Source: Eggerthellaceae bacterium UBA3686
Lineage (GTDB): Bacteria; Actinomycetota; Coriobacteriia; Coriobacteriales; Eggerthellaceae
Assembly (NCBI GenBank): GCA_002371495.1
Contig: DFIX01000019.1
Span: 30,207 to 94,206 of the forward strand
Direction: 5' to 3'
Length of the DNA stretch: 64,000 nt
A program made the translations under genes and the position numbers. The notes under the pieces were generated by a model. It was not told where the DNA came from. It was given only the letters and a program-made list of their open reading frames with translations, and made no database searches. Positions 1 to 64,000 of this stretch are shown here, one piece after another. Positions within the stretch are counted from its first letter, which is position 1. Every line of letters begins with the position of its first letter.

Positions 1-1146
1 ATAGGCTGTCTTGGCAGTGCCGGCTGCGATCTTGCGAGCGAGCGCCGCCTCGCGCTGACGCATTGGCGCCACCACGGAATCGTCGATTGTCGCGCCCGAC
101 ATGAGCCTTGGCTTGGCACCGCGCAGTTCGTCACGCAGCTCGACTACGACGCCTTCCTGGTCGAGGGCGCGCTGGCAGACATGGCTGAGCGCATCGAGGA
201 CGAGCCCGAGCAAAGCCACGCGCTCGTCGAATTCCGCCTGTTTGGCACGCTCGACGATGTCGGGACCTGCTTCGCCCGACAGGATTCGCCCAATTTGGTA
301 GTCGGAACGATACTTCTCGAACAGGCTGTAGTAGACCGAGAACTTGTCGGCGATATCTTCGTCACGAAGGAACTGAGCGAACAATTCGCGGTCGCATTTC
401 TTGCCGAGCTGCTCGTAGAGCGTCACCACATCGGCCAAATCTTCCCAACCGCGCGCCGTAACGAAGCTCTTGCCGCCACCCGGCTTGGCCTCGACCAAGT
501 AGAAGCAGTCGGGCTTGGCTTCGAGGAAGGTCGTCACCGCAGGATGCAGGCCCTTTTCGGCAGCATAGCGCTTCCAAGCGTTGTAATCGGGTTCTACGTC
601 AATCTCGCGCAGGCGGTCGAGGGTCACGATGTCGAACTCGTGCACCGATTTGTTGTACTCAGGCGGGTTGCCAGCGCACACGATGACCCAATCTTCGGGG
701 ACCTTATGACGGCCGAATGTCTTGAACTGCAAAAACTGCAGCATGCTGGGATACAGCGTTTCGCTCACGCAATTGATTTCGTCTAAGAACAAGATGCCGC
801 TGCGCTCGCCCGAACGCTCCATATAGTCGTAGATGGCGCTTACGATTTCGCTCATCGTGTATTCCGAGGCCTCGTAGTCGAAGCCCTCGAAGCTGCGATG
901 CACGATACGAGGCAGGCCGAGCGCGCTTTGGCGGGTGTGATGCGTCATCGAATACGATACCACGCCGATTTCGAGCTCTTGGGCAATCTGCTCGATGATG
1001 GCAGTCTTGCCGATACCGGGCGCGCCCACCAAAAAAATCGGACGCTGGCGCGACGGGTCGATGACGTACATGCCCGCATCGTCTCGCTTCAGGTACGCCT
1101 CTACCGTGTCTTTGATCTGCTCTTTGGCTGCAGCGATATTCATCAT
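1..1146 (-). CDS. MoxR-like AAA+ ATPase (AAA_5 type); 3' end runs off the left window edge
   Basis: Absent from the ORF track because no stop lies in the window. The reverse complement from 1146 reads ATG ATG AAT ATC ... = MMNIAAAKEQIKDTVEAYLKRDD.... Hand translation gives Walker A IFLVGAPGIGKTA (around 1005-1038) and Walker B GILFLDEIN. It starts 24 nt downstream of the VWA gene stop on the same strand. Confidence 0.8.
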   Translation of the reverse strand, partial: MMNIAAAKEQIKDTVEAYLKRDDAGMYVIDPSRQRPIFLVGAPGIGKTAIIEQIAQELEIGVVSYSMTHHTRQSALGLPRIVHRSFEGFDYEASEYTMSEIVSAIYDYMERSGERSGILFLDEINCVSETLYPSMLQFLQFKTFGRHKVPEDWVIVCAGNPPEYNKSVHEFDIVTLDRLREIDVEPDYNAWKRYAAEKGLHPAVTTFLEAKPDCFYLVEAKPGGGKSFVTARGWEDLADVVTLYEQLGKKCDRELFAQFLRDEDIADKFSVYYSLFEKYRSDYQIGRILSGEAGPDIVERAKQAEFDERVALLGLVLDALSHVCQRALDQEGVVVELRDELRGAKPRLMSGATIDDSVVAPMRQREAALARKIAAGTAKTAY

Positions 1147-1170
1147 GGTACTGATTGCCCTTTCCCGTTG

Positions 1171-2838
1171 TTACATCCTGCTCGCAAACTTGTTTATGCC
1201 CTCTTCGTCGATGACCACCTTCATCGCCCACGGTGGCACCGATGGCGTATGCGCCTCGCCCGTGTCCATGAACACGAACGCCGTATCGTAATCGGGCGCG
1301 GCCTCTGGGTACTGCCCCAGACCGTCGGTGAAGTAGATAAGCCCCTTCATGTCGGTCAGCTCGCCGCGCTTGCGCAGGCTGTCCACGTAGCCGAACACCG
1401 GGCGAAAGTCGGTCCCGCCCATACCCCGCACGAAGAAGCCGTCCATGAATGCGTCGACATCGGCCAAATCGGTTATCTTCGTATCCGCCTGCACCTTCGC
1501 ATCACATTGAATCACGTGTATGTTGACCGAATGCGCGAAGTCCTCCTGCTTCTTGATTATGCCGAAGGTATGCTCGACAAAGCGCTTCACAAGCTCGCCC
1601 TTGCACGATTCAGACGTATCGATGGCGATGACGAAATCGCGGATGCGCTGCGTCTCTTTGTACTCGAGCGGCTCGACGAGCGGCATGTCGCCGTATAGTT
1701 CGAGACCGTAGGTGTAAAAGACGTAGTCGTACTCGTCGTCGTTGATCTTCATCTCTTCCGAGAGCATGGTGAAGCGTCTGAGAAAATCGGCGTAATCGTA
1801 GCGCTTGCGGTTCGCCACTTTCAGGCTGGCTATGAGCGAGCCCGCCTCGTCCCCCCATTCGGCCGAGAACGTCTCGAGGTTCATCTCGACCTGCTTGGCG
1901 ATTTCTTCCCAATCGCGCTCTTCTTCTGACTTCTGATCGTTGACTTCGCGCTCGTTGTCCTGGGTGTTCGACGAACCGTGCCAGTCACCCGAAACGTTGT
2001 CTTCGGCATCGTCGCCCTCGGCGGTATCTTGCGCATCGGCCGACGAACCCTCGGCGTCTTGGCTCTCGTCGCTCGACTCCTCGCCCTCGTTGTTCTGCAT
2101 CTCCTCGACGTCCTGCTCGGCGGCTTCCGCATCGCCGTCGGCCAGCATTTCGCGCATCTGGTCCTCGGGAGCATCGCCCTCGGCGTCGTCGTCCTGCTGC
2201 GCGAGCTCCTCGACCTCGCCTGGAACCTCTTCGGCCTGACCTTTCGAATACGACGGCCACGCCTCGTGGTTGTCGCGCTCGAAAAGCGCCATGTACTCGG
2301 TGAACTTGTCTTGCGTAAGCCCCAGGTACGTAGTGCCCTGCGGCGCCGTGAGCGCTTTCAGGAACAGCTGGTACAGAGACCCGGGTGCGATTTTGCCACA
2401 CATGAGGCTCAGCTCCGAGAGCGCTCCCCGACGGCTCTTGTCGAGCTCGCTCTCGAAGCGGCCGGCGCACAGCTCCATCGCCACGCTCTCGGCTACGACA
2501 TCACAGGCAAGCCACCAGGCGTCGTGTCGGGGATGATTTTCGTCGAAGGGATGCCTGAAGATGCAGTGCATCACCAAATGCAGGTAGTCTCGCACCTGCT
2601 CGTCGAACGATTCCTCGAAGCGCCCGACTACGGCATAGGGTTCGAAGTACACCTTCTTGCCGTCGGTCGCCATCGGGTAGCGCCCCTGCACATGTACCGC
2701 TTCGGATGGCATGCGCCAAAGCGCCAGGTCAAGGAAACGAAACTTCAACATGAGCGAAACGCGCGATTCCTCGATGATCTCGAGTGCGACCTTTTCGGCC
2801 TGAAGCCAGCGCTGTTGCTTTTCGTCTAGTTGGACCAT
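1171..2838 (-). CDS. VWA-domain protein of the DUF2201 type: N-terminal metallopeptidase-like domain, acidic linker, C-terminal VWA domain
   Basis: 555-aa ORF. MIDAS motif DTSES (FVIAIDTSESC), followed by GGTDF and YFTDG. The N-domain motif LHLVMHCIFRH sits where this family usually has HExxH. A D/E-rich linker of about 125 aa spans roughly 1881-2256. ATG at 2838 lies 9 nt after the LRR gene stop. Confidence 0.8.
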   Translation of the reverse strand: MVQLDEKQQRWLQAEKVALEIIEESRVSLMLKFRFLDLALWRMPSEAVHVQGRYPMATDGKKVYFEPYAVVGRFEESFDEQVRDYLHLVMHCIFRHPFDENHPRHDAWWLACDVVAESVAMELCAGRFESELDKSRRGALSELSLMCGKIAPGSLYQLFLKALTAPQGTTYLGLTQDKFTEYMALFERDNHEAWPSYSKGQAEEVPGEVEELAQQDDDAEGDAPEDQMREMLADGDAEAAEQDVEEMQNNEGEESSDESQDAEGSSADAQDTAEGDDAEDNVSGDWHGSSNTQDNEREVNDQKSEEERDWEEIAKQVEMNLETFSAEWGDEAGSLIASLKVANRKRYDYADFLRRFTMLSEEMKINDDEYDYVFYTYGLELYGDMPLVEPLEYKETQRIRDFVIAIDTSESCKGELVKRFVEHTFGIIKKQEDFAHSVNIHVIQCDAKVQADTKITDLADVDAFMDGFFVRGMGGTDFRPVFGYVDSLRKRGELTDMKGLIYFTDGLGQYPEAAPDYDTAFVFMDTGEAHTPSVPPWAMKVVIDEEGINKFASRM

Positions 2839-2847
2839 GTCTTAATC

Positions 2848-5130
2848 CTACAAATCGAAGTCGAATGCAGCACGGCCGAAGCGGGTGCGTTTCAGCTCGA
2901 GCAGATAGCCGCTCATGGCGGCATCCTGCAACCCGCTTACTGCAACGATAACCGTCTCGATATTATCAGCGTTCAGGTACCCGAAATCGGCAAGGGCTCC
3001 CATAAGGGCGCGATCGTCATGACGCGCCGTGTCAACGCAGATCTCGACTGCATGTTCGCGCAAGGTCCGCTCGAAAAGCGACCGGTTGACGCCTGTCAGC
3101 AAAATGGGGTCTTTGAAGCGCTCGACAATTAACCGAGCCTGCTCGTAGGCCGTCACGCCATCGCCTTTGCGAGCAGTGTAATCATGGGCGTTTGCCAGGC
3201 AGTTGTCGAAGTGCTTCATCATATCGGGCACGTTCACCCAACTCGACCCGCCGAGCGCCAAGCTGATCTCATGAATCGACCGGGCCGTGTCGGGAAACCT
3301 GAACTCGAAGACGGTCCTCCCCTCGAGCGGTTTTTTCAATTCGACCTTGATATGCTCGATGAAAGACCATGTAAGGAGCCCCGACGAACCGATGGTCTTG
3401 AGATTGGGCCCTAGATAAATTGACTTGATGTTACGGCAGTTGCTGAAAGCATACGATTCGATGTGCTTCACGCGCTCGGGTATGGCGACGTCTTCTACCG
3501 AATTGTCGAACAGAATCGCTCGATCGCCGTCCTCGCCCCGCTCGCACAGGATACCCGATTCAACGTAAAAGCGCGTATTAGCCGGGTCAGCAGAGATCTT
3601 CGCAATCGAGGGCGGCTCGACCAGGCGATGTGCACCTGCGGTGACAAATGCGTCGGCTCCTATGCTCTGCAGGGCAGCCGGAATGAAGAGCTCGGTCAGC
3701 GACGAGTCAATAAATGCCTCTTTGCCAATAGCCCTCAACGTCGACGGAAAGGTGACCGAGCGCAGCTTTCTGCAGACCCTGAAAGCGCTGTCGCCAATCT
3801 GCTCGACGCCTTCCGGAACCTCGACTTCCTCTATCGTTTCGTGAAATGCGAAAGCATACGATTCAACGACATGCGTCCCATCAACAATCTTGAACGCAGC
3901 GACAGTCGGATCAATCAGCTGCACGAATCGCAAGTATTCACCGTCTTGTTTGTAGAGTCCACCGTTTCCATCGTAGAAATACAGCGGGTTCTGGCTCGAT
4001 ACCGCAAACGTTGCACCTTCGCCCGTGTATACAACGTTGGTGTTCTGAACGATGCAGTTCCCTATAAAGCGCACCGAAGCAGGCACCACAATTCCTTCGA
4101 GCCCCGAACCGGCAAATGCATAGGCGGCGATACTCTCTAGGCCCGCGTTCAACGTAACGTGAGAAAGCTCCTTGCAATGAAAAAACGAGCGCTCACCAAT
4201 GGTCTTAAGCGAACATCCGCATTCGAGCCTCTTCAAGCCGGTATGCGCGAACGCGTAGTCTTCGAGCACCTCCAAAGAGTCAGGCATTACCACCTGTTCG
4301 AGTTTCAGGACGCCCATACACGCTTTCTTCGCGACCCGCTTGCATCCATTTTGAATTATCAATTTCTTGACCGGACGGGCAAGCGCTATGAGGGTCTTTC
4401 CGTCTTTTGCGTAAAGCGCATCGCCATCGCAATCGATAAATGGATTGTCAGCAGCTACCTCAATGACCTTGAGCTGTGTCTTTTCAAATGCGCCCGGGAG
4501 CACGTTCTTTACGTTTTTGCCGATGATTAGCGTCTGCAAAGAGGGATTCTCGAATACTTCGCCGGTAATCTTCTCGAGCATGCCGGGCAATACGATGGTC
4601 TTGATCTTTGGACACTGCGACAGCCACGTGGCCGAGAATTCGACGACGTCTTTCGGAAAACGGACGTACTCGAGATTCTCATTCATCCTAAAGGCGCACA
4701 GCCCGATTGTTTTAACGCTGTCAGGACATATTATTCGCCGCACCGACCCAAGCTCCGCACATGCATCAGCGCTAATAGCATACACAGGCAGGCCTTCGAT
4801 GCTGCTAGGAATCTCGAGCGTCTCTTCAGCTGTCCTGCAACGCGTGATTCTGACCATGCTTTGGTCGACGATTCTGTAAGTCCATACCGTCTTATCGCCA
4901 CAAGAATAGGTATACGGCTTTGACGAGCGCGCATATTCGAGGTCTCGCAGCCGCTTTGCTTCAGCTTGCTTGCGCTTATACTCGATTTCCATGCGTTCAA
5001 GCTGCTCTTTCGAAGCAGTCACTCCGTCCATTGCGGTCGGCGAAAAACCACCGAACGTAACAGCCAATGTTGCTATCGCAGAAACGCCATCGCCTATAGC
5101 CAAAATACCCTCGCTATAATCGTTAAGCAA
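2848..5130 (-). CDS. BspA-type leucine-rich-repeat protein with no recognisable signal peptide and a helical C-terminal domain
   Basis: 760-aa ORF with repeated ~23-aa LRR_5-like units (e.g. VEVPEGVEQIGDSAFRVCRKLRSVTFPSTLRAIGKEAF). An N-terminal coiled-coil-like stretch reads KEQLERMEIEYKRKQAEAKRL. The track start is TTG and the true start is uncertain. Sample lines are only 47-50% GC. Confidence 0.75.
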   Translation of the reverse strand: MLNDYSEGILAIGDGVSAIATLAVTFGGFSPTAMDGVTASKEQLERMEIEYKRKQAEAKRLRDLEYARSSKPYTYSCGDKTVWTYRIVDQSMVRITRCRTAEETLEIPSSIEGLPVYAISADACAELGSVRRIICPDSVKTIGLCAFRMNENLEYVRFPKDVVEFSATWLSQCPKIKTIVLPGMLEKITGEVFENPSLQTLIIGKNVKNVLPGAFEKTQLKVIEVAADNPFIDCDGDALYAKDGKTLIALARPVKKLIIQNGCKRVAKKACMGVLKLEQVVMPDSLEVLEDYAFAHTGLKRLECGCSLKTIGERSFFHCKELSHVTLNAGLESIAAYAFAGSGLEGIVVPASVRFIGNCIVQNTNVVYTGEGATFAVSSQNPLYFYDGNGGLYKQDGEYLRFVQLIDPTVAAFKIVDGTHVVESYAFAFHETIEEVEVPEGVEQIGDSAFRVCRKLRSVTFPSTLRAIGKEAFIDSSLTELFIPAALQSIGADAFVTAGAHRLVEPPSIAKISADPANTRFYVESGILCERGEDGDRAILFDNSVEDVAIPERVKHIESYAFSNCRNIKSIYLGPNLKTIGSSGLLTWSFIEHIKVELKKPLEGRTVFEFRFPDTARSIHEISLALGGSSWVNVPDMMKHFDNCLANAHDYTARKGDGVTAYEQARLIVERFKDPILLTGVNRSLFERTLREHAVEICVDTARHDDRALMGALADFGYLNADNIETVIVAVSGLQDAAMSGYLLELKRTRFGRAAFDFDL

Positions 5131-5226
5131 ATATGAAATGCATTTACCAGAAAGATTTTGACCCGAGATTCCACTCGGGTCATTATGCAGTTCGTATGTA
5201 CAAGATTAAACCGTGAGAAACACTCG

Positions 5227-5550
5227 TTACTTGCGCAATCTACCAGCTGAGTCAAATTTACGTCGCGGTTCGATTTCATCACCGTAGATGATGCAGTAGC
5301 GCGTGCCCTTTAGAGTAACAATAAGGCTCGCCACGACCGGGGCACCCTCGTTACCGTGGTCGTAAACCTGGTACGTCAGCAGCTCTCGATCGAACATCTC
5401 TTGATACACTGGGTTATTCTCAATCTTGCTCAGCAGCACGTTTGTGGGTTCGCGACCGAGCTCGTCCTGCCGAAGGGCAATGTTATACAGAATGTTTTCC
5501 TGCTCTTCCGAAAGACGTCCTTCAGCCCTGATTTCCTCTTCTGTAGCCAT
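5227..5550 (-). CDS. hypothetical 107-aa protein
   Basis: ATG preceded by GGAAGGTG about 12 nt upstream. No motif recognised. It lies 96 nt upstream of the LRR gene on the same strand, in the same lower-GC stretch. Confidence 0.5.
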   Translation of the reverse strand: MATEEEIRAEGRLSEEQENILYNIALRQDELGREPTNVLLSKIENNPVYQEMFDRELLTYQVYDHGNEGAPVVASLIVTLKGTRYCIIYGDEIEPRRKFDSAGRLRK

Positions 5551-5636
5551 AGGTTTCGCTTCACCTTCCTACTTATTTGACTGCGCCTTATACGCATTCA
5601 TGCAAATGACTTGTATCAGTATAAAGCATATTGCAG

Positions 5637-5664
5637 AAAAAAGGGGGCGGCCTAAGCCGCCCCC
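5637..5664 (-). terminator. Rho-independent terminator closing the Mo-enzyme operon
   Basis: Minus strand reads GGGGGCGGC-TTAG-GCCGCCCCC followed by TTTTTT, 28 nt after the stop of the 93-aa gene. Confidence 0.75.
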
Positions 5665-5691
5665 ATTAAGGCATTGCAATGCCGGTAAATC

Positions 5692-5973
5692 CTACCAAGG
5701 AACCTCGCGGCCCTTGAACTCATGCGGATCCCCGCGCCAGCCGTCGCCTTCCTGAGCATACTCGTTGCCAGAACGCTTCGTGCTGGTGTAACCAGACCAT
5801 GCGCGGGCCATGAACTTGTCCTTGACCCAGAAGATGTTCTGCTTCATCAGCTCAGCAGCGTCGAGCTCATACTCAGCCAGAGCCTCATCCTTGGACTTTC
5901 CAGCAGCAACAGCCTCATTCAGAAGCTTAGCAATCTCGCTGTTGTCAAGCGCCAAAAGCTCTTCACGATCCAT
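5692..5973 (-). CDS. hypothetical 93-aa protein; third gene of the Mo-enzyme operon
   Basis: ORF MDREELLALDNSEIAKLLNEAVAAG...GDGWRGDPHEFKGREVPW. It lies 65 nt downstream of the 119-aa gene and is followed by a strong terminator. No cysteines and no recognised family. Confidence 0.55.
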   Translation of the reverse strand: MDREELLALDNSEIAKLLNEAVAAGKSKDEALAEYELDAAELMKQNIFWVKDKFMARAWSGYTSTKRSGNEYAQEGDGWRGDPHEFKGREVPW

Positions 5974-6038
5974 AGGTGTCCCTCCTTCTTTAGGTGAAGC
6001 CGCCTTTTGACGGCTTCACCAAAGTCTATCACAAACTT

Positions 6039-6398
6039 TTAGAGACGGAACAGAACGGTCGGGCGATCAAATTCCTGCATCTTTGCGAACATCTCGTCAA
6101 GAGTGCCATAGTACATAGATGCGGACTCTTCAACCTGGACAGCAACCGGACGCTGACCAGCCTTGTCGCCGCCAGCTCCCCAGTGCTCAGAGAAGATGGA
6201 CGTCGGGCAAGGAATGTAGAACCATTCCCAAGCGTCGCCCGTGTCACCCTCGCCCTTGCGGAAGGGGCCGACCTGGACTTCCTTGATACCAAACTGCTCG
6301 AGCGGGAGACCCAGTTCTTCCTTGCAGGCAATCTCTGCTGCGTGATTGCCGGAGAAGTAAGTGTAGTCAACGAGCAGGCCGTATTGAGTGTCTGCCAT
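6039..6398 (-). CDS. degenerate, cysteine-depleted ferredoxin-like small subunit of the molybdopterin enzyme
   Basis: 119 aa with only 2 Cys. The N-terminus QYGLLVDYTYFSGNHAAEIACKEE aligns by eye with the canonical beta-subunit start QYGxVIDxxxCIGCxxCxxACKxEN. The C-terminal PVAVQVEESASMYYGTLDE aligns with PACVxxCPxxAxxFGDxxD. It starts 19 nt after the large-subunit stop. Confidence 0.6.
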   Translation of the reverse strand: MADTQYGLLVDYTYFSGNHAAEIACKEELGLPLEQFGIKEVQVGPFRKGEGDTGDAWEWFYIPCPTSIFSEHWGAGGDKAGQRPVAVQVEESASMYYGTLDEMFAKMQEFDRPTVLFRL

Positions 6399-6417
6399 TA
6401 AGATCTTCCCCTTTCGA

Positions 6418-8757
6418 TTAGTCCTCGTCGAGGCTGCGGACGCGCTTCATGTTGCACATGACACCCTTGTAGGGAGCGCCGAAGCCAAGCTTGCCGATGT
6501 TCTGGTGCGGGACCAGCGAGTTGAAGTTGGACTTCCACACGCCGAACAGGTTGGGCTCTTCGCCGTCCTGCTCGGGGTACCACCAACCATGAGCGCAGTT
6601 GATGATGCCGGGCTTCAGAACAGGAGTAATCTCTGCCTTGAAGCGAGCCTCGCCGAACATGTTGTAAACCTCGACCCAGTCGCCCTCGGTGATGCCATAT
6701 TCCTTGGCGGTCTCGGGCGGAATCTGGACCCATGCCCACGGGTCGATCTGACGCAGGGACGGAACCTGACGATGCTCGGAGTGGAAGGAGCTGTAACGAC
6801 GAGAACCGGAGGTGGAGATCAGCGGATAAGCCTCGGCGTCCTGCGGACGGCTGACCTGCGAGTAGTTCGGCTCCTCGTAGTAAGGCAGCGGATCCTCGCC
6901 CCAAGAGGCGTAGAGGATGGAGTTAGCCTCGATCTGGCCGGTGATGGTGTTGAAGCCAGGCTCGCCGTCGAAGCGGAGCAGGCCCTTCTCGTACTTCTTG
7001 TACTCGAAGCCATGAGCACCAGGCTGATACAGACCCTCTTCACGGAGGTCGTTGAAGTCCATGTTCAGCTCAGCAAGCTGATCGCTGAAGAACTTGTCGA
7101 CGGCCTTGTCGAGCTCGGTACGGTCGATGGCAGCGCCATCCTTGTCGCCCGGCATCCACTCGGGATCGAGCCACGGCCACCAAGACGGATTCAGCTTGGA
7201 ACCGAACATCAGGCAGATCTCGATGTCGGACATGCACTCGCCGACCTGCAGGGCCTTGTTCATCGGGCCCATGAACACGGTGTTGCGGCCATAGTGGGTG
7301 AGGACGATGCCGTCATGCTCAGCCCAAGTGGCCATCGGGAGGAAGTAATCGCCAACAGCCATGGCCGTCGGGGTCATCCAGAGGTCCTGGATTACGCAGA
7401 ACTCGATGGACTCGAGCAGCGCCTTGTGCCAACGCTTCGGCTGAGCCGAGCAGGTCGGCGCCAGGAAGTTGGAGCTGTTGAACCAGGCCATACGCAGCTG
7501 ATACGGCTGCTTGGTCTCCATGGTGTTCAGCGTCTCGTCGGGCTGGGTGGTAGCCATGCCGGTGGACAGGCCAGGCCACTGGGCAGCGCCGATACGCTTC
7601 TGCCAAACCTCGTCGTCCATAGCGCCACGCTGCTCCATGCGCCACTTGCCGAGCAGAGCAGACGGAGGACCGAGGGTCAGGCCACCAGGCGAGTCGATCG
7701 AGCCAGCCAGAGCGGCCAGGAGGATCATTGCCTGGGACAGCTGAACGCCGTTCTTGTTCTGGTCAAATGCGAGGCCCCAAGCCCAGCCGATCGGGCGCTC
7801 GGTGCCGATGATATGAGCGACCTTCTCGATGGTCTCGACGGAAACCGTCGTGATCTCGGAGACCTTCTCGACCGGATACTCAGCGGCGCGCTCTTTGAGC
7901 TCGTCGATGCCGAAGATCCAGTTCTCGGCCATCTCATGATCGTACTCGTCGTTCTGGAACATGAGGTTCATAACGCCGAGGGCGAAAGCGGTGTCGGTCT
8001 GCGGACGGACCTGAACATTGATGTTGCCATCATGAGCGCCAACCCAGGTAACACGCGGGTCAACGGAGATGATGTGGGTGCCACGCTTCATCATGTCGAC
8101 GAGGCAGTGACCGAAGAAACCGTCGCCGTTGGAAGGCAGCGGCTCCTTGCCCCAAACAACAACCCACTTGGAAAGCGTGTAACGCGGGTCGTCATAGGAG
8201 CCAGGCAGGTGGCCTGCATAGTCGAGCTCGGGGTAGCCAGCGCCGAGGACATAGTCGGCGATGGAGCAACGAGGACCGTAGCAAGACCAACCAGACTGCG
8301 TGTAGCAGCAGTTCGGCGACTTCAGAACGGAGAACGTCAGAGCATAGTAGTAAATGCATGCCTCACGGCCGGTGCCGCCGAAGCAAACGATGGACTCGGG
8401 GCCGCCATTAGCGGGATCCCAGTAGTAACGAACCTTCTCGACGATGGTCTCGAGGCACTCGTCCCAAGAGGTGCGCTCCCACTTGTCTTTACCACGATCC
8501 TCAACCGCACGCTTCATCGGGTAGATGATGCGGTCAGGATGATGGGTGTACTCACGCAGAGCGAGGTTCAAGGCGTTAACACGGCCCGTGGTGATCGGGT
8601 TGTTATCGTCACCCTCGATACGGATCAGCTTGCCATCCTTGGTGACCACCTTGACGCCGTATCCTACGGGGTGAGATCCCGGAGGAGACCAAGTGTTGGA
8701 ACGGGTGACGATAGTACCGTCGGGCATTTCGGTACGCCACTCCTTGGAATAAGCCAT
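6418..8757 (-). CDS. molybdopterin (bis-MGD) oxidoreductase-family catalytic subunit, acetylene-hydratase / pyrogallol-transhydroxylase / catechol-dehydroxylase-like, cytoplasmic
   Basis: 779 aa from ATG 8757, with AAGGAG 8 nt upstream; the track ORF extends to 8793. Typical family blocks are present: KDGKLIRIEGD, HPDRIIYPMKR, VDPRVTW, and a C-terminal molybdopterin-binding block GDWVEVYN...KPGIINCAHGWW. There is no RR leader and no Cys in the FS0 region. Confidence 0.9.
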   Translation of the reverse strand: MAYSKEWRTEMPDGTIVTRSNTWSPPGSHPVGYGVKVVTKDGKLIRIEGDDNNPITTGRVNALNLALREYTHHPDRIIYPMKRAVEDRGKDKWERTSWDECLETIVEKVRYYWDPANGGPESIVCFGGTGREACIYYYALTFSVLKSPNCCYTQSGWSCYGPRCSIADYVLGAGYPELDYAGHLPGSYDDPRYTLSKWVVVWGKEPLPSNGDGFFGHCLVDMMKRGTHIISVDPRVTWVGAHDGNINVQVRPQTDTAFALGVMNLMFQNDEYDHEMAENWIFGIDELKERAAEYPVEKVSEITTVSVETIEKVAHIIGTERPIGWAWGLAFDQNKNGVQLSQAMILLAALAGSIDSPGGLTLGPPSALLGKWRMEQRGAMDDEVWQKRIGAAQWPGLSTGMATTQPDETLNTMETKQPYQLRMAWFNSSNFLAPTCSAQPKRWHKALLESIEFCVIQDLWMTPTAMAVGDYFLPMATWAEHDGIVLTHYGRNTVFMGPMNKALQVGECMSDIEICLMFGSKLNPSWWPWLDPEWMPGDKDGAAIDRTELDKAVDKFFSDQLAELNMDFNDLREEGLYQPGAHGFEYKKYEKGLLRFDGEPGFNTITGQIEANSILYASWGEDPLPYYEEPNYSQVSRPQDAEAYPLISTSGSRRYSSFHSEHRQVPSLRQIDPWAWVQIPPETAKEYGITEGDWVEVYNMFGEARFKAEITPVLKPGIINCAHGWWYPEQDGEEPNLFGVWKSNFNSLVPHQNIGKLGFGAPYKGVMCNMKRVRSLDED

Positions 8758-9150
8758 ACTGTTACTCCTTTTCTCGTTTACCCTCGGAAACAAAGAGACT
8801 TATACGCCGCGACCTTACGGTTGCATCGCTCTGATCGAACCCGATTAGAATCGGCTCTAGGGGTAAGCCAGCACCTTTCGGATACGTCAGACAGCTAATC
8901 GATTTACCTTACCCTCCCGTTTGCTCGCACCAATCGGCAAGTGGCTGGAATGGTGTTTGCATATTTGGCCAGGTAAATGACGAGCAGCCGAAATTCCTCT
9001 TCGCTTCCCTTTTAATACTGCTGGTACCACTCGCAATCTCATTGGTTTCATCTGGGGCAATGAGCGTAGTAATACCAACGTGCCTATTCTAGCAGCATTG
9101 TGAATCTTGGCAAGCAACGTATTTGCTGATGCCTTAATCTATTTTCAGAA

Positions 9151-9162
9151 TATAAGTGAACA
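9151..9162 (-). promoter_or_regulatory. TGTTCACTTATA element upstream of the Mo-enzyme operon (candidate -10 region or operator)
   Basis: Minus strand reads aaTGTTCACTTATAttc. A near-identical TGTTCACACTTATA occurs on the plus strand at 10606-10619, upstream of the MFS gene. Confidence 0.35.
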
Positions 9163-9213
9163 TTGCACAGTTCGTGCCGTTTTATGACAATTCGTTGCCT
9201 CGATGATATAGAA

Positions 9214-9239
9214 CGGGCCACCTCTGTTGAGGCGGCCCG
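9214..9239 (-). terminator. hairpin downstream of the FKBP gene
   Basis: Minus strand reads CGGGCCGCCTC-AACA-GAGGTGGCCCG followed by TTCTATAT, a weak U tract. Confidence 0.5.
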
Positions 9240-9263
9240 ACATCCTGGTATTTGCAGCTGTAT

Positions 9264-9749
9264 TTATAAGCCGTATTGCGCGGCGAATTCGCTGCCGTCG
9301 TGCTTCACGGGCGGCTTCCAATCACCCTCGGGCTCTTCAACCGAAAGGATTTCGACCTCGAAGGTGAGGTTCTTGCCCGCCAGAGGGTGGTTCATGTCGA
9401 ATGTGACTTCCTTCTCGGTGATGTTTTTAATGGTGACGGGGAACTTCTCGCCGTCGTCACCCGTCATCCAGATGCGCATGCCGATTTCGATGTTCTTCAG
9501 CGGCACCTGCTCGACCGGAACGGCCTCGAGCAACCCGTCGAGGTATTCGCCGTAGCCGTCGTATTCGTTGAGGGTGAACGTCTTCTTCTCGCCGGCCTCC
9601 ATGGTCATGATCTCGCGCTCGAAACCGGGGATGGTCAGATCCATGCCGGTCTGGAACTCCATGGGCTGTTCGGTCTTTGCATAACCGAATACGGTGCCAT
9701 CGTCGAGGGTGCCCGTGTACAGCAGTCGGACAGTCGAGCCAAGTTTCAT
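9264..9749 (-). CDS. FKBP-type peptidyl-prolyl cis-trans isomerase, SlyD-like (FKBP domain with IF-flap insert)
   Basis: 161 aa. Starts VRLLYTGTLDDGTVF and ends ...FDMNHPLAGKNLTFEVEILSVEE, the typical SlyD-type architecture. No His-rich tail. Confidence 0.85.
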   Translation of the reverse strand: MKLGSTVRLLYTGTLDDGTVFGYAKTEQPMEFQTGMDLTIPGFEREIMTMEAGEKKTFTLNEYDGYGEYLDGLLEAVPVEQVPLKNIEIGMRIWMTGDDGEKFPVTIKNITEKEVTFDMNHPLAGKNLTFEVEILSVEEPEGDWKPPVKHDGSEFAAQYGL

Positions 9750-10078
9750 CGTGTCGTCTCCTTCTATTTAATAGCCAATGAGCATACGCTAGCTTAGGCG
9801 AAATCGAACCGATTGTCCATGCAACAAAAAAGGCCGCGATGCGACCTAATAGTCCGGTGGGGTCGAAAGCAAAGCATTCGACCCCACAAAGGACTTACTA
9901 CTATGCGCAACTTTCGTCGCATTTGCACCTTAAGGCAAGTGCTGCCTCGATCTGGCCAGATCATTTTGTGCTCGTCAGTGGATGCCCGCTACATCCGCCC
10001 CTACCAAATGGCTAGGTACCCTGACGAACAGCCAAGTGTTCCCCTATAAGCACCTGACTTGCACTCGAAATACCGAGC

Positions 10079-10333
10079 TTACGCGCCGGGGGCCTTGGGG
10101 GCGCCGGGGGCCTTGGGGGCGCCAGGAGCGCCGGGGGCCTTGGGGGCGCCAGGAGCGCCAGCTGCAGGAGCCGCGCCGGGCAGAGGCTTCTCGCCGTTCA
10201 GGTACGGGGTGAAGTCTTCCTTGCAGAACGGGCACTTGTCAAGCGTAATGCCCGCCATCATCTGGATGGGCTTCCCGCATCCAGGGCACTTCATCGGGCC
10301 GCCGCCGCCAGCATCAGATGGTCTAAAGCACAT
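10079..10333 (-). CDS. small zinc-ribbon protein with a C-terminal (A/G)PGAPK repeat tail
   Basis: 84 aa. ATG at 10333 has AAGGAGG 7 nt upstream. CPGCG...CPFC forms a four-Cys ribbon. The tail reads GAAPAAGAPGAPKAPGAPGAPKAPGAPKAPGA. Confidence 0.6.
   Translation of the reverse strand: MCFRPSDAGGGGPMKCPGCGKPIQMMAGITLDKCPFCKEDFTPYLNGEKPLPGAAPAAGAPGAPKAPGAPGAPKAPGAPKAPGA
10083..10160. repeat. imperfect 18/27-nt tandem repeat encoding the PGAPK tail
   Basis: GCGCCGGGGGCCTTGGGG occurs at 10083-10100 and 10101-10118. A 27-nt variant with a GCGCCAGGA insertion follows. Confidence 0.8.
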
Positions 10334-10568
10334 AAGATTCCTCCTTCATCGGATTTGCTCGAACGAAAAAGACATCGCTCGGGCCTTACTGCGCCACGCG
10401 CCCTGCCCCATTCCAGAGCGTTATGACTTGCTCACATTATAATCAACTTGCAACTATTTTTGCGCGGAACTTTCGCCCCTGTCGGTCAGATGAACGCCAA
10501 AGGCGCCCGAAACCATGCCTTGCTGAGGTTTCGAAGCCTCTGCCCTAGCGGCGTTTGCGCCTACTATA

Positions 10569-10619
10569 TATAAGTGTAAAGCGTGCTCAGAAATTAATTA
10601 ACTCGTGTTCACACTTATA
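10569..10619 (+). promoter_or_regulatory. AT-rich inverted repeat (TATAAGTGT ... ACACTTATA) upstream of the MFS gene; candidate operator or promoter
   Basis: Perfect 9-bp arms at 10569-10577 and 10611-10619 flank an AATTAATT centre. This is the only strongly AT-rich patch in this intergenic region. Confidence 0.35.
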
Positions 10620-10985
10620 GTACGAGCAGCGGCTCTCTGTGTTATTATGCTCTGATGTAGGTTTCGTGAGCGAATGCCTACAAATGAGCGCTTGGCTTAG
10701 GGGTGAAGATTCATCAGGCCTTGCGCATCGTAGAAAGAGAATCGTAGAAAGGAGGATCCCTGCAGTCGTTTCTTCCGTCCCATCGCTTCCACGCGGCGGG
10801 TCCGCTGTTTAGGGGACAGCTTGAATACGGAGGCGTCCGTAAGTCATGAATGCGAATGCGTCCGTGATTTCCCGCCCGCAAGCGCGCAGACGGTATTGCC
10901 ACTGCAGTGAGAGCTGAGGCTCACGGCTTCAAATCAATTGGGGATAGAAGCCGCTTACTTGAATAATCCTTTAAAGGAGGGATTG

Positions 10986-12707
10986 ATGGATAACAAAGAG
11001 TTTACCGTCTCTGAGGTTATCGACTCATTCGGTATCAACGGTCATACCTGGCTGATGTTCATCCTGCTGGGCCTGGCAAACATCTTCGACGGTTATGACT
11101 TCATGGTCATTAACGTCACGAACAGCTACGTCGCAGCCACGTTCTGGCCCGACGCTTTCGCGCTGAACGACGCTGGCAAGATGGCTCTTCAGCCGCAGTA
11201 CTCGGCCCTCATGGGCTCGCTGACCACCTGGGGCCTGCTGGGCATGGTGCTCGGCGGTGCTACCGGCGGCATCCTCTCTGACCGCATTGGTCGTAAGAAG
11301 ATGCTGACCATCGCCGTTCTGTTCTACGGCGTGTTCACCCTGCCGCAGGCGTTCGCTAACGACGTGTACTTCTTCGCAGCGTTCCGTCTGATCGCCGGCT
11401 TCGGCGTCGGCTCCTGCATCCCGGTTGTTACGACCTGCTTCTCTGAGACCATCCCGTCTCAGCACCGTGGCGTGTTCGTGACCTTCGGCATGGCCTTCAT
11501 GGTCGCCGGCTGGGTGCTCGCAGGCCTGATCGGCAACCCGATTGCTTCGAACACCGCTTCGATCATCCCTGGCTTCACCGATGGTGCCATCAAGACCGCA
11601 GCTTCCCTGCGTCCTGACGGAACCGAGGTCATCTTCTGCCAGAACTGGCGCCTTTGCTACCTGATCGGCGCTCTGCCCATCGTGTACGGCATTGCCCTGT
11701 TCTTCCTGATGCATGAAACTCCGCACTGGTACGCCAACAGTGGCCAGAAGGAGAAGGCTTGCCAGGCTCTTATGGACATCGCCCATAAGCATCATGACGA
11801 CAAGGCTCATTACGACGCCAACCTGCTCGTCGTTCCTCCGAAACCTGCAAACGTCGGCCCGAACGTACTGTTCTCCAAGAAGTACATCGTCGCTACCGCT
11901 GCTATTTGGTGCACCTACTTCGTGGGCCAGTTCTGCGTGTACGGCATGAACGCTTGGATTCCGACCTGGTTCCAGGGCGTTGGCTACTCTGCAGCTGACT
12001 CCACGAACCTGCAGACTTGGAACAACTTCGCAGCTATCCTTTCGAACGTGTCCGTAGGCTTCGTCTCTGACCGCATCGGCCGTAAGAAGAACCTCGCCGC
12101 GTCCTGGATTGCCTGCATCGTCGCCATCGTTCTGTGCTCGATGTTCGTCCAGCCCAACAACATGGTGCTGTGCGTCATCCTGATGCTGCTGTTCGGCTTC
12201 TGCCTGAACTACGCCATCACGGCTGTCCAGCCGCTGATGCCCGAGAGCTATCCGACCGCCCTGCGTAACACCGGCGTCGCTTGGTGCCAGGCGTTCGCTC
12301 GCTTCGGTGGTTCCGGCTCCTCCATCGTCCTCGGCGCAATCGCTGGTTCTGCTATGTTCCAGACCGACGGTGCCACCAACTGGTCGATGGTCGTGCTCGT
12401 CCTCATCGTTCCGTTCATCCTCGGCTTCATCTGCACGATCCTGTTCGTGCGCGAGACCGGCGGCAAGACGATGGACCAGCTGGCTGCAGAAGCAACGACC
12501 GAAGACAAGTCCGATACTGGTCAGACTCAGTTCATCATCATGATGATCGTGGCTGCCATCCTCTTCGTCCTCTGCATCGTTTGCCCGCTCGTGGTTAACG
12601 GTTGGTCGAAGAGCCCGATGGCTCTGCCGCTGATGACCATCGGCATGCTGCTCCCGTTCGTCTACTTCTTCATCTTCGCAACTCCGCAGATCAAGAACTC
12701 CAAGTAG
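10986..12707 (+). CDS. MFS transporter, aromatic-acid/H+ symporter-like, with an extra C-terminal membrane module
   Basis: ATG 10986 is preceded by AAAGGAGGG. Duplicated motif A: SDRIGRKKMLT and SDRIGRKKNLA. After the usual end (RETGGKTMDQL) come about 70 further residues with two hydrophobic segments. Confidence 0.9.
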   Translation: MDNKEFTVSEVIDSFGINGHTWLMFILLGLANIFDGYDFMVINVTNSYVAATFWPDAFALNDAGKMALQPQYSALMGSLTTWGLLGMVLGGATGGILSDRIGRKKMLTIAVLFYGVFTLPQAFANDVYFFAAFRLIAGFGVGSCIPVVTTCFSETIPSQHRGVFVTFGMAFMVAGWVLAGLIGNPIASNTASIIPGFTDGAIKTAASLRPDGTEVIFCQNWRLCYLIGALPIVYGIALFFLMHETPHWYANSGQKEKACQALMDIAHKHHDDKAHYDANLLVVPPKPANVGPNVLFSKKYIVATAAIWCTYFVGQFCVYGMNAWIPTWFQGVGYSAADSTNLQTWNNFAAILSNVSVGFVSDRIGRKKNLAASWIACIVAIVLCSMFVQPNNMVLCVILMLLFGFCLNYAITAVQPLMPESYPTALRNTGVAWCQAFARFGGSGSSIVLGAIAGSAMFQTDGATNWSMVVLVLIVPFILGFICTILFVRETGGKTMDQLAAEATTEDKSDTGQTQFIIMMIVAAILFVLCIVCPLVVNGWSKSPMALPLMTIGMLLPFVYFFIFATPQIKNSK

Positions 12708-12751
12708 TTGACGCGCGTAGCGCATTGGCTTATCGATACCGATTTGCCTGC

Positions 12752-12786
12752 AAGGAAGCCCCAGAAATCTGGGGCTTCCTTTTTTC
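12752..12786 (+). terminator. Rho-independent terminator of the MFS gene
   Basis: AAGGAAGCCCCA-GAAATC-TGGGGCTTCCTT followed by TTTTT. Confidence 0.85.
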
Positions 12787-13117
12787 GATTGTCTGCCATT
12801 TGCTGTTACTGTTCGCTCTGGCCTCTCGATCGTCCGCCCAGGTCGGCGGCAGGGCGCTAGAAGATATGACCGATGATTAACCGGTCGGAGCCTCCCTTTC
12901 TGAATGTTCGTGGGTTAGGCCTACAGCTCCTAGCGTTTTTCGTAAATTAGAAGTCAGTAGCGGCGGTTGTCGGCTACGCACCCAGTCGCCGACCTGGTCT
13001 ACTGCGGCCTGAAAAGAAAACATTTGCTGAAGCAGAGCACGAATCGGCTAGCGCGTAGCGACACATTCCCTGATATACTTGGAGAGCTAAACCGCCCTAC
13101 ATACACAGAGGTCTTAT

Positions 13118-13459
13118 ATGGCAAAGATATCCAAAAAGCAACGCTCTGCACTCAGGCAAATTGACGCGCTGGAGGCTAAGCGCAAGCGCGAAATGATACT
13201 GGGACTCGTATCCATCGTCGTCATGGCCGGGCTCATCATCTTATACAACCTGTTTACATATCAACTCGGCATCATCGACCCAGGAAACCAGGTACTTCGC
13301 GCCATCTTGTACACTATCGCCATGGTAATAGCCGGCTACTGCGGCATTATGTTCATGCGCGGTTCGAAGAAGAAACGCGAAATAGACGGCCTACGCCAAA
13401 GTACCGGAATATCGCGCGAGACACTCGAGGCCTGGAAACGCGGAGAGTACAACGAATAG
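13118..13459 (+). CDS. small two-TM membrane protein, hypothetical
   Basis: 113 aa with two hydrophobic stretches (ILGLVSIVVMAGLIILYNLF and AILYTIAMVIAGYCGIMFM) between basic termini. Confidence 0.6.
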   Translation: MAKISKKQRSALRQIDALEAKRKREMILGLVSIVVMAGLIILYNLFTYQLGIIDPGNQVLRAILYTIAMVIAGYCGIMFMRGSKKKREIDGLRQSTGISRETLEAWKRGEYNE

Positions 13460-13486
13460 CGCTTCGTCGCTCCCCTTTTTGCAAAG

Positions 13487-13538
13487 ACAATCGCCTGACA
13501 AGCCGATATCGAACTGATACGTCTTGTCAGGCGATTGT
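13487..13538. terminator. 16-bp stem hairpin between convergent genes
   Basis: ACAATCGCCTGACAAG (13487-13502) pairs with CTTGTCAGGCGATTGT (13523-13538). No strong U tract on either side. Confidence 0.5.
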
Positions 13539-13584
13539 TGTTGCGTTCGAGCGGTTTTTCATGCGCAGCTATAACCGCGCCCTG

Positions 13585-14193
13585 TTATCGTCCTTGCTGG
13601 CGCGCCTCTTCTTCGGCATCTTTCATGGCGAGGATCTCCTCGTAGGTGATGCCCTTGTTGGTGAAGATGCGCCTCTTCCATTTCTCGAGGCCCGTGTACT
13701 CTATGGGTTCGCCTTCGCTTTTTCCCTTGTAGCTTTCCTTAATGGCCATTGCGATTACGCAGCATGCGGCAATGCGTAGCTTCGAGATGTCTTTCACCTT
13801 TATTTCGAGGCAGTGACCGTGGTCGCGGAATTTGACACGCCCAATGCGGACGTCGAGCTTGCCCGTGCCTTCGTTGCGGAAATCGAGCGGTGGGTCCTGA
13901 ATGGAGCCGCAGATATCCCATAGCATGCCCTTGAAGAAGTAATGCTCGAAGATCGTATACGTATGCAACTCGTATTCGTAACGTTCTACGCCCACAAAAT
14001 ACGTGAGCGTATTGGGGTCGAAGCGGATTCGCGCCATTTGCCCGCCCAGTCGGTTATAGATCTCGACGCGGTCGTTTTCCTTTGTCCACGCAGACTTCAC
14101 CGTCAGAAATACATCGCCGTCGGCATACCACAGATTGAAGTCTTCGCGCTTGTCGATAGCATCGACTTGCATGTAAACTCGGTTGTTTCTCAA
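13585..14193 (-). CDS. hypothetical 202-aa protein; possibly a LURP-one/YxjI (tubby-like) fold
   Basis: ORF with an alternating beta-strand-like pattern. WDICGSIQDPPLDFRNEGTGKLDVRIGRV...CLEIKV...LRIAACCVIAMAIKE resembles the YxjI/LOR repeat pattern from memory only. Confidence 0.5.
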   Translation of the reverse strand: MRNNRVYMQVDAIDKREDFNLWYADGDVFLTVKSAWTKENDRVEIYNRLGGQMARIRFDPNTLTYFVGVERYEYELHTYTIFEHYFFKGMLWDICGSIQDPPLDFRNEGTGKLDVRIGRVKFRDHGHCLEIKVKDISKLRIAACCVIAMAIKESYKGKSEGEPIEYTGLEKWKRRIFTNKGITYEEILAMKDAEEEARQQGR

Positions 14194-14302
14194 CAGAAGC
14201 TCCTCGCTCGATTTGACGTTCGTAGATTATACACGGTTTCAGAACCCCGAACGCCACTAGCAAGACGAGCAGCATTCGTGAAATCGTTCTTGCGAAATCG
14301 TT

Positions 14303-15034
14303 TTAGCGCCTGAGTATTACGTAGGCGTTAAGAGCACCGTCGCGACCATCGGCTTCGTAGCGCTCGACCAGCTCGAAATCGTTTGCAACCTCGGCTATGA
14401 GCGCATCGACTTCCTGCACGGTAAAATGATGACAGTAACGCAGGGCGTCGGGGTCGTCTTGCCATCCGAGCAGGTAATCGCCCTCATCAAGCACGGCATC
14501 AATTTTGACGCGGGCGCGCTCGGTGGTCTTCTTGGCCTTGGAGGCGAGCTTGCGGTCGTTCATGAACTGCCAAAACGACAAGCACAAGTATCCGGCGGGC
14601 TTGACCTGCGCACACATCTGCCGCAGGAGCTCGGCGCGCAACTCGTAGCTCGGAACATGGTGCATGAACCCGAAAGCTATCACCAAATCGCATTCGGGCA
14701 CGCTGTTCTCGGCGAAAACGTTTCGATCGCGCATAAGCGCTTCTATGATGTCGGCCTCGATCAGGTTGGCGCCGAGCGAGTCGTCCCAAAGCTCGGGGCA
14801 TGAGTCTACGCAATAACAAAGCGGCACTGAATCTGGATTCGAATCGGCGAGGAAACGCTCGAATCGGAGATTTCCGCAGGCAACGTCAAGGACGGACCCC
14901 GGCGTTTCCGAAATGGCGACCAGATGCTCCCAGCCTGGCCAGGGAACCGTGCGCGTCGCCGAGAAAGAGACCGCATTCTGAGCATAGAAACGCCGGTTGA
15001 TTTCGTTGAGTTCTCGCGCTGATCGAATATCCAT
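14303..15034 (-). CDS. class I SAM-dependent methyltransferase, Trm9/ALKBH8-MTase-like
   Basis: 244 aa from ATG 15034 (track ORF to 15109). INRRFYAQNAVSFSATRTVPWPGWEHLVAISETPGSVLDVACGNLRF matches the Trm9 N-terminal pattern (Y..IA..FS.TR...WP.V..FL...P.GS...D.GCGNGKY). Divergent from the Elp3 gene. Confidence 0.75.
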   Translation of the reverse strand: MDIRSARELNEINRRFYAQNAVSFSATRTVPWPGWEHLVAISETPGSVLDVACGNLRFERFLADSNPDSVPLCYCVDSCPELWDDSLGANLIEADIIEALMRDRNVFAENSVPECDLVIAFGFMHHVPSYELRAELLRQMCAQVKPAGYLCLSFWQFMNDRKLASKAKKTTERARVKIDAVLDEGDYLLGWQDDPDALRYCHHFTVQEVDALIAEVANDFELVERYEADGRDGALNAYVILRR

Positions 15035-15123
15035 GCATCTATTGTATAGCATGCAATTGCGCAAAAGCGTCGAGATGGACTTATTCGGCGCTGTGAAGGC
15101 AAGCAGCACTGCCGATACCGCAT

Positions 15124-16953
15124 TTGGTTTACCATGACATCATGCAACAAGTGATAACGCAAATACTCGACGAGCTCAGGGCCGGCCATACGCTCGACGC
15201 CACGCAAATCGACTCACTTCTGCGCGCGCGTGCGCGCGGCGTGCCAGACGGACGCAAAGCATTCGCCAAGAAGCGGATTCTCCCCTACTACCTGCACGTC
15301 AGGCATTGTGAGCCCGAACTGTTCGAAAGCTGGAACGTCGACGAGCACCTCGACGAGCTGTTCGTAAAGACGATGCAGATGAAGCCCCGCAGGACGGCGT
15401 CAGGCGTTGCCACGATAACGGCCATTACCAAACCGTGGCCCTGTTCGAGCAATTGCATCTACTGCCCGAACGACATCCGCATGCCCAAGAGCTACCTGCA
15501 CGACGAGCCAGCCTGTCAACGGGCCGAGCGCAACTTCTTCGATCCGTACCTGCAGGTCTCGGCGCGTCTTCATGCGCTCGAGCACATGGGACATGCGACC
15601 GACAAAGTCGAGCTCATCGTGCTCGGCGGCACGTGGAGCGATTATGCCCCGGCGTATCGCATATGGTTCGTTCAGAACCTCTTTAGGGCACTAAACGATT
15701 CGCGGGACGAACGCGAGACGCACACACAAATGCTGAAAGCGCGTTACGGCGAGCTCGGGCTCGAAAGCGACCCCGAAGCGCTCAAACACAGGTCCGAGAC
15801 TTGGCAAAAGCGAATTGATGTTGGCGAGATCGACTACAACGAGGCTTTCGACCAACTCTACCGGCAAAGCGCCGCGTGGCGGCGAGCGAGCGAATCGCAA
15901 GTCAGTACGCTCGAGAAATTACAGCACCAGCACGCCTTGAACGAAAACGCCGAGCACCGCGTGGTCGGCTTGGTGGTCGAGACGCGCCCCGACGCCGTGA
16001 CCTGCGAACTGCTGCTAGAACTGCGCCAAATCGGCTGCACCAAGGTCCAGTTGGGCATACAGTCGCTCGATGACGCAATCTTGATGGCCAACGGGCGCCG
16101 CTGCGACGCATCAGCTGCCGAGCGCGCGCTTGGGCTCTGCCGGCTCTTCGGCTTCAAGACCCACGTCCATTTCATGCTGAACCTTTACGGCAGCACGCCC
16201 GAGTCCGACATCGCCGATTACCGGCGACTCGTGAGCGAACCGGGGTTGCTCCCCGACGAGGTGAAGCTCTATCCCTGTGCCCTCGTTGCGGGAACGAAGC
16301 TCGTAGCTTTTCACCAAAGCGGCGCCTGGCAACCATACAGCGAAGACGAGCTGATTTCGGTACTGTGCGCCGATATGGTCGCCACGCCGGCTTACATGCG
16401 CGTCTCACGCATGATACGCGACATTTCGGCCAAAGATATCCTGGTAGGGAACAAAAAGACGAATCTGCGGCAGCTCGTCGAACAGCAGCTCGCCGAAACG
16501 GGCGCTCAGGTGCGCGAGATACGCTACCGCGAAATCGGGACGCGCGATGTTGACCCAACCAAGCTCGAACTCTCGCAAATCGAGTACGAAACCGATCTGA
16601 CAAGCGAGCGTTTCCTTCAGTGGGTGACGCCAGAGGGGCGCATCGCGGGGTTCTTGCGGTTGTCGTTGCCCCATGCGGGCGCATTGGACCGCCTTGGACC
16701 AACGGCACCGCTCCACGAGGGCGAAGCCATGATTCGCGAGGTCCACGTGTACGGCTTTGCCGCCAAAATCGCCAAAGAGGGCACCTCGGCCCAGCACCAC
16801 GGACTCGGAAAAACGCTCGTTGCCACAGCATGCGACATCGCACGCGAACACGGCTACAATCGCATGAACGTAATCAGCGCCGTCGGAACACGCGGCTACT
16901 ACCGCAACCTCGGCTTCGAAGAAGCAGGCCTCTACCAACAAAAGAAGCTGTAA
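15124..16953 (+). CDS. elp3: Elp3-family radical-SAM / GNAT acetyltransferase (tRNA U34 cm5 modification enzyme homologue)
   Basis: KPRRTASGVATITAITKPWPCSSNCIYCP carries the Elp3-type Cx4Cx2C motif. The C-terminal GNAT block reads IREVHVYG...HHGLGKTLVATACDIAREHGYNRMNVISAVGTRGYYRNLGF. The track start is TTG 15124; the first ATG is at 15142. Confidence 0.85.
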   Translation: MVYHDIMQQVITQILDELRAGHTLDATQIDSLLRARARGVPDGRKAFAKKRILPYYLHVRHCEPELFESWNVDEHLDELFVKTMQMKPRRTASGVATITAITKPWPCSSNCIYCPNDIRMPKSYLHDEPACQRAERNFFDPYLQVSARLHALEHMGHATDKVELIVLGGTWSDYAPAYRIWFVQNLFRALNDSRDERETHTQMLKARYGELGLESDPEALKHRSETWQKRIDVGEIDYNEAFDQLYRQSAAWRRASESQVSTLEKLQHQHALNENAEHRVVGLVVETRPDAVTCELLLELRQIGCTKVQLGIQSLDDAILMANGRRCDASAAERALGLCRLFGFKTHVHFMLNLYGSTPESDIADYRRLVSEPGLLPDEVKLYPCALVAGTKLVAFHQSGAWQPYSEDELISVLCADMVATPAYMRVSRMIRDISAKDILVGNKKTNLRQLVEQQLAETGAQVREIRYREIGTRDVDPTKLELSQIEYETDLTSERFLQWVTPEGRIAGFLRLSLPHAGALDRLGPTAPLHEGEAMIREVHVYGFAAKIAKEGTSAQHHGLGKTLVATACDIAREHGYNRMNVISAVGTRGYYRNLGFEEAGLYQQKKL

Positions 16954-17047
16954 TCTGCTCGGCTACTCCGCACGTCCCGCGTAGCTACTGCCGCCTCAGC
17001 AGCATCAACGGCAATCCGAGGACTAGCCCTTATAACTGTTGCGTCCA

Positions 17048-17158
17048 GCGAAAGCGCAGGTGGCAGCACGTGTTCGCTTGGCTTCGGCTTAACCTATATG
17101 GATTATCAGGAACAGTGCCTGCAGAATCGCTCACACATGCTGCCACCTGCGCTTTCGC
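17048..17158 (+). repeat. intergenic hairpin repeat, full copy C1 (orientation A)
   Basis: Outer arms GCGAAAGCGCAGGTGGCAGC (17048-17067) and GCTGCCACCTGCGCTTTCGC (17139-17158). Core: CGCTTGGCTTCGGCTTAACCTATATGGATTATCAGGAACAGTGCCTGCAGAATCGC. Confidence 0.9.
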
Positions 17159-17264
17159 TTGCGCTACAGTTTGGGATTAAGAACTGTGTCGGCGAGACCT
17201 CCGTTTGGTGAGGAGCTCATCGAGTTATGCGGGACAGTCACCGAATGTCCTTTCAGACAATGAA

Positions 17265-17374
17265 GCGTTTCCGCAGGCGGGGGCGTGACTCCGGCGATTC
17301 TGCAGCCACTGTTCCTGTCATTCACATAGGTTAGGCGAAGCCAAGCCGGAGCGCGCTCCCGCCTGCGGAAACGC
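17265..17374 (-). repeat. intergenic hairpin repeat, full copy C2 (orientation B)
   Basis: Arms GCGTTTCCGCAGGCGGG and CCCGCCTGCGGAAACGC. Contains GCGATTCTGCAGCCACTGTTCCTG...CATAGGTTAGGCGAAGCCAAGC, the reverse complement of the C1 core. Confidence 0.9.
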
Positions 17375-17428
17375 GGCGGGATGGCAGAAAAGAGAGTCTA
17401 GCCATAACGTCGTTTCAGGTAGAGCTTG

Positions 17429-18028
17429 CTACAGCGCTTGCTTGATGGCAGCCAGCAGATCGTCGAACTCCTCGAATGCCGCAAGCTCGGGGTGCTCGGC
17501 GCGAATGGCGTCGGTGCTGCGGAACAGGAAGCCTGCCTTCGACGCCAGGATCATGCCCAGATCGTTGTGGCTGTCGCCTGCGGCGATGGTTTCGAATCCC
17601 ATAGCCTGCAGCCCCTTGACCGTCGTGAGCTTCGACTGCTCGCAGCGCATATGGTAGCCGGTAATCGTGCCGTCATCGGCAACTTCGAGCGAGTTGCAGA
17701 ACAACGTCGGCCAGCCGAGCTTCTTCATGAGCGGCTGCGCGAACTGCTCGAAGGTGTCGGAAAGGATGATGGCCTGCGTAGTGGCGCGCAGCTCGTCGAG
17801 GAACTCGCGAGCGCCCGGCAACGGGTCGATCGTCGCGATGACTTCCTGAATCTGCGGAAGACCCAAGCCGTGTTCGTGCAGAATGCCCAGGCGAAACTTC
17901 ATCAGCTTGTCGTAATCGGGCTCGTCGCGCGTCGTGCGCCGCAGCTCGGGTATGCCCGTGGCCTCGGAAAAGGCTATCCAAATCTCGGGTACCAACACGC
18001 CTTCCATATCGAGACACACGATGTTCAC
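17429..18028 (-). CDS. thrH: phosphoserine phosphatase / homoserine phosphotransferase (HAD family, ThrH type)
   Basis: MNIVCLDMEGVLVPEIWIAFSEATGI...ILSDTF...AAGDSHND is closely collinear with Pseudomonas ThrH as I remember it. Confidence 0.8.
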   Translation of the reverse strand: MNIVCLDMEGVLVPEIWIAFSEATGIPELRRTTRDEPDYDKLMKFRLGILHEHGLGLPQIQEVIATIDPLPGAREFLDELRATTQAIILSDTFEQFAQPLMKKLGWPTLFCNSLEVADDGTITGYHMRCEQSKLTTVKGLQAMGFETIAAGDSHNDLGMILASKAGFLFRSTDAIRAEHPELAAFEEFDDLLAAIKQAL

Positions 18029-18157
18029 GACTACCTCCTTCTACGGTGCTTTCCTTACGCATAGATTACAATATTGACGTGGCTGCTGCCACGAATTTAA
18101 CCTTGCCTTTGCAAATACGATTTTGCGGATAACCTCCGCAAGCAGAACGGAGCGACC

Positions 18158-18577
18158 ATGTACGGATTGCAGACCGAAGCAGCATTTGATTCCGCCCATT
18201 TCCTCACCGATTACTACGGCAAGTGCGAGAACCTCCACGGTCACCGCTGGCGCGTCGTCGTCGACCTCGCGCAACCCGAGCTTCAGACCGAGGGAACCAT
18301 GAAAGACATGGTGCTCGATTTCGGCGTCTTCAAGAAGGCCGTGCGGGCAGAAGCAGACCTCCTCGACCACACTTTCCTCGTTGAAGAGGGCTCTCTTAAA
18401 CCCGAGACGATCGCCTGCCTTGAATCCGAGGGTTTTAGCCTGACGGTGCTGCCTTTCCGCACCACGGCCGAAAACCTCGCCCGCTACCTCTTCGACCGCT
18501 TGACCGACCAAGGGTTGCCCATCGCTCAGGTCGAAGTTGACGAAACCCCCAACAACCGCGCCTTTTACCGCGCATAA
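18158..18577 (+). CDS. queD: 6-carboxy-5,6,7,8-tetrahydropterin synthase
   Basis: 139 aa. AAFDSAHFLTDYYGKCENLHGHRWRV contains the PTPS/QueD Cys and His-x-His zinc motif. Confidence 0.85.
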   Translation: MYGLQTEAAFDSAHFLTDYYGKCENLHGHRWRVVVDLAQPELQTEGTMKDMVLDFGVFKKAVRAEADLLDHTFLVEEGSLKPETIACLESEGFSLTVLPFRTTAENLARYLFDRLTDQGLPIAQVEVDETPNNRAFYRA

Positions 18578-18583
18578 GGGCTC

Positions 18584-18619
18584 AGCCAAGCCAAAGCGCG
18601 CCGCTGTCTGCGGAAACGC
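18584..18619 (-). repeat. truncated copy (one end only) of the hairpin repeat
   Basis: AGCCAAGCCAAAGCGCGCCGCTGTCTGCGGAAACGC matches the right end of orientation-B copies. It begins 7 nt after the queD stop. Confidence 0.7.
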
Positions 18620-18682
18620 AACGGGAAACAGCAATGATTACCTCGACGCCCAGACGCAGGGATCGGCGCCGCTTCCAAACCC

Positions 18683-19603
18683 TTACGCGAGCTCGACGTA
18701 GTCGGTTTTCTTGGCAGCTATGCGGACGTTGACTTCCTGGTTCTTCAGCGAGACACGGCTGTGGGGCGGCACGGATTCGGTCAAGAAGGCGCTGCCGGCG
18801 ATGACCGACCCCTCCCCTACGACCGTATCGCCGCCGAGCACGCAGGCGTTGGCGTAGATGGTGACCTTGTCCTCGATGGTCGGGTGGCGACGCACACCGG
18901 CCAGACGCTGTCCTCCGCGCGTCGAGAGGGCGCCCAACGTCACACCCTGGTAAATCTTTACGTAGTTGCCGATCTTGGTGGTTTCGCCGATGACGACGCC
19001 GGTTGCGTGGTCGATGAAGAAATACTCGCCGATTTCGGCGCCTGCATTGATGTCGACGCCGGTACGGCTGTGGGCGTACTCGGTCATGATGCGCGGAATC
19101 AGCGGAACGTCGAGCTGGTACAGCTCGTGCGCGATTCGGTACACCCAGATGGCGAAAAAGCCCGGATACGAGTAGATGACCTCTTCCTTCGACTGCGCCG
19201 CAGGGTCGCCGTCGAATGCAGCCTGAATGTCTTTGTGGAGCATCTTCTGAATGGCGGGCAACTTGCACATCATCTTTTCGCAGACCTCGCGCGAGCGCTC
19301 TTCGATGGCCTCCGCGTCGACTGAACCCCCGTCGCGGAAGCTGAACGCAAGGCAGACCTGCGAGTAGAGCTTCTCTTCGACCTGCAGCACCGTGTTGCCG
19401 ATAAAGTACTTGGCATCGACCGACGTCTGCGCGCCATCGGTGAAATAGCCCGGGAACATGATATTTCGGACGTCCTTCAGGATGGCAATGATGGCGTTGC
19501 GGCTTGGCATGCGGCGCTCAGGCGTCGTGAAGAAGATCTCGTCGCTCGATTCGTACATGCCCTTGATCTCGTCGATGATGTCGTGCAGATCGCATTTTTT
19601 CAT
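18683..19603 (-). CDS. cysE: serine O-acetyltransferase
   Basis: Hexapeptide-repeat core GVDINAGAEIGEYFFIDHATGVVIGETTKIGNYVKIYQGVTLG. Start ATG 19603 is preceded by GAGGTG (track ORF to 19624). Confidence 0.85.
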   Translation of the reverse strand: MKKCDLHDIIDEIKGMYESSDEIFFTTPERRMPSRNAIIAILKDVRNIMFPGYFTDGAQTSVDAKYFIGNTVLQVEEKLYSQVCLAFSFRDGGSVDAEAIEERSREVCEKMMCKLPAIQKMLHKDIQAAFDGDPAAQSKEEVIYSYPGFFAIWVYRIAHELYQLDVPLIPRIMTEYAHSRTGVDINAGAEIGEYFFIDHATGVVIGETTKIGNYVKIYQGVTLGALSTRGGQRLAGVRRHPTIEDKVTIYANACVLGGDTVVGEGSVIAGSAFLTESVPPHSRVSLKNQEVNVRIAAKKTDYVELA

Positions 19604-19659
19604 TGGTGCACCTCGCGGCTTCAATCGGGGCCCGAGTCGTGTCGGGCGCGGCTGACCGG

Positions 19660-21207
19660 TTATTTCATGCCCATTATCGTACGCACGAGCACGTTGTAGC
19701 GCGTAGAAGGCTCTTTCGGCATCTGACTATCGGGTCGAGCGCACACGCTTGCCCTGCTTGCTATGGTTATGGCGGGCGGAGCCTGGATGCGCTTGAAGGA
19801 CGCGCGCGAAATCGACCCCGCGACCCACTGCAGATCGGCTAAAAACGCCTGCGGATCATCGAGGCCGTAGTAGCCTACCCACGGACCGGCCTCGGTGTCG
19901 GCAAGTCGCGTGTCTAGGTAGTTCTGCATGATGTCGCAGCATGCCGCATCGAGGCTGCGCGGGCGCAAAAGCCCATCGCCCAGCAAGCGCGACACGAGCC
20001 AGTCGTGGTAGAACCATTTCATGGGATCGCGTTGCCCGTTCGCGAGCTCAGCCGAGGGGGGCGTTTCCCATACAAGACCGCGTTCGGTCTGCGTTGGCAA
20101 GAGGTTGCTGGGCACGACTTCGGACCCGGTTCGCTCGTTTACGCGACGCGCCAGGTCAAAGAGCTGCACTTTCGTCAAATCGCCTATGGGCGCCAGAGCA
20201 CCGATGGCATCGCCGTACAGCGTTGCATAGCCGAGCGCGCACTCCACGCGGTTTCCGTTGTTCACAACCACGCCGTTTTCGATAGCGGCAAAGGTAGAAA
20301 GCAGGTTTCCGCGAGTGCGGGCCTGCACGTTCTCGAGGATGACGCCCTTCAGGACATCGGTCCCATAGCCGTACTGCAGAAGCGTGTTGCCGAGCGAGAC
20401 AACCAAATCCTCGATGACGCCGTTGCGCAGCGCAATGCCGAGCGCGCTCGCGAGCTGGGCGGCATTCGATTTCGTGGCTTCGGAATTGTAGCGCGTAGCC
20501 ATGTTATAGCCAACAACACGCTCGGGACCCAGGGCAAGGGACAAAAGGCTGGCGGTGATGCTGCTGTCCAGGCCGCCCGAGAGCCCGACGATCCATTTGG
20601 GGCCGAATGGCAGCACGTACGCATCGAAGCGCCTGATCGTCTGCACGAGGCACTCGAGAAGCTTTTCTCCCGGTGGCAGTGTTTGCGCCGCAGGCTCTGA
20701 TTCGGGTGCAGCCGAGAAGTCGACGAGCCGGAATTCCTCTTGGAAGTCGTCGCGCAAACGCATGGTCACCTGCCCGGCGCCGTCGACGACCGAGGAGCCC
20801 CCGTCGAATGCGAGCACCTTCTTGCCCTCCTCGCGCATACCGACGGGCCGCACGACGATGCTGCGCGCCGGCAGCATTCGCTCGTCGGGCATGACCGTAT
20901 ACGGCCGTAAGTCGGCGACGATGCTGAAGTCGCAGCCTTCGCACGCACGCCCGATGCCGATGCGGTACGTCTCGCCGCAAGCATCAAGCACCACCACGTT
21001 GCCGGCAACGTCGATGCGCGAGTCGTTAAGCCCGATAATGCGCACGTCGGACTCGTCGGTCAGCGAGTTGGGCACGACGAGGGCATCGGCCGAGACGTCG
21101 AGCGCGCGCTCGACCATACGGTCGCATGCGGCTTCGTTTCGCGAGGGCTGGCCCTCGACAATTTCGACTTGACCGATGCCGATCTTCAATTTGGAAAGGT
21201 CGCCCAT
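19660..21207 (-). CDS. nadE: NAD+ synthase with a shortened N-terminal CN-hydrolase-like domain
   Basis: PP-loop motif GLSGGLDSS and a conserved synthetase core. The N-terminal ~190 aa resemble a truncated glutaminase domain. Confidence 0.85.
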   Translation of the reverse strand: MGDLSKLKIGIGQVEIVEGQPSRNEAACDRMVERALDVSADALVVPNSLTDESDVRIIGLNDSRIDVAGNVVVLDACGETYRIGIGRACEGCDFSIVADLRPYTVMPDERMLPARSIVVRPVGMREEGKKVLAFDGGSSVVDGAGQVTMRLRDDFQEEFRLVDFSAAPESEPAAQTLPPGEKLLECLVQTIRRFDAYVLPFGPKWIVGLSGGLDSSITASLLSLALGPERVVGYNMATRYNSEATKSNAAQLASALGIALRNGVIEDLVVSLGNTLLQYGYGTDVLKGVILENVQARTRGNLLSTFAAIENGVVVNNGNRVECALGYATLYGDAIGALAPIGDLTKVQLFDLARRVNERTGSEVVPSNLLPTQTERGLVWETPPSAELANGQRDPMKWFYHDWLVSRLLGDGLLRPRSLDAACCDIMQNYLDTRLADTEAGPWVGYYGLDDPQAFLADLQWVAGSISRASFKRIQAPPAITIASRASVCARPDSQMPKEPSTRYNVLVRTIMGMK

Positions 21208-22749
21208 CTAGCGCCTCCTGCCGCTCTGGAACTTCAGGCGCTGAGTCACGTACTCGCGAACGAGCAGGATCAGCAAGATGCTCATGACAATCAGATAGCC
21301 CACCACGGCACCCTCGAGCTTCATCATCGTGGTCATGAGGATGAGCACCAGAAGCGAGAACCCGAACGTGATGAGGTACAAGCCCAGCACCACCTGCTGG
21401 CGGCGCAGGATCGTTATGACCTGGTAGAGGAAGTCGATTGCCGCAGTCACGCCGCCGGCAGCGAGCATGATAAACGACAGCTGCTTCATAGGTGCAAAGT
21501 CAAGGCCGTACATGAAGCTCATAATGGGAATGCCGACCCAGTTCATGAACAGTATGCCGACGACCGTGATGCCCACGATGAGCACCATCATGGCTATGAT
21601 CACCATGTCGAAGCGCGCGCGGCGCGACTCGTCCGCCCAAACGTTCGCGAGTTTGACGAGCAGGGGCTTGTAGATCATCCCGACTGTGATGAGAATCGCC
21701 TGCGCCGGGAAGTACAGCGCGTTGAAATAAAGCTGGTTATCGTAGGGCAACGAAGCACCCTGCATGACGAACTTGGGCATGTTGTCGACGAGCGCGTACA
21801 GGAAAAGCGCCGCGAATACGGGAAAGCATTCCGTGAACAGGAGCTTGACCGAGAGCATGTTGGGCGCCGACGAGCGCGGGGTCTCGAACATGGTCAGCGG
21901 GAACGTTGCGAACGCAAGCGTGCATGCGGCGGCGATCGCCATGGCGACGGCCGCTATGCCCAAATCGCCGGTGATGAGCAATGCGACCGTGAAGAGCAGA
22001 AACGCCGCGACCGAGCGCAACGTCAACGAGATGCCGCCTAAATAGAGCTTGTCGACCTGCTGCAAACGGCCCTCGTACACCTCGCCGAGCGCATCGATGG
22101 CCTTGAACGTGAACACGCCCATGCTCATGACGAACATCTCGCCCGTATAGCCCAGGGCATTGCAGATAACGAGCCCGATAAGCAGCATCACAAGGCACGT
22201 GGCCGCACGGTTTATTTGGTAGTCGGCAAACGAATGGTACTCGTCGAGGTCCGATACCTGGTACGTGCGCACGCCGTAGCTCGCCAGTATGTAGAGCAGG
22301 TTGGCGATGACGAAGGCGAACGAGAACATGCCGGCTCGCTCGACGCCGGCCAGCCACGTGACGACGATGGTCAGAAACGGGAAAACCATGCCCCATGCCG
22401 CGAACCCGATGGTGTTCCATACGAAATCGCGCGACGTACGGCCCGATGCATACTCCTCGTCCTGTCCGGCCAAGTTGCCTTCCGACACAGCGCCGACGAG
22501 CCGGTCGAACCAGTCGTTTATGAACTTGCGGACCGGGTTCTGCTTGCGCGGGCGGTCGGCGAACACCGATTCGCGAACCTCTTCCTCGGCTTGGACGGCG
22601 CCCCGCATCGAACGGCCGCGGTCGTGCACGCTTCCGCTGTCGCGCACCGTGGCGTCGGCCATCTGGTAGCGCGAAGACGACCGAGTGCGTACGGCACCGC
22701 GATGCGCGGCGTTCGCATCGGTTCTGCTTTTCCTTACTTCCCTTGCCAT
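21208..22749 (-). CDS. polytopic membrane protein, MOP/Wzx-like oligosaccharide flippase family; N-terminal basic extension, start uncertain
   Basis: About 12-14 hydrophobic segments. The stop abuts the nadE start (21207/21208). The first ~90 aa are Arg-rich and may be upstream of the true start. Confidence 0.55.
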   Translation of the reverse strand: MAREVRKSRTDANAAHRGAVRTRSSSRYQMADATVRDSGSVHDRGRSMRGAVQAEEEVRESVFADRPRKQNPVRKFINDWFDRLVGAVSEGNLAGQDEEYASGRTSRDFVWNTIGFAAWGMVFPFLTIVVTWLAGVERAGMFSFAFVIANLLYILASYGVRTYQVSDLDEYHSFADYQINRAATCLVMLLIGLVICNALGYTGEMFVMSMGVFTFKAIDALGEVYEGRLQQVDKLYLGGISLTLRSVAAFLLFTVALLITGDLGIAAVAMAIAAACTLAFATFPLTMFETPRSSAPNMLSVKLLFTECFPVFAALFLYALVDNMPKFVMQGASLPYDNQLYFNALYFPAQAILITVGMIYKPLLVKLANVWADESRRARFDMVIIAMMVLIVGITVVGILFMNWVGIPIMSFMYGLDFAPMKQLSFIMLAAGGVTAAIDFLYQVITILRRQQVVLGLYLITFGFSLLVLILMTTMMKLEGAVVGYLIVMSILLILLVREYVTQRLKFQSGRRR

Positions 22750-22767
22750 TCGATCGGATGCGCCCTG

Positions 22768-23193
22768 CTATTCGGCCTCGAGCAGCTCGATCTCGAACGT
22801 CAGGTCCTTACCTGCCAGCTCGTGGTTCATGTCGAAGGTGATGGTCTCGTCGTCTTTGGCCACGACCACGCAGGGCACGGGACGCCCATCGGGGGTCGCA
22901 AGGACGGGGTGCTGGCCGACCTTCAGCTTCTCGGAGCCCGGTAGAGCCTCGAATTGCATCTTGATGATCATCTTTGGGTCGACTTCGCCATAAGCCTCTG
23001 CGGCGGGGATGACCACCGTGATGGTCTGGCCGACCTCCATGTCGCGCACGGCGTTGTCGAAGCCTGGAATCATCTGGCCGCCCATGCAGGTAAACGCAAG
23101 CGGCTCGCCGCGGTCGCGCGACGAGTCGAACTTTGTCCCATCGGCCAGCGTGCCGACGTAATGCACCTTGACCTTCTTGCCTTCGTTGCTCAT
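22768..23193 (-). CDS. FKBP-type peptidyl-prolyl isomerase, SlyD-like (second copy)
   Basis: KVKVHYVGTLADGTKFDSSRDRGEPLAF...MIPGFDNAV...FDMNHELAGKDLTFEIELLEAE. Confidence 0.85.
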   Translation of the reverse strand: MSNEGKKVKVHYVGTLADGTKFDSSRDRGEPLAFTCMGGQMIPGFDNAVRDMEVGQTITVVIPAAEAYGEVDPKMIIKMQFEALPGSEKLKVGQHPVLATPDGRPVPCVVVAKDDETITFDMNHELAGKDLTFEIELLEAE

Positions 23194-23291
23194 GAAAGCT
23201 CCTCGTGTTTCGAAAACCGATTAGTTCGAAGCAAAAGTCTACTACACCCCAGCAGCCAAGACCCGATTCTTAATGAAAAGCACCAATGCAA

Positions 23292-23324
23292 AGCGAGCAC
23301 TTCGCCCTGGGCGAAGTGCTCGCT
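23292..23324 (-). terminator. 15-bp stem hairpin downstream of the ACT-domain gene
   Basis: AGCGAGCACTTCGCC-CTG-GGCGAAGTGCTCGCT. On the minus strand it is followed by TTGCATT. Confidence 0.5.
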
Positions 23325-23428
23325 CGCTTGATTGCCTTGCATGAACGCTTTTTCCTCGAACAACAGGGGCGCTCAAATGTATGGCGACGAGCTACACTCC
23401 CACCGCCATACAAACGTCGCATCCGAGG

Positions 23429-23857
23429 TTAGGCGATGTCTTCCTGCTTGAGCAGCTTGAAGCCTGCCTCCTCGATGGCCTTGGCAGCCGCGGAAGCCTC
23501 TTCGGCACCGCTGATCTTCAGCACATCGCAGGCCATATCGCCGTTTATCGAGAAGCAGTAGCCGTACTCGATGTTCTGATCCAGCTCGTCGAGCGTGGCG
23601 AGCAGGCGCGCCAAGCCGCCCGGCTCGTTGGGCACGCCGATGGCAGCCACTTTCGTCGAGATGGCACGGTAGTCGGCCGCGTTCAGCACGTCGAGTGCGC
23701 GCGCCGGGTCGTCGCAGATGATGCGCACGACGCCGTAGTCGGTCGTGTCGGCGATCACGAGCGATTTCATGTTGATGTTCGCCCATGCGAGCGTGCGGCA
23801 CAGCGCCGCCAGGCGGCCTTCGGAATTCTCGAGGAATACGGTAATCTGATCAATCAT
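23429..23857 (-). CDS. ACT-domain protein
   Basis: 142 aa with two ACT-like halves (ITVFLENSEGRLAALCRTL... and VAAIGVPNEPGGLARLLATL...). Immediately downstream of the PaaK-like ligase, a frequent pairing. Confidence 0.75.
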   Translation of the reverse strand: MIDQITVFLENSEGRLAALCRTLAWANINMKSLVIADTTDYGVVRIICDDPARALDVLNAADYRAISTKVAAIGVPNEPGGLARLLATLDELDQNIEYGYCFSINGDMACDVLKISGAEEASAAAKAIEEAGFKLLKQEDIA

Positions 23858-23858
23858 G

Positions 23859-25166
23859 CTAGTTCACTCCTTCGCGCAGGTCGATGACGCGCTTGGCCTT
23901 GCCTTCCGAGCGCGGAATCGACTTCGGCTCGACGATCCTGACCTTGATGCCGACGGACAACGCCGCTTTGAGCTTGGCCTCGAGCGCTTTCTGCAGGCCT
24001 TCAATCTGACGGATCTCGTCGAAGTCGAAGCCCTGTTCCATTTCGACTTTCAGCGTGACGCGGTCGAGGTGGGCGACCGTCGTGAGCTCGACCTGGTACC
24101 AGCTCGACAGCTCGGGCATCGTCTTCATGACGTCCTCGATCTGCGACGGGAAGACGTTGACGCCGCGGATGATGAGCATGTCGTCGGTGCGGCCGTGCAG
24201 GCGGTCGATGCGCCTGTGCGTGCGCCCGCAAGCACACTCGCCGGGGATGATGCGCGTGATGTCGCGCGTGCGGTAGCGCACCACGGGCGTCGCCTCGCGG
24301 TCGGTCGTGGTCAGCACGAGCTCGCCCCACTCGCCGTCGGGCAGCACTTCTCCGGTCTCGGGATCGATGATCTCGGCGAAGAAATGGTCCTCGGCCAGGT
24401 GAAGGCCGTTCTGCTCCATGCACTCGATTGCCACGCCCGGGCCCATCGTCTCGGTCAGGCCGTACACGTCGAGCACCTTGTAGCTGAGCTTTTTCTCGAG
24501 GTCGGCGCGGAAATTGTCGCTGAATGCCTCGGCGCCGTGAATGCCGACGCGCAGCTTGAAGTCCTTGGCCGGATCGAGCCCCATGGCGATGGCCGTATCG
24601 GCGATGTGCATGGCATATGACGGTGTGCAGCACAGGATGGTCGAGCCCATCTCGCGCAGGATGCGGATCTGGCGCTCGGTATTGCCCGCGCTCATGGGAA
24701 TGGTGGTGCATCCGGCCGAAACGCCGCCGTAATGGGCGCCCAAGCCGCCGGTGAACAGGCCGTAGCCATAGCACACATGCATGATGTCATCTTCGCCGCC
24801 GTCGGCGTACTCAACGCCACGCGCAAAGCAATCGCCCCAAATCTCGAGGTCATGCTCGGTGTATCCGCCCACGGTAGCCACACCGGTCGTGCCGGACGAC
24901 ATATGGATCTCACGCACGTCCTTCATCGGCACGGCGAACATCTTAAACGGATAGTTATCGCGCAGGTCCTGCTTGGTAGTAAACGGAGCCTTGGCAATAT
25001 CGGCGAGGGTTTCAACGGAATACGGATCGAAACCGGCTTCGTCAAAGCGCTCTTTGTAAAACGGTACGTTCTCGTAGCAAGTGACGAGTGTCTTCTTGAC
25101 CCCCTCGAACTGAAGCGCTTCGATCTGGTCATGAGGCAACGTCAGAATGTCCTTCTTTTCGGTCAT
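23859..25166 (-). CDS. paaK: phenylacetate-CoA ligase family (PaaK / coenzyme F390 synthetase-like)
   Basis: PFYKERFDEAGFDP...TKQDLRDNYPF...IHMSSGTTG. ATG 25166 is preceded by AAAGGTG (track ORF to 25181). Confidence 0.85.
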   Translation of the reverse strand: MTEKKDILTLPHDQIEALQFEGVKKTLVTCYENVPFYKERFDEAGFDPYSVETLADIAKAPFTTKQDLRDNYPFKMFAVPMKDVREIHMSSGTTGVATVGGYTEHDLEIWGDCFARGVEYADGGEDDIMHVCYGYGLFTGGLGAHYGGVSAGCTTIPMSAGNTERQIRILREMGSTILCCTPSYAMHIADTAIAMGLDPAKDFKLRVGIHGAEAFSDNFRADLEKKLSYKVLDVYGLTETMGPGVAIECMEQNGLHLAEDHFFAEIIDPETGEVLPDGEWGELVLTTTDREATPVVRYRTRDITRIIPGECACGRTHRRIDRLHGRTDDMLIIRGVNVFPSQIEDVMKTMPELSSWYQVELTTVAHLDRVTLKVEMEQGFDFDEIRQIEGLQKALEAKLKAALSVGIKVRIVEPKSIPRSEGKAKRVIDLREGVN

Positions 25167-25400
25167 CCGCACACCTTTCATGATTGCCCAGGGCGCGTAC
25201 TACCCTGGTTCCACAATTTACGCGAGGCGTATCATACCTCAGAAAACAAACCGCTCCAACGTGGTAAAGCGATTGTTAACGACATTTAGCATTATTTATT
25301 GGTGTTTATCATCGTAATTCAAATAACTCCAGCGCAAAACGAGCCACAGGAGTACCCATGGCTCGTTCCTTCACTCAGTGCACGTTATTTGAGCGTTTCC

Positions 25401-26360
25401 CTACTGCTGCTCCTCAGCTTGCGGCTGCACGGCGGGAGCGTCGGTCACAACTTCCTTCAGCGCGGCGGCGACGCCGGCGAGGCCCTGCATATCGGAAGGG
25501 ATGATGAGCTTGGTGGCCTGCCCACGCGACACTTCCTTCAGGGCTTCGAACGACTGCAGGGTCAGAACCGCGTTGTCCGCGCCGGCCTCTCGCACCATGC
25601 GGATGCCGTCGGCGGTCGCCTGCTGGACGTTGCGAATTGCTTCAGCCTCGCCTTGAGCGTCGAGGATCTGGCGCTGCTTCTCGGCTTCGGCTGCCAGAAT
25701 GACCGTCTGCTTGCGCGCCTCGGCAGCCAGAATCTGGGCCTGCTTGTTGCCCTCGGCGATGGTGATGGCGCTCTGCTTCTGGCCTTCGGCGAGCAGGACC
25801 GCCTCGCGCTTCTCGCGCTCGGCCTTCATCTGCTTTTCCATCGCTTCCTGAATCTGACGCGGCGGGGTGATGTTCTTGACCTCGACGCGATTGACCTTTA
25901 TGCCCCATGCGTCCGTCGCCTCGTCGAGGATCGAGCGCATTTGGGCGTTGATGGTATCGCGGCTGACGAGCGTCGTGTCGAGGTCCATGTCGCCGATGAT
26001 GTTGCGCAGCGTCGTGGCGGTCAGGTTCTCGATGGCCATGATGGGATTCTCGACGCCGTAGCAGTACAGGCGCGGATCCATGACTTTGTAGAAGATGACC
26101 GAGTCGATCGACATCGTGACGTTGTCCTTGGTGATGACGGGCTGCGGCGGGAAATCAGCAACCTGTTCCTTCAACGAGATGTGCGCACGGATGTGGTCGA
26201 TGAAGGGTACTTTCACGTGAAGGCCGTTGCCCCAGGTGGTCAGGTATGACCCAAGGCGCTCGACAACCATGGTTTCGGCCTGCGGAACTATTTTGATGCA
26301 CGAGAGGCATACGAACACGACTATGGCGATGACAACGATGATGGGTACGAGTGCAAACAT
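25401..26360 (-). CDS. SPFH/band-7 (stomatin-like) protein
   Basis: N-terminal TM segment, then IKIVPQAETMVVERLG...; coiled-coil A/E/Q-rich C-terminus. AGGAGG lies upstream of the ATG. Confidence 0.9.
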   Translation of the reverse strand: MFALVPIIVVIAIVVFVCLSCIKIVPQAETMVVERLGSYLTTWGNGLHVKVPFIDHIRAHISLKEQVADFPPQPVITKDNVTMSIDSVIFYKVMDPRLYCYGVENPIMAIENLTATTLRNIIGDMDLDTTLVSRDTINAQMRSILDEATDAWGIKVNRVEVKNITPPRQIQEAMEKQMKAEREKREAVLLAEGQKQSAITIAEGNKQAQILAAEARKQTVILAAEAEKQRQILDAQGEAEAIRNVQQATADGIRMVREAGADNAVLTLQSFEALKEVSRGQATKLIIPSDMQGLAGVAAALKEVVTDAPAVQPQAEEQQ

Positions 26361-26416
26361 GAAAACCTCCTATCGGCTGCTTTTGGCGGTATTGGCGACT
26401 TGCCGACGCGCGGGCC

Positions 26417-26860
26417 TTACACGCGCTCGACGACGAGCTTGATCGATTTCTGGTCGACGACGCGCACCTGCGCGCCCGACGGTATGGCCGAGCCATCCGC
26501 AGAAAGCGCCGTCCAAGTAACGCGGTCGGGTGTCTCGACACGCCCGGTCATAGCTTCGGGGTCAATCGGCTCGACGACCACGGCGGTCGTGCCGATGAAC
26601 GTCTGCTCGTGCGACTCGCCATGTTTGCGGTACTTCAGCACGACGGGCCTCAGCAGCGCCAGGCTTGCGAGCGACACAACCAGAAACGCCACGAGCTGCA
26701 CGACCATCGAGCCGCCGAAGAAGCCGATGAAGAACGCGACGATGCCCCCGATGACGAACCAGACGGTTATCAGGCTCACCGACACCGCCTCGATGACTGC
26801 CGCGACGACGGCGACTATCAGCCAAATGTAAGGGCTTGCGAAAACCGAGCCGATGTCCAT
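26417..26860 (-). CDS. NfeD-family membrane protein
   Basis: Three hydrophobic segments, then an OB-like C-terminus (GTTAVVVEPIDPEAMTGRVETPDRVTWTALSADG...VRVVD). ATG 26860 is preceded by AAAGGAGG. Classic NfeD-SPFH pair. Confidence 0.8.
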   Translation of the reverse strand: MDIGSVFASPYIWLIVAVVAAVIEAVSVSLITVWFVIGGIVAFFIGFFGGSMVVQLVAFLVVSLASLALLRPVVLKYRKHGESHEQTFIGTTAVVVEPIDPEAMTGRVETPDRVTWTALSADGSAIPSGAQVRVVDQKSIKLVVERV

Positions 26861-27029
26861 GCGTCCTCCTTTCTTTCCCCACGAGTATAGCAAACCCCGC
26901 ACCTGCCCGCCTCATCGTCCTGCCCGATGTTGTGCGTTTGTAATTACGCTCGCACCAAGCTGTTTGCGTCCCGTCGCAGTTGCGCATGATATAGCCTCGA
27001 TGAATTGAGTCCCAACCGCCCAATCCCAC

Positions 27030-27072
27030 CGCGTTTCTGATGGTGGGGGCGCGCTCCGGCTTGGCTTCGCCT
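27030..27072 (+). repeat. truncated left half of the hairpin repeat
   Basis: GCGTTTCTGATGGTGGGGGCGCGCTCCGGCTTGGCTTCGCCT aligns with the left half of copy C5. Confidence 0.7.
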
Positions 27073-27174
27073 ACGGAGACGCGATGGGACGGATCGACAA
27101 GACGATGAACGGCAAACTCTAGGGTATGATACGGAACATAAAGTATCTGGGCAGCAAACGCGCGAGGTGACGTC

Positions 27175-27975
27175 ATGGGCGACAACGATCAGCAGCCGAA
27201 CCAAACGGCAGAGCGCATTACGTACACGACTCCTGCGGGCATCGAGGTCGAGGTGCCGATTTACCGCGCAGGCATGCCCGAGGTATTCGTGGCGCTACAG
27301 CCTCCTTCGGCGCAACCCTACATCATGGCTGCACGCGACATGCCCGTAAACGACATCATCCAGTTCTTCGGCCCGCGCGTTCACGTCGTCGAAGAACTGC
27401 GCACCGACATGCTCAAGCGCTATTCCAAAGGATCGTACGGCAAATGCCGCTACCAAACAGGCGACGTCGCCTACGTCATGGGACGTCCCTTCCAACTGCG
27501 CGTGTACCCGCTCGGCGAGCGCAAACTGAAGAGTTCGGCGCGCGGTCGCGCCACCGCCAAGTTCTCGCTTGCAGCCGATGTCAGCCTGATCACCCTCTAC
27601 GTCGTACACCCAAAAAACTACGACGAGGCGAAACTCGCCTTCAACGGCTATGCCGAACAGGTGCTGTTGCGCAACGCAACGGGCCTCGTGCGCGATTTCA
27701 GCGCCGTGGCCATGCCCGGGATCACTCCGCCTACCGTGCGGATGCGCGCGATGCGCGGACGCTGGTCAAGCAACGAAGCCGGGGCGCTCTGGCTCTCGAC
27801 CGACCTGATCCCATACCCACCCGACTGCCTCGTGTACACGATCATGTTGGAGCTGCGTAAGATCAAGACAATAAGCGACGAGGAGTTCCAAGCGTACTTC
27901 GAACGCGTGCTACCCGGATGGAAAGCAGCGGCGCAAATGCTTACCGAACGCGCCGAGCCCTACAGTCTGCAATAA
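27175..27975 (+). CDS. YgjP/DUF45-like protein with a degenerate metalloprotease motif
   Basis: VRMRAMRGRWSSN aligns with the family block IRxMKxRWGSC. DCLVYTIMLELRKIKTISDEEFQAYFERVLPGWK aligns with DYVxVHELxHLxxxNHSxxFWxxVxxxxPDYK. Both His of HExxH are absent. Confidence 0.65.
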   Translation: MGDNDQQPNQTAERITYTTPAGIEVEVPIYRAGMPEVFVALQPPSAQPYIMAARDMPVNDIIQFFGPRVHVVEELRTDMLKRYSKGSYGKCRYQTGDVAYVMGRPFQLRVYPLGERKLKSSARGRATAKFSLAADVSLITLYVVHPKNYDEAKLAFNGYAEQVLLRNATGLVRDFSAVAMPGITPPTVRMRAMRGRWSSNEAGALWLSTDLIPYPPDCLVYTIMLELRKIKTISDEEFQAYFERVLPGWKAAAQMLTERAEPYSLQ

Positions 27976-28012
27976 TAGCCCTAGACCCAGCACATGCCGA
28001 GAGGGAGAATCT

Positions 28013-28804
28013 ATGTCCAAGCATACGTTCACGTTCATGGGCTCGGGCGCCGGTTGCGGCGTGCCGGCCTTCTTCTGCGATTGCCCCGCTTGCAAGGAAG
28101 CACGCGAAAACCCGCGCGCTCGCCGCGGTGACTGCGGCGTCATGGTCAGCGGCACGACCCGCACGCTCATCGACACCCCGCCCGATATCCGCCAGTACTT
28201 CATTCGCGAGAACGTGAGTCATATCGATAATCTGATCTTCACGCATTGGCACTACGATCACGTAGGCGGCCTCGGCGAGCTTGAATACATGGTGCAACTG
28301 CTAACAAAGACGCAGCTTCCGACCTACGCGAGCCCCTATACGCTGGCAAGCATCGGCAAGGAATTCGAATACATGATGTATTGCCTGGCCACACAGGAAT
28401 GGAACCCGTTCGAAGAGCTCGAGCTGGACGGCGTGAAGTACACGGCCCTGCCCGTCACCCACGCCCCGGGAACGTACGGTTACCTGATCGAGACCGGCGA
28501 AACGAGCCTGTTCTACGCCTCCGACACCGGCAAGCTCCCGCCCGAGACGGCTGAACGCGTGCGCGGCGTCGACATCTTGGCCATGGACGCGACGTACTGG
28601 AAGGAAAACGGCTACCCGCAGTCACATCATTCGGTCCAGGAGACGATCGAGGAAGGGCTCGAACTCGACGCCGGCAAGATTTACTTGACGCATATGTGCA
28701 TGCACTACTCCGAGCCCATCACGCTCGCCGAGCTCGAAGACTACCTGGAGCAGTACGACGGCCGCGTCGAACCGGCCGCCGACGGCTTGTCGTTCGAAAT
28801 CTAG
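28013..28804 (+). CDS. MBL-fold metallo-hydrolase, PhnP-like
   Basis: N-terminal Cys cluster CGVPAFFCDCPAC and metallo-beta-lactamase motif THWHYDHVGG. Confidence 0.8.
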   Translation: MSKHTFTFMGSGAGCGVPAFFCDCPACKEARENPRARRGDCGVMVSGTTRTLIDTPPDIRQYFIRENVSHIDNLIFTHWHYDHVGGLGELEYMVQLLTKTQLPTYASPYTLASIGKEFEYMMYCLATQEWNPFEELELDGVKYTALPVTHAPGTYGYLIETGETSLFYASDTGKLPPETAERVRGVDILAMDATYWKENGYPQSHHSVQETIEEGLELDAGKIYLTHMCMHYSEPITLAELEDYLEQYDGRVEPAADGLSFEI

Positions 28805-28833
28805 GGCATTTCGAGCTGTTTAACCGTCCCACC

Positions 28834-28942
28834 GCGTTCCCGCAGGCGGGGCGCGCTCCGGCTTGGCTTCGGCTAAACCTATATGTATCGCAGGAACAGT
28901 GCCTGCAGAATCGCCGGAGTCACGCCCCGCCTGCGGAAACGC
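28834..28942 (+). repeat. hairpin repeat, full copy C5 (orientation A)
   Basis: Arms GCGTTCCCGCAGGCGGGG and CCCCGCCTGCGGAAACGC. Core: GCTTGGCTTCGGCTAAACCTATATGTATCGCAGGAACAGTGCCTGCAGAATCGC. Confidence 0.9.
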
Positions 28943-29042
28943 TTCGATGACTCGGGATGGCAATTCGAGTCGCTTTCCCCAAATTGGGACAACATAGCGA
29001 AAGCAATAAGCGACAGTCGAGTTGGCGCCCTGGGTTAACGAA

Positions 29043-29154
29043 GCGTTTCCGCTGGTGGGGGCGTGACTCCGGCGATTCTGCAGGCACAAACTTCCTAAAT
29101 ACGCTTAGGTTTAGCCGAAGCCAAGCCGGAGCGCGCCCCCACCAGCGGAAACGC
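29043..29154 (-). repeat. hairpin repeat, full copy C6 (orientation B)
   Basis: Arms GCGTTTCCGCTGGTGGGGG and CCCCCACCAGCGGAAACGC. Core present in reverse orientation. Confidence 0.9.
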
Positions 29155-29260
29155 GGTGGGACGGGCCGCGGACCAAAGCAAACGCCTAATTCGCAAAAGA
29201 AAGCGTCCCGCCTAGGATGGACGGGACGCTTGGCTTAGGGCCTACTTGGCGATTGCGGCG

Positions 29261-31333
29261 TTAGTTGCCTGCGGCACGTGCTGCTTGGTACTCGTCGACG
29301 AGCTTCTTCTGAACGTCGGCGGGCGCCTGCTCGTAGCCGTTGATCTCGATGGTGTAGGAACCCTGGCCGCGGGTCATCGAGCGCAGGTCGCGCGTGTAGT
29401 TGACGACCTCGGCATACGGAGCGCGCATGATGATGACGGTCTCGCCGGCATCTGCAGCGTCGGTACCGACGATGCGGCCACGACGGGTCGAGATGTCGCC
29501 CATGACGGCGCCTGCGAACTCGTCGGTAACGTTGACGCGCAAGTCGGCCATCGGCTCGAGGATGACCGGGTTGGCCTTCTCGCAGCAAGCACGGAAGCCG
29601 ATGCGCGCTGCGGTCTTGAACGCCATTTCGTTAGAGTCGACCGAGTGGTACGAGCCGTCGAAAACGGTGCACTTGATGTCGACCATCGGGTAGCCAGCCA
29701 AGAAGCCTTCGGCCATCGAATCCTGAACGCCCTTGTCGACAGCCGGGATCAGGCCGCCCGGGATGGCACCGCCCTTGATCTCGTCCACAAACTCGTAGCC
29801 CATACCCGGATTGGGCTCGAGGCGCAGCCAGCAGTCGCCGAACTGGCCGGAACCGCCGGTCTGCTTCTTGTGGCGACCCTGGGCCTCGGCCTTGTTGCGG
29901 ATGGTCTCGCGGTACGGGATGCGCACCGGGATGAGCTTGGCCTCGACATTGGAGGTGTCCTTCAGGCGGATGAGCAGCGTGTTGATCTGCTCGTCGCCCA
30001 TGGCGTTGATGATGGTCTGGTGCGTCTCCTCGTCGCGGCGGATCTGGATCGTGGGGTCGGTCTCGGCGGCCTTGGCCAGGAACGTGCCCAGCTTGTCCTC
30101 TTCCTTCTTGTTGACGGCCTCGATGGCGACCGGGTACTGGGGAATCGGGAACGGGATGGGGGCGATGGCAATGCTGCCGCTTGCCGAGAGCGTGTCGCTG
30201 GGGCGCGCGTCGTCGAGCTTCGGGATGATGATGATGTCGCCGGCCTTGGCGGATTTGACCTCGGTCGACTCCTTGCCCATCATGACGAGCAGCTTGCCGA
30301 TGCGGTCCTTGTCGCCGGTGCGGGAGTTGATGAGGTCCATGCCTGGCTCGAGGGTGCCGGTGAGCACCTTGATGTAGGACAGGCGGCCGACGAAGGCGTC
30401 GGACGTGGTCTTGAACACGAAACCGGCCGGCTCGCCGCCCTCGTCGATGTGGATCTTGTCCTCGCCGTTGGCCAGCACGTAGGCGGCGTGCTCGCGCGGA
30501 TGCGGGAAGAAGGTCGCGATGTCTTCCATGAGGCCCTGGATGCCCTGCTTGATGATGGTGGAGCCGGTGTACACGGGAACGAAAAGACCCTGGTTGATGG
30601 CATCGTGGATGCACTTCTCGACCTCTTCTTGGGTAATCTCTTCGCCCTCGAGGTACTTCATCATGACTTCTTCGTCGGCCTCGGCCACAGCGTCGATCAG
30701 GCGCTCGCGGGCGCTATCGGCGCGCTCTTGATACTCGGCCGGGATTTCCTCGACGCGCTCGACCATGCCGCCCTTGTCGAAGTAACGAGCCTTCATGTTG
30801 ACGACGTCGATGAGGCCCTCGAAATCTGCCTGCTGGCCGATCGGCAGCGTAACGGGCGACAGGCGCTTGCCGAAGCGCGCATGCAGCAGCGCCATAGCCG
30901 CGCCGAAGTCAGCGTTCTCGCGGTCGATGTGGTTGATGAAGACCGAGCGCGAGATGTTCATCTTCTCGGCTTCTTTCCACAGCTTCGTGGTCATGACCTG
31001 CGGACCGTCGACGGCGTCGACAACGAACATGGCCATCTCGGCGGCATACATCGTGGCGATGGTGTCGCCGATGAAGTCGGGGTGCCCCGACGTGTCGAGC
31101 AGGTTGATCTTGTAGTCCTTGTAGGGAATCGGTGCGATGGAAGTGCTGATGGTGAACTTGCGCCGGATCTCCTCGGCATCGTAGTCGAGGTAGGACTTGC
31201 CGTCGTGGGTCGTTCCCATGCGGGGCGTGCGACCGCTGACGTGCAGCATCGCCTCTGCGAGCGAAGTCTTGCCGGCGCCATCTTGGCCGACGAGCACGAT
31301 GTTGCGCACATGTTCAGGAATAGGTGCAGCCAT
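29261..31333 (-). CDS. elongation factor G family GTPase (EF-G paralogue, EF-G2-like)
   Basis: G1 motif VGQDGAGKTSL, DTSGHPDF, and NHIDRENADF (NKxD-like). Full five-domain length of 690 aa from ATG 31333 (track ORF to 31378). Confidence 0.85.
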   Translation of the reverse strand: MAAPIPEHVRNIVLVGQDGAGKTSLAEAMLHVSGRTPRMGTTHDGKSYLDYDAEEIRRKFTISTSIAPIPYKDYKINLLDTSGHPDFIGDTIATMYAAEMAMFVVDAVDGPQVMTTKLWKEAEKMNISRSVFINHIDRENADFGAAMALLHARFGKRLSPVTLPIGQQADFEGLIDVVNMKARYFDKGGMVERVEEIPAEYQERADSARERLIDAVAEADEEVMMKYLEGEEITQEEVEKCIHDAINQGLFVPVYTGSTIIKQGIQGLMEDIATFFPHPREHAAYVLANGEDKIHIDEGGEPAGFVFKTTSDAFVGRLSYIKVLTGTLEPGMDLINSRTGDKDRIGKLLVMMGKESTEVKSAKAGDIIIIPKLDDARPSDTLSASGSIAIAPIPFPIPQYPVAIEAVNKKEEDKLGTFLAKAAETDPTIQIRRDEETHQTIINAMGDEQINTLLIRLKDTSNVEAKLIPVRIPYRETIRNKAEAQGRHKKQTGGSGQFGDCWLRLEPNPGMGYEFVDEIKGGAIPGGLIPAVDKGVQDSMAEGFLAGYPMVDIKCTVFDGSYHSVDSNEMAFKTAARIGFRACCEKANPVILEPMADLRVNVTDEFAGAVMGDISTRRGRIVGTDAADAGETVIIMRAPYAEVVNYTRDLRSMTRGQGSYTIEINGYEQAPADVQKKLVDEYQAARAAGN

Positions 31334-31557
31334 AACTAACCACCATCTTTCATCCAAGGGCCATGCCCATTTACACACATGCAGTCAGTGTAGCGCAAAA
31401 CTACGACAAAAGACCCGTGATACCGACGATAAGGCTTATCGCCCATCGCCCAAATGCTTAGACGCTGATTGCCGATTGACTACCACTTTGGGCAAGCACC
31501 AATTCAGGCAGACCTAAATGCTCAAAAGATGGTTAACCCCTCTTTACGTATCGTCCC

Positions 31558-31664
31558 GCGAAAGGCCTGGTGGCACGCGCTCGCTTGGCTTCGCCTAACC
31601 TATATGGATTTACAGGAACAGTGGCTGCAGAATCTCTCACGCATGCCACCACCAGGCCTTTCGC
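31558..31664 (+). repeat. hairpin repeat, full copy C7 (orientation A)
   Basis: Arms GCGAAAGGCCTGGTGGCA and TGCCACCACCAGGCCTTTCGC. Core: CGCTTGGCTTCGCCTAACCTATATGGATTTACAGGAACAGTGGCTGCAGAATCTC. Confidence 0.9.
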
Positions 31665-31699
31665 TTGCAAGACAGATTGGCCAAGACGACCGTGACGGC

Positions 31700-31720
31700 A
31701 AAAGCGGTCAGACCCTTTTC
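31700..31720. terminator. short palindromic terminator (AAAAGCGGTCAGACCCTTTTC) just downstream of pepC
   Basis: GGTC-A-GACC core flanked by A and T runs, 11 nt from the pepC stop. Confidence 0.55.
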
Positions 31721-31730
31721 GCATCGCGCA

Positions 31731-33080
31731 TTATGCGAGCGCGCCCATGGGATCCCAGGGGTCGAGCACGATGGGCTCGAGAGTTTCGAACGCTTCGCGC
31801 TGCTCGGCCGTCAGATATTTCTTGTCGACGACGACTTGGTAGATGTACTCGTCGAACCAGGCATCGGTCAGCGAGTCAAAGCCGTCCTTGGCGCGGTCCT
31901 TGCCCCAGCTGTTCTCGACCTTCCAAAGAGTCGAGTTGCCGGCCGCATCGAAGTTGACGCCCTCGAGGACCATCGCGTGGGTCATCATGGACTCGCCGTA
32001 GTCGAGGCGAGCCGCTTTGTCGAAGCCGGCCATAATGTCGAACCCGAAAAGCCCATCGACGTCGAGAGCATCGAGGTCCATCATGCCGTCGGCGCTCACG
32101 AACGATTGGTCGACATCGCAGCCGAACCAGACCGGATAATCGTCCTTCAGCTGCGCGATCGCTGCCGCCTTCAGGTCCTTAGGCTCGAGGTTCAGGTACT
32201 TCACTCCCCCAGCCTCGATGACGTTGCCCAAGCGAGCAACCGTATAGGTGCGCTGGTACGGCTTGTCGGCCGTCGGTGCCGAGATGAGCGAAACGTAGTC
32301 GTCGATGTTCACGCCGACGGCCTCGTCGAAGAACTCCTGGGGCGTATAGGTACCAGACAGCACGAGCTTGTCGTCCTTGTCGCGCAGGCGCACGTCGAAG
32401 GTCGCGGGCGGCTGTCCCAGGCAGATGTTCAACAGTGTCTGCACATTGCCCATCATCTGCTTCTTCTGATCGCGCAGCTCGTCGATGCTTGCACCGTCGC
32501 CGTGGGCTGCGCGCATTTGGCGGGCGCACGAGCGCAGGTAGCGCGTCAGGTAAGCGTCCAGGTCGCCCGTGTTCGAGGAGCAGCTGGTCTCGGGCATGGC
32601 CTCCTTGGGCACGACGCCGTACTTCTTCACCAATGCGGCGAACATGTCCCATTGCCCACCATCACCTACCGGATCTGCCAGCAAAAACGCCATGAGGCGC
32701 CCGTCCAGGGGCTCGTCGAGCGTGTCGATAACGTTCTCGAGGAACCAGTTGGCTTTCTCGAGCTTGTCCCAGTACAGCGGGTATGCCTGCGAGAACTCGT
32801 AATTTGCCAGATTGAACTTTCGCATGGTGCGAATGCGGAAAGTATTCAGCGCCGCGAACATCCAACAGCGCCCCGAACGCTTCTGGTCGGTGCGCTCGCC
32901 CTGCTTCACCTCGATGTCGAACGTGCCCGTATTCAGCGCCACGGCCTCAGGCACGCGTGCCACGGCGCGCACTCCCTGCGCCGTAACGGCGTTCTTGGCT
33001 ATGAGCGACGCCCTGTCTGCGAGGAACTCCTCGTTCACCTGCGCGATATCGTCCCATGTGACCGAAACCATCTGATCCAT
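31731..33080 (-). CDS. pepC: aminopeptidase C (bleomycin-hydrolase-type C1 cysteine peptidase)
   Basis: Active-site block QKRSGRCWMFAALN. 449 aa from ATG 33080, with GGTGAGGAG upstream (track ORF to 33167). Confidence 0.85.
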   Translation of the reverse strand: MDQMVSVTWDDIAQVNEEFLADRASLIAKNAVTAQGVRAVARVPEAVALNTGTFDIEVKQGERTDQKRSGRCWMFAALNTFRIRTMRKFNLANYEFSQAYPLYWDKLEKANWFLENVIDTLDEPLDGRLMAFLLADPVGDGGQWDMFAALVKKYGVVPKEAMPETSCSSNTGDLDAYLTRYLRSCARQMRAAHGDGASIDELRDQKKQMMGNVQTLLNICLGQPPATFDVRLRDKDDKLVLSGTYTPQEFFDEAVGVNIDDYVSLISAPTADKPYQRTYTVARLGNVIEAGGVKYLNLEPKDLKAAAIAQLKDDYPVWFGCDVDQSFVSADGMMDLDALDVDGLFGFDIMAGFDKAARLDYGESMMTHAMVLEGVNFDAAGNSTLWKVENSWGKDRAKDGFDSLTDAWFDEYIYQVVVDKKYLTAEQREAFETLEPIVLDPWDPMGALA

Positions 33081-33134
33081 GCGTAACTCCTCACCTAAAC
33101 TGCACCACGTTTTAACCCCGTCATTGTAAGCCAG

Positions 33135-33172
33135 AAAATGTGAAAAGGGGTCTGACCCTTTTTTCACATTTT
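33135..33172. terminator. 38-bp near-perfect palindrome / bidirectional terminator
   Basis: AAAATGTGAAAAGGGGTC-T-GACCCTTTTTTCACATTTT, between the amidohydrolase stop (33235) and the pepC start. Confidence 0.65.
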
Positions 33173-33234
33173 GTTAAAGGAAAGGACCCGCAAGCAGGTC
33201 CTTTCACGATTGCTCTTGGAAATGCGTCCGCCCG

Positions 33235-34545
33235 TTATGCGCCCTGCTCGGCGAGCTCGGACTGAATACGGACGGTGCGCGCGGCCACTTCTGCCTTCAC
33301 GCGGTCGATGTCGATCGTGGGCCAAGCGCCGTCGCGGTAGACCACGCGGCCATCGCACATGGTCAGCACGACATCGGAGCCGTGGCCTGCGTACACGACG
33401 TTGGTCAGCATGTCGTTGACGGGACACCACGACGGCCCCGACACGTCGAGCACGGCGAGGTCTGCCCTAAAGCCCTCTTTCAGAAGGCCGCAATCTTCGC
33501 GCCCCTGGGCGATGGCACCGGCTCGCGTGGCGGCGTTGAATGCCTGCTTGGGTGTGACTGCGGTAGGATCCAGGTCGTGGCCCTTGGGAAGCATTGCCGT
33601 GAGGTACATGTCTTGGAACATATCGTGGTTGTTGTTGGAGGCCATGCCGTCGGTACCGAGCGCAACGTTCACGCCGGCCTCGAGCAGCTTTGCAATTGGC
33701 GCGAAACCGCTCGCGAGCTTCATGTTCGACGCCGGGTTGTGCGCGACCGTCACGCCCTTCTTCGCCATGAGCGCGATGTCGTCGTCATCGACCCACACGC
33801 AGTGGGCAGCCACGAAGGGCACCTCGAACGCCCCAAGCGAATCGAGCCACTGGACAGGCGACTTGCCGTCGTGGCGGTTGCGGCAGTCCTCGACTTCGGA
33901 CTTGGTCTCGGACACGTGAACGTGCAGCCGCGTATTGTGCTCGCGCGCCCAATCGAAGACGCTCTTGGCCGTGACGTCGTTGTTCGTGTATTCGGCATGA
34001 ATGCAGCCTTCGAACTTGATGCGGCCTTCGCCCATGCCGTCGATGTTTGCGATACCGTCTTCCATTTCAGCGAATACGGGGTATTCCTGTATGGGCTTGG
34101 GCTCGAACGCCAAAGGCGAGGTGCACAGGTTGGCCTTCATGCCCGCATCGTCGACCGCGCGGGCACGGTCGGGGCTGAAATAGTACATGTCCGAGAAGCT
34201 CACGCAGCCGTAGCGCGCCATCTCGGCGCACGAGAGCAGCGTTGCCCAGTAATTGTCGTCGCCGTTCATCTTGCCTTCGAACGGCCAGCACTTCTGCTCG
34301 AGCCACGCCTGCAGCGGCAGGTTCTCGGCGTATCCGCGCAAAAGCGTCATAGGTGCATGGCTGTGGGCGTTGTACAGGGCTGGAATCAGGAGCTTTTCCT
34401 TGCCTTCGTACACCTCGCCGTACTCATCGGCGTCGGCAGGCTCGGATTCGCCTACATAAGAGATGGTATCGTCCTTGGTGCCTACCCAGCAGTTCTGACG
34501 GTAATCGAAGTTCTCGTCGATTATGCCAATGTTCTTGAACAGCAT
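33235..34545 (-). CDS. amidohydrolase-superfamily deaminase (MTA/SAH deaminase-like, MtaD/chlorohydrolase group)
   Basis: LLIPALYNAHSHAPMTLLRGY (HxH metal motif) and ...HVHVSET...; 436 aa. Confidence 0.75.
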   Translation of the reverse strand: MLFKNIGIIDENFDYRQNCWVGTKDDTISYVGESEPADADEYGEVYEGKEKLLIPALYNAHSHAPMTLLRGYAENLPLQAWLEQKCWPFEGKMNGDDNYWATLLSCAEMARYGCVSFSDMYYFSPDRARAVDDAGMKANLCTSPLAFEPKPIQEYPVFAEMEDGIANIDGMGEGRIKFEGCIHAEYTNNDVTAKSVFDWAREHNTRLHVHVSETKSEVEDCRNRHDGKSPVQWLDSLGAFEVPFVAAHCVWVDDDDIALMAKKGVTVAHNPASNMKLASGFAPIAKLLEAGVNVALGTDGMASNNNHDMFQDMYLTAMLPKGHDLDPTAVTPKQAFNAATRAGAIAQGREDCGLLKEGFRADLAVLDVSGPSWCPVNDMLTNVVYAGHGSDVVLTMCDGRVVYRDGAWPTIDIDRVKAEVAARTVRIQSELAEQGA

Positions 34546-34709
34546 TCAGATCGCTCCTTCTTTTCGGGATTGACTCAAACGGATTATAAGACAGAGTCAT
34601 ACATGTTTCATCGAGAATGCGGCGCGAGCATGCAGGCGCTGCAACTGATACCGGCGTTGCTGTGCTATGATGCGCAACGGTCAAAACATCCAAGAGGGAG
34701 GTATTTGAA

Positions 34710-35564
34710 ATGGCTGAACAACTAGACTGCGGAGGCGCCTGCAGTGGCTGCAGCGTCGAGGGCTGCGGTTCGCGTACCGAACCGCCCAAACCGACCGCGC
34801 GCACGAACGTCAAGCACATCGTAGGCGTCGTGTCGGGCAAGGGCGGCGTGGGCAAATCGCTCGTAACGAGCCTGCTCGCCGCCGAGCTCAACCGCAAGGG
34901 TTACAAGGTCGGCATCCTCGACGCCGACGTCACGGGTCCGTCGATCCCGAGGACCTTCGGTGTCAGGGGCCACGTGACTGCCGACGCCGACGGCATCAAC
35001 CCGGCGCTGACCGACAGCGGCATCAAGGTGATGTCGGTCAACCTCATGCTTCCGCAGGAAGACATGCCCGTTGCTTGGCGCGGACCGGTCATCACCGGCA
35101 TCCTGAACCAATTCCGCGACGAAACCAATTGGGAAGACGTCGACTACCTGCTGCTCGACATGCCTCCGGGAACCTCCGACGTGTTCCTGACGGTCATGCA
35201 GCAGTTCCCGCTGGACGGCATCATCACGGTATCGGCTCCGCAGGAACTCGTGGCCATGATCGTCGGCAAGGCCGTCAACCTCGCGCACAGCATGGACGTG
35301 TCGGTCCTGGGCCTGGTCGAGAACATGGCCTACTTCAAGTGCGACGAGTGCGGCAAGGAGCATTGGATCTTCGGCGAGCCGCAGGGCAAGGCCGTTGCCA
35401 AGCGCTACCAGATCCCGTCGTTCGCCACGCTGCCGATCGACCCGAAGTTCGCGCTGCTCTGCGACGAGGGCAAGGTCGAAGACTACGACATAGCCGGCGC
35501 CCTCGACCCGATCATCGCACAGATCGAGGCCGTCGCCGCCCGCAAGGACGCCGCCGCCGAATAG
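34710..35564 (+). CDS. mrp: Mrp/NBP35/ApbC-family iron-sulfur cluster carrier ATPase
   Basis: Deviant Walker A VVSGKGGVGKS. N-terminal Cys-rich CGGACSGCSVEGCG. Also FKCDECGKEHWIFG. Confidence 0.85.
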   Translation: MAEQLDCGGACSGCSVEGCGSRTEPPKPTARTNVKHIVGVVSGKGGVGKSLVTSLLAAELNRKGYKVGILDADVTGPSIPRTFGVRGHVTADADGINPALTDSGIKVMSVNLMLPQEDMPVAWRGPVITGILNQFRDETNWEDVDYLLLDMPPGTSDVFLTVMQQFPLDGIITVSAPQELVAMIVGKAVNLAHSMDVSVLGLVENMAYFKCDECGKEHWIFGEPQGKAVAKRYQIPSFATLPIDPKFALLCDEGKVEDYDIAGALDPIIAQIEAVAARKDAAAE

Positions 35565-35771
35565 CCACCGCGCGCAAACGTGCATGCGAAAGGACCCGTA
35601 CGCGGGTCCTTTCCTTTTGGGGCCACGCTCCCCGCCCGCCAACCCGCCAAGTCTGCGCATGTGCAGAATAACCAAGTCGGTAAATGAAGGGAGTCTCCCC
35701 AATTCACGTACCGCCCCGCGAAGGGCCTGGTGACGGCAACAAGGGAGAGTCGCGTATTTGCTGAAGACGAA

Positions 35772-35951
35772 GCGAAAGCGCAGGTGGGGGCGTGACATCG
35801 GCGATTCTGCAGGGCCGAGCGCCCGGAAAACGAGCCGGTGGCTCGTTTTCAGCGAGGCCGGGCAAGCTTTAGCTTGCCCCCGTACATATTTAAGGAGCCG
35901 TCAAGGTTGATGCGAAGCCAAGCCGATACGCGCCCCCACCTGCGCTTTCGC
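35772..35951 (-). repeat. long (180-nt) variant of the hairpin repeat, copy C9
   Basis: Arms GCGAAAGCGCAGGTGGGGG and CCCCCACCTGCGCTTTCGC. The apical segment is replaced by about 100 nt carrying two hairpins (AAAACGAGCC-GGT-GGCTCGTTTT and GGGCAAGCT-TT-AGCTTGCCC). Confidence 0.9.
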
Positions 35952-36101
35952 GAACGATTGGCCCGACCATGCAGGGCGGTGCGTAAATTGGGATAGCCCT
36001 CTATTTGGCTATGTGCCGTGCTCGTGCTTTCGCATGCGGACCCGGACGCAAAAGAAAAGGGCTGGTTGCCCGGCCCTTTCGTATTCGTATGTAGTTGATT
36101 G

Positions 36102-36404
36102 CTATTCGGGCTTGACCGAAGCGTAGAACTCAGCCTGGTCGAACAGGTCAAGAATCGATTTGTTTGCTTCGCCAAAGGGCAAAGACAGGAATTCGCTCAG
36201 AGTCGGGACGAGTTCGCTGCAGTCGACGTAATGGTCTTTCTCGTTCTTCTTCGACGTATCCTGCACGCGCCAATAACGATCGTTAACGTCGGTCAGGTAA
36301 TAGCTGGCACCGTTTACGTCCATATAGACGGAGTGATTGGCATGCAAGTACGTCTTGAGCTCGTCTGCGGTGATATCGAGCTTCTCCTCGGCTTTCATTC
36401 CCAT
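36102..36404 (-). CDS. hypothetical 100-aa protein
   Basis: ORF only; no motif recognised. Confidence 0.45.
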   Translation of the reverse strand: MGMKAEEKLDITADELKTYLHANHSVYMDVNGASYYLTDVNDRYWRVQDTSKKNEKDHYVDCSELVPTLSEFLSLPFGEANKSILDLFDQAEFYASVKPE

Positions 36405-36540
36405 GGCGACCCCCTTAGGTCTTGTCGGTTACGCTTGTTCCATCATAGCAATAAGCGCGCGCGTTGACGCCAAGAATTGCGAACAGTTCATGCTTCCTGC
36501 ACTGCCTGCATTACTTGCGTTGCCGTTTAGGTCTCGGCAG

Positions 36541-36676
36541 CCCAGATTAGTGGCGGGGTGCGTAGCCGCTTGCGCAGCCACTGACTGCAAACATGCAAAA
36601 AGGAAGCAAAGAGGAGTATCCTCTTTGCTTCCTAAACGCGAGGAGCTGTAGGCCTTGCTCCCTGCCGCTGAGCTGG
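36541..36676 (-). repeat. subfamily-2 hairpin repeat (GCTGCGCAAGCGGCTACGCACCC module) with an embedded terminator
   Basis: The reverse complement aligns with 46878-46979: shared GGGTGCGTAGCCGCTTGCGCAGC and AAACGCGAG(C/G)AGCTG(A/T)AGGCCT. Confidence 0.7.
36596..36633 (-). terminator. Rho-independent terminator of the ROK kinase gene
   Basis: Minus strand reads AGGAAGCAAAGAGG-ATACT-CCTCTTTGCTTCCT followed by TTTTTG. Confidence 0.8.
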
Positions 36677-36755
36677 TCGAACGAGCGAGAGGCTTTCGAG
36701 GTGCCAACCTGGACTATCTCCCTGGGATAACCGCGGCCCATTGGTATCCCGCTAC

Positions 36756-37754
36756 CTACAGCCCGAAATCCGGGTCGAGCCAATCGCGCTCGTTGCCATC
36801 GCGGATGCGTTCTTCCATGGCATAGCGCGCGGCACCGTAGATTCCCGCATCGCCCAAAAGCGAAGCGCAACGGATATCGGTCTGCGAACAGGCCTCGAGG
36901 CTGTAGGTGGCAAACGACGCCTTCAGGTCGTCGAGGAACACGTCGGCCCCCGACGAAAGCCCGCCGCCAAGCAGGATGACCTGCGGGTCGATTACGCAGG
37001 CGACCTGCGCCAGCGCAAACCCGAGCCTGTCGGACATGACCTTGAAGGCCTGGATTGCACACGGGTCGCCCGCGCGGGCCGCCTTGCACACCGTAAGGGC
37101 ATCGGAGTCGTTTTCGGGCACGAGCTCGAGGGCCGCCTCGCCGTAGCGCCCCGAGGCCACCCACTCGCGATAGGTCTGCACCACGCCGCGCGCCGAAGCA
37201 TACTGCTCGACGCAGCCGGCACGGCCGCACTTGCAGGGGCGCCCGCTGGGCACGACAGTCATGTGCCCGACTTCGCCCGCAGCGCCGTGCCCGCCCGAGA
37301 CCACGCGCCCGTCCACGACGAAACCCGAGCCCACGCCCGTGCCGAGCGTCACGAGCAGGGCCGATGCGGCGTTCTCGCCGGCGCCCATCCACAGCTCGCC
37401 GAGTGCGGCCGCGTTGGCGTCGTTGAGGACCTTGATGGTCAACTTGGGAAACTGCCGCTGCAGGCATTCGATGAACAGCGCCCAGTCGACCTCGACGTTG
37501 GGCGTTTGGCCCACTCCGTCGGCGACGATGCCGGGCACGGCCAGCCCCACGCCGCCGACCTCGGACGAATAGACGCCCATGCCGTGCACGAAATCGCCGA
37601 TTTCAGCAGCGAAGGAGCGGCATGACGCCTTGTCGGAGAGCACACGCGTGGGAATGCTCCCCTTTCCCGAAAGATTGCCCGCCTCGTCGACGAGGCCGAC
37701 CTTCACGGCGTTGCCGCCGAAGTCGATTCCTAAGAAGAGCTTGTCGGACTGCAT
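36756..37754 (-). CDS. ROK-family sugar kinase (glucokinase-like)
   Basis: LGIDFGGNAVKVGLVD, GTGVGSG, and zinc motif GHMTVVPSGRPCKCGRAGCVEQY. ATG 37754 is preceded by AAGGAAGGAG (track ORF to 37871). Confidence 0.8.
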   Translation of the reverse strand: MQSDKLFLGIDFGGNAVKVGLVDEAGNLSGKGSIPTRVLSDKASCRSFAAEIGDFVHGMGVYSSEVGGVGLAVPGIVADGVGQTPNVEVDWALFIECLQRQFPKLTIKVLNDANAAALGELWMGAGENAASALLVTLGTGVGSGFVVDGRVVSGGHGAAGEVGHMTVVPSGRPCKCGRAGCVEQYASARGVVQTYREWVASGRYGEAALELVPENDSDALTVCKAARAGDPCAIQAFKVMSDRLGFALAQVACVIDPQVILLGGGLSSGADVFLDDLKASFATYSLEACSQTDIRCASLLGDAGIYGAARYAMEERIRDGNERDWLDPDFGL

Positions 37755-37818
37755 AGTCGCTCCTTCCTTTGCATGCAATGCAAGACGCAAGCGGACCCGA
37801 TTGTCCGAGGCCGCCCGT

Positions 37819-38646
37819 TTAGCGACCGCCCTTGCGAATGCCCATCTGCTCGTGCCGCGTTCGAACGGCATACACGATAAGCGCCACCCCTATGATGACG
37901 AGCGGCACCGACAGCACCTGGCCCATCGTCAGCCATCCGCCGTACAGATACCCGATTTGCGCATCGGGCTGGCGCACGAACTCCACCGCGAAACGCGCGA
38001 TTCCGTACAGGACTAGAAACGTGCCGATGAACGTGCCGCGCGGACGGGGCGGCACCTTGCGCGACAGCATATACAGCACGACGAACAGCACCAGCCCCTC
38101 GAGCACGGCCTCGTAGAGCTGGGACGGATGGCGCGGCATGCTGCCCGCGGCCCCGCCGAAGACGACGCCCCACGGCGCATCGGTGACCGCGCCCCACAGC
38201 TCGCCGTTGACGAAATTCGCGCAGCGGCCGAAGAACAGTCCTATGGGAGCTGCGATAGCGCCCAGGTCAGCAAGGGTCAGATACGGAATGGACGTCATGC
38301 GCGCGGCAACCACGCCACCCAGAAGCGCGCCGACGAGCCCGCCGTGGAAGCTCATGCCGCCCTGGTTGAACGCGAACAGCTCGAGCGGATGCTCGAAATA
38401 GTAGCCGTTGCCGTACACCAGGCAATACCCCAGGCGCGCGCCCGCGATGATGCCGACGATGACGCAGCAGATGATGGTCAGCAGCGCATCTTCGTCGAAG
38501 CGGATCTTCCAGCGTTTGGCGGTGCGCCAGATGATCGCGCCCGCGCAGACGAAGCCCAGCACGTAGGCCAGGCCGTACCACCTAACAGACAAGGGCCCGA
38601 TGGAGAAAGCCACCGGGTCCAAGGTTTGGTAAAGATCGTTCAGCAT
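37819..38646 (-). CDS. lgt: prolipoprotein diacylglyceryl transferase
   Basis: SIGPLSVRWYGLAYVLGF, GGMSFHGGLVG, FGRCANFVNGELWG and HPSQLYEA are the signature Lgt blocks. Confidence 0.9.
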   Translation of the reverse strand: MLNDLYQTLDPVAFSIGPLSVRWYGLAYVLGFVCAGAIIWRTAKRWKIRFDEDALLTIICCVIVGIIAGARLGYCLVYGNGYYFEHPLELFAFNQGGMSFHGGLVGALLGGVVAARMTSIPYLTLADLGAIAAPIGLFFGRCANFVNGELWGAVTDAPWGVVFGGAAGSMPRHPSQLYEAVLEGLVLFVVLYMLSRKVPPRPRGTFIGTFLVLYGIARFAVEFVRQPDAQIGYLYGGWLTMGQVLSVPLVIIGVALIVYAVRTRHEQMGIRKGGR

Positions 38647-38684
38647 TTTTCAGCTAAACCTGTATCGGAAGCGCCTTGCGAGCG

Positions 38685-38921
38685 CTATTGCTGGTCGGCA
38701 GGTACGACCGCCGTCACGCCGGGCACGCGCTCCTTCAGGATGCGCTCGATGCCGTTTGCCAGCGTCAGCTCGGAAAGCGGACAGCCCTTGCAGGCGCCGG
38801 TCAGCTCGACGACGACCGTGCCCTCGTCGCGCACGTCGATCAGCTTCACGTCGCCGCCGTCGGCGATCAGGCTCGGGCGAATGAGGTCGAGAACCGCAGC
38901 CACATCGTTTTTGTCTACCAT
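38685..38921 (-). CDS. NifU-like (Nfu C-terminal domain) Fe-S assembly protein
   Basis: 78 aa. LIADGGDVKLIDV...VELTGACKGCPLS carries the CxxC motif. Confidence 0.8.
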   Translation of the reverse strand: MVDKNDVAAVLDLIRPSLIADGGDVKLIDVRDEGTVVVELTGACKGCPLSELTLANGIERILKERVPGVTAVVPADQQ

Positions 38922-38985
38922 TTGAATCTCCTTATCATCTGTTTTATCTTCGCGACGATTCTACCAGATTGGCACGTGCGGAACC

Positions 38986-40692
38986 TTACGAAACGGGTTT
39001 GTAGTCATAACCGATGATGAGCAGCACGTCGGCGTTGAACGAGTAGTACATGTCGCCCTCGACCGTGCGGCCCATGCCGAGCGCCTCGATGACGGCGGCC
39101 GCGCGCTCCTCGCCGAGCTTCCGCTCGGTGGCATCGGCTTCCTCCTGGGCCTTCTGGGCTGCCTTCTGGGACTTCTCGCTCGCCTGAGCACCATCGTCCT
39201 CGGTTCCGAGGTCGCCCGCAAGCTGCGCGGCATCGGTTTGCTGGGCGTCGCCGCCTTCGATTATGTTGCCCTCCTCGTCATAGACCGGCTCGGCTGGCTC
39301 GGTTGCCTTCGCGGGAGTGTTGCGGGTCTTGTAGATCACGAGCGTCTCGTCGTAGACCTGCTGCTCGGCGTTTCCCACGTCGGCGATACGGAAGCCCTGC
39401 GCGTCGAGCGCCTCGGCGGTCGTCTTGGCCGCGCCCACGATGTCGGTGCCGTTTACGATCTCGACGGTAAAGCTCTTTGGGTCTGCTGCGACCGTTGGCG
39501 CCTGCTCGCTTTGCTCTCCGTCGGAGCTCGCGCCGCCCGCCACGGTTTCGAAGTCGGCGGCCTTGCTGACGAAAAGCTCGCCGTTGTCGCCCACGATGTC
39601 GGACGACACGGTGAAATAGCCCGGCACGACCGTGCTCGTGACGTTTGCCTCGCCGATTTCGCCGACCCAGCGCGCGAAGTCCTCGAAATCGCCTAGCGAA
39701 AGGTCGGTTTGGAAGAACTCGTCGATTGCCTCGACGTCGGCGGCGAACCCGCGCTCTGACGATACGAGGCGCATAAGCAGCAGCTTCAGGAAATCAGCCT
39801 GGTTCTGGGCCTGGTCGGTCTTGCCCATCTTGAGGTTGCTCGCCCGCAGGTACGTCAGCGCGCCGGGCCCGTTGAGCGTGTAGGTGCCGAGCGGATAGTA
39901 GACATCGCCCGCTTTGGGGTCGTCGATAATCTGGTTGAAGGTCACATCGAGGCCGCCCAGAGCGTCGACGATGCCCGCGATGCCCGATTCCTCGACCTTG
40001 ATGTAATGGTTGACGTCGATCTTTGCATAGGATTCGACCGCCGATATCAGCGAAGCGTCACCGGCAAGGGCCATATCGCCCAGACGGCGCGTGTCGTTGT
40101 CGACCGTCACCTTGAGCGCTGCGGGAATGTTCATGAGCGCGAGCTTCCCGCCTGCACGGTCCTCCTTCGCGAGCACGATCATGTCGGGCCCAGCCTGCTC
40201 GAGCGGCTCCGCGACGGCGCCGAGCTCGACGGCGACCAAAGTGTAGGAAGGCTCGTCGGCCTTGGCGGCGCTGAGCGCGCTTGCAGCATCGGAGTTGCGC
40301 AGGGCCATCTGGGACCCGATGGAGCCCCTGAACGCCAACGTACCTGCGCCGATTGCCACCGCGACGACGACGAGGGCGGCCACCAGGAAAACGCCGATGC
40401 GCTTAAGGCGCGCGCGGCGCTGCAGCGACTCGACGTAGCGGCGCTGCTGCGAGCGCCTGCGGTATGCCGCCTGGTCCTCGCCGCTCGTGGCGGTCGGCAT
40501 GAACGTGTCGACCTGGCTCTGGGAGGCACGTGCGCCGTAGCGCGCCGCCTTGTACGTAGCCTGGCGCGACTGCGATGCCCCGCGGGCCGCAACGCTCGCG
40601 CGGTCGACGTGCGTGCCGATCGTGGCGTCGGTGACCTTCTTGGCCGTTTTGCGCGAACGCGCACGCGGGCGATTGGCTGAATGCTGGGCCAT
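38986..40692 (-). CDS. LCP (LytR-CpsA-Psr) family protein with a C-terminal LytR_C domain; several canonical catalytic residues substituted
   Basis: Basic N-terminus and one TM segment (IGVFLVAALVVVAVAIGAG). LCP core ...IDVNHYIKVEESGIAGIVDALGGLDV.... C-terminal TVEIVNGTDIVGAAKTTAEALDAQGFRIADVGNA. Confidence 0.75.
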   Translation of the reverse strand: MAQHSANRPRARSRKTAKKVTDATIGTHVDRASVAARGASQSRQATYKAARYGARASQSQVDTFMPTATSGEDQAAYRRRSQQRRYVESLQRRARLKRIGVFLVAALVVVAVAIGAGTLAFRGSIGSQMALRNSDAASALSAAKADEPSYTLVAVELGAVAEPLEQAGPDMIVLAKEDRAGGKLALMNIPAALKVTVDNDTRRLGDMALAGDASLISAVESYAKIDVNHYIKVEESGIAGIVDALGGLDVTFNQIIDDPKAGDVYYPLGTYTLNGPGALTYLRASNLKMGKTDQAQNQADFLKLLLMRLVSSERGFAADVEAIDEFFQTDLSLGDFEDFARWVGEIGEANVTSTVVPGYFTVSSDIVGDNGELFVSKAADFETVAGGASSDGEQSEQAPTVAADPKSFTVEIVNGTDIVGAAKTTAEALDAQGFRIADVGNAEQQVYDETLVIYKTRNTPAKATEPAEPVYDEEGNIIEGGDAQQTDAAQLAGDLGTEDDGAQASEKSQKAAQKAQEEADATERKLGEERAAAVIEALGMGRTVEGDMYYSFNADVLLIIGYDYKPVS

Positions 40693-40696
40693 GGCG

Positions 40697-42022
40697 CTAC
40701 GCTTCCGAGCTCACGCGGACGGTGCCGCGATGGTTGCGGTACGGAAGCTCGCGGCTGACGTCGGCCCCGAGCGAGCAGAGCTTGCCCACGTAGTTCTCGT
40801 AGCCGCGGTCGATGTGGCCGATCTTGTGGATGCGCGTCTCGCCCTCGGCCACGATGCCCGCCAGCACGAGCGCGGCTCCTGCGCGCAAATCGGTCGAAGA
40901 GACCGGAGCGCCCTGCAGCTTGCGACCGCCGCGCACGATGGCGTGATGGTCCTCGATGACGATCTCGGCGCCCATGCGCGCAAGCTCGGCGGCAAACATG
41001 AAACGGTTCTCGAAGACGTTCTCGGTGATGACCGACGTGCCCTTGGCGCACGCCGCCAGCAACATGAACTGGGCCTGTAAATCGGTAGGGAACCCCGGAT
41101 GCGGCAGGGTCTGTATCTCGACTGGGCGCAACGGCTCGGTGCGGCTGACCGTGACCGAATCGACCGACTCCTCGACGGTGCAGCCCATCTCGCGCAGCTT
41201 CTCGATGGCCATGCGCAGGTACTCGGGACTTATGCCCTTGACGGTCAGCGGACCGCCCGTCAGCGCCCCTCCCGCCAGGAAGGTCCCGGCCTCGATGCGG
41301 TCGCCCACCGTCGTGTGCTCGCAGGCATGCATCGACTCGAGCGGCACGCCCTTTATCGTGATGATCGACGAGCCTGCATCGCTGATGCAGGCGCCCATCG
41401 CGTTGAGCATGTTGGCCAAATCGACGATCTCGGGCTCGCGGGCTGCGTTGGCCATGATCGTGGTTCCTTCGGCGACGACGGCCGCCATCATCAGGTTCTC
41501 GGTGGCGCCAACGCTCGGGAAGTCGAGCACCACGTGCGCGCCTTTCAACCCGTTGGGCGCATCGGCCATGAGGTAGCCGTGATCGATCGAGAACTCGACA
41601 CCCAGCGACTCGAGGCCGCGCAGGTGCATGTCGATCTTGCGCGCACCGATCTGGCATCCGCCTGGCATGGCCACGAAAGCGCGACCGAACCGCCCGATGA
41701 GCGGCCCGAGCACCGAGATGCTCGCGCGCATCTTCGACACCAGCTCGTAAGGCGTCTCGTACGAGTCGACCTCGGTCGTGTCGACGATCAGCGTATGGTC
41801 GTCGTAACCCTTCCCATCGCGCTGGACTTCGGCACCGAGCACTTCGAGCACCTCGCTCATGACTTCGATGTCCGAGATGATAGGCACGTTGTGTATGACG
41901 CACCTGCCCCGCGCCAGAATCGCGGCGGCTATGAGCTTGAGCGCCGAGTTCTTGGCGCCCGCAACTTCAACCGTGCCCGACAACGTGTTGTTGCCGCGCA
42001 CGACGATTATTTCCTTGGCCAT
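40697..42022 (-). CDS. murA: UDP-N-acetylglucosamine 1-carboxyvinyltransferase
   Basis: LSGTVEVAGAKNSALKLIAAAIL and PGGCQIGARKIDMHL (active-site Cys). 441 aa, collinear with MurA. Confidence 0.95.
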   Translation of the reverse strand: MAKEIIVVRGNNTLSGTVEVAGAKNSALKLIAAAILARGRCVIHNVPIISDIEVMSEVLEVLGAEVQRDGKGYDDHTLIVDTTEVDSYETPYELVSKMRASISVLGPLIGRFGRAFVAMPGGCQIGARKIDMHLRGLESLGVEFSIDHGYLMADAPNGLKGAHVVLDFPSVGATENLMMAAVVAEGTTIMANAAREPEIVDLANMLNAMGACISDAGSSIITIKGVPLESMHACEHTTVGDRIEAGTFLAGGALTGGPLTVKGISPEYLRMAIEKLREMGCTVEESVDSVTVSRTEPLRPVEIQTLPHPGFPTDLQAQFMLLAACAKGTSVITENVFENRFMFAAELARMGAEIVIEDHHAIVRGGRKLQGAPVSSTDLRAGAALVLAGIVAEGETRIHKIGHIDRGYENYVGKLCSLGADVSRELPYRNHRGTVRVSSEA

Positions 42023-42193
42023 GCGGCTCCCCCATTTGTAATTGGAAAACGATATTCAAGTATACAAGCCTCAGGGCTCCAAGCACCCCACCTGCACGCG
42101 CTCTGCACGGTTTCTATCGAACTTCTGCAGCACACGCGTGACAGCGTTCGTAGCCCTGTCGCACAATATTGGCAAAAGCAACGGACACGTCCC

Positions 42194-42303
42194 GCGAATG
42201 CGCAGGTGGCGACGCGCCTTCGCTTGGCTTCGCTTAACTTTTGAATGTTTGAAAGCTTGTAGCTGCAGAATCGCTCAGGTCACGCCGCCACCTGCGCATT
42301 CGC
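42194..42303 (+). repeat. hairpin repeat copy C11 (orientation A, alternative apical module)
   Basis: Arms GCGAATGCGCAGGTGGCG and CGCCACCTGCGCATTCGC. Core CGCTTGGCTTCGCTTAAC, then TTTTGAATGTTTGAAAGCTTGTAGCTGCAGAATCGC. Confidence 0.85.
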
Positions 42304-42411
42304 TTGCGCCTCTTTCTGGCAGCAGGGTCTGCTGAGGCAATAAGCTCATTGCCCGCGCGAGAAACGGTAGCGCATTGCCGCAGCATTTGCTGAAGCCAGC
42401 AAGTAACGCGA

Positions 42412-42522
42412 GCGAACGGCCTGGTGGCAGCATGTGTGAGCGATTCTGCAGGCACTGTTCCTGAAAATTCGCATAGGTTTAGCCGAAGCCAAGCGAACAC
42501 GTGCTGCCACCAGGCCGTTCGC
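42412..42522 (-). repeat. hairpin repeat copy C12 (orientation B)
   Basis: Arms GCGAACGGCCTGGTGGCAGCA and TGCTGCCACCAGGCCGTTCGC. The core is nearly identical to the reverse complement of C1. Confidence 0.9.
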
Positions 42523-42632
42523 GGGACGTGGCAAACACGTGCTGCCACCAGGCCGTTCGCGGGACGGCACATGCACATCCACCTGCGCATTCGCGGGACG
42601 TGGCAAACACGTGCTGCCACCAGGCCGTTCGC
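42523..42632. repeat. three tandem solo repeat ends (C12-type, C11-type, C12-type)
   Basis: GGGACGTGGCAAACACGTGCTGCCACCAGGCCGTTCGC occurs at 42523-42560 and again at 42595-42632. GGGACGGCACATGCACATCCACCTGCGCATTCGC lies between them. Confidence 0.85.
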
Positions 42633-42685
42633 GGGACGGCACACAACAAGCTGTTGTTCTTGCGTAGAATGATCACACGGTCTAG

Positions 42686-43522
42686 TTAGCCGATCTCGCG
42701 GACGATTTCGGTGACGAGCTTGCAGAAATCGCCTTGGCGGCGCTGCGCAACCTCGAAGACCTCTTCATCGGAAGGCGATGCCCCTTCGATGCCGCAGGCC
42801 ATGTTCGAGCACAGCGATATGCCGAGCACCCGCATGCCCACGTGGCGTGCCGCGATGACCTCCTCGACCACGCTCATGGCAACCGTATCGGCACCCCACG
42901 CCTTGAAGGCGCGGATCTCGGCCGGCGTCTCGAAGCTCGGGCCGAGCAGACCCAGGTAAACGCCCATCTGAACCGGGATACGCTCGCGATTAGCCACTTT
43001 GGAGGCAATGGTGCGCAGCTCGGGGTCGTACGCGTCCTTCATGCTGAAGAATCTGAACGCGATTTCATCTGGTTCGGTACCCTCGACCGGGTTGCGGCCC
43101 GTGAAATTAATGTGGTCGGTCATGATGCAGAAATCGCCGACGGAATACGATTCGTTTATGGCGCCAGCCGCATTGGTCGTGATGAGCGTGCACACGCCGA
43201 TGCGGTGCATGAGCCAAATCGGAAAGGCAACCTCTTGGGCGGAGTTGCCCTCGTAGCCGTGCAGGCGGCCCTGCATGGCGATGACGCACGCGCCGGCAAG
43301 CTCGCCGCACACGAAGCGACCCACGTGGCTCGTCGCCGTCGAGCGCTTCATGTGGGGAACGTCGCCGAAGGGCACGTACACCGCATCCTGCACCTGTTCG
43401 GCCAAAGGGCCGAGGCCCGAGCCCAGGACGATGCCGATTTTCGGCTTGCGGCCCTGCAGTTTCGACTCCAGAACCTGCGCTGCTTCTTCCAACTGCTCTT
43501 TCAGGGTTTTATGTTCGTTCAT
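42686..43522 (-). CDS. punA: purine nucleoside phosphorylase (trimeric PunA type)
   Basis: IGIVLGSGLG, HVGRFVCGEL, MQGRLHGYEG and TNAAGAIN. Confidence 0.85.
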   Translation of the reverse strand: MNEHKTLKEQLEEAAQVLESKLQGRKPKIGIVLGSGLGPLAEQVQDAVYVPFGDVPHMKRSTATSHVGRFVCGELAGACVIAMQGRLHGYEGNSAQEVAFPIWLMHRIGVCTLITTNAAGAINESYSVGDFCIMTDHINFTGRNPVEGTEPDEIAFRFFSMKDAYDPELRTIASKVANRERIPVQMGVYLGLLGPSFETPAEIRAFKAWGADTVAMSVVEEVIAARHVGMRVLGISLCSNMACGIEGASPSDEEVFEVAQRRQGDFCKLVTEIVREIG

Positions 43523-43573
43523 GGTGCCCTTTCGCCCTCGTTGTTACACGAAACATATAGTAGCGCATGTCAA

Positions 43574-44125
43574 CTACCAGATGCCACGCTTTGCGAAAGT
43601 CTCGTCTCCGCGCCAATGCACGAGCTGGCCTGTTGCCCGCGTGGCCACGAGGTCGAGGATGCGCTGGTTCGAAGAGCCGCGGAACCGCGCCGTGATGTCC
43701 TTCTGGGCTTCGACGTAGGGCCCATCGACCAGCACGTCGATGCAGGCGAGCATGCGCTCGGTGACCTCGGTGTGCCGCGGGCTTTGCGGATCGACGAGGT
43801 CCTCGTACGCATCGCCGGTGTAGGACCAGATGGTCTTATGCGGAAAACACGACTTGACCAGCTCGAGGAACTCGACCAGTGCGCGCTGGTTGCCTGGCTC
43901 GAACGGCTCGCCGCCCAGAAGCGTCAGCCCGTCGACGTAATCGGGTTCTAGGCTCTGAAGGATACGCTCGGCCACCTCGTCGGTAAACGGCTCACCATAC
44001 GAGAAATCCCACGTTTCGGGCTGGAAGCATCCTTTGCAACGATGGGTGCATCCCGACACGAACAGCGTCGTGCGCACGCCTTCCCCATCAGCGATATCGC
44101 AATACTTGATGTTTCCGAAGTTCAT
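43574..44125 (-). CDS. nrdG: anaerobic ribonucleoside-triphosphate reductase activating protein
   Basis: Radical-SAM motif VSGCTHRCKGCFQPETW and N-terminal DIADGEGVRTTLF. Confidence 0.9.
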   Translation of the reverse strand: MNFGNIKYCDIADGEGVRTTLFVSGCTHRCKGCFQPETWDFSYGEPFTDEVAERILQSLEPDYVDGLTLLGGEPFEPGNQRALVEFLELVKSCFPHKTIWSYTGDAYEDLVDPQSPRHTEVTERMLACIDVLVDGPYVEAQKDITARFRGSSNQRILDLVATRATGQLVHWRGDETFAKRGIW

Positions 44126-44398
44126 ATCGTGGCTCCCAATAGCACCGGACGATTAAAGCCGCACAGGAAATTGCGCGGAAGAGACTTGCTTCACCTTACC
44201 TTGGCCCGGTCACGACCCGTCGCAACGTCCTAAAAGCCAATGCGAGCGTTGCAGTCAGCGAGGGCGCTTCTGGCGAGCGCAGTTGCCCCGCCTTTTCGGC
44301 GACGCGCACGCTGGTACACGAACCGAAAACAAGGGGCAAATGCACCGCCGGAATCGGCCGCAGCGTCGGCCTGTAGGCCGTTCGTAGAACGACCTACG

Positions 44399-46621
44399 CT
44401 ACAGATGCAGAACGCGGTCTTTGATCTCTTCGGTGCGGCCTTGGTTCCAGTACTGGGTACCGATGTAGCCGCAGGTACGGCGTGCGACGTTCATCGTATC
44501 TTGGTTGCGGTTGCCGCAGCTGGGGCATTCCCACACGAGCTTGCCGTCGTCCTCGACGATGGCGATCTCGCCGTCGAAGCCGCATTTCTGGCAGTAGTCC
44601 GACTTGGTGTTCAGCTCGGCGTACATGATGTTGTCGTAGATGAACTGCATGACGCGGATGACTGCCTGCAGGTTGTCCTGCATATCGGGCACCTCGACGT
44701 AGCTGATCGCGCCACCCGGCGAGAGCTTCTGGAACTCGGACTCGAACTTGAGCTTCTGGAAAGCGTCGATCTCTTCGGTGACGTGCACGTGGTAGCTGTT
44801 GGTGATGTAGCCCTTGTCGGTGATGCCCTTGATGATGCCGAAGCGGCGCTGCAGAGCCTTTGCGAACTTGTAGGTCGTCGACTCGAGCGGCGTGCCGTAC
44901 AGCGAGTAGTCGATGTTTTCGGCAGCTTTCCATTCTGCGCACTTGTCGTTCATGTGTTGCATGACGGCCAGCGCGAACGGCGTGGCTTCTTTGTCGGTGT
45001 GGCTGTGGCCCGTCATGTACTTGACGCATTCGTACAGGCCAGCGTAGCCCAAGCTGATCGTGGAGTACCCGCCGTAGAGCAGCTTGTCGATGGTCTCGCC
45101 CTTGTTCAGGCGCGCGAGCGCACCATACTGCCAAAGGATCGGGGCCGCGTCCGAAAGCGTGCCGCGCAGGCGCTCGTGACGGCAGCGCAGCGCGCGGTGG
45201 CAGAGCTCGAGGCGCTCGTCGAAGATCTCCCAGAACTTCTGCATGTCGCCGTAGCTCGAAAGCGCCACGTCAGGAAGGCTGATCGTAACGACGCCCTGGT
45301 TGAAGCGGCCGTAATACTTCGGCTTGCCCGGCTCGTAGTTGCCGGCGCGGGCGACGTTGTCATAGCCGTTGCCCGAGCGGTCGGGGGTCAGAAACGAACG
45401 GCAGCCCATGCAGGTGTAGGTATCGCCCTCGCCCACTTCTTCGCCCTTCGAGAGCTTGTACTCGCGCATTTTCTTCTCGGAGATATAGTCGGGCACCATG
45501 CGCTTGGCGGTGCATTTGGCCGCAAGCTTGGTCAGGTAGAAGTAGCGCGAGTCCTCGTGCACGTTGTCTTCCTCGAGCACGTAGATGAGCTTGGGGAATG
45601 CCGGGGTGATCCAAACGCCGGCCTCGTTTTTCACGCCCTCGTAGCGCTGGCGCAGCATTTCCTCGATGATGAGGGCCAGATCTTGCTTCTGCTGGTCGTC
45701 CTTGGCTTCGTTCAGGTACATGAACACCGTGATGAATGGCGCCTGGCCGTTGGTCGTCATGAGCGTGACCACCTGGTACTGGATGGTCTGCACGCCGCGG
45801 CGGATCTCGTCGCGCACGCGCGCCTCGACAACCTCGTTGAGCTTGTCGGCCGAGGGCTCGAAACCAAACGCGTTCATCTCCTCGATGACGTTGCGTCGAA
45901 TCTTCTGGCGGCTGATGTCGACAAACGGCGCCAGGTGCGTCAGGCTGATGGACTGTCCGCCGTACTGGCAACTGGCGACCTGGGCGATGATCTGCGTGGC
46001 GATGTTGCAAGCGGTCGAGAAGCTGTGCGGCTTCTCGATCATCGTGCCCGAGATGACCGTGCCGTTCTGCAGCATGTCCTCGAGGTTGACCAAGTCGCAG
46101 TTGTGCATGTGCTGTGCAAAGTAGTCGGAATCGTGGAAATGTATGATGCCCTGCGTGTGCGCCTCGACGACGTCGGCCGGCAGCAGGTTGCGCATGGTCA
46201 GGTCCTTCGAGACCTCGCCGGCCATGTAGTCTCGCTGCACCGAGACGACGGTGGGGTTCTTGTTGGAGTTTTCTTGCTTGACTTCCTCGTTGTTCGACTC
46301 GATGAGGGCCAGAATCTGATCGTCGGTCGTGTTCTTGTGACGCTTCTGATTTTGCAGGTAGCGGTAGATGATGTACTTGCGAGCGACCTCGAAGCGGTCG
46401 AGGCGCATGATCTCGTCCTCGACCATATCTTGCACTTCCTCGACTGAGACGGTATGGCCCGCGCGCTCGCATTCGTCGGCGACATTGGCCGATGCGTACA
46501 TGATCTGACGCTCGGTCAGGCGGTCGGCCTCGGCAACTTCGGCGTTGGCCTTGGCGATGGCCGACGAGATCTTATTTATATCGAAGGCTACTTCGCTGCC
46601 GTTGCGCTTGATAATCTTCAT
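44399..46621 (-). CDS. nrdD: anaerobic ribonucleoside-triphosphate reductase
   Basis: N-terminal ATP-cone (MKIIKRNGSEVAFDINKI), C-terminal zinc ribbon (CQKCGF...CPSCGN) and glycyl-radical motif RRTCGYIG. Confidence 0.95.
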   Translation of the reverse strand: MKIIKRNGSEVAFDINKISSAIAKANAEVAEADRLTERQIMYASANVADECERAGHTVSVEEVQDMVEDEIMRLDRFEVARKYIIYRYLQNQKRHKNTTDDQILALIESNNEEVKQENSNKNPTVVSVQRDYMAGEVSKDLTMRNLLPADVVEAHTQGIIHFHDSDYFAQHMHNCDLVNLEDMLQNGTVISGTMIEKPHSFSTACNIATQIIAQVASCQYGGQSISLTHLAPFVDISRQKIRRNVIEEMNAFGFEPSADKLNEVVEARVRDEIRRGVQTIQYQVVTLMTTNGQAPFITVFMYLNEAKDDQQKQDLALIIEEMLRQRYEGVKNEAGVWITPAFPKLIYVLEEDNVHEDSRYFYLTKLAAKCTAKRMVPDYISEKKMREYKLSKGEEVGEGDTYTCMGCRSFLTPDRSGNGYDNVARAGNYEPGKPKYYGRFNQGVVTISLPDVALSSYGDMQKFWEIFDERLELCHRALRCRHERLRGTLSDAAPILWQYGALARLNKGETIDKLLYGGYSTISLGYAGLYECVKYMTGHSHTDKEATPFALAVMQHMNDKCAEWKAAENIDYSLYGTPLESTTYKFAKALQRRFGIIKGITDKGYITNSYHVHVTEEIDAFQKLKFESEFQKLSPGGAISYVEVPDMQDNLQAVIRVMQFIYDNIMYAELNTKSDYCQKCGFDGEIAIVEDDGKLVWECPSCGNRNQDTMNVARRTCGYIGTQYWNQGRTEEIKDRVLHL

Positions 46622-46748
46622 GGCTCCCCCTGCTCCTTTTCTACGGCGATTAGCGATTTCGGTGTTCTTCGTTAGGGTTAGGGCCCGCAGGCTCGTGATT
46701 CAACGAGCCTTATGATACGACAACAATTCACGTTTTGATGTGAAATCT

Positions 46749-46764
46749 ATACAATATCTTGTAT
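46749..46764. promoter_or_regulatory. candidate NrdR box upstream of nrdD
   Basis: ATACAATATCTTGTAT matches 13 of 16 positions of the remembered NrdR consensus acaCwAtATaTwGtgt. A weaker palindrome TTCACGTTTTGATGTGAA at 46727-46744 lies 21 bp centre-to-centre away. Confidence 0.4.
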
Positions 46765-46877
46765 GTAGTTTGCAATAAGTTACCTACTTCTTGTGTTTTT
46801 GCAGGTCATCCATATATTCGGCGAACGGGCCTGTTTGCATTAGAAGCTACCATGCGCACGGGCCTTCCACTCGCCCG

Positions 46878-46979
46878 CCCGGCTCAACGGCAGGGCGCTA
46901 GGCCTTCAGCTGCTCGCGTTTTAGAATGTTTGAGATTTGTAGCTGCGCAAGCGGCTACGCACCCTTCCGTTGAGCCGGG
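46878..46979 (+). repeat. subfamily-2 hairpin repeat
   Basis: Arms CCCGGCTCAACGGCAGGGCG and CGCACCCTTCCGTTGAGCCGGG. Apical TTAGAATGTTTGAGATTTGTAGCTGCGCAAGCGGCTACGC resembles the C11 apical module. Confidence 0.75.
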
Positions 46980-47224
46980 CTACCCTGGATTGGCCAATAA
47001 CCGTTAGACTGCAAGAAGGGCACGCATCCCTTAGGATCTTGCAATTCTCCTTTATGTTTGACGAAAGGGGATGGTCCTCTTTTTCGTCGTTTGCGTCGCT
47101 ATCTGCAAAACTGCGAAGCGTACCTGCGCGGCGTTCTCGCAATCTTCTTTTAGATTGTGTACAATCTTTTCCAAAAGGAAGCAGTCGTGATTGCCGTCTG
47201 AACTGGCGGCTGATTGGAGCGAAC

Positions 47225-48154
47225 ATGGAAGAGAAGACGTACGACGTAATCATAATCGGCGCTGGTCCAGCGGGTCTGACCGCCGGGCTCTACGCCGCCC
47301 GCGGTGGGCTGAGCGCTCTTGCCATCGAACGCATAACGCCTGGTGGGCAGCTAGCACAGACCGACAAGGTCGAAAACTACCCCGGCTTTCCGCAGGGCGC
47401 CGAGGGTTGGCAGCTTGCTTACGACATGCAGATGCAGGCCGAGTCATTCGGCCTTGAAATCGCGACCGACGACATCGTATCGGTCGATTTCACGGCAGAG
47501 CCCAAGAAGCTCGTCGCCGCTTCGGGCAACGTCTACTACGCGCGCAGCGTCGTCATCGCCTCTGGCGCGCGGCCGCGCAAGCTCGGCACACCCGGCGAGG
47601 GCGAGCTTGCCGGTAAGGGAGTTTCGTATTGCGCTACCTGTGACGGCAACTTCTTCCGCGGCAAGGACGTAGCGGTTGTCGGCGGCGGCAACACGGCGGC
47701 GGGCGATGCGATCTACCTCGCTCGCATCTGCAGCAAGGTCTATCTGGTGCATCGCCGCGACGAGCTGCGCGCCACAAAGGTCTACCACGACCGTCTCGCC
47801 GAAACCGGCAACGTCGAGTTCGTGTGGAACTCGGTTTCGCAGCGCATCGAGCCCAACGAGAACGGCACCGTCGGCGCGCTCGTCGTCACCGACAAGAACA
47901 CGGGCGTTGAGCGCACGCTCGACTGCTCCGCCGTGTTCGTGGCCGTGGGCACCGAGCCAAACACCGATTTCCTGGCGGGTGCAGTCGAGCTCGACGAGGC
48001 GGGCTACGTCGTCTCGGACGAGTCGGGCCGCACGAGCGCTCCCGGCGTCTTCGCCGCCGGCGACGTGCGCACCAAGGCGCTGCGCCAGGTGGTCACGGCC
48101 GTCTCGGACGGCGCTCAAGCTGCCGAGAACGCGGCCGAATACTTGGCACTGTAA
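47225..48154 (+). CDS. trxB: thioredoxin-disulfide reductase
   Basis: YDVIIIGAGPAGLTAGLYAAR, redox-active CATCDG, second Rossmann motif VVGGGNTAAGDA. First plausible ATG is 47225 (track ORF from 46970 is an upstream extension). Confidence 0.9.
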   Translation: MEEKTYDVIIIGAGPAGLTAGLYAARGGLSALAIERITPGGQLAQTDKVENYPGFPQGAEGWQLAYDMQMQAESFGLEIATDDIVSVDFTAEPKKLVAASGNVYYARSVVIASGARPRKLGTPGEGELAGKGVSYCATCDGNFFRGKDVAVVGGGNTAAGDAIYLARICSKVYLVHRRDELRATKVYHDRLAETGNVEFVWNSVSQRIEPNENGTVGALVVTDKNTGVERTLDCSAVFVAVGTEPNTDFLAGAVELDEAGYVVSDESGRTSAPGVFAAGDVRTKALRQVVTAVSDGAQAAENAAEYLAL

Positions 48155-48223
48155 GAAGGCTCGGATTCCACTGCGGCAAAACATAGCTCAGCCCCACCAC
48201 TGCGGGGGCAGCCTAAACTGCGT

Positions 48224-48240
48224 AAAGGGGTCTGACCCCT
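48224..48240. terminator. short palindrome AAAGGGGTCTGACCCCT downstream of trxB
   Basis: Same GGGGTC-T-GACCCC core as at 33147-33158. It lies 70 nt after the trxB stop. Confidence 0.45.
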
Positions 48241-48256
48241 ATATCCCTACGACGTA

Positions 48257-48436
48257 GCGAAAGCGCAGGTGGGGACGTGACATCGGCGATTCTGCAGGGC
48301 CGAGCGCCCGGAAAACGAGCCGGTGGCTCGTTTTCAGCGAGGCCGGGCAAGCTTTAGCTTGCCCCCGTACATATTTAAGGAGCCGTCAAGGTTGATACGA
48401 AGCCAAGCCGATGCGCGTCCCCACCTGCGCTTTCGC
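48257..48436 (-). repeat. long (180-nt) variant of the hairpin repeat, copy C10
   Basis: Nearly identical over its whole length to 35772-35951, with only a few substitutions visible by eye. Confidence 0.9.
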
Positions 48437-48555
48437 GGACAATCGGCTCGACCGTGCAGGCTTGATACCAAATAAGGGAGACTCCCCCTTTTGCGCATTT
48501 TGAGCTGCCCCGGGAAGCGGCGCATGCCGCACCGCTGCTTTGTCGTCGTGAGCGG

Positions 48556-49656
48556 TTAGGCTTTCCTCACATACACGCTGTAATACCCAGCAGCATCCTT
48601 CACGGTCGTGGTCATGCGCTGTTCTTCGCGATACCCCAAGCTCGCAAGCAGGTCGGTCCAGCTCGGCGCCGTAATGCCGTTGTAGTAGTCGCTAAGGTTC
48701 GACCCTCTTCTCGTGACGACGTTGCCTTGGGCGTCGACGTACTTGTAGCCGTTCGCGGTCAACGTGGCGTAACCGAACTGATCGAGTATGGGATAGTTGG
48801 CGGATTGAGCGTACGTCATCGTCACGGCGGGACTGTACAGCGCTATATCAGGCGACGCCTTCGTGCCGTAGCTTCCGCCCTTGAGCAGGATGCGCGCATT
48901 CTTCGAGGCAATGTTTACGCCGCACCCGTAATGCATGAACTGGCCCCTGTAGTTGTTGGCGCCCGCACGCACCCACGGATTGCCCGTCGCGTAAAGCCTC
49001 GAGCTACCGAAGAGCGCCACGCCGTTGCCGATGCTTTGCACCTTGCTCTTGCCTTGCAAGTAGCATTTCGCATTGCCGTACAGCATGATGGCAGAGGTGA
49101 TATCCGAGCGGAACTCGGTAGCATTGTCCACGACGCTGCCGCTTTTCAGGTAGAACTTGCCCTTGCCTTGCACGACGACGGCCGCAGTCTCGGTGGAGTA
49201 CAGAATGCCCTTGCCCTTTTTGTTGGACGTCTTCAGCACGACGGTGCCCTTCTTGATGTAAAGCGGGCTTACCGTACGCAGGGGCACGCCCTTGTATGCG
49301 GTCTTCACCTTCTTGCCGTTCAGGTCGATGGTGTACTTCTTGTTCTTGGATATGGTCAGGTAGTATTTCTCGCTCGGCAACGTGATGTTTCTCATGACCT
49401 TGAAGTTGCCGCCCTTGTATTTCGATATGTTTCTCCACTGAGTTGCGGTCCTGATCTTTATGACCTTCGTCTTCTTCGCCTGGGTCTTGACGGAAACCGC
49501 CTTCTCGGCCGGGGCCGCGGCAGCAGAGCCGGCTTTCAGGCTTGCAGCCAATGCAGGCGCCGGGAAGGCGAATGAAAGGCAAAGCGCAAGACAGGCCAGC
49601 GCGGCAACCCCAATACCTATGACTCTTGCAGATAACACCCTTGTCCGTGAAGCCAT
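48556..49656 (-). CDS. secreted Lys-rich protein, hypothetical (possible beta-helix)
   Basis: Signal peptide IGIGVAALACLALCLSFAFPAPALAAS. Repeated G-x-x-K/Y-L-x-G-x-S turns (GKGKFYLKSGS, GNAKCYLQGKS, NARILLKGGS). Sample line is 48% GC. Confidence 0.7.
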   Translation of the reverse strand: MASRTRVLSARVIGIGVAALACLALCLSFAFPAPALAASLKAGSAAAAPAEKAVSVKTQAKKTKVIKIRTATQWRNISKYKGGNFKVMRNITLPSEKYYLTISKNKKYTIDLNGKKVKTAYKGVPLRTVSPLYIKKGTVVLKTSNKKGKGILYSTETAAVVVQGKGKFYLKSGSVVDNATEFRSDITSAIMLYGNAKCYLQGKSKVQSIGNGVALFGSSRLYATGNPWVRAGANNYRGQFMHYGCGVNIASKNARILLKGGSYGTKASPDIALYSPAVTMTYAQSANYPILDQFGYATLTANGYKYVDAQGNVVTRRGSNLSDYYNGITAPSWTDLLASLGYREEQRMTTTVKDAAGYYSVYVRKA

Positions 49657-49751
49657 ATGAGCACCTTCCTTCCTTATGGAAACCGAAAAACGCGGACCTG
49701 CGCTGTTTGCGTAAGCCCGCGCATTTCATATGCAGAGCTGGAACAGCGCGC

Positions 49752-50579
49752 CTACCGGATCTTGAAATTTTTCTGGTACATGCCCGTGTAGCCGCCCCAG
49801 GTGGCATTACGGTATCCGTAGACCGCGACGTTCCACTTGTTCTTCGTTGGGTAGCTATAGGTCGAGCGCTTGGCCGACGTTACCGAGTAGGTCTTCTTGC
49901 CCTTCTTGACCTTGAACTTCTTGCCGTTGATCCAGATGAACTTGGTCTTGGGCAGCTTCTTGAACGTAACGGTCGTCTTTACCTTGTAGGTGTAGAAGTT
50001 CACCGAGCCCCAGTAGATGACGTAGCCAAACACGTGCTGTTTGTGCTTCTTGACGTTTATGGCCTTGACCTTGACTGACTTGATGGCGGGTTTGCCCTTG
50101 GGACCGGTCTTGAAGGTGAAGGTCTTGGAATAGCCGCTGCGCGTCGTGAAGTTGTACAGATACAGCCCGTTTGCGTTGGGCTCGTAGTAAAGACGCGCTA
50201 CATACGTCTTGTTCGGCTTCAGGCCCTTGATCCTGTAACCATTGCTTTCTTGCAGGTTCATCCAGCCCGAAGTCTTCCATTTGGTGCTGCCCTTGGCCCG
50301 ATACTCCATGTACAAGACGCAACCGCCTTTATAGGCAGGAGTCGGATCGAAGTCGAGGTACGTCGAGTAGACCTGGTACATCGACGCCTTGTTAACCGGC
50401 ACGGCGTCGATCTGGCCTGGCGTAAGGCTCTGAGCCATCAGCATGCCACTCGAGGCGGAACCGCTTTCGGCAGCGTAGGCAGCGGTACCCGAAAGCGATA
50501 CCAGGGCAGCGCTTGCAGCCAGCGTCAGAATCAAGACGAGAACCTTCTGCGTAAGGCCCAGTTTTACGGTCTTGCCCAT
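49752..50579 (-). CDS. secreted Lys-rich protein with an FN3-like domain, hypothetical
   Basis: ATG 50579 is preceded by GGGGAGC (track ORF to 50714). Signal peptide [29 protein letters not shown]3-like [43 protein letters not shown]. Confidence 0.7.
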
Positions 50580-51009
50580 GGTTGCTCCCCTTTCCCGCCT
50601 TTTCGGCGCGAAACGGATGATCCGCCCGCATCCGAAGCGGCGCCTCGCCACGCGCCATACGTCTGCAATTCGTGGAATGCCAACGTCAACTATACCCGAA
50701 TTCGTCCGCGTCAATGGCGTAACTCAGTTGTCAGTTCGTCAACTTTTGGCTCTTCAGCATGACATGTTGGCAAGTGCATGTTGGACAAGCATTCGTCAGC
50801 CGGTGCTCCCACGATGCGCGCACATTATGCGGAAACGGTCAACGTCCGCGAAACCGCAGCACACGATGGTAGAATCGCCGTATGAAATCGATGCGTACAA
50901 CGTTCTATTAGCGCACAGCGCCCAGGGCGCTTCTTTTCGTGCGCCCGATTCCCAACGCCGCAATACGCATCTAATCCCTTTCCCACAACCATATATGGAG
51001 GAACCAACC

Positions 51010-52092
51010 ATGGCAGATACCAGCATGCGCGACAAGCTCGAGAAGATCATCGAAGCCTATGAGGAACTGCAGGCCAAGATGGGCGACCCGGCCGTGCTCG
51101 CCGACCAGAAGGAATACAACCGCCTTGCCAAGGAGTACGCCAACCAGGGCCCGCTCGTCAAGCAGGCGCGCATCTACGTGCAGGACGAGGACGACCTTGC
51201 CGAGGCGAAGGAAATGCTCGACGACCCCGACATGAAGGAGTTCGCGCAGGAAGAGATCGCCCGCATCGAGGCCGAGCTTCCCGGCATCGAGGAAGAGATC
51301 AAGTTCATGCTGATCCCGGCCGACCCCGCCGACGAAAAGGACATCATCGTCGAAATCCGCGGCGGTGCGGGCGGCGACGAGGCCAAGATCTTCGCAGGCG
51401 ACCTGTTCAAGATGTACGAGCGTTTCGCCGCCGAGCACAAGTGGAAGATCGAGCTGCTCGACGTCATGCCCTCCGAAGCTGGCGGCTACTCCGAAATATC
51501 GTTCAAGGTCAAGGGCGACAAGGTCTATTCGCTCATGAAGTTCGAATCGGGCGTGCACCGCGTGCAGCGCGTCCCCAAGACCGAGAGCCAGGGACGTATC
51601 CACACTTCCACCGCCACGGTGGCAGTCCTGCCCGAGGCCGACGAGGTCGAAGTCGAAATCAAGAACGAGGACCTGCGCATCGACGTGTACCGCGCCGGCG
51701 GCCCGGGCGGCCAGTGCGTCAACACCACCGACTCGGCCGTGCGCATCACGCACCTGCCCACCGGGCTCGTCGTGCAGTCGCAGGACCAAAAGTCGCAGCT
51801 GCAGAACAAGATCGCGGCCATGGCCGTCCTGCGTGCCCGCCTGTACGAGAAGATGCTTGCCGAGCAGCGCGAGGCAGAAGGCGCCGAACGTCGCGCGCAG
51901 GTCGGCACCGGCGACCGCTCCGAGAAGATCCGTACCTACAACGGCCCGCAGGACCGCGTGACCGACCACCGCATCGGCTACAACGGCACCTACAACGGTG
52001 TACTGCTCGGCTCGGGCGGCGCCGGCCTCGGCGAGCTGATCACGGCGCTGCAGGCCGCCGACCGTGCCAAGAAGCTCGAGCAGGCGGTGTAG
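51010..52092 (+). CDS. prfA: peptide chain release factor 1
   Basis: ATG 51010 is preceded by GGAGG. PKT tripeptide in [14 protein letters not shown] and GGQ motif in [19 protein letters not shown]. Confidence 0.95.
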
Positions 52093-52185
52093 AAACCAAA
52101 GAGGACCCGTTACCGTCCTCGACGCTTCGTTGCTCGATTAAGTACGTTCGCGCTTTAACACCTTCAAACCAGCTTAGGAGCTCCC

Positions 52186-53316
52186 ATGGCCGACGAAACT
52201 TGGACTGTCAAGCGGATTCTCGAGTGGGTCGAGGGTTACCTTGCGCAGCACGGCGACGAGAGCCCGCGCGTATCGGCGCAATGGCTCGTCGGCGAGGCGC
52301 TCGGAGTGTCGCGTATGCAGCTGTTCCTGGATGCAGAGCGCCCGCTGACCCAAGACGAGCGCGCGGTTCTGCGCGATTGGACGCGCCGGCGCGGCGCGGG
52401 CGAGCCGCTGCAGTACATCACCGGCGAGACGGCTTTCCGCCACATCACGGTCAAGGTGCGCAAGGGGGTCCTCATTCCCCGGCCCGAAACCGAGGTCCTG
52501 GTAAGCGAAGCGCTGTCGCTTCTGCCAGCAGCGCCCAAGCCCCAAGATGCTCACGACGATGCGCTTCTGGCCCTTGCTGAGCGGCTCACGGCGGAGCGCA
52601 GTTCCGAAGAGAACGACGAAACCACAGGGATCGGAGCCGTCAGCAACGACGCTCATAGCGAAGCGGTCTCCGACGGCGCCGGCGGTACGAGCCCTGATTC
52701 GCCTGGCAACGGCGCGCATGGCACTGAATATGGCGAAGGCTTCATTGCTTCCAGCGCAGATTCCGATGCTGCTAATTCCGCCCAAAAAGCTGAAAGGTCG
52801 CAGCTGACCGTGGTCGACCTTTGCACGGGAACCGGCTGCATTGCGTGCTCGATTGCCTACGAGCATCCGCTGACGCACGTGTACGCGACCGACATCGCAT
52901 CCGAAGCTGTAGCGCTGGCGCACGAGAACGTGTGCGCCCTCGACTTGCAGGATCGCGTCGAAGTGCTGGAGTGTGACCTCGGCTCGGGCGTTCCCCAGGA
53001 TGCGCTTGGCAGCATCGACCTGGTCATCTCGAACCCGCCCTACGTGCCGACCGAGGTCATGGGCCGCATCCCCTCGGAAGTCGCCCACTTCGAGCCCGCG
53101 CTCGCGCTCGACGGCGGTCCCGACGGACTCGACGTGTTCCGCAGGATCCTTGCCTGGAGCGCCGAGGCACTCGCCCCTGGCGGCGCCTTGGCCGTCGAGC
53201 TCCACGAGACCTGCCTCGACCAGGCTGCCGAGCTCGCGCGCGAGGCCGGCTTTGCCGACGTGCGCATTGCCCGCGACCTCGCCGACCGACCCCGCATCCT
53301 TACCGCCCGCAAATAG
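52186..53316 (+). CDS. prmC: release-factor glutamine N5-methyltransferase with a ~90-aa low-complexity insertion
   Basis: EPLQYITGETAFR, VDLCTGTGCIA and NPPY (DLVISNPPYVP). Immediately downstream of prfA. Confidence 0.9.
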   Translation: MADETWTVKRILEWVEGYLAQHGDESPRVSAQWLVGEALGVSRMQLFLDAERPLTQDERAVLRDWTRRRGAGEPLQYITGETAFRHITVKVRKGVLIPRPETEVLVSEALSLLPAAPKPQDAHDDALLALAERLTAERSSEENDETTGIGAVSNDAHSEAVSDGAGGTSPDSPGNGAHGTEYGEGFIASSADSDAANSAQKAERSQLTVVDLCTGTGCIACSIAYEHPLTHVYATDIASEAVALAHENVCALDLQDRVEVLECDLGSGVPQDALGSIDLVISNPPYVPTEVMGRIPSEVAHFEPALALDGGPDGLDVFRRILAWSAEALAPGGALAVELHETCLDQAAELAREAGFADVRIARDLADRPRILTARK

Positions 53317-53341
53317 CTGGCCAATCGCCCCCGAGGCTTCG

Positions 53342-56300
53342 TCAGCGTACGCTTACCTTCACTTTCTTGTACACGCCGTTATGGGCGTAGGCGTACACGT
53401 AGCAGGCGCCTCGTCCGACGCCCCTGATCTTGCCCTCGCCGTTGACGCTCGCCACCGAGGCGTTGGTGCTCAGGTAGCGCAGCGTGGCGGCATGCGCCTC
53501 GGACATGAGCTCCTTGCGCTTGTCGAGCTTGACGACACGCGCCTTCAGCTGGAACGTGCGGCCTTTCGCAAGCGATATGCTGGTCCTGTTCACCGAAACG
53601 CCCTTTGCGTTGGTGCAGTACCTGGTGCTGCCAGAGGTGTAGGCATGCACGAGGGAGCTTGTTTTCACGTAGACCTTCTTAGTTCCCACGATGACGTAGG
53701 CCCTCACACGTGCCTTGTAAGCCGTGCCGGCCCTGAAGCCCGCCTTCTTCCACGAAAGCGTAGAGCCGGCCTTCACGGTTGCGACCTTCTTGGGATACAG
53801 CACCTTGCCGTCGTGGTTGCACCGCGAGAGCATGACGTCATAGCCGTCGGCTCCGGCGACCTCGTTCCAGCTTATGGCCAGGCCGCGATTGCCCCGGGCT
53901 TTGATCTTCGCGAGCAGCGCGGCGTACTTCCTTGCCTTCGACGCGTACGTCGCCTTGTAGGTGGTCGGTTTGGTTACCTTCTTGACAGCGGGCGCCCATC
54001 CCTTGAAGGTGTAGGCGCGAAGCGCGCTGGCGGCACGCTTCGGGGTCTTGCCCGTGTACGTGGGCATTTGCCCGTAGGCGACTTCCGCGCTTTGCAGCAC
54101 GGTGCCGTCGTAGTTGACGAACTTCACCGTGTACTTGTTCACGGTCTCGGCGAACAGCGGCCGGTAGGTCGTGACCGAGCCCTCCACGATGCCGCCGTCC
54201 CAGCCGGCGAACTTGTAGGAGTACTTCACCGTGGCATGTTTAACAGGAGTTTTCCCATCGTAGGCGGGAGGCTTCTGTCCTTCGACGTAGGTTTTCTCCT
54301 GCAGCAAGGTCCCGTCGCCGTCGAGCCACCTTACGGTGGGAATCCCCTTGATGGCAAAGTCGCCCTTGGCCACGGCCACATCGTAGTTTTTATTGGCAAC
54401 GTACACGGCATCGAGCACGCCTCTGTAGGTGCCGGGCGCTTCGTCGCTGTTCGTGCGGACGTAGCGGACCTCGCCCAGGTCGCCTTCGGCCACGAGCCCC
54501 TCCACCGAGCCAGTGAAGGCCGGGTCGGCCGTGCCTTGGACTTTTGAAGCGCTATTAACCGTGATCGTGGCTTTGGCTGCCCCGATCGTGAGCGCGCCCG
54601 GCACGTAGACGATGGCGTAGTCGTCCTCCACTCTGCTCGAGCCTCTCGTAACGGCGGCATTGCCCGCAGTCAGATCGTAGCTGCCGACATCCTTCCCCTG
54701 GCCGTTGAGCACGACGCTCACGAGCACGTCTCCTTCCCGCAAGCCCTCGACCTTGACCTTTTCGGCAATCTCGGCTGGATCTTCGTAGACCGTGTCACCC
54801 TCTCCCTGGGTTTGTCCGTTGTAGGTGAAAGGCTGCGGCAAGGCCGTTATCGTGAGCCGGGGCTTGGGCGAGACGTGCGCAAAGATGTCGGCCTTGTCCT
54901 GTACGCAAATCATTTGCTTTGCTGCGGACGGGTCGGGGTCCCAGACCGGCTTCACCCCGACGGCGGTGTAGCCATCGAAGCGGTAGCCCTCGGCAACGGT
55001 TGTCTTTATATTCAGGTAGCCGCCGTCGCGTGCGATCACCGTGTTGGGCGCGCCCGCAACCGGTTCTCCACCGCTGAGCTCGACGTCGTTGAAATCGGCA
55101 TAGGCGGGATCCTTCGTCAGGCTGACGGTGCAGAAGTCGAACACGGCAGTGGCCGCGTTCTCCTTCCCGTAATTGATGTACGCGGCGGCTTTCGGATACC
55201 CGGGCGAGGCAAACTGAAGCATGTAGTCACCCTGAGGAAGCTGTCCCGGTCCCGTTCCCGGTGCGGATGCGTACGATGGGTCGAAGACGTATATGCCATG
55301 CTTGTATTCGATAGGAACCGAAAACGTCGCGCCGTCCTGAACCAGCGTGAAACAATCCTTCAAGTCCTCCTGCGGCGCGCCGTCCTTCGTCACCGTGACG
55401 ACGATCTGGCCGTTGTACACCCACTCAGCGGTTATGACCGAGTTGGCTACGTTCCCGTCAGCGTCGGGCGCGCCGCACAGGTTGCAGTACTCCTCGCCGT
55501 CCTCGTAGAACGATCCGAACCCGGTGCCGAACCACCCGTGCAACGTCATCCCGCCGGAATCCCAGCCGAAATCGCTGTCGGAATAAGGATAGAGCCTGAC
55601 GGGTCGGTCGAAGTACGCCGTCTGGATGTGCTTCTGACTCCCCGCATCGTCCGACCAGTACTCGATCGTGTAGGGCTTCCCCCACCACTGCGCGTAGAGC
55701 GTCACCGCACCGCCGTCCTTTGTCAGGCCCTGCACCTCTTCCTTGTCGGCGTAAGGCGTCCCCGTGCCGTCCGCCTTGGAGTTCCAGCCCGTGAACTCAT
55801 ACCCGGGCAGGAAGTATCCGTTCGTGCTGAGCGCCTTCGTCTCGTCGTAGGCAAAGCTCTGATCCTCCATGGTCCCCGAACACGCCGTGGACGCGCTCGC
55901 CGGCACGTTGGCGTCGAAGCACACGGAGTAGTTGGGGTTCTTGATGGTGAAATCGCCCTTGACCACGCTCACGTCGTAATTCGGATTGGCGGCGTACACG
56001 GCGTCGAGCACGCCTCTGTAGGTGCCTTGCGCCTCGTCATCGTTCGTGCGGACGTAGCGGACCTCGCCCAGATCGCCCACGTCCACGAGCCCCTCCGCCG
56101 TGCCGGTAAAGATTGGGTCTGGCTCGCCCTGGGCTTTGGAAGCGCTCTCGACCGTGATGGTCGCCAGCTTCGGCGTTATCCGAAACTCCACTGGGCACGT
56201 GCCCATACAACCGGGCCCGATGCCCGTCACCGTACCGTGCGCCGTGCCCACATTCCTGTTGTCCTGCCATGTAACCGTGTAGTCCCTGCCCTGCACAAGC

Positions 56301-58984
56301 TGGGCTTCGCCCACCGACACCTTCAGCGCAGGCGCGATATCCGCACCCGTGAACGTTTGATCGGATACCGCCTCTACCGTAGCCTGGGAGATGTCAGCCT
56401 GAACGATCTTGAAGCTGGCCTCCTTCGAGCCCGTAAGCCACGCGCAGTCTTTCACGGGCGTGAGCGTCATCGTGGCCGCGCCCACGTCCGTGTTGTTCTC
56501 ATACCCATCTGAATCGACCTTGTAGTCCACGCCCAAGTCGAGCGGCACGGTATATTCCTTGCCGCCGCGGTCGAGCAGCATCACCTCGCTGGGAACCGGC
56601 GTCACCGCTTGGCCCGTATACACCTGGTCGGGTACTTTCACCTGCGTTTTATCCAGATCGGCTGGTTTGATGGTAAACGTGAAGGTCTTCTTGCCCTGGA
56701 AGTTGCCCTTGCCCTCTATCGTGATCGTCGCCTTATCGCTCGCCATCTTGTTGTGCTCGTATCCGGCGATCGTGTAATCCCGGTCCTTTATGAGATTGTA
56801 TATATGACCGCTGTTGTCCGGCACGTCTTGCAGGAAGTCATATGCTCCGAGCCGTGCATAGAAACCGGGATCGGGTTCCCAATTCCTGTTGTCCCAGACG
56901 CAGGCAGGCGAGATATCCATCATCTGCACGCCGTCCATGTTCGACTTGACGATTTCGTATTCGATGATCCGGTACCCCGTGAAATAGGGGGCGTTGCCTG
57001 TCACCACGACCTTCTGCGTACCCACCGACGTGCAGTCATAACCCAGCAACGGCTCTACCGTGAGATTGCCGTCCTCGCCCCCGACAGGATCGGTCCTCAA
57101 CCAACGCGTAGCGGTCACTTCGGGGATGGCCTGCTCGCCGGTCCAGTTCTCGACGGCACTCCAGTTCAGCTTGACGTCGTTTGCCTCCTTGGTATGCGTT
57201 GCCTCGTCGCCGATGGCGACCGGCACGTATTCCCGGTCGCTTGCGGGAAGCGCTATGGGATAGAACTGCGGATCGCCGAGGATATGGGGCTCGAACCAGG
57301 AGTAATCCGCGGTCGACCCGTACGTGACCTTGAACTTGAACGTGTCTCTGGCCTGGTTGACTATCCATCGTTCAAAGAAATCGCTATCCGAGGGAGGCTT
57401 GAAGGCACCGCTCGAATTCGGCATCCGCATGGCCTTGATGGCCATGTGCTTGCCGTGATCGCAGCTGAATGCCTGCGCATCGATGTTTTGCAGCGAGTCG
57501 GACAGATTCACGGTTTCGAGCTTGAGGCAGTTGTAGAAAGCGTGGTGCCCAATGGTCGTAACGCCTTCGGGCAACGTTACCTCCGTCAAGCTCGTGCACC
57601 CGCTGAACGCTTCGCTTTCGATGGTGCTGAGCGATGTCGTGTTGAAGCTGACGCTCGAAAGCGAAGTGCACCCCTTGAACGCGCTCGAGCAAAGCTCTTT
57701 CACGCTGGCTGGAAACTCTATTTTCTTCAGGGCAGTACATCCCTTGAAGGCCTCGCTGCCGATGTGGTTGATTTTCGTATCGCTCGGAAACCTCACCTCG
57801 GTGAGCAACGTTTTGTCCAGAGCGGCAAAGTCGGCTATTCTCGTGACCGAGCGATACCCTATTTTCGCGGGCACCGTCACGGCCCTGTGCTTGGACGAGG
57901 GGACGATGCGGTTGATCGCGATGGCATCGCCGCCCTGGGTGACGAAATAGGTCATATACGCCATGCCCTTCGTCCAGCCGGCGTATTTCATGTCGGACTC
58001 GGACGGGTCGACGCCTGCATCATGTGTGGGAAAGATCATCAACTCGAGGGCGCTGCAGCCTTCGAACACATCGGATTTCTGCACTTGCGGGAGCGCCTTG
58101 CCATAGACCACGACCTTGAGCGACGTGCAGTTCGCAAACGCCTTATCGCCGATCGCGCCAACATGGTCGGGCAAACACACTTCTTCGAGAGCGGCGCACC
58201 CGTCAAAGGCGTGCAAGCTTATGATCGAGATGTCCGAACCCCTGAACCGAAGGGAGGCGACGCTCTTGCAGTTAGAGAACGCGTACAACCCTATCCACTG
58301 CAAGGAAGCCGGCAGCTCGAGGCTCTCGAGCGATTCGCAGTTCAGAAACGCGTTGATCCCGATGTGGTCCAGCTTGCTGGCCGGCGGGATGTTGGCTTGT
58401 TTGAGGCTTGTGCAATCGGCGAACGCGTCGTTCCCGATCGTTCCGACGCTCGCGGGGATATCCACCGCTTCGAGCGCCGTGCAACCCTGGAAGCAAGACG
58501 TCGGGATCACGCCGAGCTCCTCCACTGCCGTGAGGTCCACGTACGTCAGGCTCGTGCAGTTCTCGAACGCATTTTCGCCCAGGCTAACCACCGACGAGGG
58601 GAAGGTCACTTTGGTAATCTGCGTATTGCCCTTGAAGACCTCGTTGGCGACTCCTCCCACGCGATGGCCGTCTATGGTCTCGGGAATGTTTATTTGGGTG
58701 ACGCCGTCTTTTAGGGCGTAGCCGGTAATGGTGGCATCTCCGGACAGGTCCTCTACGTAGGTCCACGTCACGTCCGGATCGGCCGCGGCCGCTATCCGCC
58801 CCGTCGTCAAGGGAGGTTCCGCTGCCGCAGCAGTCAGCCTAAGCGCCGGTGCGCCAAGCGCGAGCAGCACTAAGAGCACCATGCCAACGATGGCCAGCAG
58901 AAACCGGCTACCGCCTCGCGGGAGGCGAGCTGGCGCTTCGGCTCCGTTTCTCTTTGCTGGGCACAGGACAAACAACGTGCTCAT
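53342..58984 (-). CDS. giant (1880-aa) cell-surface protein: signal/anchor, BspA-type LRRs, MBG domains, Listeria-Bacteroides (Flg_new) repeats, FN3, C-terminal Big_2
   Basis: N-terminal hydrophobic segment FLLAIVGMVLLVLLALGAPAL. Many LRR_5 units (e.g. IPASVGTIGNDAFADCTSLKQANI). Two MBG-like units (...GEVRYVRTN(D/S)DEA.GTYRGVLDAVY.AN.NYDV...). Flg_new-like units (GYEFTGWNSKADGTGTPY...VTLYAQW). Big_2-like end (VSVNRTSISLAKGRTFQLKARV...). No LPxTG. Confidence 0.85.
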   Translation of the reverse strand: MSTLFVLCPAKRNGAEAPARLPRGGSRFLLAIVGMVLLVLLALGAPALRLTAAAAEPPLTTGRIAAAADPDVTWTYVEDLSGDATITGYALKDGVTQINIPETIDGHRVGGVANEVFKGNTQITKVTFPSSVVSLGENAFENCTSLTYVDLTAVEELGVIPTSCFQGCTALEAVDIPASVGTIGNDAFADCTSLKQANIPPASKLDHIGINAFLNCESLESLELPASLQWIGLYAFSNCKSVASLRFRGSDISIISLHAFDGCAALEEVCLPDHVGAIGDKAFANCTSLKVVVYGKALPQVQKSDVFEGCSALELMIFPTHDAGVDPSESDMKYAGWTKGMAYMTYFVTQGGDAIAINRIVPSSKHRAVTVPAKIGYRSVTRIADFAALDKTLLTEVRFPSDTKINHIGSEAFKGCTALKKIEFPASVKELCSSAFKGCTSLSSVSFNTTSLSTIESEAFSGCTSLTEVTLPEGVTTIGHHAFYNCLKLETVNLSDSLQNIDAQAFSCDHGKHMAIKAMRMPNSSGAFKPPSDSDFFERWIVNQARDTFKFKVTYGSTADYSWFEPHILGDPQFYPIALPASDREYVPVAIGDEATHTKEANDVKLNWSAVENWTGEQAIPEVTATRWLRTDPVGGEDGNLTVEPLLGYDCTSVGTQKVVVTGNAPYFTGYRIIEYEIVKSNMDGVQMMDISPACVWDNRNWEPDPGFYARLGAYDFLQDVPDNSGHIYNLIKDRDYTIAGYEHNKMASDKATITIEGKGNFQGKKTFTFTIKPADLDKTQVKVPDQVYTGQAVTPVPSEVMLLDRGGKEYTVPLDLGVDYKVDSDGYENNTDVGAATMTLTPVKDCAWLTGSKEASFKIVQADISQATVEAVSDQTFTGADIAPALKVSVGEAQLVQGRDYTVTWQDNRNVGTAHGTVTGIGPGCMGTCPVEFRITPKLATITVESASKAQGEPDPIFTGTAEGLVDVGDLGEVRYVRTNDDEAQGTYRGVLDAVYAANPNYDVSVVKGDFTIKNPNYSVCFDANVPASASTACSGTMEDQSFAYDETKALSTNGYFLPGYEFTGWNSKADGTGTPYADKEEVQGLTKDGGAVTLYAQWWGKPYTIEYWSDDAGSQKHIQTAYFDRPVRLYPYSDSDFGWDSGGMTLHGWFGTGFGSFYEDGEEYCNLCGAPDADGNVANSVITAEWVYNGQIVVTVTKDGAPQEDLKDCFTLVQDGATFSVPIEYKHGIYVFDPSYASAPGTGPGQLPQGDYMLQFASPGYPKAAAYINYGKENAATAVFDFCTVSLTKDPAYADFNDVELSGGEPVAGAPNTVIARDGGYLNIKTTVAEGYRFDGYTAVGVKPVWDPDPSAAKQMICVQDKADIFAHVSPKPRLTITALPQPFTYNGQTQGEGDTVYEDPAEIAEKVKVEGLREGDVLVSVVLNGQGKDVGSYDLTAGNAAVTRGSSRVEDDYAIVYVPGALTIGAAKATITVNSASKVQGTADPAFTGSVEGLVAEGDLGEVRYVRTNSDEAPGTYRGVLDAVYVANKNYDVAVAKGDFAIKGIPTVRWLDGDGTLLQEKTYVEGQKPPAYDGKTPVKHATVKYSYKFAGWDGGIVEGSVTTYRPLFAETVNKYTVKFVNYDGTVLQSAEVAYGQMPTYTGKTPKRAASALRAYTFKGWAPAVKKVTKPTTYKATYASKARKYAALLAKIKARGNRGLAISWNEVAGADGYDVMLSRCNHDGKVLYPKKVATVKAGSTLSWKKAGFRAGTAYKARVRAYVIVGTKKVYVKTSSLVHAYTSGSTRYCTNAKGVSVNRTSISLAKGRTFQLKARVVKLDKRKELMSEAHAATLRYLSTNASVASVNGEGKIRGVGRGACYVYAYAHNGVYKKVKVSVR

Positions 58985-58987
58985 CGC

Positions 58988-61900
58988 TTACACCTCCTCG
59001 CCTTCCTGTGCGCTGCGGACTTCGCGCTCGTTAAGCAGACGGCGGGCCGAGTAGCCGGCGGCGAGGGCGGCCGCGCCGGCCGCCGCAAGGGCAAACGGTC
59101 CCAGCGGCGCCAGTTCGTCGCCCGTTTTCGGGCTGTTTCCCCTGGTCTCGACCGTGCCGCCACCCGAGCCTCCGCCCGAGCCGCCACCCGTGCCGCCACC
59201 GCCATCGTCCTTGTCATCCGGGTCGTCCGGGTTATCAGGCTCATCCGGGTCGTCCGGGTCATCGGGGCTCGGCGTGGTGCTCACCTGCTCTGCCGGGTCG
59301 TACACCGCACCCTTGCCCTGAGCGCTGTTCACAATCGAAACACCCCCCTGTTTGGCCACGTAATAGTGATGCACGCCGTCTGCAAGGGCACGCACCACAA
59401 GGCCGTTCTCCTCCACGGTGAAGTCGACGGGCACAGTCTCCATCGCGGCTTGCGCCCGCAAACCGGGAGCCGTCATCTTCGGCGTCCAGGCATTGGCTAT
59501 GCGCAAGATAATGGTCTTGTCTCCTTCCCAATTACTGGGAATCTTGAACTCAGCCGGATACGAGATCTTCTTGCCGGGCATCAACATGCCCTTCTTCTCT
59601 TCGGCGGAAAGCTGCGGGGTTTCCGACGCCGTGTGTCCCCAGCCCATATGAGCTGCGGTAAGCGCTATCTTCGACGGCTCGATCTCGCCCACCTGCACCG
59701 TGTCGACCACCTTTCCGCCATCGTCGGGGTCGAGCATCTGCACTTCGAAGCCGCCGATGATGAGGTTTCCGTGATTGCGGATGTCCATCGAGAACGACGC
59801 GGTGTGGCCGGCGCACACGAAGGCAACCGTCGGCACGAAGGCCTCGATCTCCGCCGACAGGACGTTGGGCACGCCGATGTAATGAATGTCTGCCAGACTT
59901 TTGTCCGCGTCGGTGATGTGGGTGGCTACGAACGCGCTCGTCTCGTCTTCCAGGCTCAGGACCTCGAAATGGTCGATGGGATGGTCAACTTCGCAGAAGG
60001 GGAAGTCCTCGCAGAACTTACCGTTCATCAGCCGCGATGCCATGATATGGCGTATGGTGTCGTCGCCTGTCCCGGTAACGGTGCTGCTCGTGAAAGTGGC
60101 CTTGGGGTTGCTGTCCTTCCTGTCGCGGTACGCCTCGTAGTAGAAAAGGTAATCGCCGCTGGGGCTGACGCAGAACGATGCGCCCTTGATCCCCGCCGCG
60201 TCCACCTGCTGTGCGGTGAAGCGCTTCTGGTCTTTCGCAAGCGGATCGAACGAACCCTGGTACAGATGGTAATCGGTCTCGGAGGACTTCTGCGAGGACG
60301 GGCGCTCCTTGACGTACAGGAACGTCCCGTGCTGTGGCCAGGGCTGTATTTCGGGCAGCTTGTCCGCGCTCTCGATGCAATGCGTTATCTTGAGCTGGCT
60401 GAAATCGCCGCCTGGCGGGATGGTCGCCGTGCACACGTCGTAGCCCTGCTGATGATTCACCAGAAGGGTGAGCAGCGCATCGTATTTCTCTGCGACCGCA
60501 TTGCCTGCCACGCCGGTCATGCCGAACACGTCGGCGGCCAGCGTCACGCTGGGATCTTCCTTCAAATCCTTCGGGAACGACAGGTAATCGCCGCGCATGT
60601 AGCAATGCCCCACGCAGAACGTAACCGAAGCGCCGGTCGATGCCAGCCCGTTCGCGCTGCCGGAGCTGCGGCGCAAGAAAGCGTAGGCCAAGGAGCCGCT
60701 TGCGCCGTGGGGTGCGAACCCGTCGACGATGCACGGGCTGCACACCATGTGCTCCTCGTTCTCGTTGAACGCGAGCTTGGCGTCGGTTTTGTCGTTCGCG
60801 CTCACGCCGCGCACCATGACTTCGAGCACTTCGAGGTTTGCGTTGATGGCCAGAACCGCGACGGTGCACTGGGAAGCAGCTTGGTGGAAGGACGTGCTAT
60901 CGCCTTCAGGACGCAAGCCGCCGGTGACGATGAGGCAGGCCTCGGCGTCTTGGGCCCACTTCTTGCTGCCCGAACGGACCACGATGTCGAACTCGTAGTC
61001 GTATATCTTTATGCGCGGCAGGTCGCGGTTGCCCGTGCCGTATTCGAGGACCTTCGGCTCGCCCCACGTTTGCGTCGCATCGTCGAACCTCGACCCCACC
61101 ACGCGGCTGCGGCAATAGCTTCCGCCCTCGGCTTCGGGATACTTGACGGTCGCCACGCGGAACAGGTAGAGCGCGCCGCCTATGGAAACCACGCGCTGAC
61201 GCGGATCGCTGTGGATACCCTTGTAGATGATGGAGTTCACCTTGGGAACGACGCCGTCGTGCAGCCCAACGCCCCCGACACCCGCAGGCCCGCACGGCTC
61301 GCCGGTGGTCTTGCCGGCCACGACGTCGTATTCGTATTCCCGCGGCACGCCCAGCGCGAAGCCGAGCAGCGGATCGCCCTCGAAGCGGGAAGCGCTCCGC
61401 ACGTCTATCGTCGCAGCCATGAGCGCTGTGGCGGCAGCGCCGGCGTTAGGGCCTGAAGCCCCGGCAGCTGCCGGCGCGTCGCCCGAGCTGCTGGCGGGAG
61501 CGAGCGCCGCGATCGTGTCGGATGTCATCTCGCCGAAATAGAACGTGTTGGCGCCTTCGCAATCTACCAGCTCGGTGGTTATCTCGCCGTCCTCGCCCAC
61601 CACGGCCTTGGGCATCTTGCCCACGAACGCATAGGTCGGCGCGCCCACGCCCGCCACGTTGGCTTCGCGCCTGAAAACCCCGGTTACGCCGTCGACCGGC
61701 ACGAAATGAGCGCTGTGGGTTGCCTTGAAGGCTTCGAACTCGTCATCGGTAAGCGCGCTCACGTCAAGCGCGCTCGCGTCGTTTCCGCCGGACTTGCGCG
61801 CATCCGCCTCGCGCGAGCCCGTCATCATGGCATCGGTAGTCGCAACCGCATCGGCAAAGGGGTCTTCGAGGTTGCCCTTCAAGAGGGTCCCTTCGTTGTC

Positions 61901-63952
61901 GAAGATGTGCGAATGGCGCAACGTCCCGTCCTTCTGCGTCAGCCTGAACCGTGGCGGGATGCCTTCCCAGGCATCGTCGCCCGTCAGCGCATCCGCAACC
62001 GCTCCCTTCGTCTCCCAGCTATCGTACCAACCGGGGTCCGAGTAGCTATAGATCTGCCCCGAAAGCTTGAACAGCAGCACCTGAAGCACGACCTCCAAAA
62101 GGATGGTGACGCCGACGGTGGTGTGCGGGTCGGTATTGTCGTCGCCGCCCTTCTCCTTCCATCCGAAATAGATGGGAAACGCAAAGGAGGCGTCGAACGA
62201 GAGCGAGAAAAGGCCCCGGTAGCCGATGCCCAAGCTGACCGCGAGGATGAACTTCAGGAACAGGCCCGCAGACATGTTCACATTCCAGCCCATCTTGGCA
62301 AAGTCGATTTCCTTCACGGTCCTTTCCGACTTATACGCCCCCGCCACGTTGAAGCAGCCCAGGGCGGTCATGCCGAGCGTTACCGACAGGTATGCGGGGA
62401 ACGGCCCGAGCGTGAATTCCTGGGTGATGGTGCCGGAGATGCTGAAGCCGAGCTCCACCGTGCCTTCGCCCGAAAAGCTGCTCCAATCCTTGCCGAACCC
62501 ATCCCAATTGAGGAGAAGCGCCAAGCGGAAAATGATGTTGAGGTCGCAGTTGAGGAAGGGCTTGGAAGCCCCCTTGGCCTGCGGCATCTTGTCGTTTTCG
62601 TCGCCAGGGGCGTGCACCTCCTGCATCTCGACCTCTTTGCCGGCATTCTTCTTCGTTTCCAGATCTTCCTGTTTCCTGGCGAGCTCGTTGCGGAAACGGC
62701 TGAGCATATTTCCCTTGTGGTCTTTCTTCCAGTTGTCCTTGGGAGCCCAGCCGCCTTCGTCGGCGACCATCCGCACATCGGTTCCAAAGCCGATGGAGGT
62801 CGTCACGATCGTGGTCGAGATCTGCACCGGGGGAAACACATCCAGCACGGTGAAGCCCAACCCGTTGAAGCACGGCCACTTCTTCTTGTCTTGGGCCTCC
62901 GTCTTGAAGCTGAACGCGGCATTCGGGTTCGTGGTGAGGGGCAGGATGGGCTTTCCGACCGTCGCCTCGTCGAACGGCGTATCCTCGATGAGCATCTCGA
63001 GGTCATTCTGATACGATTTGCCCCCATAGGTCAGCGTGATGCGTATGATGACGTCGTCCTTTGTAATGCAATCAGCATGCCGGGCGTTCAGGAAATAACC
63101 CTCGAACGTGCACGTGGCCAGCCCCGATTTGGAATCGTAGCTCGCAGTGACGCTCCGCTTCTTCAGCACCACCGTTTTCTTGTCTGCGGCATCGAGGACC
63201 TCCATCGACACTCCCACATCGGATACCGCGCCCTTTATGCGCACGGCTATGACGTGCTTGTCCTCGTTCACCTTGCTGCGCAGGAACGTGAGCTTGGAGT
63301 AGTGGATGTCCCAGTCGTCGAACGTGCAGCGCTCCATGTACACGTCGGCAGAATCGGCCTTGTGCGTGCCGATGATGTAGCCGTAGGATCCTTCCAGGCA
63401 CACGCGGCCGGTCGAGAAGTCGCGCATCTTCACGCGCGCATCCTCGGTGGTCACGCCCATCTCGCAATTTGCGCGGTAGACGCCGTCGGTGCCGAGCGTC
63501 GGGAACGCAAGCTCCCGGATCGAGAGGATAACCTTGCCCTCCTCGTCGGTCTGGCCCGATACCGTCTTGCCGTTATAGAGCGAATTCAGGGTGACGGTGG
63601 CGTTTTCGACGGGTTTTGCCTTGTCCTGGATTTCCTTTTCGTCGAGATTCGACAAACCCGACACATCCAGTATCTGGATGCCGACCTCATCGGCGCCGAC
63701 CACCTTGAACGAAAACGAGCCGGACCATATGTTGTTGCTCGCGGCGTAGGCGCGCTGAGCGCCGAGTTGGCCAACGCCTGCGAAGAGCACGCCGCCGCGC
63801 TCCTTGGGAAGCATCATCATGCCAGCCGCCGCGAGCGCCGATGCGAAAAGGCCGCCGAGCATCGCGCGGCGCGACAGCATGGGCAAGCCCGTCGCCTCGT
63901 TTATCGAAGGCTCCTCGGATGCCGGCTCGGGCGGGCTAGCTTTAAACGCCAC
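58988..63952 (-). CDS. giant (at least 1654-aa) secreted protein with a twin-arginine-type leader and a C-terminal SPKTG sorting signal; start uncertain
   Basis: LSRRAMLGGLFASALAAAG...AQRAYAAS (Tat-like). The C-terminus has D/P- and G-rich linkers, then SPKTGD (59117-59134), a hydrophobic stretch and RR. The frame stays open upstream to the window edge (64000). The track start is GTG 63952; an ATG at 63880 directly precedes the RR motif. Confidence 0.8.
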   Translation of the reverse strand: MAFKASPPEPASEEPSINEATGLPMLSRRAMLGGLFASALAAAGMMMLPKERGGVLFAGVGQLGAQRAYAASNNIWSGSFSFKVVGADEVGIQILDVSGLSNLDEKEIQDKAKPVENATVTLNSLYNGKTVSGQTDEEGKVILSIRELAFPTLGTDGVYRANCEMGVTTEDARVKMRDFSTGRVCLEGSYGYIIGTHKADSADVYMERCTFDDWDIHYSKLTFLRSKVNEDKHVIAVRIKGAVSDVGVSMEVLDAADKKTVVLKKRSVTASYDSKSGLATCTFEGYFLNARHADCITKDDVIIRITLTYGGKSYQNDLEMLIEDTPFDEATVGKPILPLTTNPNAAFSFKTEAQDKKKWPCFNGLGFTVLDVFPPVQISTTIVTTSIGFGTDVRMVADEGGWAPKDNWKKDHKGNMLSRFRNELARKQEDLETKKNAGKEVEMQEVHAPGDENDKMPQAKGASKPFLNCDLNIIFRLALLLNWDGFGKDWSSFSGEGTVELGFSISGTITQEFTLGPFPAYLSVTLGMTALGCFNVAGAYKSERTVKEIDFAKMGWNVNMSAGLFLKFILAVSLGIGYRGLFSLSFDASFAFPIYFGWKEKGGDDNTDPHTTVGVTILLEVVLQVLLFKLSGQIYSYSDPGWYDSWETKGAVADALTGDDAWEGIPPRFRLTQKDGTLRHSHIFDNEGTLLKGNLEDPFADAVATTDAMMTGSREADARKSGGNDASALDVSALTDDEFEAFKATHSAHFVPVDGVTGVFRREANVAGVGAPTYAFVGKMPKAVVGEDGEITTELVDCEGANTFYFGEMTSDTIAALAPASSSGDAPAAAGASGPNAGAAATALMAATIDVRSASRFEGDPLLGFALGVPREYEYDVVAGKTTGEPCGPAGVGGVGLHDGVVPKVNSIIYKGIHSDPRQRVVSIGGALYLFRVATVKYPEAEGGSYCRSRVVGSRFDDATQTWGEPKVLEYGTGNRDLPRIKIYDYEFDIVVRSGSKKWAQDAEACLIVTGGLRPEGDSTSFHQAASQCTVAVLAINANLEVLEVMVRGVSANDKTDAKLAFNENEEHMVCSPCIVDGFAPHGASGSLAYAFLRRSSGSANGLASTGASVTFCVGHCYMRGDYLSFPKDLKEDPSVTLAADVFGMTGVAGNAVAEKYDALLTLLVNHQQGYDVCTATIPPGGDFSQLKITHCIESADKLPEIQPWPQHGTFLYVKERPSSQKSSETDYHLYQGSFDPLAKDQKRFTAQQVDAAGIKGASFCVSPSGDYLFYYEAYRDRKDSNPKATFTSSTVTGTGDDTIRHIMASRLMNGKFCEDFPFCEVDHPIDHFEVLSLEDETSAFVATHITDADKSLADIHYIGVPNVLSAEIEAFVPTVAFVCAGHTASFSMDIRNHGNLIIGGFEVQMLDPDDGGKVVDTVQVGEIEPSKIALTAAHMGWGHTASETPQLSAEEKKGMLMPGKKISYPAEFKIPSNWEGDKTIILRIANAWTPKMTAPGLRAQAAMETVPVDFTVEENGLVVRALADGVHHYYVAKQGGVSIVNSAQGKGAVYDPAEQVSTTPSPDDPDDPDEPDNPDDPDDKDDGGGGTGGGSGGGSGGGTVETRGNSPKTGDELAPLGPFALAAAGAAALAAGYSARRLLNEREVRSAQEGEEV

Positions 63953-64000
63953 GTCGATTGGCCCGAAATCGTCATCTTCAAACAGCGGATCAGCGAAATA

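Follow-up and report, generated by a model that had tools for sequence, protein, structure and literature searches.

In several known pairs, among them CbbQ/CbbO, NorQ/NorD, CoxD/CoxE, RavA/ViaA, Rea1/Midasin and BchI/BchD, the AAA+ protein forms a ring coupled to a VWA protein with a MIDAS, and the MIDAS VWA domain of such remodelling pairs grips an acidic residue of the target. MoxR/VWA pairs are known maturases of metalloenzymes (cited in PMC7159879). LRR_5 repeats are best known from surface proteins, and LRR solenoids are usually binding modules. MoxR-vWA proteins have also been described in ternary systems, which comprise the VMAP, iSTAND, FtsH and beta-propeller classes (Kaur, Burroughs, Iyer, Aravind 2020, eLife, PMC7159879). 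In group 2.2 jumbo phages a MoxR protein is found together with a metallopeptidase-vWA protein (DUF2201_N + DUF2201), and a chaperone/cochaperone function was proposed for the two (Iyer et al. 2021, Viruses, PMC7824862). Moreover, in the tails of archaeal viruses structural proteins rely on MoxR-vWA pairs for their assembly, and the same has been proposed for jumbo phages (PMC7824862). A description of an LRR-VWA-AAA system was not found in the literature.

The locus analysed here is located at the beginning of the window, i.e. the whole stretch of 64,000 nt of DNA from Eggerthellaceae bacterium UBA3686 that was analysed. It consists of four minus-strand ORFs (Table 1) with intergenic gaps of 24, 9 and 96 nt, the same tight spacing as given in the preliminary description. 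The first of these ORFs by position is cut by the window edge; the ATPase gene extends 1,197 nt past the window start (full gene L006:6804-9146, G000:C38) and its product of 780 aa carries a class I methyltransferase domain at the C-terminus. The gene had been correctly assigned to AAA_5 as a MoxR ATPase, while its extent was misjudged and the methyltransferase fusion was missed. Upstream of the unit, the strong hairpin is predicted to terminate the Mo-enzyme transcription unit, and the 5' boundary of the N107-LRR-VWA-AAA unit was therefore set at this position. The weaker hairpin within the unit is a possible partial terminator or attenuator.

Table 1. Positions of genes, motifs and hairpins at the locus (coordinates of the window)
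Feature	Position	Strand	Remarks
AAA+ ATPase, N-terminal 382 aa of 780	1..1146	-	AAA_5 match; fused SAM-methyltransferase-like domain beyond window start
VWA adaptor, 555 aa	1171..2838	-	pseudo-zincin N-domain (DUF2201_N-like), acidic linker, C-terminal VWA with MIDAS
MIDAS DTSES (D407, S409, S411)	1606..1620	-	site completed by T476, D505
D/E-rich linker, aa 195-320	1879..2256	-	46 D/E, 6 K/R
HLVMH, aa 87-91	2566..2580	-	HxxxH with catalytic Glu replaced; followed by near-invariant C92, H96
BspA-type LRR protein, 751 aa	2848..5103	-	likely TTG start at 5103; ORF open to 5130
LRR-protein C-terminal domain, 185 aa	2851..3405	-	predicted beta-hairpin and eight helices; tag at end
Hairpin, 9-bp stem, weak T-tract	5159..5182	-	between 107-aa gene and LRR gene; pattern match only
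N107, 107-aa acidic protein	5227..5550	-	first gene of the unit; winged-helix-like predicted fold
Intrinsic-terminator-like hairpin, strong	5643..5664	-	9 G-C pairs, then TTTTTT

The C-terminal part of the VWA adaptor matched the DUF2201 VWA domain (PF09967) with 43.3 bits (cut-off 26.4). The five metal-site residues were each present in 86/86 family members, and the MIDAS is therefore intact, as had been noted. The N-domain of the window protein reached 16.3 bits for DUF2201_N (PF13203) and stayed under the cut-off of 23.2 bits; since the paralogue on contig C28 passes with 42.2 bits, the N-domain is regarded as homologous but divergent. HExxH is presumably the catalytic zincin motif of the DUF2201_N putative metallopeptidase family. 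At the corresponding HxxxH, H87 and H91 are invariant (86/86) and C92 and H96 were found in 85/86 and 82/86 members, respectively. Position 88 is most commonly occupied by L, M, V, A or C and in 0/86 cases by Glu. The loss of this Glu, previously read from the HLVMH of the window protein, is thus a property of the family, and peptidolytic processing by it is therefore unlikely. The acidic linker, whose length of about 125 aa had been stated correctly, is of different length and sequence from one paralogue or orthologue to the next. Searches of the PDB did not reveal sequence similarity to any solved protein of the MoxR/VWA remodelling pairs: the VWA protein had no match, and the ATPase matched at the P-loop level only.

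The ATPase matched AAA_5 with 37.3 bits for the part within the window and 35.2 bits for the full protein (cut-off 22). Walker A (G41-P-G-I-G-K47-T48), Walker B (D122/E123), N160, R178 and R232 are conserved to at least 97% in 81 homologues; N160, R178 and R232 probably represent sensor 1, the Arg finger and sensor 2. For bpMoxR (PF20030) 23.3 and 21.0 bits were obtained, under the gathering cut-off of 27 bits, which is passed by the ATPase paralogue on contig C25 (30.1 bits). The window ATPase is thus related to the bpMoxR family, of which it is no clear member. The ATPase core comprises about 500 aa and includes a large conserved C-terminal region that matches no assigned domain.

The methyltransferase domain (aa 578-713) matched Methyltransf_31 with 62.5 bits. 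Among 49 Coriobacteriia-type AAA genes, 37 carry it as a fusion to the ATPase, and in others it stands apart; one paralogue type encodes it as a separate downstream gene. The best sequence matches belong to the ArsM/UbiE-type class I SAM methyltransferases, with ArsM structures at E values of about 1e-14 and NF008823 at 72.8 bits. An identity as arsenite methyltransferase ArsM was rejected, because this score is far under the NCBIfam cut-off of 263 and the cysteines conserved in the ArsM-like paralogue of the genome (NCV, GC and the N-terminal Cys cluster) are replaced by N/S or absent. Motif I is atypical in the fused domain (D-x-C-C-R-R-G-K-G; CRRG(K/R)G), and SAM binding is therefore not assured.

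The LRR protein matched LRR_5 with 220.8 bits in four stretches (Pfam cut-off 27.7), and the solenoid spans about aa 86-575 in the numbering of the 760-aa ORF. This ORF length had been given before; the likely start was corrected to the TTG at 5103, resulting in 751 aa, since GAGGG is located 4 nt upstream and the orthologues begin with MAIGDGV. The N-terminus contains a conserved FGGF(S/T)P motif followed by a coiled-coil-like stretch, in agreement with the coiled coil suggested earlier. The presence of a signal peptide was assessed by the basic n-region, the hydrophobicity of the leader and its conservation in orthologues. The window protein is moderately hydrophobic at its N-terminus (KD19 = 1.72), but this stretch has no basic n-region, contains Asp and, unlike the FGGF(S/T)P motif, is not kept hydrophobic in orthologues. 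As claimed before, no signal peptide was recognised in the LRR protein, and neither a signal peptide nor a TM segment was found in any of 81 linked LRR proteins. The LRR protein is thus predicted to be cytoplasmic. A secreted HupY-type adhesin was rejected as a candidate, with 124 bits against the NCBIfam HupY cut-off of 1250 and with no leader or anchor.

The C-terminal domain of the LRR protein was modelled by AF2 with a pLDDT of 87.4 and a pTM of 0.83 as a beta-hairpin and eight helices. No fold match was found in the PDB (best E 0.85), so that its description as an unassigned helical domain is still valid. It ends in the tag ...YLLELKRTRFGRAAFDFDL. The domain was found in 627 representative clusters among 1.84 billion proteins, at the protein C-terminus in nearly all of the 150 best matches listed. 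Of 51 Coriobacteriia-type LRR partners, 49 have the helix motif of the tag and 50 the acidic-hydrophobic C-end. The domain profile also matches Clostridial LRR partners, of which 14/30 of the Clostridia type have both tag features, compared with 1% of background ORFs, and 11/30 are missing the acidic-hydrophobic C-end. Within Eggerthellaceae orthologues, conservation of the LRR protein is highest in its last 100 residues. As a whole, this protein diverges much more (ortholog identity of 34-49%) than the VWA (50-74%) and AAA (58-76%) proteins.

The 107-aa protein N107, previously described as an orphan, is in fact conserved and occurs in 26 public loci (mean column identity of 54% over 23 sequences). 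In L020 and in the paralogue encoded on contig C25 it forms one protein with the LRR part, to whose N-terminus it is fused. No Pfam or NCBIfam match was obtained for N107. A structure was predicted with a pLDDT of 87.3, and the fold search with this model returned weak PadR/LmrR-like matches (best E 0.015, TM 0.50), with winged-helix proteins as all top hits; the fold may accordingly be called winged-helix-like as far as the model goes. With a median pI of 4.8 the protein is acidic, and its helix at the recognition position has a net charge of -2; both argue against DNA binding.

The neighbourhood survey for LRR/VWA/AAA triads covered 49 public loci of VWA homologues with full flanks. An LRR gene was adjacent in 44, an AAA+ gene in 48 and both in 43 of them, and the adjacency is therefore not due to chance. 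The LRR, VWA and AAA genes have been inherited together across two phyla. The genes are arranged in several orders (LRR-VWA-AAA, VWA-LRR-AAA, VWA-AAA-LRR and multi-LRR forms), which differ between Coriobacteriia and Clostridia loci; most loci have one LRR gene per ATPase/VWA pair, and some operons contain two to three LRR genes in tandem. In the host genome three LRR-VWA-AAA triads and a fourth VWA-AAA pair are present, and the fourth locus encodes a 318-aa helical protein. The module was found in 44/66 good Eggerthellaceae genomes with one to five copies each. An intracellular LRR protein had been pointed out as an unusual third component; it turned out to be conserved, and the module is widespread in gut Eggerthellaceae and Clostridia and apparently undescribed.

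The chromosomal context Mo-enzyme ... N107-LRR-VWA-AAA-MTase ... tig is shared by many Eggerthellaceae genera, and no integrases or transposases were found near the syntenic loci over these genera. Loci of the C38 type, to which the window locus belongs, come immediately after an Hcdh-like Mo-enzyme operon, on its downstream side, in many genera; in several genera a full-length tig is found after the AAA-MTase gene. In the C28 type, four genomes have a Tig-like gene immediately downstream of AAA. The 281-aa product reached 69.7 bits for TIGR00115, under the cut-off of 180.2, and had no Pfam match; due to the fact that only positions 106-287 of TIGR00115 are matched, the N-terminal ribosome-binding domain is considered absent. 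For C38-type loci, the adjacency to tig may simply reflect synteny. Eggerthellaceae loci frequently have a radical SAM gene nearby, and an aldehyde/xanthine-oxidase-like ORF, called by eye from sequence, is near the Clostridial L073-type cluster (L070, L073, L078).

The GC content is 53.3% for the LRR gene, 50.9% for the 107-aa gene, 59.4% for the VWA gene and 59.3% for the AAA-MTase gene, and it is 56-60% in neighbouring genes and 59.5% in the genome. The preliminary description had proposed an acquired low-GC cassette next to core genes of 67-70% GC. This neighbouring value is not reached at gene level, and low GC is confined to the LRR and 107-aa genes, the VWA and ATPase genes having average values. 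Since the same GC pattern is found in the nearest relatives and the locus is syntenic, acquisition of a cassette is not supported. Taken together, the earlier observation was accurate in layout, domains and motifs and inaccurate in the ATPase extent, the LRR start, the orphan status and GC; of its interpretation, the functional module and the Glu loss were retained and low-GC acquisition was given up. Besides the methyltransferase fusion, it had overlooked the winged-helix-like nature of N107 and its fusion to an LRR protein, the further paralogous loci of the genome and the C-terminal tag common to the LRR partners.

Defence-related functions were searched with PADLOC-DB v2, which gave no match for the VWA, LRR or N107 proteins and only generic matches for AAA-MTase (mad2 on the methyltransferase domain, E 9e-12; IetA on the P-loop, E 4e-5). 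Genuine copies of the module on phages or plasmids were not found, the only matches in real phages being distant ones (Bacillus phage G, Thermus phage phiFa). Besides the methyltransferase, no effector domains were detected by Pfam, NCBIfam and PADLOC in the components and the host-genome neighbours, and no nuclease, TIR, SIR2, caspase or pore former was recognised in the triads examined.

There is in our judgement an even chance that the locus is one copy of a conserved cytoplasmic, ATP-driven machine for protein remodelling or assembly with LRR specificity subunits. The ATPase would form a ring, as MoxR-type AAA+ proteins do, and the VWA protein would couple this ring to the LRR partner. By analogy with Rea1/Midasin and Rsa4/Ytm1 and with CbbO and Rubisco, the Asp/Glu of the LRR C-terminal tail would most likely bind the VWA MIDAS. 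The LRR solenoid would select a putative client protein, and ATP hydrolysis would pull on or release it. In Eggerthellaceae the putative machine is extended by the SAM-methyltransferase-like domain, the small acidic winged-helix-like subunit, a Tig-like protein in one paralogue type and the radical SAM gene that is often nearby; these additions suggest that a client protein is matured or covalently modified, as an accessory and not universal function. Counted against the machine are the patchy distribution, which would equally suit a conflict system, the divergence of the LRR protein, the incomplete tag of Clostridial partners, the atypical motif I and the possible plain synteny of tig.

Some of these points would suit a fifth class of MoxR-vWA ternary system in conflict or immune-type surveillance, in which the LRR protein senses phage or plasmid proteins, AAA+/VWA form an ATP-dependent threshold switch and the effector is the fused methyltransferase or an unlinked factor. 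The fast-diverging LRR protein, the several paralogues per genome with their patchy occurrence, the low GC of the LRR and N107 genes, the C25 paralogue above the bpMoxR cut-off and the architecture parallel to the four ternary classes (PMC7159879) agree with it. It is a serious rival, which we nevertheless consider rather unlikely: the triads examined have no recognisable effector and their sole peptidase-like domain has lost the Glu, PADLOC gave no match for VWA, LRR or N107, no copies were found in verified phages or plasmids, the synteny among metabolic and housekeeping genes is stable, and the link to trigger-factor-like genes fits protein maturation better. Doubtful to a higher degree is a role of the tagged LRR proteins and the 318-aa helical protein as substrates and not adaptors, which AAA+/VWA would fold, assemble or disassemble, e.g. 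as a cytoplasmic scaffold, and which the methyltransferase would modify. A C-terminal tag that stays constant while the bodies vary looks like a degron for recognition or a handle for assembly, the LRR genes may occur in tandem and archaeal virus tails offer a precedent (PMC7824862), but solenoids of this kind mostly serve for binding and a single LRR gene per pair is the rule.

The position of C38-type loci next to the Hcdh-like operon raises a further reading as a dedicated maturation factor for adjoining molybdopterin enzymes, inserting cofactors or subunits like CoxD/CoxE and NorQ/NorD, to which the precedent of metalloenzyme maturases can be added. Although three of the four host-genome loci are located within 12 kb of a Mo-enzyme gene, the genome has 31 such genes and the estimated chance probability of about 0.06 is not significant. 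Moreover, the strong terminator separates the two units, and the Clostridial locus L093, one of two Clostridial contexts annotated, has only housekeeping neighbours, the other being the L073-type cluster with its oxidase-like ORF; this reading is quite improbable. Hardly any weight is left for chance adjacency with an ordinary secreted BspA-type surface adhesin. The repeat family and the moderately hydrophobic N-terminus would suit an adhesin, but the properties of that stretch, the absence of leader or anchor in all 81 linked proteins (0/81) and the triad conserved across two phyla do not, and the neighbourhood survey refutes it.

The remodelling machine favoured here resembles several known systems. 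BspA-type LRR surface proteins (LRR_5; HupY/LrrG adhesins) share the repeat type of the window LRR protein, which differs in having no signal peptide or wall anchor, in its C-terminal helical tag and in being co-encoded with ATPase and VWA genes. The MoxR/VWA remodelling pairs differ in consisting of two components and in having an enzyme as known client; like the window adaptor, Midasin and BchD have an acidic linker ahead of the VWA/MIDAS domain. The jumbo-phage pair has the same layout of a zincin-like N-domain and a VWA-like C-domain beside a MoxR-type ATPase, whereas here the Glu of HExxH is missing throughout, an LRR partner is added and the genes are cellular. The ternary systems of Kaur and coworkers likewise encode MoxR AAA+ and vWA/MIDAS proteins obligatorily together with a variable third part, often a repeat or scaffold protein. 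In contrast to them, the third component here is LRR_5 with a new C-terminal domain, the vWA protein carries a pseudo-zincin N-domain, effector domains and peptidase cascades are absent, and the hosts are unicellular gut anaerobes in which the genes have a chromosomal, housekeeping context.

The four minus-strand genes at the start of the window encode a 107-aa protein (N107), a BspA-type LRR_5 protein, a VWA adaptor and a MoxR-type AAA+ motor, the latter three forming the triad. The spacings between the open reading frames, read from the motor gene upwards, are 24, 9 and 96 nt. When contig C38, of which the window covers positions 30207-94206, was read past the window start, the full ATPase gene was found to encode 780 aa, of which about 540 make up the AAA+ core, fused to a class I SAM-methyltransferase-like domain (Methyltransf_31, 62.5 bits). 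For the LRR gene, a TTG start at 5103, giving a protein of 751 aa, is most likely, because a GAGGG precedes it by 4 nt, the proteins in public gene calls have 751-752 aa and orthologues start with MAIGDGV. N107 and the LRR gene lie in a common frame, but reading them as a split gene or read-through product was rejected due to the two TAA stops and the 96 nt between them and to the separate N107 gene in orthologous loci. N107 is located directly upstream of the LRR gene in 26 public loci with a mean column identity of 54%, and forms a fusion with the N-terminal end of the LRR protein in the paralogue on contig C25 of the same genome (56% identity over 104 aa) and in locus L020. The two-gene arrangement is genuine and the fusion is the rarer state, and the designation of the 107-aa gene as an orphan in the preliminary description had to be abandoned. 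The hairpin between the two genes might cause transcription attenuation and thereby leave N107 in excess over the LRR protein.

Features of the locus and of related loci (window positions unless a locus handle is given: L006, the present locus; L008, a C28-type operon; L009, the locus on contig C48)
Feature	Position	Strand	GC	Description
AAA-MTase (motor)	1-1146	-	59.3%	382 aa, truncated at window edge; Pfam AAA_5, 37 bits
VWA (adaptor)	1171-2838	-	59.4%	555 aa; Pfam DUF2201 VWA, 43 bits, and weak DUF2201_N, 16 bits
LRR	2848-5130	-	53.3% (3.7th percentile of 2-kb windows)	760 aa, TTG start; Pfam LRR_5, 221 bits
Hairpin, 9-bp stem, weak T-run	5159-5182	-		Between N107 and LRR genes; pattern match only
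N107	5227-5550	-	50.9%	107 aa; no Pfam assignment
Terminator-like hairpin, strong	5643-5664	-		Closes upstream Mo-enzyme unit; pattern match only
93-aa protein	5692-5973 and 6039-6398	-		No family match
Radical SAM gene	L006:3934-5199			Near the triad
297-aa membrane protein	L006:5362-6255	-		Outside the window, 549 nt downstream of AAA-MTase
Triad-linked methyltransferase, fused	L006:6807-7469	-		
Triad-linked methyltransferase, separate	L008:4133-4846	-		Downstream gene of C28-type operon
C48 locus	L009:5600-17390			
318-aa all-helical partner	L009:7658-8614			In the place of the LRR gene
VWA-AAA pair of C48	L009:8623-11500			

Two more LRR_5-VWA-AAA triads were found in the same genome, on contigs C25 and C28, and a fourth VWA-AAA pair on C48 is accompanied by a gene for a 318-aa helical protein. 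In a scan of one genome per species, the VWA homologue was present at 80 loci, about half of them from Coriobacteriia and the remainder from Oscillospiraceae, Lachnospiraceae and other Clostridia; in related loci, ORF calling followed a simple longest-ORF rule, and some starts are approximate. Among the 49 VWA genes with sufficient flank, an LRR gene lies in the neighbourhood of 44, an AAA gene in that of 48 and both in that of 43, and this survey shows that the adjacency noticed in the preliminary description is not due to chance. The gene order is LRR-VWA-AAA in Coriobacteriia; orders in Clostridia are VWA-LRR-AAA, VWA-AAA-LRR or multi-LRR arrangements such as LRR-VWA-LRR-LRR-AAA. The preservation of the linkage despite reordering across two phyla argues for LRR-VWA-AAA being a functional unit. 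Within Eggerthellaceae, at least one copy was found in 44 of 66 good-quality genomes and in 41 of 64 genera, with up to five copies in some genomes, and the module is therefore common but dispensable. A variant operon of the order N107, radical SAM (423-448 aa), LRR, LRR, VWA and AAA-MTase occurs in three loci from Coriobacteriales MAGs (L012, L024 and L059), where the radical SAM gene sits between N107 and the first of two tandem tagged LRR genes.

The placement of the LRR protein inside the cell, as previously proposed, was corroborated, as none of the 81 linked LRR proteins carries a signal peptide or TM segment as judged on sequence features. The N-terminus of the copy in the window is moderately hydrophobic, contains Asp and lacks a basic n-region; its orthologues keep FGGF(S/T)P at this end but not the hydrophobicity, and the Clostridial partners begin directly at the first repeat. 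The 185-aa C-domain is predicted to form a beta-hairpin and eight helices (pLDDT 87, pTM 0.83), and a fold search against the PDB gave no match (best E 0.85). A profile of this domain retrieved 627 representative clusters among 1.84 billion proteins, and in nearly all of the best 150 of the matches listed it lay at or a few residues from the protein C-terminus. The last approximately 30 residues form a tag consisting of a helix (A/T)xYLLE(x)K(R/N), a short spacer and an acidic-hydrophobic end (DFDL, DYEL, DKYAL or EFEL). In Coriobacteriia-type partners the helix motif was present in 49 of 51 proteins and the acidic-hydrophobic end in 50 of 51; both features were found in 14 of 30 Clostridia-type partners, against 1% of the 488 ORFs used as background. 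At the C48 locus, the 318-aa partner ends in ...AAELLRERQARSATLDFLAF, which is tag-like by appearance but not significantly so (hhalign E = 0.079).

In the adaptor, H87 and H91 of the HxxxH motif are invariant in 86 family members, C92, H96, W108, C112 and D113 are nearly invariant, and position 88 is never Glu. The loss of this Glu, first noticed as HLVMH in the window copy, is thus a family-wide trait, and the N-domain is a zincin-like fold in which possible metal ligands are kept and the catalytic base is missing. The MIDAS residues D407, S409, S411, T476 and D505 are invariant in the same 86 members. The linker (aa 195-320) contains 46 D/E and 6 K/R residues, and its length differs among the paralogues. 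For the VWA protein, neither sequence nor profile searches of the PDB gave a match. A candidate selenocysteine was dismissed, as the in-gene TGA flags correspond to natural stop codons only.

The motor retains Walker A (G41-T48), Walker B (D122/E123), N160, R178 and R232, which show, like a long YSMTHHTRQSALGLP stretch, a conservation of at least 97% among 81 homologues, and it is 43-49% identical to its Clostridial homologues. No close solved relative was found in the PDB, where matches to ClpB and Midasin were at the P-loop level only. Of 49 Coriobacteriia-type AAA genes, 37 carry the methyltransferase as a fusion with the motor, and no Clostridial one does; in the C28-type operon the methyltransferase is encoded by a separate downstream gene (E 4e-59 against the fused domain). 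The families closest to it are ArsM and UbiE. An assignment to ArsM was rejected, as the score of 72.8 bits is far below the cut-off of 263, the cysteines found in the genome's own ArsM-like paralogue are missing and motif I is unusual: both triad-linked methyltransferases have VLD(V/I)xCRRG(K/R)G instead of the usual GxGxG, and they have in common a conserved KMTL motif upstream of it.

The structure of N107 was predicted with confidence (pLDDT 87), and its top structural matches were all winged-helix proteins of the PadR/LmrR type, although weak (best E 0.015, TM 0.50). Due to its acidic character (median pI 4.8) and the net charge of -2 of the helix at the recognition position, we infer that N107 is a protein-binding subunit and not a DNA-binding regulator.

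Further genes accompany the module. Four genomes with a C28-type operon encode, immediately after the AAA gene and in the same orientation, a protein of 279-281 aa that is homologous to the middle of trigger factor (TIGR00115, E 2e-19, positions 106-287), and in several genera full-length tig and then an FKBP gene follow the AAA-MTase gene. A radical SAM gene (421-459 aa) is located near the triad in nine loci including the present one, at varying positions. The C48 cluster additionally contains an ArsS-type radical SAM gene (TIGR04167, 378 bits), DJ-1, Y_phosphatase3, a nucleoside-hydrolase-like gene and an ArsM-like methyltransferase gene (256 bits against the cut-off of 263), the latter directly followed by a gene for an LRR_5 protein of 301 aa that lacks the tag. 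This cluster may represent an organo-arsenic or selenium-type pathway tied to an LRR-VWA-AAA-type machine. Separately, the 297-aa membrane protein encoded downstream of the present locus matches SpoVAC/SpoVAEB (Pfam E 1e-8), a sporulation-type family; Coriobacteriia are not known to sporulate.

The preliminary description had suggested that the locus is an acquired low-GC cassette. The low GC content holds for LRR and N107, but VWA and AAA-MTase are average for a genome of 59.5% GC, and the neighbouring genes have 56-60%. The dip in LRR and N107 is repeated in the nearest relatives (L015-L018), N107 lies a few points under its neighbours in nearly all genomes, and the paralogous LRR genes have 60-61%. 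Moreover, the order of Mo enzyme, ferredoxin relic, 91-aa gene and then N107-LRR-VWA-AAA-MTase is kept across many genera. As the dip is confined to LRR and N107 and common to the nearest relatives, and as the neighbours are conserved, recent horizontal acquisition of the cassette is not supported and was rejected on gene-level composition and synteny. For LRR and N107, an exchange or drift specific to the lineage is possible. Orthologue identity is highest for N107 and AAA, followed by VWA, and is far lower for LRR (76, 75, 69 and 48% in L015). The 93-aa protein on the Mo-enzyme side of the terminator is kept (91-113 aa) in 15 loci between the ferredoxin-relic gene and N107.

A phage origin was likewise rejected, as the matches labelled 'Bacteriophage sp.' are unverified faecal contigs and the largest one is bacterial chromosome. 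This record (L093; MT835935.1, 'UNVERIFIED: Bacteriophage sp.', 15,126 bp) carries the LRR-VWA-AAA triad among housekeeping genes (ABC exporter, radical SAM, NUDIX, M18 aminopeptidase, DegV, Mur-ligase-family and aminotransferase) and is a bacterial chromosomal fragment; the other MT83xxxx phage-collection matches are probably like contamination. Plasmid matches were distant only.

The motor is intact, the MIDAS is invariant and the peptidase-like domain is devoid of its base; the LRR partners are cytoplasmic and bear a constant C-terminal tag, and the components are strictly co-inherited. By analogy with Rea1/Midasin and Rsa4/Ytm1, CbbQ/CbbO and integrin I-domains, the VWA MIDAS would grip an acidic residue, for which the flexible C-terminal DF(D/E)L tail of the partner is the best candidate. 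The adaptor N-domain, the acidic linker or both would couple to the AAA+ ring, and ATP hydrolysis would pull the LRR partner together with anything bound by its solenoid. Taken together, the elements added in Eggerthellaceae, namely the methyltransferase fusion, the winged-helix subunit, the protein derived from trigger factor and the radical SAM gene nearby, suggest that a client protein is matured or covalently modified, and a remodelling machine with such a client function is given an even chance. That the LRR proteins are instead themselves the substrates of the machine is considered improbable.

The fast divergence of the LRR protein, the paralogous copies and the patchy distribution would also fit a conflict sensor, but recognisable effectors are absent and the context is a stable housekeeping one, and this reading appears rather unlikely; PADLOC returned nothing for VWA, LRR or N107. 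The Mo-enzyme genes next to the locus could point to a dedicated Mo-enzyme maturase, and three of the four loci lie within 12 kb of such genes (chance probability of about 0.06 by our estimate). However, 31 Mo-enzyme genes are present in the genome of 2.8 Mb, the adjacency is not significant, and a specific link was rejected; a dedicated maturase is thus very improbable.

Few chaperone-like systems are as poorly understood as MoxR-type AAA+/VWA pairs, most of which have no known client, and the present pair brings a fast-evolving candidate specificity subunit and a recognisable putative docking tag. The module occurs in two thirds of the sampled Eggerthellaceae genomes, some with as many as five copies, and also in many Clostridia of the gut and rumen. 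It offers an entry to the clients of such machines in gut anaerobes that are abundant, among them Eggerthellaceae that metabolise drugs and polyphenols. If the module were a surveillance system, it would represent a bacterial cytoplasmic LRR sensor coupled to an ATPase, which would parallel eukaryotic NLRs in concept while consisting of different parts. In the literature searched, no paper was found that ties DUF2201, COG3864, BspA or LRR_5 to MoxR or VWA in the present manner. In jumbo phages, a pair of MoxR and a metallopeptidase-vWA protein has been proposed to aid virion assembly (PMC7824862). Four MoxR-vWA ternary classes have been described, in which the third component is VMAP, an inactive STAND, FtsH or a beta-propeller (PMC7159879), whereas in the triad described here it is an LRR protein. 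Tentatively, and with less than even prospects, a fifth ternary class is proposed, which if true would have no characterised counterpart and would work by a plug-in mechanism: cytoplasmic repeat proteins that can replace one another, mostly of the LRR_5 type, with a common C-terminal helical tag would insert their acidic tail into the invariant MIDAS of the pseudo-zincin/VWA adaptor, and they or what they bind would be handed to the AAA+ motor. In Eggerthellaceae this motor, covalently fused to a divergent methyltransferase, would also have recruited the winged-helix subunit and a protein derived from trigger factor, giving an ATP-driven client-modifying chaperone complex.

Follow-up and report, generated by a model that had tools for sequence, protein, structure and literature searches.

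A putative cluster-less ferredoxin-type partner of an acetylene-hydratase-like bis-MGD enzyme in Eggerthellaceae

Introduction

The window analyzed here, a stretch of 64,000 nucleotides from Eggerthellaceae bacterium UBA3686, encodes a small protein, beta, in which seven of the eight cysteine ligands of a two-cluster ferredoxin-type family are replaced, together with a large molybdoenzyme subunit, alpha, in which the four cysteines of the FS0 site are replaced as well. Judged from the translated sequences, an iron-sulfur wire appears to be absent from the enzyme altogether. Beta is probably a cofactor-less scaffold subunit of a cytoplasmic alpha-beta(-gamma) bis-MGD enzyme belonging to the acetylene-hydratase-like clade, with the whole electron relay dismantled.

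Gordonibacter-type molybdoenzymes are mined as gut dehydroxylases of dietary and host catechols (dopamine metabolites, lignans, urolithins), and their small partner is routinely annotated as a '4Fe-4S protein'. The orthologous group to which beta belongs, referred to below as the relic clade, shows that this label can be wrong, and is a warning against assignment of 'catechol dehydroxylase' from homology alone. The Fe-S wire, comprising FS0 and both beta clusters, would be missing; even so, strong purifying selection acts on both genes, which share one syntenic locus in many Eggerthellaceae genera. An enzyme of this kind cannot use the accepted electron path, and thus probably catalyzes a different reaction or uses a different electron donor, while its beta subunit offers a natural test case for the contributions of a ferredoxin-type beta beyond electron transfer. 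Coordinates of the features discussed are collected in Table 1.

Table 1. Features of the alpha-beta-gamma locus and its surroundings, in window coordinates.
Feature	Position	Strand	Description	Basis
beta	6039..6398	minus	119 aa; putative cluster-less descendant of a 2x[4Fe-4S] mini-ferredoxin	ORF and homology
alpha-beta spacer	6399..6417	minus	19 nt; GGGGAA Shine-Dalgarno sequence 7-8 nt before beta ATG	read from sequence
alpha	6418..8757	minus	bis-MGD (DMSO-reductase-family) large subunit, 779 aa from ATG at 8757; AAGGAG 7 nt upstream	
degenerate FS0 domain of alpha	8566..8697	minus	C-x11-C-x27-C-x2-C of relatives (at most 61% identity) replaced by N33, Y45, N73, N76	translation
Cys171 codon (GWSCYG)	8281..8283	minus	aligns with tungsten-ligand Cys of 2e7z ('wsCyg' vs 'ymCig')	
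gamma (h93)	5692..5973	minus	93 aa, third operon gene; family also follows beta in Cys-bearing systems	
terminator-like hairpin	5643..5664	minus	9 G-C pairs then T-run, just after gamma	pattern scan only
promoter-like site	9086..9113	minus	TTGCCA-16-TAGAAT, extended -10 TG; ∼330 nt upstream of alpha ATG	pattern scan only
h107	5227..5550	minus	107 aa, conserved; follows gamma in almost every orthologous locus	
zinc-ribbon protein	10079..10333	minus	small, CPGC...CPFC, Pro/Ala-rich tail	
SlyD-like FKBP peptidyl-prolyl isomerase	9264..9749	minus	Pfam FKBP_C 1.9e-13; NCBIfam PRK15095	
MFS transporter	10938..12707	plus	589 aa; Pfam MFS_1 4.7e-48	

Results and Discussion

Ligand columns of the small subunit

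The beta ORF opens with ATG, reads MADTQYGLLVDYTYFSGNHAAEIACKEE...PVAVQVEESASMYYGTLDE...VLFRL, and starts 19 nt after the stop of a 791-aa ORF (6418..8793) that matches Pfam families Molybdopterin (PF00384) and Molydop_binding (PF01568), in agreement with the original prediction, made from the sequence alone, that the product directly follows a catalytic subunit. Exactly two cysteines, C25 and C64, are present, again as predicted. In alignment with the eight-Cys family of short ferredoxin-type partners (mini-ferredoxins), columns C1, C2, and C3 are occupied by F15, N18, and A21, and C4 is kept as C25. The middle pair, C5 and C6, corresponds to F69 and H72, and the last pair, C7 and C8, to A86 and E90, both within PVAVQVEE. 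The loss of cluster ligands claimed for the start and the end of the protein is borne out at these columns, whereas the replacement of the middle pair had been overlooked. C25 alone of the eight ancestral ligands is thus retained, and four of the columns carry aromatic or small residues (F15, A21, F69, and A86). The pattern CxxCxxCxxxC ... CxxC ... CxxxC is absent from beta, as it is from 58 of 59 relatives of at least 110 aa. With seven of eight columns replaced, binding of [4Fe-4S] clusters through the ancestral ligand set would be impossible, as the prediction had also held.

Ancestry of beta

Homology of beta becomes visible only by way of the intermediate eight-Cys family. Searches with the single sequence gave no match in Pfam and none in the PDB (phmmer), and a weak match to DmsB in NCBIfam (E = 0.0087); the score against TIGR02951 is 16 bits, relative to a cutoff of 214. 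Homologues of beta amount to 85 protein clusters and 124 genomic loci. A profile of 26 Cys-less orthologues, in which no Cys-bearing sequence was included, aligns by hhalign over 106 columns with a profile of 32 eight-Cys mini-ferredoxins at a probability of 99.9% and E = 9.3e-32, which places the position-by-position correspondence proposed originally (first cysteine to Phe, second to Asn, third to Ala, fourth kept, last pair lost) far above chance. BLASTP of beta against the eight-Cys partner from Peptococcaceae gives 39% identity (E = 1e-24), and HMMER E-values go down to 9e-25. An exhaustive HMMER search with profile A1, which contains the Cys-bearing sequence P0072, yielded 286 relatives, and CxxCxxCxxxC is present in 123 of the 134 matches listed that are shorter than 300 aa.

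Members of the eight-Cys family have the same length as beta (∼110–125 aa) and match Pfam Fer4 families; their eight invariant cysteines would correspond to two clusters. The eight-Cys profile matches the PDB subunits PsrB (6.9e-16), ArrB (1.6e-13), and FdhB (5e-13), where Cys group I is covered by the N-terminal half of the profile and group IV by the C-terminal half. Matches of the relic-family profile to the PDB are non-significant, though of the right protein kind (PsrB, E = 0.19). A first AF2 model of beta, built from relic-family sequences and P0072, was poor (pLDDT 68) with non-significant Foldseek matches, and was replaced by a model from a deeper alignment (pLDDT 92.5). This alignment included Cys-bearing relatives, so that the ferredoxin-type fold recovered by Foldseek is partly inherited from them. 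The top five matches of this model are Fe-S subunits of Mo/W enzymes with query-normalised TM-scores of 0.47–0.60, among them PsrB (E = 2.6e-3, probability 1.00, TM-score 0.60) and FdnH, FdhB, and 6sdr_B (probability 0.98–1.00); even for this good model the E-values are 2.6e-3 to 7e-2.

Taken together, the sequence comparisons support descent of beta from the ferredoxin-type (Fe-S) subunit that accompanies the catalytic subunit in a bis-MGD molybdoenzyme. The direct ancestor of beta was a protein of equal length with two clusters, of the kind that usually partners Gordonibacter-type catechol dehydroxylases. The original description of beta as the relic of a four-cluster subunit does not survive this comparison, the immediate relatives being ∼110–125-aa proteins with eight invariant cysteines and two clusters. 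Nor does the proposed deletion of the middle repeats in this particular protein, as the absence of groups II and III relative to PsrB and DmsB is ancestral to the whole mini-ferredoxin family.

The large subunit and its FS0 site

The alpha ORF as mechanically delimited runs to a TTG at 8793 (791 aa), and residue numbers refer to this ORF, from which 12 is subtracted for the ATG start; homologues begin MAYSKEW. This N-terminus contains no twin-arginine signal and no RR motif. Among solved structures, acetylene hydratase (PDB 2e7z, E = 1.3e-63) is nearest to alpha in sequence, and alpha is 55% identical to P0345, the alpha subunit of a Gordonibacter sp. MAG. Cys171 is invariant in the relic clade (57/57) and in FS0-bearing relatives (54/54), with which 232 of the 791 alpha positions are identically conserved. 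By these sequence features alpha would belong with the Gordonibacter-type catechol dehydroxylases as an acetylene-hydratase-like bis-MGD subunit that has the Mo-ligand residue and no Tat signal; the FS0 domain of those enzymes (PF04879, four Cys) appears to be missing.

The loss, which had been predicted for the small subunit only, thus extends to the FS0 ligands of alpha. At the four FS0 columns the relic clade has N in 54, Y in 54, N in 53, and N in 55 of 57 sequences, where relatives have Cys in 51, 50, 53, and 50 of 54. The Arg between the last two FS0 cysteines, invariant in the relatives, is Leu or Met in relic alpha, and 13 of 32 clade-specific alpha substitutions fall within residues 30–83. 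Alpha scores 14.3 bits against PF04879, for which the cutoff is 22.7, and the match is lost in alpha homologues of at least 67% identity with the exception of P0285 (69%). The latter was considered as an orthologous alpha that keeps the FS0 cysteines and was rejected as a mosaic, its first ∼240 aa being 30–57% identical and the rest 83–89%; it adjoins a frameshifted relic beta. In P0296 three of the four FS0 cysteines are replaced, yet its beta has all eight cysteines intact. Because P0296 has one change without the other, FS0 loss in alpha and cluster loss in beta are separable.

Conservation and synteny

Compared with orthologues from 13 genera or species (dS 0.35–1.5), beta has a dN/dS of 0.03–0.14, and among the 13, which represent several genera, there are no indels, the length being 119 codons throughout. 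The order alpha-beta-h93-h107 is maintained in ∼80 genomes (Gordonibacter, Ellagibacter, Adlercreutzia, Raoultibacter, Paraeggerthella, Slackia, and MAGs), with identities across the syntenic loci of 79–96% for alpha and 79–98% for beta, and the locus is apparently single-copy across Eggerthellaceae. The first Cys motif is carried by P0072 alone among the 59 relatives of at least 110 aa. A possible 'intermediate', P0072 was given no weight, since it lies on a 989-nt contig of 1.1x coverage, has an internal relic-type segment, and may be a chimera.

That beta is a pseudogene in decay, or an ORF arising by chance in GC-rich sequence, could be suspected from the lack of a Pfam match for beta, from several overlapping spurious ORFs at the same place, and from the frameshifted beta copy found on one metagenomic contig (L089). 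The low dN/dS, the absence of indels, and the synteny in ∼80 Eggerthellaceae genomes indicate that beta is not a pseudogene, and the proper Shine-Dalgarno sequence and ATG as well as the spread over so many loci and protein clusters argue in the same direction. This explanation, already refuted by the dN/dS values, is extremely improbable. Orthologues retaining the full Cys motifs, which the original prediction had named as a sign that this copy is decaying, were not found among the 59 relatives of at least 110 aa, P0072 being the single one with even the first motif.

Proposed role of beta

In the acetylene-hydratase-like clade of molybdo/tungsto-enzymes, which contains the Gordonibacter-type catechol dehydroxylases, the normal beta subunit of ∼110–125 aa presumably uses its eight cysteines to hold two [4Fe-4S] clusters that pass electrons to FS0 of alpha. 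This relay would have been dismantled in one orthologous group, with beta deprived of seven of eight ligands and alpha of the four FS0 cysteines and the neighbouring Arg, while alpha keeps the Mo/W-ligand Cys and the 232 positions identical to those of redox-competent relatives. Beta would then be kept not as an electron carrier but as a scaffold for folding or stability of alpha, Moco insertion, or the shape of the complex. Retention as a structural or assembly partner is most likely, and physical association of alpha with beta is presumed. With no Fe-S relay, the holoenzyme would be left with two options. One is a net redox-neutral reaction at the metal (hydration, or the transfer of a hydroxyl group or isomerisation in an imported aromatic compound); the other is direct delivery of electrons to the pterin or the metal, the route taken by FS0-less DorA, TorA, and BisC. 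A more specific proposal, that the enzyme lacks all three Fe-S clusters, requires the empty ferredoxin shell, and performs redox-neutral chemistry on a compound imported by the MFS transporter, would if true define a new catalytic class within the family; it is put forward tentatively, as a possibility on the doubtful side. A literature search for a Cys-less partner or a Gordonibacter transhydroxylase returned nothing beyond general descriptions.

Beta might instead have taken on the task of maturing or chaperoning alpha, for example in Moco insertion or folding, without being a permanent subunit. The tight operon coupling with alpha and the recurrence of SlyD-like PPIase genes nearby are consistent with such a function, and the data do not separate a stoichiometric subunit from a transient helper. 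Nevertheless, the ancestral proteins are presumed to be permanent electron-transfer subunits, these enzymes are termed 'likely soluble protein complexes' (PMC7028382), and the predicted fold and length of beta are unchanged, which together make a transient helper unlikely. Binding of a metal or other cofactor through new ligands (e.g., H19, E22, C25, H72, E90, and E91), in a redox or sensing role, might be supposed from the complete or near invariance of H19, E22, and E91 and from the retention of C25 in most orthologues. However, the Cys-bearing family conserves H19 as well (GCHSC), which makes this residue ancestral rather than new, C25 gives way to G, A, or T in part of the orthologues, position 72 is variable and can be H, Y, A, K, W, M, or F, and Cys occupies a single ligand column, with four of the replacements being Phe or Ala. 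A new metal site was rejected on the grounds that its candidate ligands are either ancestral or variable, and a role of this type is very unlikely. Cofactor-less molybdopterin-like modules such as QrcB and the NuoG C-terminal domain illustrate a further alternative, in which the alpha-beta pair is a catalytically dead pseudoenzyme whose function lies in binding, sensing, or scaffolding. That both subunits have lost the Fe-S relay completely would be compatible with this, as would the very high cross-genus conservation, which is unusual for substrate-specialised dehydroxylases. The invariance of the Mo/W-ligand Cys171, the extensive identity shared with FS0-bearing relatives, the concentration of clade-specific changes in the FS0 domain rather than the pterin-binding domains, and the MFS neighbour, which suggests a small-molecule substrate, speak against a dead enzyme, and this alternative too is regarded as improbable.

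Comparison with known enzymes

The partners of Gordonibacter-type dehydroxylases (Dodh, Cldh, Eadh1-3; PMC7028382; bioRxiv 10.1101/2025.01.17.632430) are homologous to beta with E-values of 1e-24 to 1e-32. Like beta, they are ∼110–125 aa long, and their genes immediately follow one for a Tat-less bis-MGD alpha of the acetylene-hydratase-like type, with the same small gamma gene next and an MFS transporter near. They differ in that their invariant cysteines are the ones of which relic beta has replaced seven, and in that relic alpha lacks FS0. In addition, the conserved block of the relic locus contains no LuxR/GerE regulator, and the locus, highly conserved across genera and apparently present once, contrasts with the many strain-variable Gordonibacter-type paralogues.

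The four-cluster beta subunits (PsrB/NrfC 2vpw_B, FdnH 1kqf_B, FdhB 1h0h_B, ArrB 6cz7_B, and DmsB) belong to the same fold family and provide the best Foldseek matches. Unlike them, the whole mini-ferredoxin family lacks groups II and III (two clusters, ∼50–80 aa), and relic beta has its groups I and IV stripped of Cys as well; with 119 aa and counterparts of groups I and IV only, it falls outside the four-cluster CISM class of 16 cysteines and ∼160–300 aa. Acetylene hydratase of Pelobacter acetylenicus (2e7z), whose metal-ligand Cys aligns with Cys171 of alpha, is a non-redox W enzyme and thus a precedent for redox-neutral chemistry in the clade. It is a monomer, devoid of a beta subunit, that retains its [4Fe-4S] cluster at FS0, whereas the relic enzyme has no FS0 and has a cluster-less beta.

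Pyrogallol-phloroglucinol transhydroxylase (AthL/BthL, 4v4c) is, like the relic enzyme, a two-subunit cytoplasmic bis-MGD enzyme with an alpha subunit devoid of FS0. Its net reaction needs no external electrons, and its beta clusters are described as having no evident catalytic role in the account of Messerschmidt 2004 as cited in PMC7028382. Unlike relic beta, BthL has 274 aa, three [4Fe-4S] clusters, and an extra C-terminal domain. The resemblance is weak (N-terminal match of the eight-Cys profile, E = 7.7e-4 over 31 residues; Foldseek probability 0.54 with the beta model), AthL is absent from the PDB sequence matches of alpha, and beta shows neither the length of ∼274 aa, the three clusters, nor the C-terminal domain and AthL partner of BthL. 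The FS0-less type III members of the DMSO-reductase family, DorA, TorA, and BisC, are like relic alpha Mo-bisMGD catalytic subunits without an Fe-S cluster; they are still redox enzymes with a direct donor. Unlike the relic enzyme, they are single-subunit and have no ferredoxin-like partner, and they are distant from alpha (E ∼1e-17).

Genetic context

In the ∼330-nt leader a riboswitch (Moco or other) was sought, with no Rfam match and a fold z-score of only -2.2; the number of promoter-like sites found in the pattern scan, including the one in Table 1, equals the chance expectation. Family searches gave no match for gamma (Pfam and NCBIfam) or for h107. Gamma is present in all loci and is 39% identical to the Peptococcaceae gamma by BLASTP (E = 1e-16), and similar genes occur in loci L085 and L088. 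The zinc-ribbon gene lies directly upstream of alpha in most other genera, and the SlyD-like FKBP gene is found repeatedly in the vicinity of such operons, the Cys-bearing locus L085 among them. MFS genes have been reported as neighbours of Gordonibacter-type enzymes (PMC7028382). An MFS gene is kept beside the relic operon in many genera, and the alpha-beta-gamma-MFS layout is found with intact cysteines in Peptococcaceae and in Gordonibacter relatives.

Ancestry of the small subunit

Searches with the 119-aa small subunit (beta) as a single sequence returned no match in Pfam or the PDB and one weak match in NCBIfam, to DmsB (E 0.0087, residues 5-58), and none of its 85 close homologues (42-96% identity) is annotated. 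An exhaustive HMMER search with A1, a profile of beta homologues that contained the Cys-bearing P0072, recovered 286 relatives at E<=1e-3, of which 110 reach E<=1e-10. The distant relatives are essentially equal in length to beta, and 123 of the 134 listed matches shorter than 300 aa carry CxxCxxCxxxC, the remainder being mostly N-terminal truncations, frameshifts or relic-derived fragments. Exactly eight columns are invariant in an alignment of 32 full-length 8-Cys members, all of them Cys (C15, C18, C21, C25, C69, C72, C84, and C88). As a guard against circularity, a second profile built from 26 Cys-less sequences only was compared with the 8-Cys profile, yielding an hhalign probability of 99.9% and an E value of 9.3e-32 over 106 aligned columns; window beta alone is 39% identical (E 1e-24) to the 8-Cys partner of a Peptococcaceae enzyme. 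The 8-Cys profile in turn matches PsrB/NrfC (2vpw_B, E 6.9e-16), ArrB (6cz7_B, E 1.6e-13), and FdhB (1h0h_B, E 5e-13) in the PDB, its N-terminal half corresponding by profile match to Cys group I and its C-terminal half to group IV of four-cluster proteins, and family members match Fer4_2, Fer4_11, and Fer4 in Pfam.

The AF2 model of window beta from the combined alignment has a pLDDT of 92.5, which leans on the Cys-bearing relatives, since the model from relic-family sequences and P0072 is poor (pLDDT 68). Each of the five best PDB matches of the former model in Foldseek is an Fe-S subunit of a Mo/W enzyme, namely PsrB (E 2.6e-3, probability 1.00, TMq 0.60), FdnH, FdhB, 6sdr_B, and an AOR Fe-S subunit. 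The original prediction, which regarded beta as a relic ferredoxin-type subunit and proposed profile and structural comparison with Fe-S subunits, is borne out: the ancestor of beta was an electron-transfer subunit. It had, however, envisaged a four-cluster subunit with its middle deleted. Because Cys groups II and III are missing from the whole mini-ferredoxin family (~110-125 aa, two clusters), the usual partner in this enzyme clade, beta is a two-cluster protein stripped of its ligands, not a four-cluster protein minus its middle. The partnership was checked by reading three loci: in a Gordonibacter sp. MAG (L088) an alpha (large subunit) with PF04879 precedes a 115-aa 8-Cys beta and a 68-aa gene; in Peptococcaceae (L090) an alpha of 745 aa, a beta of 111 aa with Fer4_11, and a 78-aa gene are followed by an MFS transporter; and L085 holds alpha P0296, an intact 8-Cys beta, and the third gene, gamma. 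The arrangement of alpha and small Fe-S partner in these loci matches literature descriptions exactly.

Loss of cluster ligands in both subunits

By profile alignment, the ancestral ligands C1-C3 are replaced in beta by F15 (F or Y among orthologues), N18 (nearly invariant), and A21 (invariant), and C5-C8 by F69 (invariant), H72 (variable), A86 (invariant), and E90 (E or D); C4 is kept as C25, a position occupied by G, A or T in some orthologues. One of eight ligands remains, so the ancestral ligand set can no longer hold either cluster, as had been anticipated. The earlier alignment was correct at both ends of beta and overlooked the middle CxxC pair (C5, C6); its count of two Cys agrees with the translation (C25 and C64).

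Among solved structures, acetylene hydratase (2e7z, E 1.3e-63) is the nearest to alpha in sequence. From homologues and an AAGGAG box, alpha truly starts at the ATG at 8757; the product is then 779 aa long, and no twin-arginine motif is present in its start region. The match to PF04879, the N-terminal [4Fe-4S] domain FS0, is absent in alpha homologues of >=67% identity, except the mosaic P0285 (69%), and present in those of <=59%, except P0296 (58%). In an alignment of the window protein with 110 homologues, columns 33, 45, 73, and 76 (ORF numbering) are Cys in 51, 50, 53, and 50 of the 54 FS0-bearing relatives (56-61% identical), whereas the 57 members of the relic clade, which includes the window pair, have N (54), Y (54), N (53), and N (55), respectively. 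The relic clade has Met or Leu in place of the Arg that lies between the last two FS0 Cys in 100% of FS0-bearing relatives, and 13 of the 32 substitutions that discriminate the clades lie in residues 30-83. None of the three clusters of the alpha-beta pair retains its ligand set. Both groups retain 232 identically conserved positions as well as Cys171 (GWSCYG), aligned with the Cys that ligates tungsten in acetylene hydratase, so that the pair looks, from its sequences, like a cofactor-competent Mo/W enzyme that has lost its whole Fe-S relay.

Elsewhere, either loss can occur apart from the other. In P0296 three of four FS0 Cys are His, Asp, and Thr beside an intact 8-Cys beta, which shows that FS0 can be remodelled without loss of the beta clusters, and P0092, a natural one-cluster mini-ferredoxin, has C4, C5, and C6 (ligands of one cluster) replaced and C1-C3, C7, and C8 kept. 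On metagenomic contig L089, the mosaic alpha P0285 is only 30-57% identical to window alpha over its first ~240 aa, which carry FS0-type Cys, and 83-89% identical beyond; a frameshifted relic beta follows. The contig is an assembly chimera or else a genuine recombinant whose copy is decaying.

Selection and probable role

Among 80 loci kept of 124 found in a genome scan, identity to the window is 79-96% for alpha and 79-98% for beta, and the order alpha-beta-gamma (h93)-h107 is essentially invariant; the nearest loci (93-98% identity) belong to Eggerthellaceae MAGs from ruminants and other animal guts. The original prediction named orthologues with full Cys motifs as contrary evidence; the first Cys motif is present in only one of 59 beta relatives of at least 110 aa, P0072. 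This 8-Cys-type beta has an internal relic-type segment (HWGTGGDKAGQRPLAVQVEESASMYYGTLEE) and lies on a 989-nt contig of 1.1x coverage; gene conversion or an assembly artefact is possible.

Beta has 119 codons and no indels in every comparison with 13 orthologues (Gordonibacter, Ellagibacter, Adlercreutzia, Raoultibacter, Paraeggerthella, Slackia, and MAGs), with dN/dS of 0.03-0.14 at dS 0.35-1.5. The pseudogene reading, extremely improbable, is rejected on these grounds and is the sole alternative that the data (dN/dS) exclude; strong purifying selection acts on both alpha and beta, whose operon is conserved. Beta is most likely retained as a structural need of alpha, at the interface, in folding or in Moco insertion, with Phe and Ala possibly occupying the space where the clusters once sat. 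That beta serves as a maturation factor is unlikely; that alpha and beta form a pseudoenzyme pair is quite improbable, and a new metal site in beta is very improbable.

The enzyme probably no longer uses a protein-borne Fe-S wire. It might catalyze a net redox-neutral reaction at Mo/W, a chemistry with precedents in or near the family in acetylene hydratase and pyrogallol transhydroxylase, or be reduced directly at the metal or pterin, as are the FS0-less family members DorA, TorA, and BisC. The relic is the same family in the same operon with its defining cofactor sites lost, and marks a conserved enzyme barred from the accepted mechanism, which is relevant to research on molybdoenzymes and gut polyphenol metabolism. 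The pair also offers a clean test of roles of ferredoxin-type subunits besides electron carriage. Published descriptions name the partner a 4Fe-4S protein, and the searchable literature yielded no account of a partner without these Cys or of a clade member without FS0.

Operon and neighboring genes

As originally stated, beta starts 19 nt from the alpha stop; the spacer contains a GGGGAA ribosome-binding site. An alpha-beta-gamma transcript is consistent, at pattern level, with the promoter-like site and the terminator-like hairpin after h93. The ~330-nt leader matches no known RNA family in Rfam, and its predicted fold exceeds that of shuffled sequences in stability only slightly (z -2.2). 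Gamma, without a family in Pfam or NCBIfam, has its homologue in the third gene of Cys-bearing operons (BLASTP, window against Peptococcaceae copy, E 1e-16); it comes after beta in both kinds of operon, relic and Cys-bearing, and in both Actinobacteria and Firmicutes, and conserves GY(T/G)(S/T)T(K/Q)RSGNE(Y/H). Directly downstream in nearly all orthologous relic loci is h107, for which a family search gave no match.

Features of the relic operon and of related loci
Feature	Coordinates	Strand	Basis or remark
BspA-type LRR_5 protein (760 aa) and DUF2201 VWA-like/putative metallopeptidase protein (555 aa)	1171-5130	-	
Terminator-like hairpin of h107	5182-5159		
h107 (107 aa)	5227-5550	-	
Terminator-like hairpin, strong, directly after h93	5664-5643	-	Pattern scan
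gamma (h93)	5692-5973	-	Copies 68-93 aa
beta, ATG start	6039-6398	-	ORF reading
alpha, long ORF	6418-8793	-	Molybdopterin PF00384, Molydop_binding PF01568
Leader, promoter-like site to alpha start codon	8758-9085	-	
Promoter-like site	9113-9086	-	Pattern scan
CPGC...CPFC zinc-ribbon protein	10079-10333	-	Long Pro/Ala/Gly/Lys low-complexity tail
alpha P0296	L085:5001-7334		
8-Cys beta, partner of P0296	L085:7361-7720		
gamma copy	L085:7798-8031		
gamma copy	L088:7663-7869		
gamma copy	L090:8654-8890		
beta P0092	L086:171-500		
beta P0072	L087:90-455		
Mosaic alpha P0285	L089:1998-4349		
Frameshifted relic beta	L089:4361-4744		

The neighborhood of relic operons repeatedly includes genes for an MFS transporter, a small zinc-ribbon protein, and a SlyD-like FKBP. 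The zinc-ribbon gene is conserved immediately upstream of alpha in most of the genera, and zinc-ribbon genes also lie near the Cys-bearing operons L085 and L087. Near the P0296 pair are genes for a LuxR/GerE regulator, an FKBP, a zinc-ribbon protein, and two MFS transporters. The LRR_5 and DUF2201 genes are found downstream of the operon in many, not all, genera.

Follow-up and report, generated by a model that had tools for sequence, protein, structure and literature searches.

Gene organization of the locus

The window analysed here, a stretch of 64,000 nucleotides from an uncultured gut Eggerthellaceae bacterium, carries on its minus strand a gene for a molybdenum-bisMGD (Mo-bisMGD) catalytic subunit, followed by genes for a small accessory subunit and a third small protein. 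The features considered in this work are the following:

6418..8757, minus strand: hcdhA orthologue, 779-aa Mo-bisMGD catalytic subunit (ORF and ribosome-binding site, Pfam, identity to Gp Hcdh)
8566..8694, minus strand: degenerate FS0 segment, residues 22-64 (family alignment, signature columns)
8281..8283, minus strand: codon of Cys159, presumed Mo ligand, motif SGWSCYGPRC (HMMER alignment with acetylene hydratase)
6039..6398, minus strand: hcdhB orthologue, 119-aa Cys-depleted ferredoxin-like accessory subunit (ORF, Cys count, fold)
5692..5973, minus strand: third small ORF, 93 aa, motif FWVKDKFMARAWSGYTSTKRSGNE (homologues near the small subunit)
5643..5664, minus strand: intrinsic terminator closing the three-gene operon (9-bp all-GC stem, then TTTTTT)
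9086..9113, minus strand: promoter-like site TTGCCA-16-TGnTAGAAT upstream of hcdhA (10/12 consensus; weak evidence)
9264..9749, minus strand: FKBP/SlyD-type peptidyl-prolyl isomerase, separate transcription unit (PF00254 and NCBIfam matches)
10079..10333, minus strand: small zinc-ribbon protein adjoining the FKBP gene (CxxC...CxxC in the translation)
10938..12707, plus strand: MFS transporter, aromatic acid:H+ symporter family (PF07690)

The ORF containing the hcdhA orthologue spans 6418..8793 on the minus strand. Its ATG is found at 8757, with an AAGGAG ribosome-binding site ~7 nt upstream, and translation from MAYSKEWRTEMPDG gives 779 aa. An upstream extension could add 12 residues at most (MFPRVNEKRSNS) before an in-frame stop is reached, and these residues include neither a twin-arginine motif nor a hydrophobic stretch. 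With this stop 12 codons upstream and a good ribosome-binding site, a wrong start or a frameshift hiding a Tat leader or an FS0 site was ruled out; the same N-terminus is common to more than 40 orthologues. The protein matches PF00384 and PF01568 in Pfam, but not PF04879 (FS0 domain), and its AF2 model has a pLDDT of 87. The start is thus sound, as is the original prediction of a cytoplasmic bis-MGD enzyme devoid of a Tat leader.

The hcdhB orthologue starts 20 nt past the hcdhA stop, and the intrinsic terminator is placed 28 nt after the stop of the third ORF; a weak Rfam match likewise includes it as its terminator portion. Upstream of hcdhA, the promoter-like site comes after the terminator of the FKBP gene (9214-9239), although sites matching 10/12 consensus positions are not more numerous in this region than in shuffled sequences. 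No Rfam match below E 0.2, e.g. to a Moco riboswitch, was obtained for the 470-nt gap upstream of hcdhA, and the leader shows no conservation beyond ~35 nt before the hcdhA start, even in a 95%-identical relative.

Orthology to a hydrocaffeic acid dehydroxylase

Hydrocaffeic acid (HCA) is 3,4-dihydroxyphenylpropionate, a coffee and vegetable metabolite. Catechol dehydroxylases of the Gordonibacter type lack a Tat leader and have an alpha subunit of ~770 aa, as opposed to ~1190 aa in the Eggerthella type. The window protein, with its 779 aa, is of the Gordonibacter type. An enzyme of this kind is already known: the hydrocaffeic acid dehydroxylase that Gordonibacter pamelaeae 3C produces, Gp Hcdh (Unk-9A/B; A0A369M2P7 and A0A369M407), was characterised earlier (Bae et al., 2024, PMC11585353). 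When purified natively, the enzyme carries one Mo per protein and, given methyl viologen/dithionite, converts HCA to 3-(3-hydroxyphenyl)propionate (mHPPA); this activity and the single Mo are known only from G. pamelaeae and G. urolithinfaciens (PMC11585353). Expression of hcdh is induced by HCA and, as the deletion phenotype indicates, is required for HCA-dependent ATP formation, HCA serving, like DMSO, as an electron acceptor for growth and ATP formation (PMC11585353).

The window protein shares 83% identity with A0A369M2P7 over residues 1-401. Over its full length it is 81.6% identical to L024, a locus of the same clade whose product matches Gp Hcdh at 100% identity in its first 399 aa. In the alignment of the 87-sequence family, this clade, which comprises 41 full-length sequences and contains Gp Hcdh, is monophyletic (100/100 bootstraps) and nested at least eight nodes deep among Fe-S-bearing paralogues. 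Its members are 73-100% identical to Gp Hcdh, the next relatives reaching at most 61%. The window protein is 80-95% identical to most clade members and 70% identical to the most divergent ones (the L039/L048 sub-branch). Its place in the orthogroup is a peripheral, divergent one, with 82-84% identity to most members. The isofunctional threshold of the sequence similarity network (SSN), in which Gp Hcdh forms cluster 9, is 72% identity (PMC11585353), and the window protein exceeds it. The two-gene core is also present, a Cys-depleted small subunit being encoded directly downstream of the catalytic gene at the window locus as at the Gp Hcdh locus. Both catalytic subunits carry the Cys-less FS0 signature SNTWSPPGSHPVGYG, lack a Tat leader and measure ~770-780 aa. 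Unlike the Gp Hcdh host, the host of the window is uncultured; its closest genome is the Eggerthellaceae MAG SGB_4515 (95%).

As far as sequence comparison can tell, the locus thus quite probably encodes the HcdhAB orthologue of an uncultured Eggerthellaceae, i.e. a two-subunit, Gordonibacter-type Mo reductive catechol dehydroxylase converting HCA to mHPPA, in which the ligands of the Fe-S wire have been lost and Mo would be fed directly. Membership in the Coriobacteriia expansion of catechol dehydroxylases had been anticipated, and the clade does contain Gp Hcdh; the substrate, which the original prediction considered impossible to assign, can be assigned by orthology as HCA.

Genomic context and substrate

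The surroundings of the enzyme genes were compared among family loci. The counts of third-ORF, FKBP and MFS neighbours given here are lower bounds, as greedy gene-calling is distorted by long antisense ORFs in GC-rich DNA. Homologues of the third ORF are found near, and mostly just downstream of, the small-subunit gene in at least 21 clade loci; at least eight Fe-S-bearing relatives have them too (Peptococcaceae, Desulfosporosinus, Desulfitobacterium, Syntrophomonas, Coriobacteriales). The third ORF matches nothing in Pfam or NCBIfam, all its homologues are annotated as 'hypothetical', and its expected tryptic peptide string is absent from the published excised-band proteomics of Gp Hcdh (PMC11585353).

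An FKBP gene occurs near the enzyme family in at least 11 clade loci and at least three others, including L007, where the FKBP and Zn_ribbon_8 pair adjoins a paralogue; the FKBP/SlyD-type isomerase is possibly a maturation helper of the enzyme. MFS genes flank the family in at least 10 clade loci and at least seven others, and MFS neighbours of Gordonibacter-type dehydroxylases have also been described in the literature. For the transporter at 10938..12707, the best NCBIfam matches are the aromatic acid/H+ symporter, PcaK and MhpT models, all below their curated cut-offs. This transporter likely imports the substrate of the enzyme, in line with the import of an aromatic compound proposed originally. 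No aromatic-degradation genes were found among nine neighbouring ORFs examined from 10.0 to 22.8 kb, which are of housekeeping type or carry no annotation (ELP3-like radical SAM, methyltransferase, serine acetyltransferase, NAD synthase).

A membrane LuxR-type regulator of the L001 type is found in most clade loci (~27) and accompanies Gp Hcdh too. The window locus differs in having no adjacent regulator of this kind, with FKBP, Zn-ribbon and MFS genes upstream instead, and a tblastn search with the L001 regulator over the 64-kb window gave nothing at E<=1. An adjacent LuxR gene is a feature of the context and not a property of the enzyme; its absence from the window nevertheless means that the enzyme could be regulated differently from Gp Hcdh and might possibly act on another substrate. 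One may therefore consider that the window protein, L008 and L040, all without an adjacent LuxR gene, form a divergent sub-lineage that performs the same reductive chemistry on a different catechol acid. Such a shift would be compatible with the altered upstream context, with an identity of only 82-84% to the characterised enzyme and with the high substrate specificity reported for catechol dehydroxylases. We nevertheless regard it as rather unlikely, because this identity still lies above the 72% threshold that separates characterised activities (PMC11585353), residue conservation across the clade is very strong, and the operon core (A, B and third ORF) matches that of L001, as does the downstream synteny (107-aa gene, BspA LRR, DUF2201).

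Loss of the Fe-S ligands in both subunits

The segment TWSPPGSH...GRVNALN, corresponding to residues 22-64 (nt 8566-8694), contains no cysteine, nor do residues 1-124 as a whole. In the 87-sequence alignment the FS0 columns read N21, S28, Y33, N61 and N64 in the window protein, and all full-length clade members agree with it; the N21 position sits just outside the segment. Among 44 relatives, columns 33, 61 and 64 are occupied by Cys in 91-98% of cases, column 28 by Cys or Asp and column 21 mostly by Cys. Because the same Cys-less columns recur in every full-length clade member, the absence of FS0 cysteines, noticed originally in the window protein and confirmed at every FS0 position, is a fixed character of the clade, and neither chance nor a frame or start error accounts for it. 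The relay Arg (CxR, two residues after the fourth Cys) is replaced by Leu or Met in the clade and is L63 in the window protein.

The hcdhB product, 87% identical to its L024 and L001 counterparts, has lost seven to eight of its cluster cysteines: it contains two Cys, where relatives have 8-10 (CxxCxxCxxxC plus CxxCx11CxxxC); the aligned uncharacterised paralogues of the family likewise keep 8-10 Cys in their beta subunits. It contains no ferredoxin motif and gives no Pfam match, and the Sporomusa counterpart passes Fer4_11. Its AF2 model (pLDDT 88.9) best matches the beta subunit of polysulfide reductase in the PDB (2vpw_B, prob 0.99). The electron-transfer subunit, which had been thought dead in the original prediction, has thus indeed lost its clusters. 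The Fe-S electron-transfer subunit that literature schematics draw for Gordonibacter-type enzymes is found neither here nor in Gp Hcdh, and one review describes Gordonibacter catalytic subunits in general as being without an Fe-S motif. Neither account fits the sequences: most family members, including Dodh, retain a non-canonical Cys quartet, the aligned paralogues also retain a beta subunit with two clusters, and the Hcdh lineage alone has lost all of these. Taken together, the alignments indicate that this lineage has lost its whole Fe-S wire, i.e. the FS0 cysteines, the relay Arg and both predicted [4Fe-4S] sites of the small subunit.

No compensating Cys cluster was found in alpha: the conserved residues C151, C159 and C164 are just as well conserved in Fe-S-bearing relatives and therefore do not form a replacement cluster site. 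Cys159 is invariant in all 87 family sequences and is aligned by HMMER to the acetylene hydratase cysteine within MYMCIGN, taken here to be the W-ligand Cys141. His29 is also invariant in the family and kept in the window protein. Altogether 79 columns are identical across all 87 sequences, and the clade has only 16 fixed differences of its own. Both proteins, including residues 1-70 of alpha, are under strong purifying selection, with dN/dS values of 0.03-0.18 for alpha, 0.00-0.15 for its residues 1-70 and 0.01-0.14 for beta.

The disappearance of all Fe-S ligands from two proteins at once could also suggest a catalytically dead relic, or a pair serving a non-enzymatic role in ligand binding or sensing. 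This we find scarcely credible in view of the selection acting on both proteins and of the retention of the Mo-ligand Cys and the 79 family-invariant columns. Moreover, the orthologous Cys-less pair was purified as an active enzyme: peptides of the activity-purified Gp Hcdh include SNTWSPPGSHPVGYGVK, from the Cys-less FS0 segment of alpha, as well as YALLVDYTYFSGNHAAEIACK and AGQRPLAVQVEESASMYYGTLEEMQAK from the co-purified Cys-less A0A369M407, and the two genes are the most highly expressed ones of G. pamelaeae 3C in vivo (PMC11585353). For Gp Hcdh, these peptides establish that the form lacking the Fe-S ligands is the active enzyme, the absence of Fe itself being predicted.

Comparison with other bis-MGD enzymes

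The other Gordonibacter-type enzymes, to which the window protein is 36-61% identical, include Dodh, Cldh, Gs Vadh and Eadh1-3. They resemble the window pair in having two cytoplasmic subunits, an alpha subunit of ~750-790 aa without Tat leader and a beta subunit of ~110-120 aa, as well as frequent MFS and LuxR neighbours, an acetylene hydratase-like fold and the WSPPG...H motif. They differ in keeping a non-canonical set of FS0 cysteines, which in Dodh reads TSVWTGPGCHNGCG...GRLCLRC. Gs Vadh has been reported as a close neighbour of Hcdh, and in the set compared here the closest Fe-S-bearing relatives are ~58% identical to the window protein.

Among solved structures, acetylene hydratase of Pelobacter acetylenicus (2e7z) is the closest relative, as the original prediction had suggested, both by profile (E 1.6e-96) and as the best fold match of the AF2 alpha model (TM 0.82/0.87); 2026 copies of the PDB hold none that is closer. 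The two proteins are alike in the position of the Cys metal ligand, in overall fold and in their cytoplasmic location, and the window protein falls within the family of 87 acetylene hydratase-like, Gordonibacter-type sequences. Acetylene hydratase is a monomeric W enzyme that keeps a four-Cys FS0 [4Fe-4S] cluster, with Asp13 adjoining the second Cys of FS0. The window protein, only 25% identical to it, has a beta subunit and no FS0, and after the second-Cys column carries His29 at the position of Asp13. Unlike acetylene hydratase, the Gp Hcdh orthologue contains Mo and performs reductive chemistry.

Two other groups named as candidate kin in the original prediction proved not to be close, and membership in either was ruled out by profile and fold scores. 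Pyrogallol-phloroglucinol transhydroxylase (4v4c), likewise a bis-MGD enzyme acting on a polyphenol ring, is remote (4v4c_A, E 4.7e-22, TM 0.71). Its large subunit presumably lacks FS0, three [4Fe-4S] clusters are retained in the beta subunit, and Ser serves as the Mo ligand; the reaction is a net redox-neutral hydroxyl transfer, and the window beta subunit, in contrast, has no clusters. DorA, TorA and BisC belong to a separate clade (E about 1e-45, TM 0.66-0.68). They are monomeric reductases without FS0 that have a Ser ligand, where the window protein has Cys, and they receive electrons directly at Mo/pterin, the donors being a cytochrome for DorA/TorA and NADPH for the Rhodobacter biotin sulfoxide reductase. 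The absence of FS0 is ancestral in this group but reflects a recent loss in the Hcdh clade.

Redox character and electron delivery

The original proposal was a non-redox or self-contained reaction. Mo would then catalyse a hydroxyl transfer as in pyrogallol transhydroxylase, a hydration as in acetylene hydratase, or a disproportionation, instead of a donor-dependent reduction. Complete loss of FS0, of the relay Arg and of the beta clusters speaks for this reading, and acetylene hydratase being the closest solved structure points the same way. In addition, the published Gp Hcdh assays, within the available part of the report, all contain methyl viologen/dithionite, and strict reductant dependence is undocumented there (PMC11585353). 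We consider this reading very improbable. The orthologue makes the reduced product mHPPA from HCA, which supports growth and ATP formation like DMSO (PMC11585353), and the enzyme of the window is to be viewed as reductive because its clade contains Gp Hcdh, reductive when purified. Furthermore, His29 occupies the position of Asp13, and the similarity to pyrogallol transhydroxylase is remote. The genes can accordingly be named hcdhAB, as orthologues for HCA dehydroxylation in an uncultured Eggerthellaceae, and the non-redox reading can be dropped.

For a reductive HCA dehydroxylase the following scheme may be proposed. HCA would be imported, probably via the nearby MFS symporter, and would bind Mo(IV); the para-OH would be lost as an oxo/hydroxo ligand, giving Mo(VI). 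As the wire has been lost, the two electrons regenerating Mo(IV) could not pass through the protein and would have to reach the Mo/pterin site directly, in the manner of the DorA/TorA/BisC enzymes that lack FS0. They would be supplied either by a two-electron donor that diffuses freely or by a redox protein that docks. We infer this direct-donor step at Mo. Candidate routes are a BisC-like direct two-electron or hydride donation to Mo by a small cytoplasmic reductant, and a partner protein docking on the cofactor-less beta subunit or on the conserved third small protein. The small subunit may have been kept to serve as a scaffold, for structure or for docking.

How an enzyme that is soluble, cytoplasmic and devoid of the wire would bring about the energy conservation reported for Gp Hcdh is difficult to explain. 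We would only tentatively suggest that Gp Hcdh and its orthologues might represent an energy-conserving reductase of the DMSO reductase family that operates without any Fe-S cluster, with a fossil ferredoxin subunit and a mode of electron entry undescribed for this class of enzymes. We found no paper discussing the puzzle of a lineage that lost its Fe-S wire despite its reductive activity. This lineage offers a clean natural experiment on the electron route to Mo, with the Fe-S-bearing relatives as comparators. In metatranscriptomes of the human gut, Gp Hcdh also ranks first in transcription among catechol dehydroxylases, and, if the above is true, shedding of the wire, through iron economy, oxygen tolerance or cheaper expression, could help to explain this top rank.

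The catalytic subunit and its operon

Genes and signals of the operon in the window:
9214-9239, terminator after the upstream FKBP gene
9086-9113, promoter-like site upstream of hcdhA
8757-6418, minus strand, hcdhA, bis-MGD catalytic (alpha) subunit (ORF 6418..8793; ATG at 8757 preceded by AAGGAG)
6398-6039, minus strand, hcdhB, small (beta) subunit of 119 aa, starting 20 nt past the hcdhA stop
5973-5692, minus strand, third conserved ORF
5664-5643, strong intrinsic terminator

Translation from the ATG at 8757 gives a 779-aa protein that starts MAYSKEWRTEMPDG, and its sole possible N-terminal extension (12 residues) holds no twin-arginine motif. Pfam matched the Molybdopterin and Molydop_binding domains and left Molybdop_Fe4S4, which covers the [4Fe-4S] site of the catalytic subunit (FS0), unmatched; residues 22-64 (nt 8566-8694), the segment quoted in the original prediction, contain no cysteine. 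The start being sound, the claim that this subunit has neither a Tat leader nor FS0 cysteines is borne out, and the absence of any export signal shows the predicted enzyme to be cytoplasmic. As a by-product of high G+C content, antisense ORFs lie over hcdhA (6388-8898, plus strand, 836 aa) and hcdhB (5994-6401, plus strand, 135 aa), and mislead a simple longest-ORF gene caller. The hcdhB product aligns with the small ferredoxin-like subunits of relatives (CxxCxxCxxxC + CxxCx11CxxxC; the Sporomusa one passes Pfam Fer4_11), yet it has only two cysteines versus their 8-10, and thus looks as dead as had been proposed.

Orthology to a characterized dehydroxylase

In the literature, catechol dehydroxylases count as Gordonibacter-type if they lack a Tat signal, combine a catalytic subunit of smaller size with a small partner subunit, and are encoded next to MFS transporters and LuxR-type regulators. 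One of them, the hydrocaffeic acid (HCA) dehydroxylase of Gordonibacter pamelaeae (Gp Hcdh, first called Unk-9), pairs a catalytic subunit of 770 aa with an "accessory subunit"; its genes are found in Gordonibacter, Paraeggerthella, Ellagibacter and Raoultibacter, represent the catechol dehydroxylase cluster with the highest transcription in metatranscriptomes of the human gut and are induced >250-fold by HCA (Bae et al., 2024; PMC11585353). Supplied with methyl viologen/dithionite, the natively purified enzyme turns HCA into 3-(3-hydroxyphenyl)propionate at a kcat of 28.3 per min and a Km of 0.24 mM. There is one Mo per protein, and HCA-dependent ATP formation by G. urolithinfaciens needs this enzyme (PMC11585353). 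The supplementary proteomics of the purified enzyme include the alpha peptide SNTWSPPGSHPVGYGVK (A0A369M2P7) and the beta peptides YALLVDYTYFSGNHAAEIACK, AGQRPLAVQVEESASMYYGTLEEMQAK and MAEFDRPMVLFQL (A0A369M407) (PMC11585353), which are exactly the Cys-less signatures of the clade that holds both the window protein and Gp Hcdh (41 full-length sequences).

Over its published residues 1-399, Gp Hcdh shares 83% identity with the window protein and 100% with the protein of L024, a Paraeggerthella hominis locus inside the clade. All clade members share 73-100% identity with Gp Hcdh, the next relatives at most 61%, and the isofunctional threshold of Bae et al. (2024; PMC11585353) is 72%; judged from these sequence comparisons, the window genes are therefore orthologues of hcdhA and hcdhB. 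What had been noticed is real, and by this predicted orthology it belongs to an enzyme already known and characterized.

Derived loss of the Fe-S ligands

A protein search returned one group of more than 50 clusters from Eggerthellaceae and Coriobacteriales (67-96% identity to the query), all but one without PF04879, and a second group (~55-58% identity) from Peptococcaceae, Sporomusa, Dehalobacterium and Gordonibacter, with PF04879 in nearly all. The sole exception in the first group, P0057, matches the clade at ~82% identity beyond about residue 200; its first ~200 residues look foreign, with an FS0-like H-x5-C-x3-C, and the protein results either from chimeric assembly or from a natural swap of domains. 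Scanning of species-representative genomes yielded 80 loci, at which every large-subunit homologue (36-95% identity) has a gene of ~110-120 aa directly behind it.

The family alignment and loci L064-L087, L004-L007 and L044-L059 show Gordonibacter-type enzymes to have a non-canonical FS0 motif (C-x6-C-x4-C ... C-x2-C around WSPPG). More distant paralogues read TC-AWSPPG-C-HPVG-C-G ... GRL-C-xR-C. The second cysteine gives way to Asp (PPGDHPVGCG) in 26 sequences, among them most of the query clade's nearest relatives. The segment of the clade itself reads SNTWSPPGSHPVGYG ... GRVNA[LM]N, with no cysteine and with the relay Arg changed to Leu or Met. Two residues never vary in the family: His29 and Cys159, the presumed Mo ligand. 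Cys159 aligns with the cysteine in MYMCIGN of acetylene hydratase, presumably its W ligand Cys141. In Dodh and some paralogues the first FS0 cysteine is missing, but the extra C-x2-C is kept.

The Cys-less clade is monophyletic (100/100 neighbour-joining bootstraps) and nested inside Fe-S-bearing lineages, with at least eight nodes between it and the root; the Fe-S loss is therefore derived. Two further partial losses are apparently independent of it: P0068 (L007:8001-10720; FS0 columns C, D, H, D, T) has lost the alpha ligands and has an intact beta subunit with 9 Cys, and a Trichloromonas MAG pair (L051:5977-8732) shows partial loss in both subunits, the first and third FS0 cysteines and the second ferredoxin motif being gone. 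Small subunits of the clade carry one or two stray cysteines, with up to five regained elsewhere in a few members.

Selection and structural models

Within the clade, dN/dS (Nei-Gojobori) is 0.03-0.18 for the large subunit, 0.00-0.15 for its residues 1-70 (the former FS0 domain) and 0.01-0.14 for the Cys-less small subunit; both proteins are functional. Seventy-nine alignment columns are identical in 87/87 family sequences, and only 16 differences are fixed and clade-specific, five of them within the FS0 domain. Both AlphaFold models score as confident; that of alpha (pLDDT 87, pTM 0.89) has acetylene hydratase (2e7z, TM 0.82/0.87) as top fold match, far above all other enzymes (pyrogallol transhydroxylase, TM 0.71). 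For the beta model (pLDDT 88.9) the top hit is 2vpw_B, the beta subunit of polysulfide reductase (probability 0.99), in line with a predicted ferredoxin-type remnant.

Only residues 25-30, 210-214, 489-492 and 658-660 of the alpha model fall below pLDDT 50; they coincide with the highly conserved motifs PPGSHP, NGDGF, YGRN and FHS, most residues of which are invariant, and these modelled loops probably contact cofactor or substrate and cannot be placed without bis-MGD. Note also a dense cysteine patch at residues 150-164 of hcdhA (nt ~8266-8310; NCCYTQSGWSCYGPRC): C151, C159 and C164 do not vary across 63 aligned homologues of 55-96% identity, among which are the Fe-S-bearing sisters, and only C159 has an assigned role, as metal ligand, C151 and C164 having no acetylene hydratase counterpart.

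Mechanism and electron supply

Mo-dependent para-dehydroxylation of HCA has been shown for the orthologue Gp Hcdh (PMC11585353). The window enzyme, as read from its genes, is shown to have kept the catalytic core and lost the internal electron path. The original prediction rightly placed it as a relative of acetylene hydratase within the Coriobacteriia dehydroxylase expansion, acting on an imported aromatic. Its further proposal was that an enzyme without the wire (FS0, relay Arg and both beta clusters) would do non-redox or self-contained chemistry. Both the biochemistry and the physiology of the orthologue, in which the same ligands are gone, contradict this: the product is reduced, reductant is supplied in vitro, and the substrate serves as electron acceptor in vivo. 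The FS0-less DorA/TorA/BisC enzymes receive electrons directly at Mo/pterin. In the Hcdh enzymes, Mo(IV) would take the para-oxygen of HCA, giving Mo(VI), and would, by analogy, be regenerated by two electrons passed directly to Mo/pterin from a diffusible donor or docking protein, beta perhaps being retained as a scaffold.

We found no discussion in the searchable literature of how Gp Hcdh-type enzymes are supplied with electrons without an Fe-S wire, and Bae et al. (2024; PMC11585353) is silent on iron, Fe-S loss, localization and electron donor. A 2025 paper still calls the Gordonibacter-type small subunit an Fe-S electron-transfer protein. According to a 2024 review, an Fe-S motif is lacking in the catalytic subunits from Gordonibacter in general; however, Dodh reads GCHNGCG...GRLCLRC, and the PF04879 matches in most relatives are likewise at odds with this statement. 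The Fe-S oddity also holds for the characterized enzyme, which makes both the electron supply of Gp Hcdh and the respiratory role claimed for this cytoplasmic protein hard to account for.

Neighbouring genes

The third small gene (~75-95 aa, F[FW]VKDKF.AR.W.GY[TQ]TTKRSGNE, no Cys) lies in or beside the dehydroxylase operon, both in the Hcdh clade and in Fe-S-bearing relatives from Bacillota (Peptococcaceae, Desulfosporosinus, Desulfitobacterium and Syntrophomonas) and from Coriobacteriales; it is also present at L045, L049, L052, L055, L059, L067, L075 and L079. It matches no Pfam family, its homologues are all "hypothetical", and the papers searched for subunit composition mention two subunits only. 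Most clade loci have a LuxR-type regulator; none is present in the window (1-64000), nor within 6 kb at L008, the closest relative (95%), and this sub-lineage may therefore regulate the operon differently or constitutively. A search for a riboswitch or conserved leader of the window operon found none.

The downstream stretch (window 1171-5550, minus strand) holds a gene of 107 aa specific to the clade and encodes a BspA-type LRR protein of 760 aa and a DUF2201 (VWA-like) protein, a block followed in L001 (11426-18174) by an AAA+/methyltransferase fusion and syntenic with other clade loci across Adlercreutzia, Slackia, Gordonibacter and Raoultibacter. Upstream are an FKBP/SlyD-like isomerase, a zinc-ribbon protein and an aromatic-acid-type MFS transporter. 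The isomerase and small zinc-ribbon pair (9264-10333, minus strand) also occurs beside a different paralogue (L007:3119-3827), FKBP genes are present in 11 clade loci, and the pair may help these molybdoenzymes to mature.
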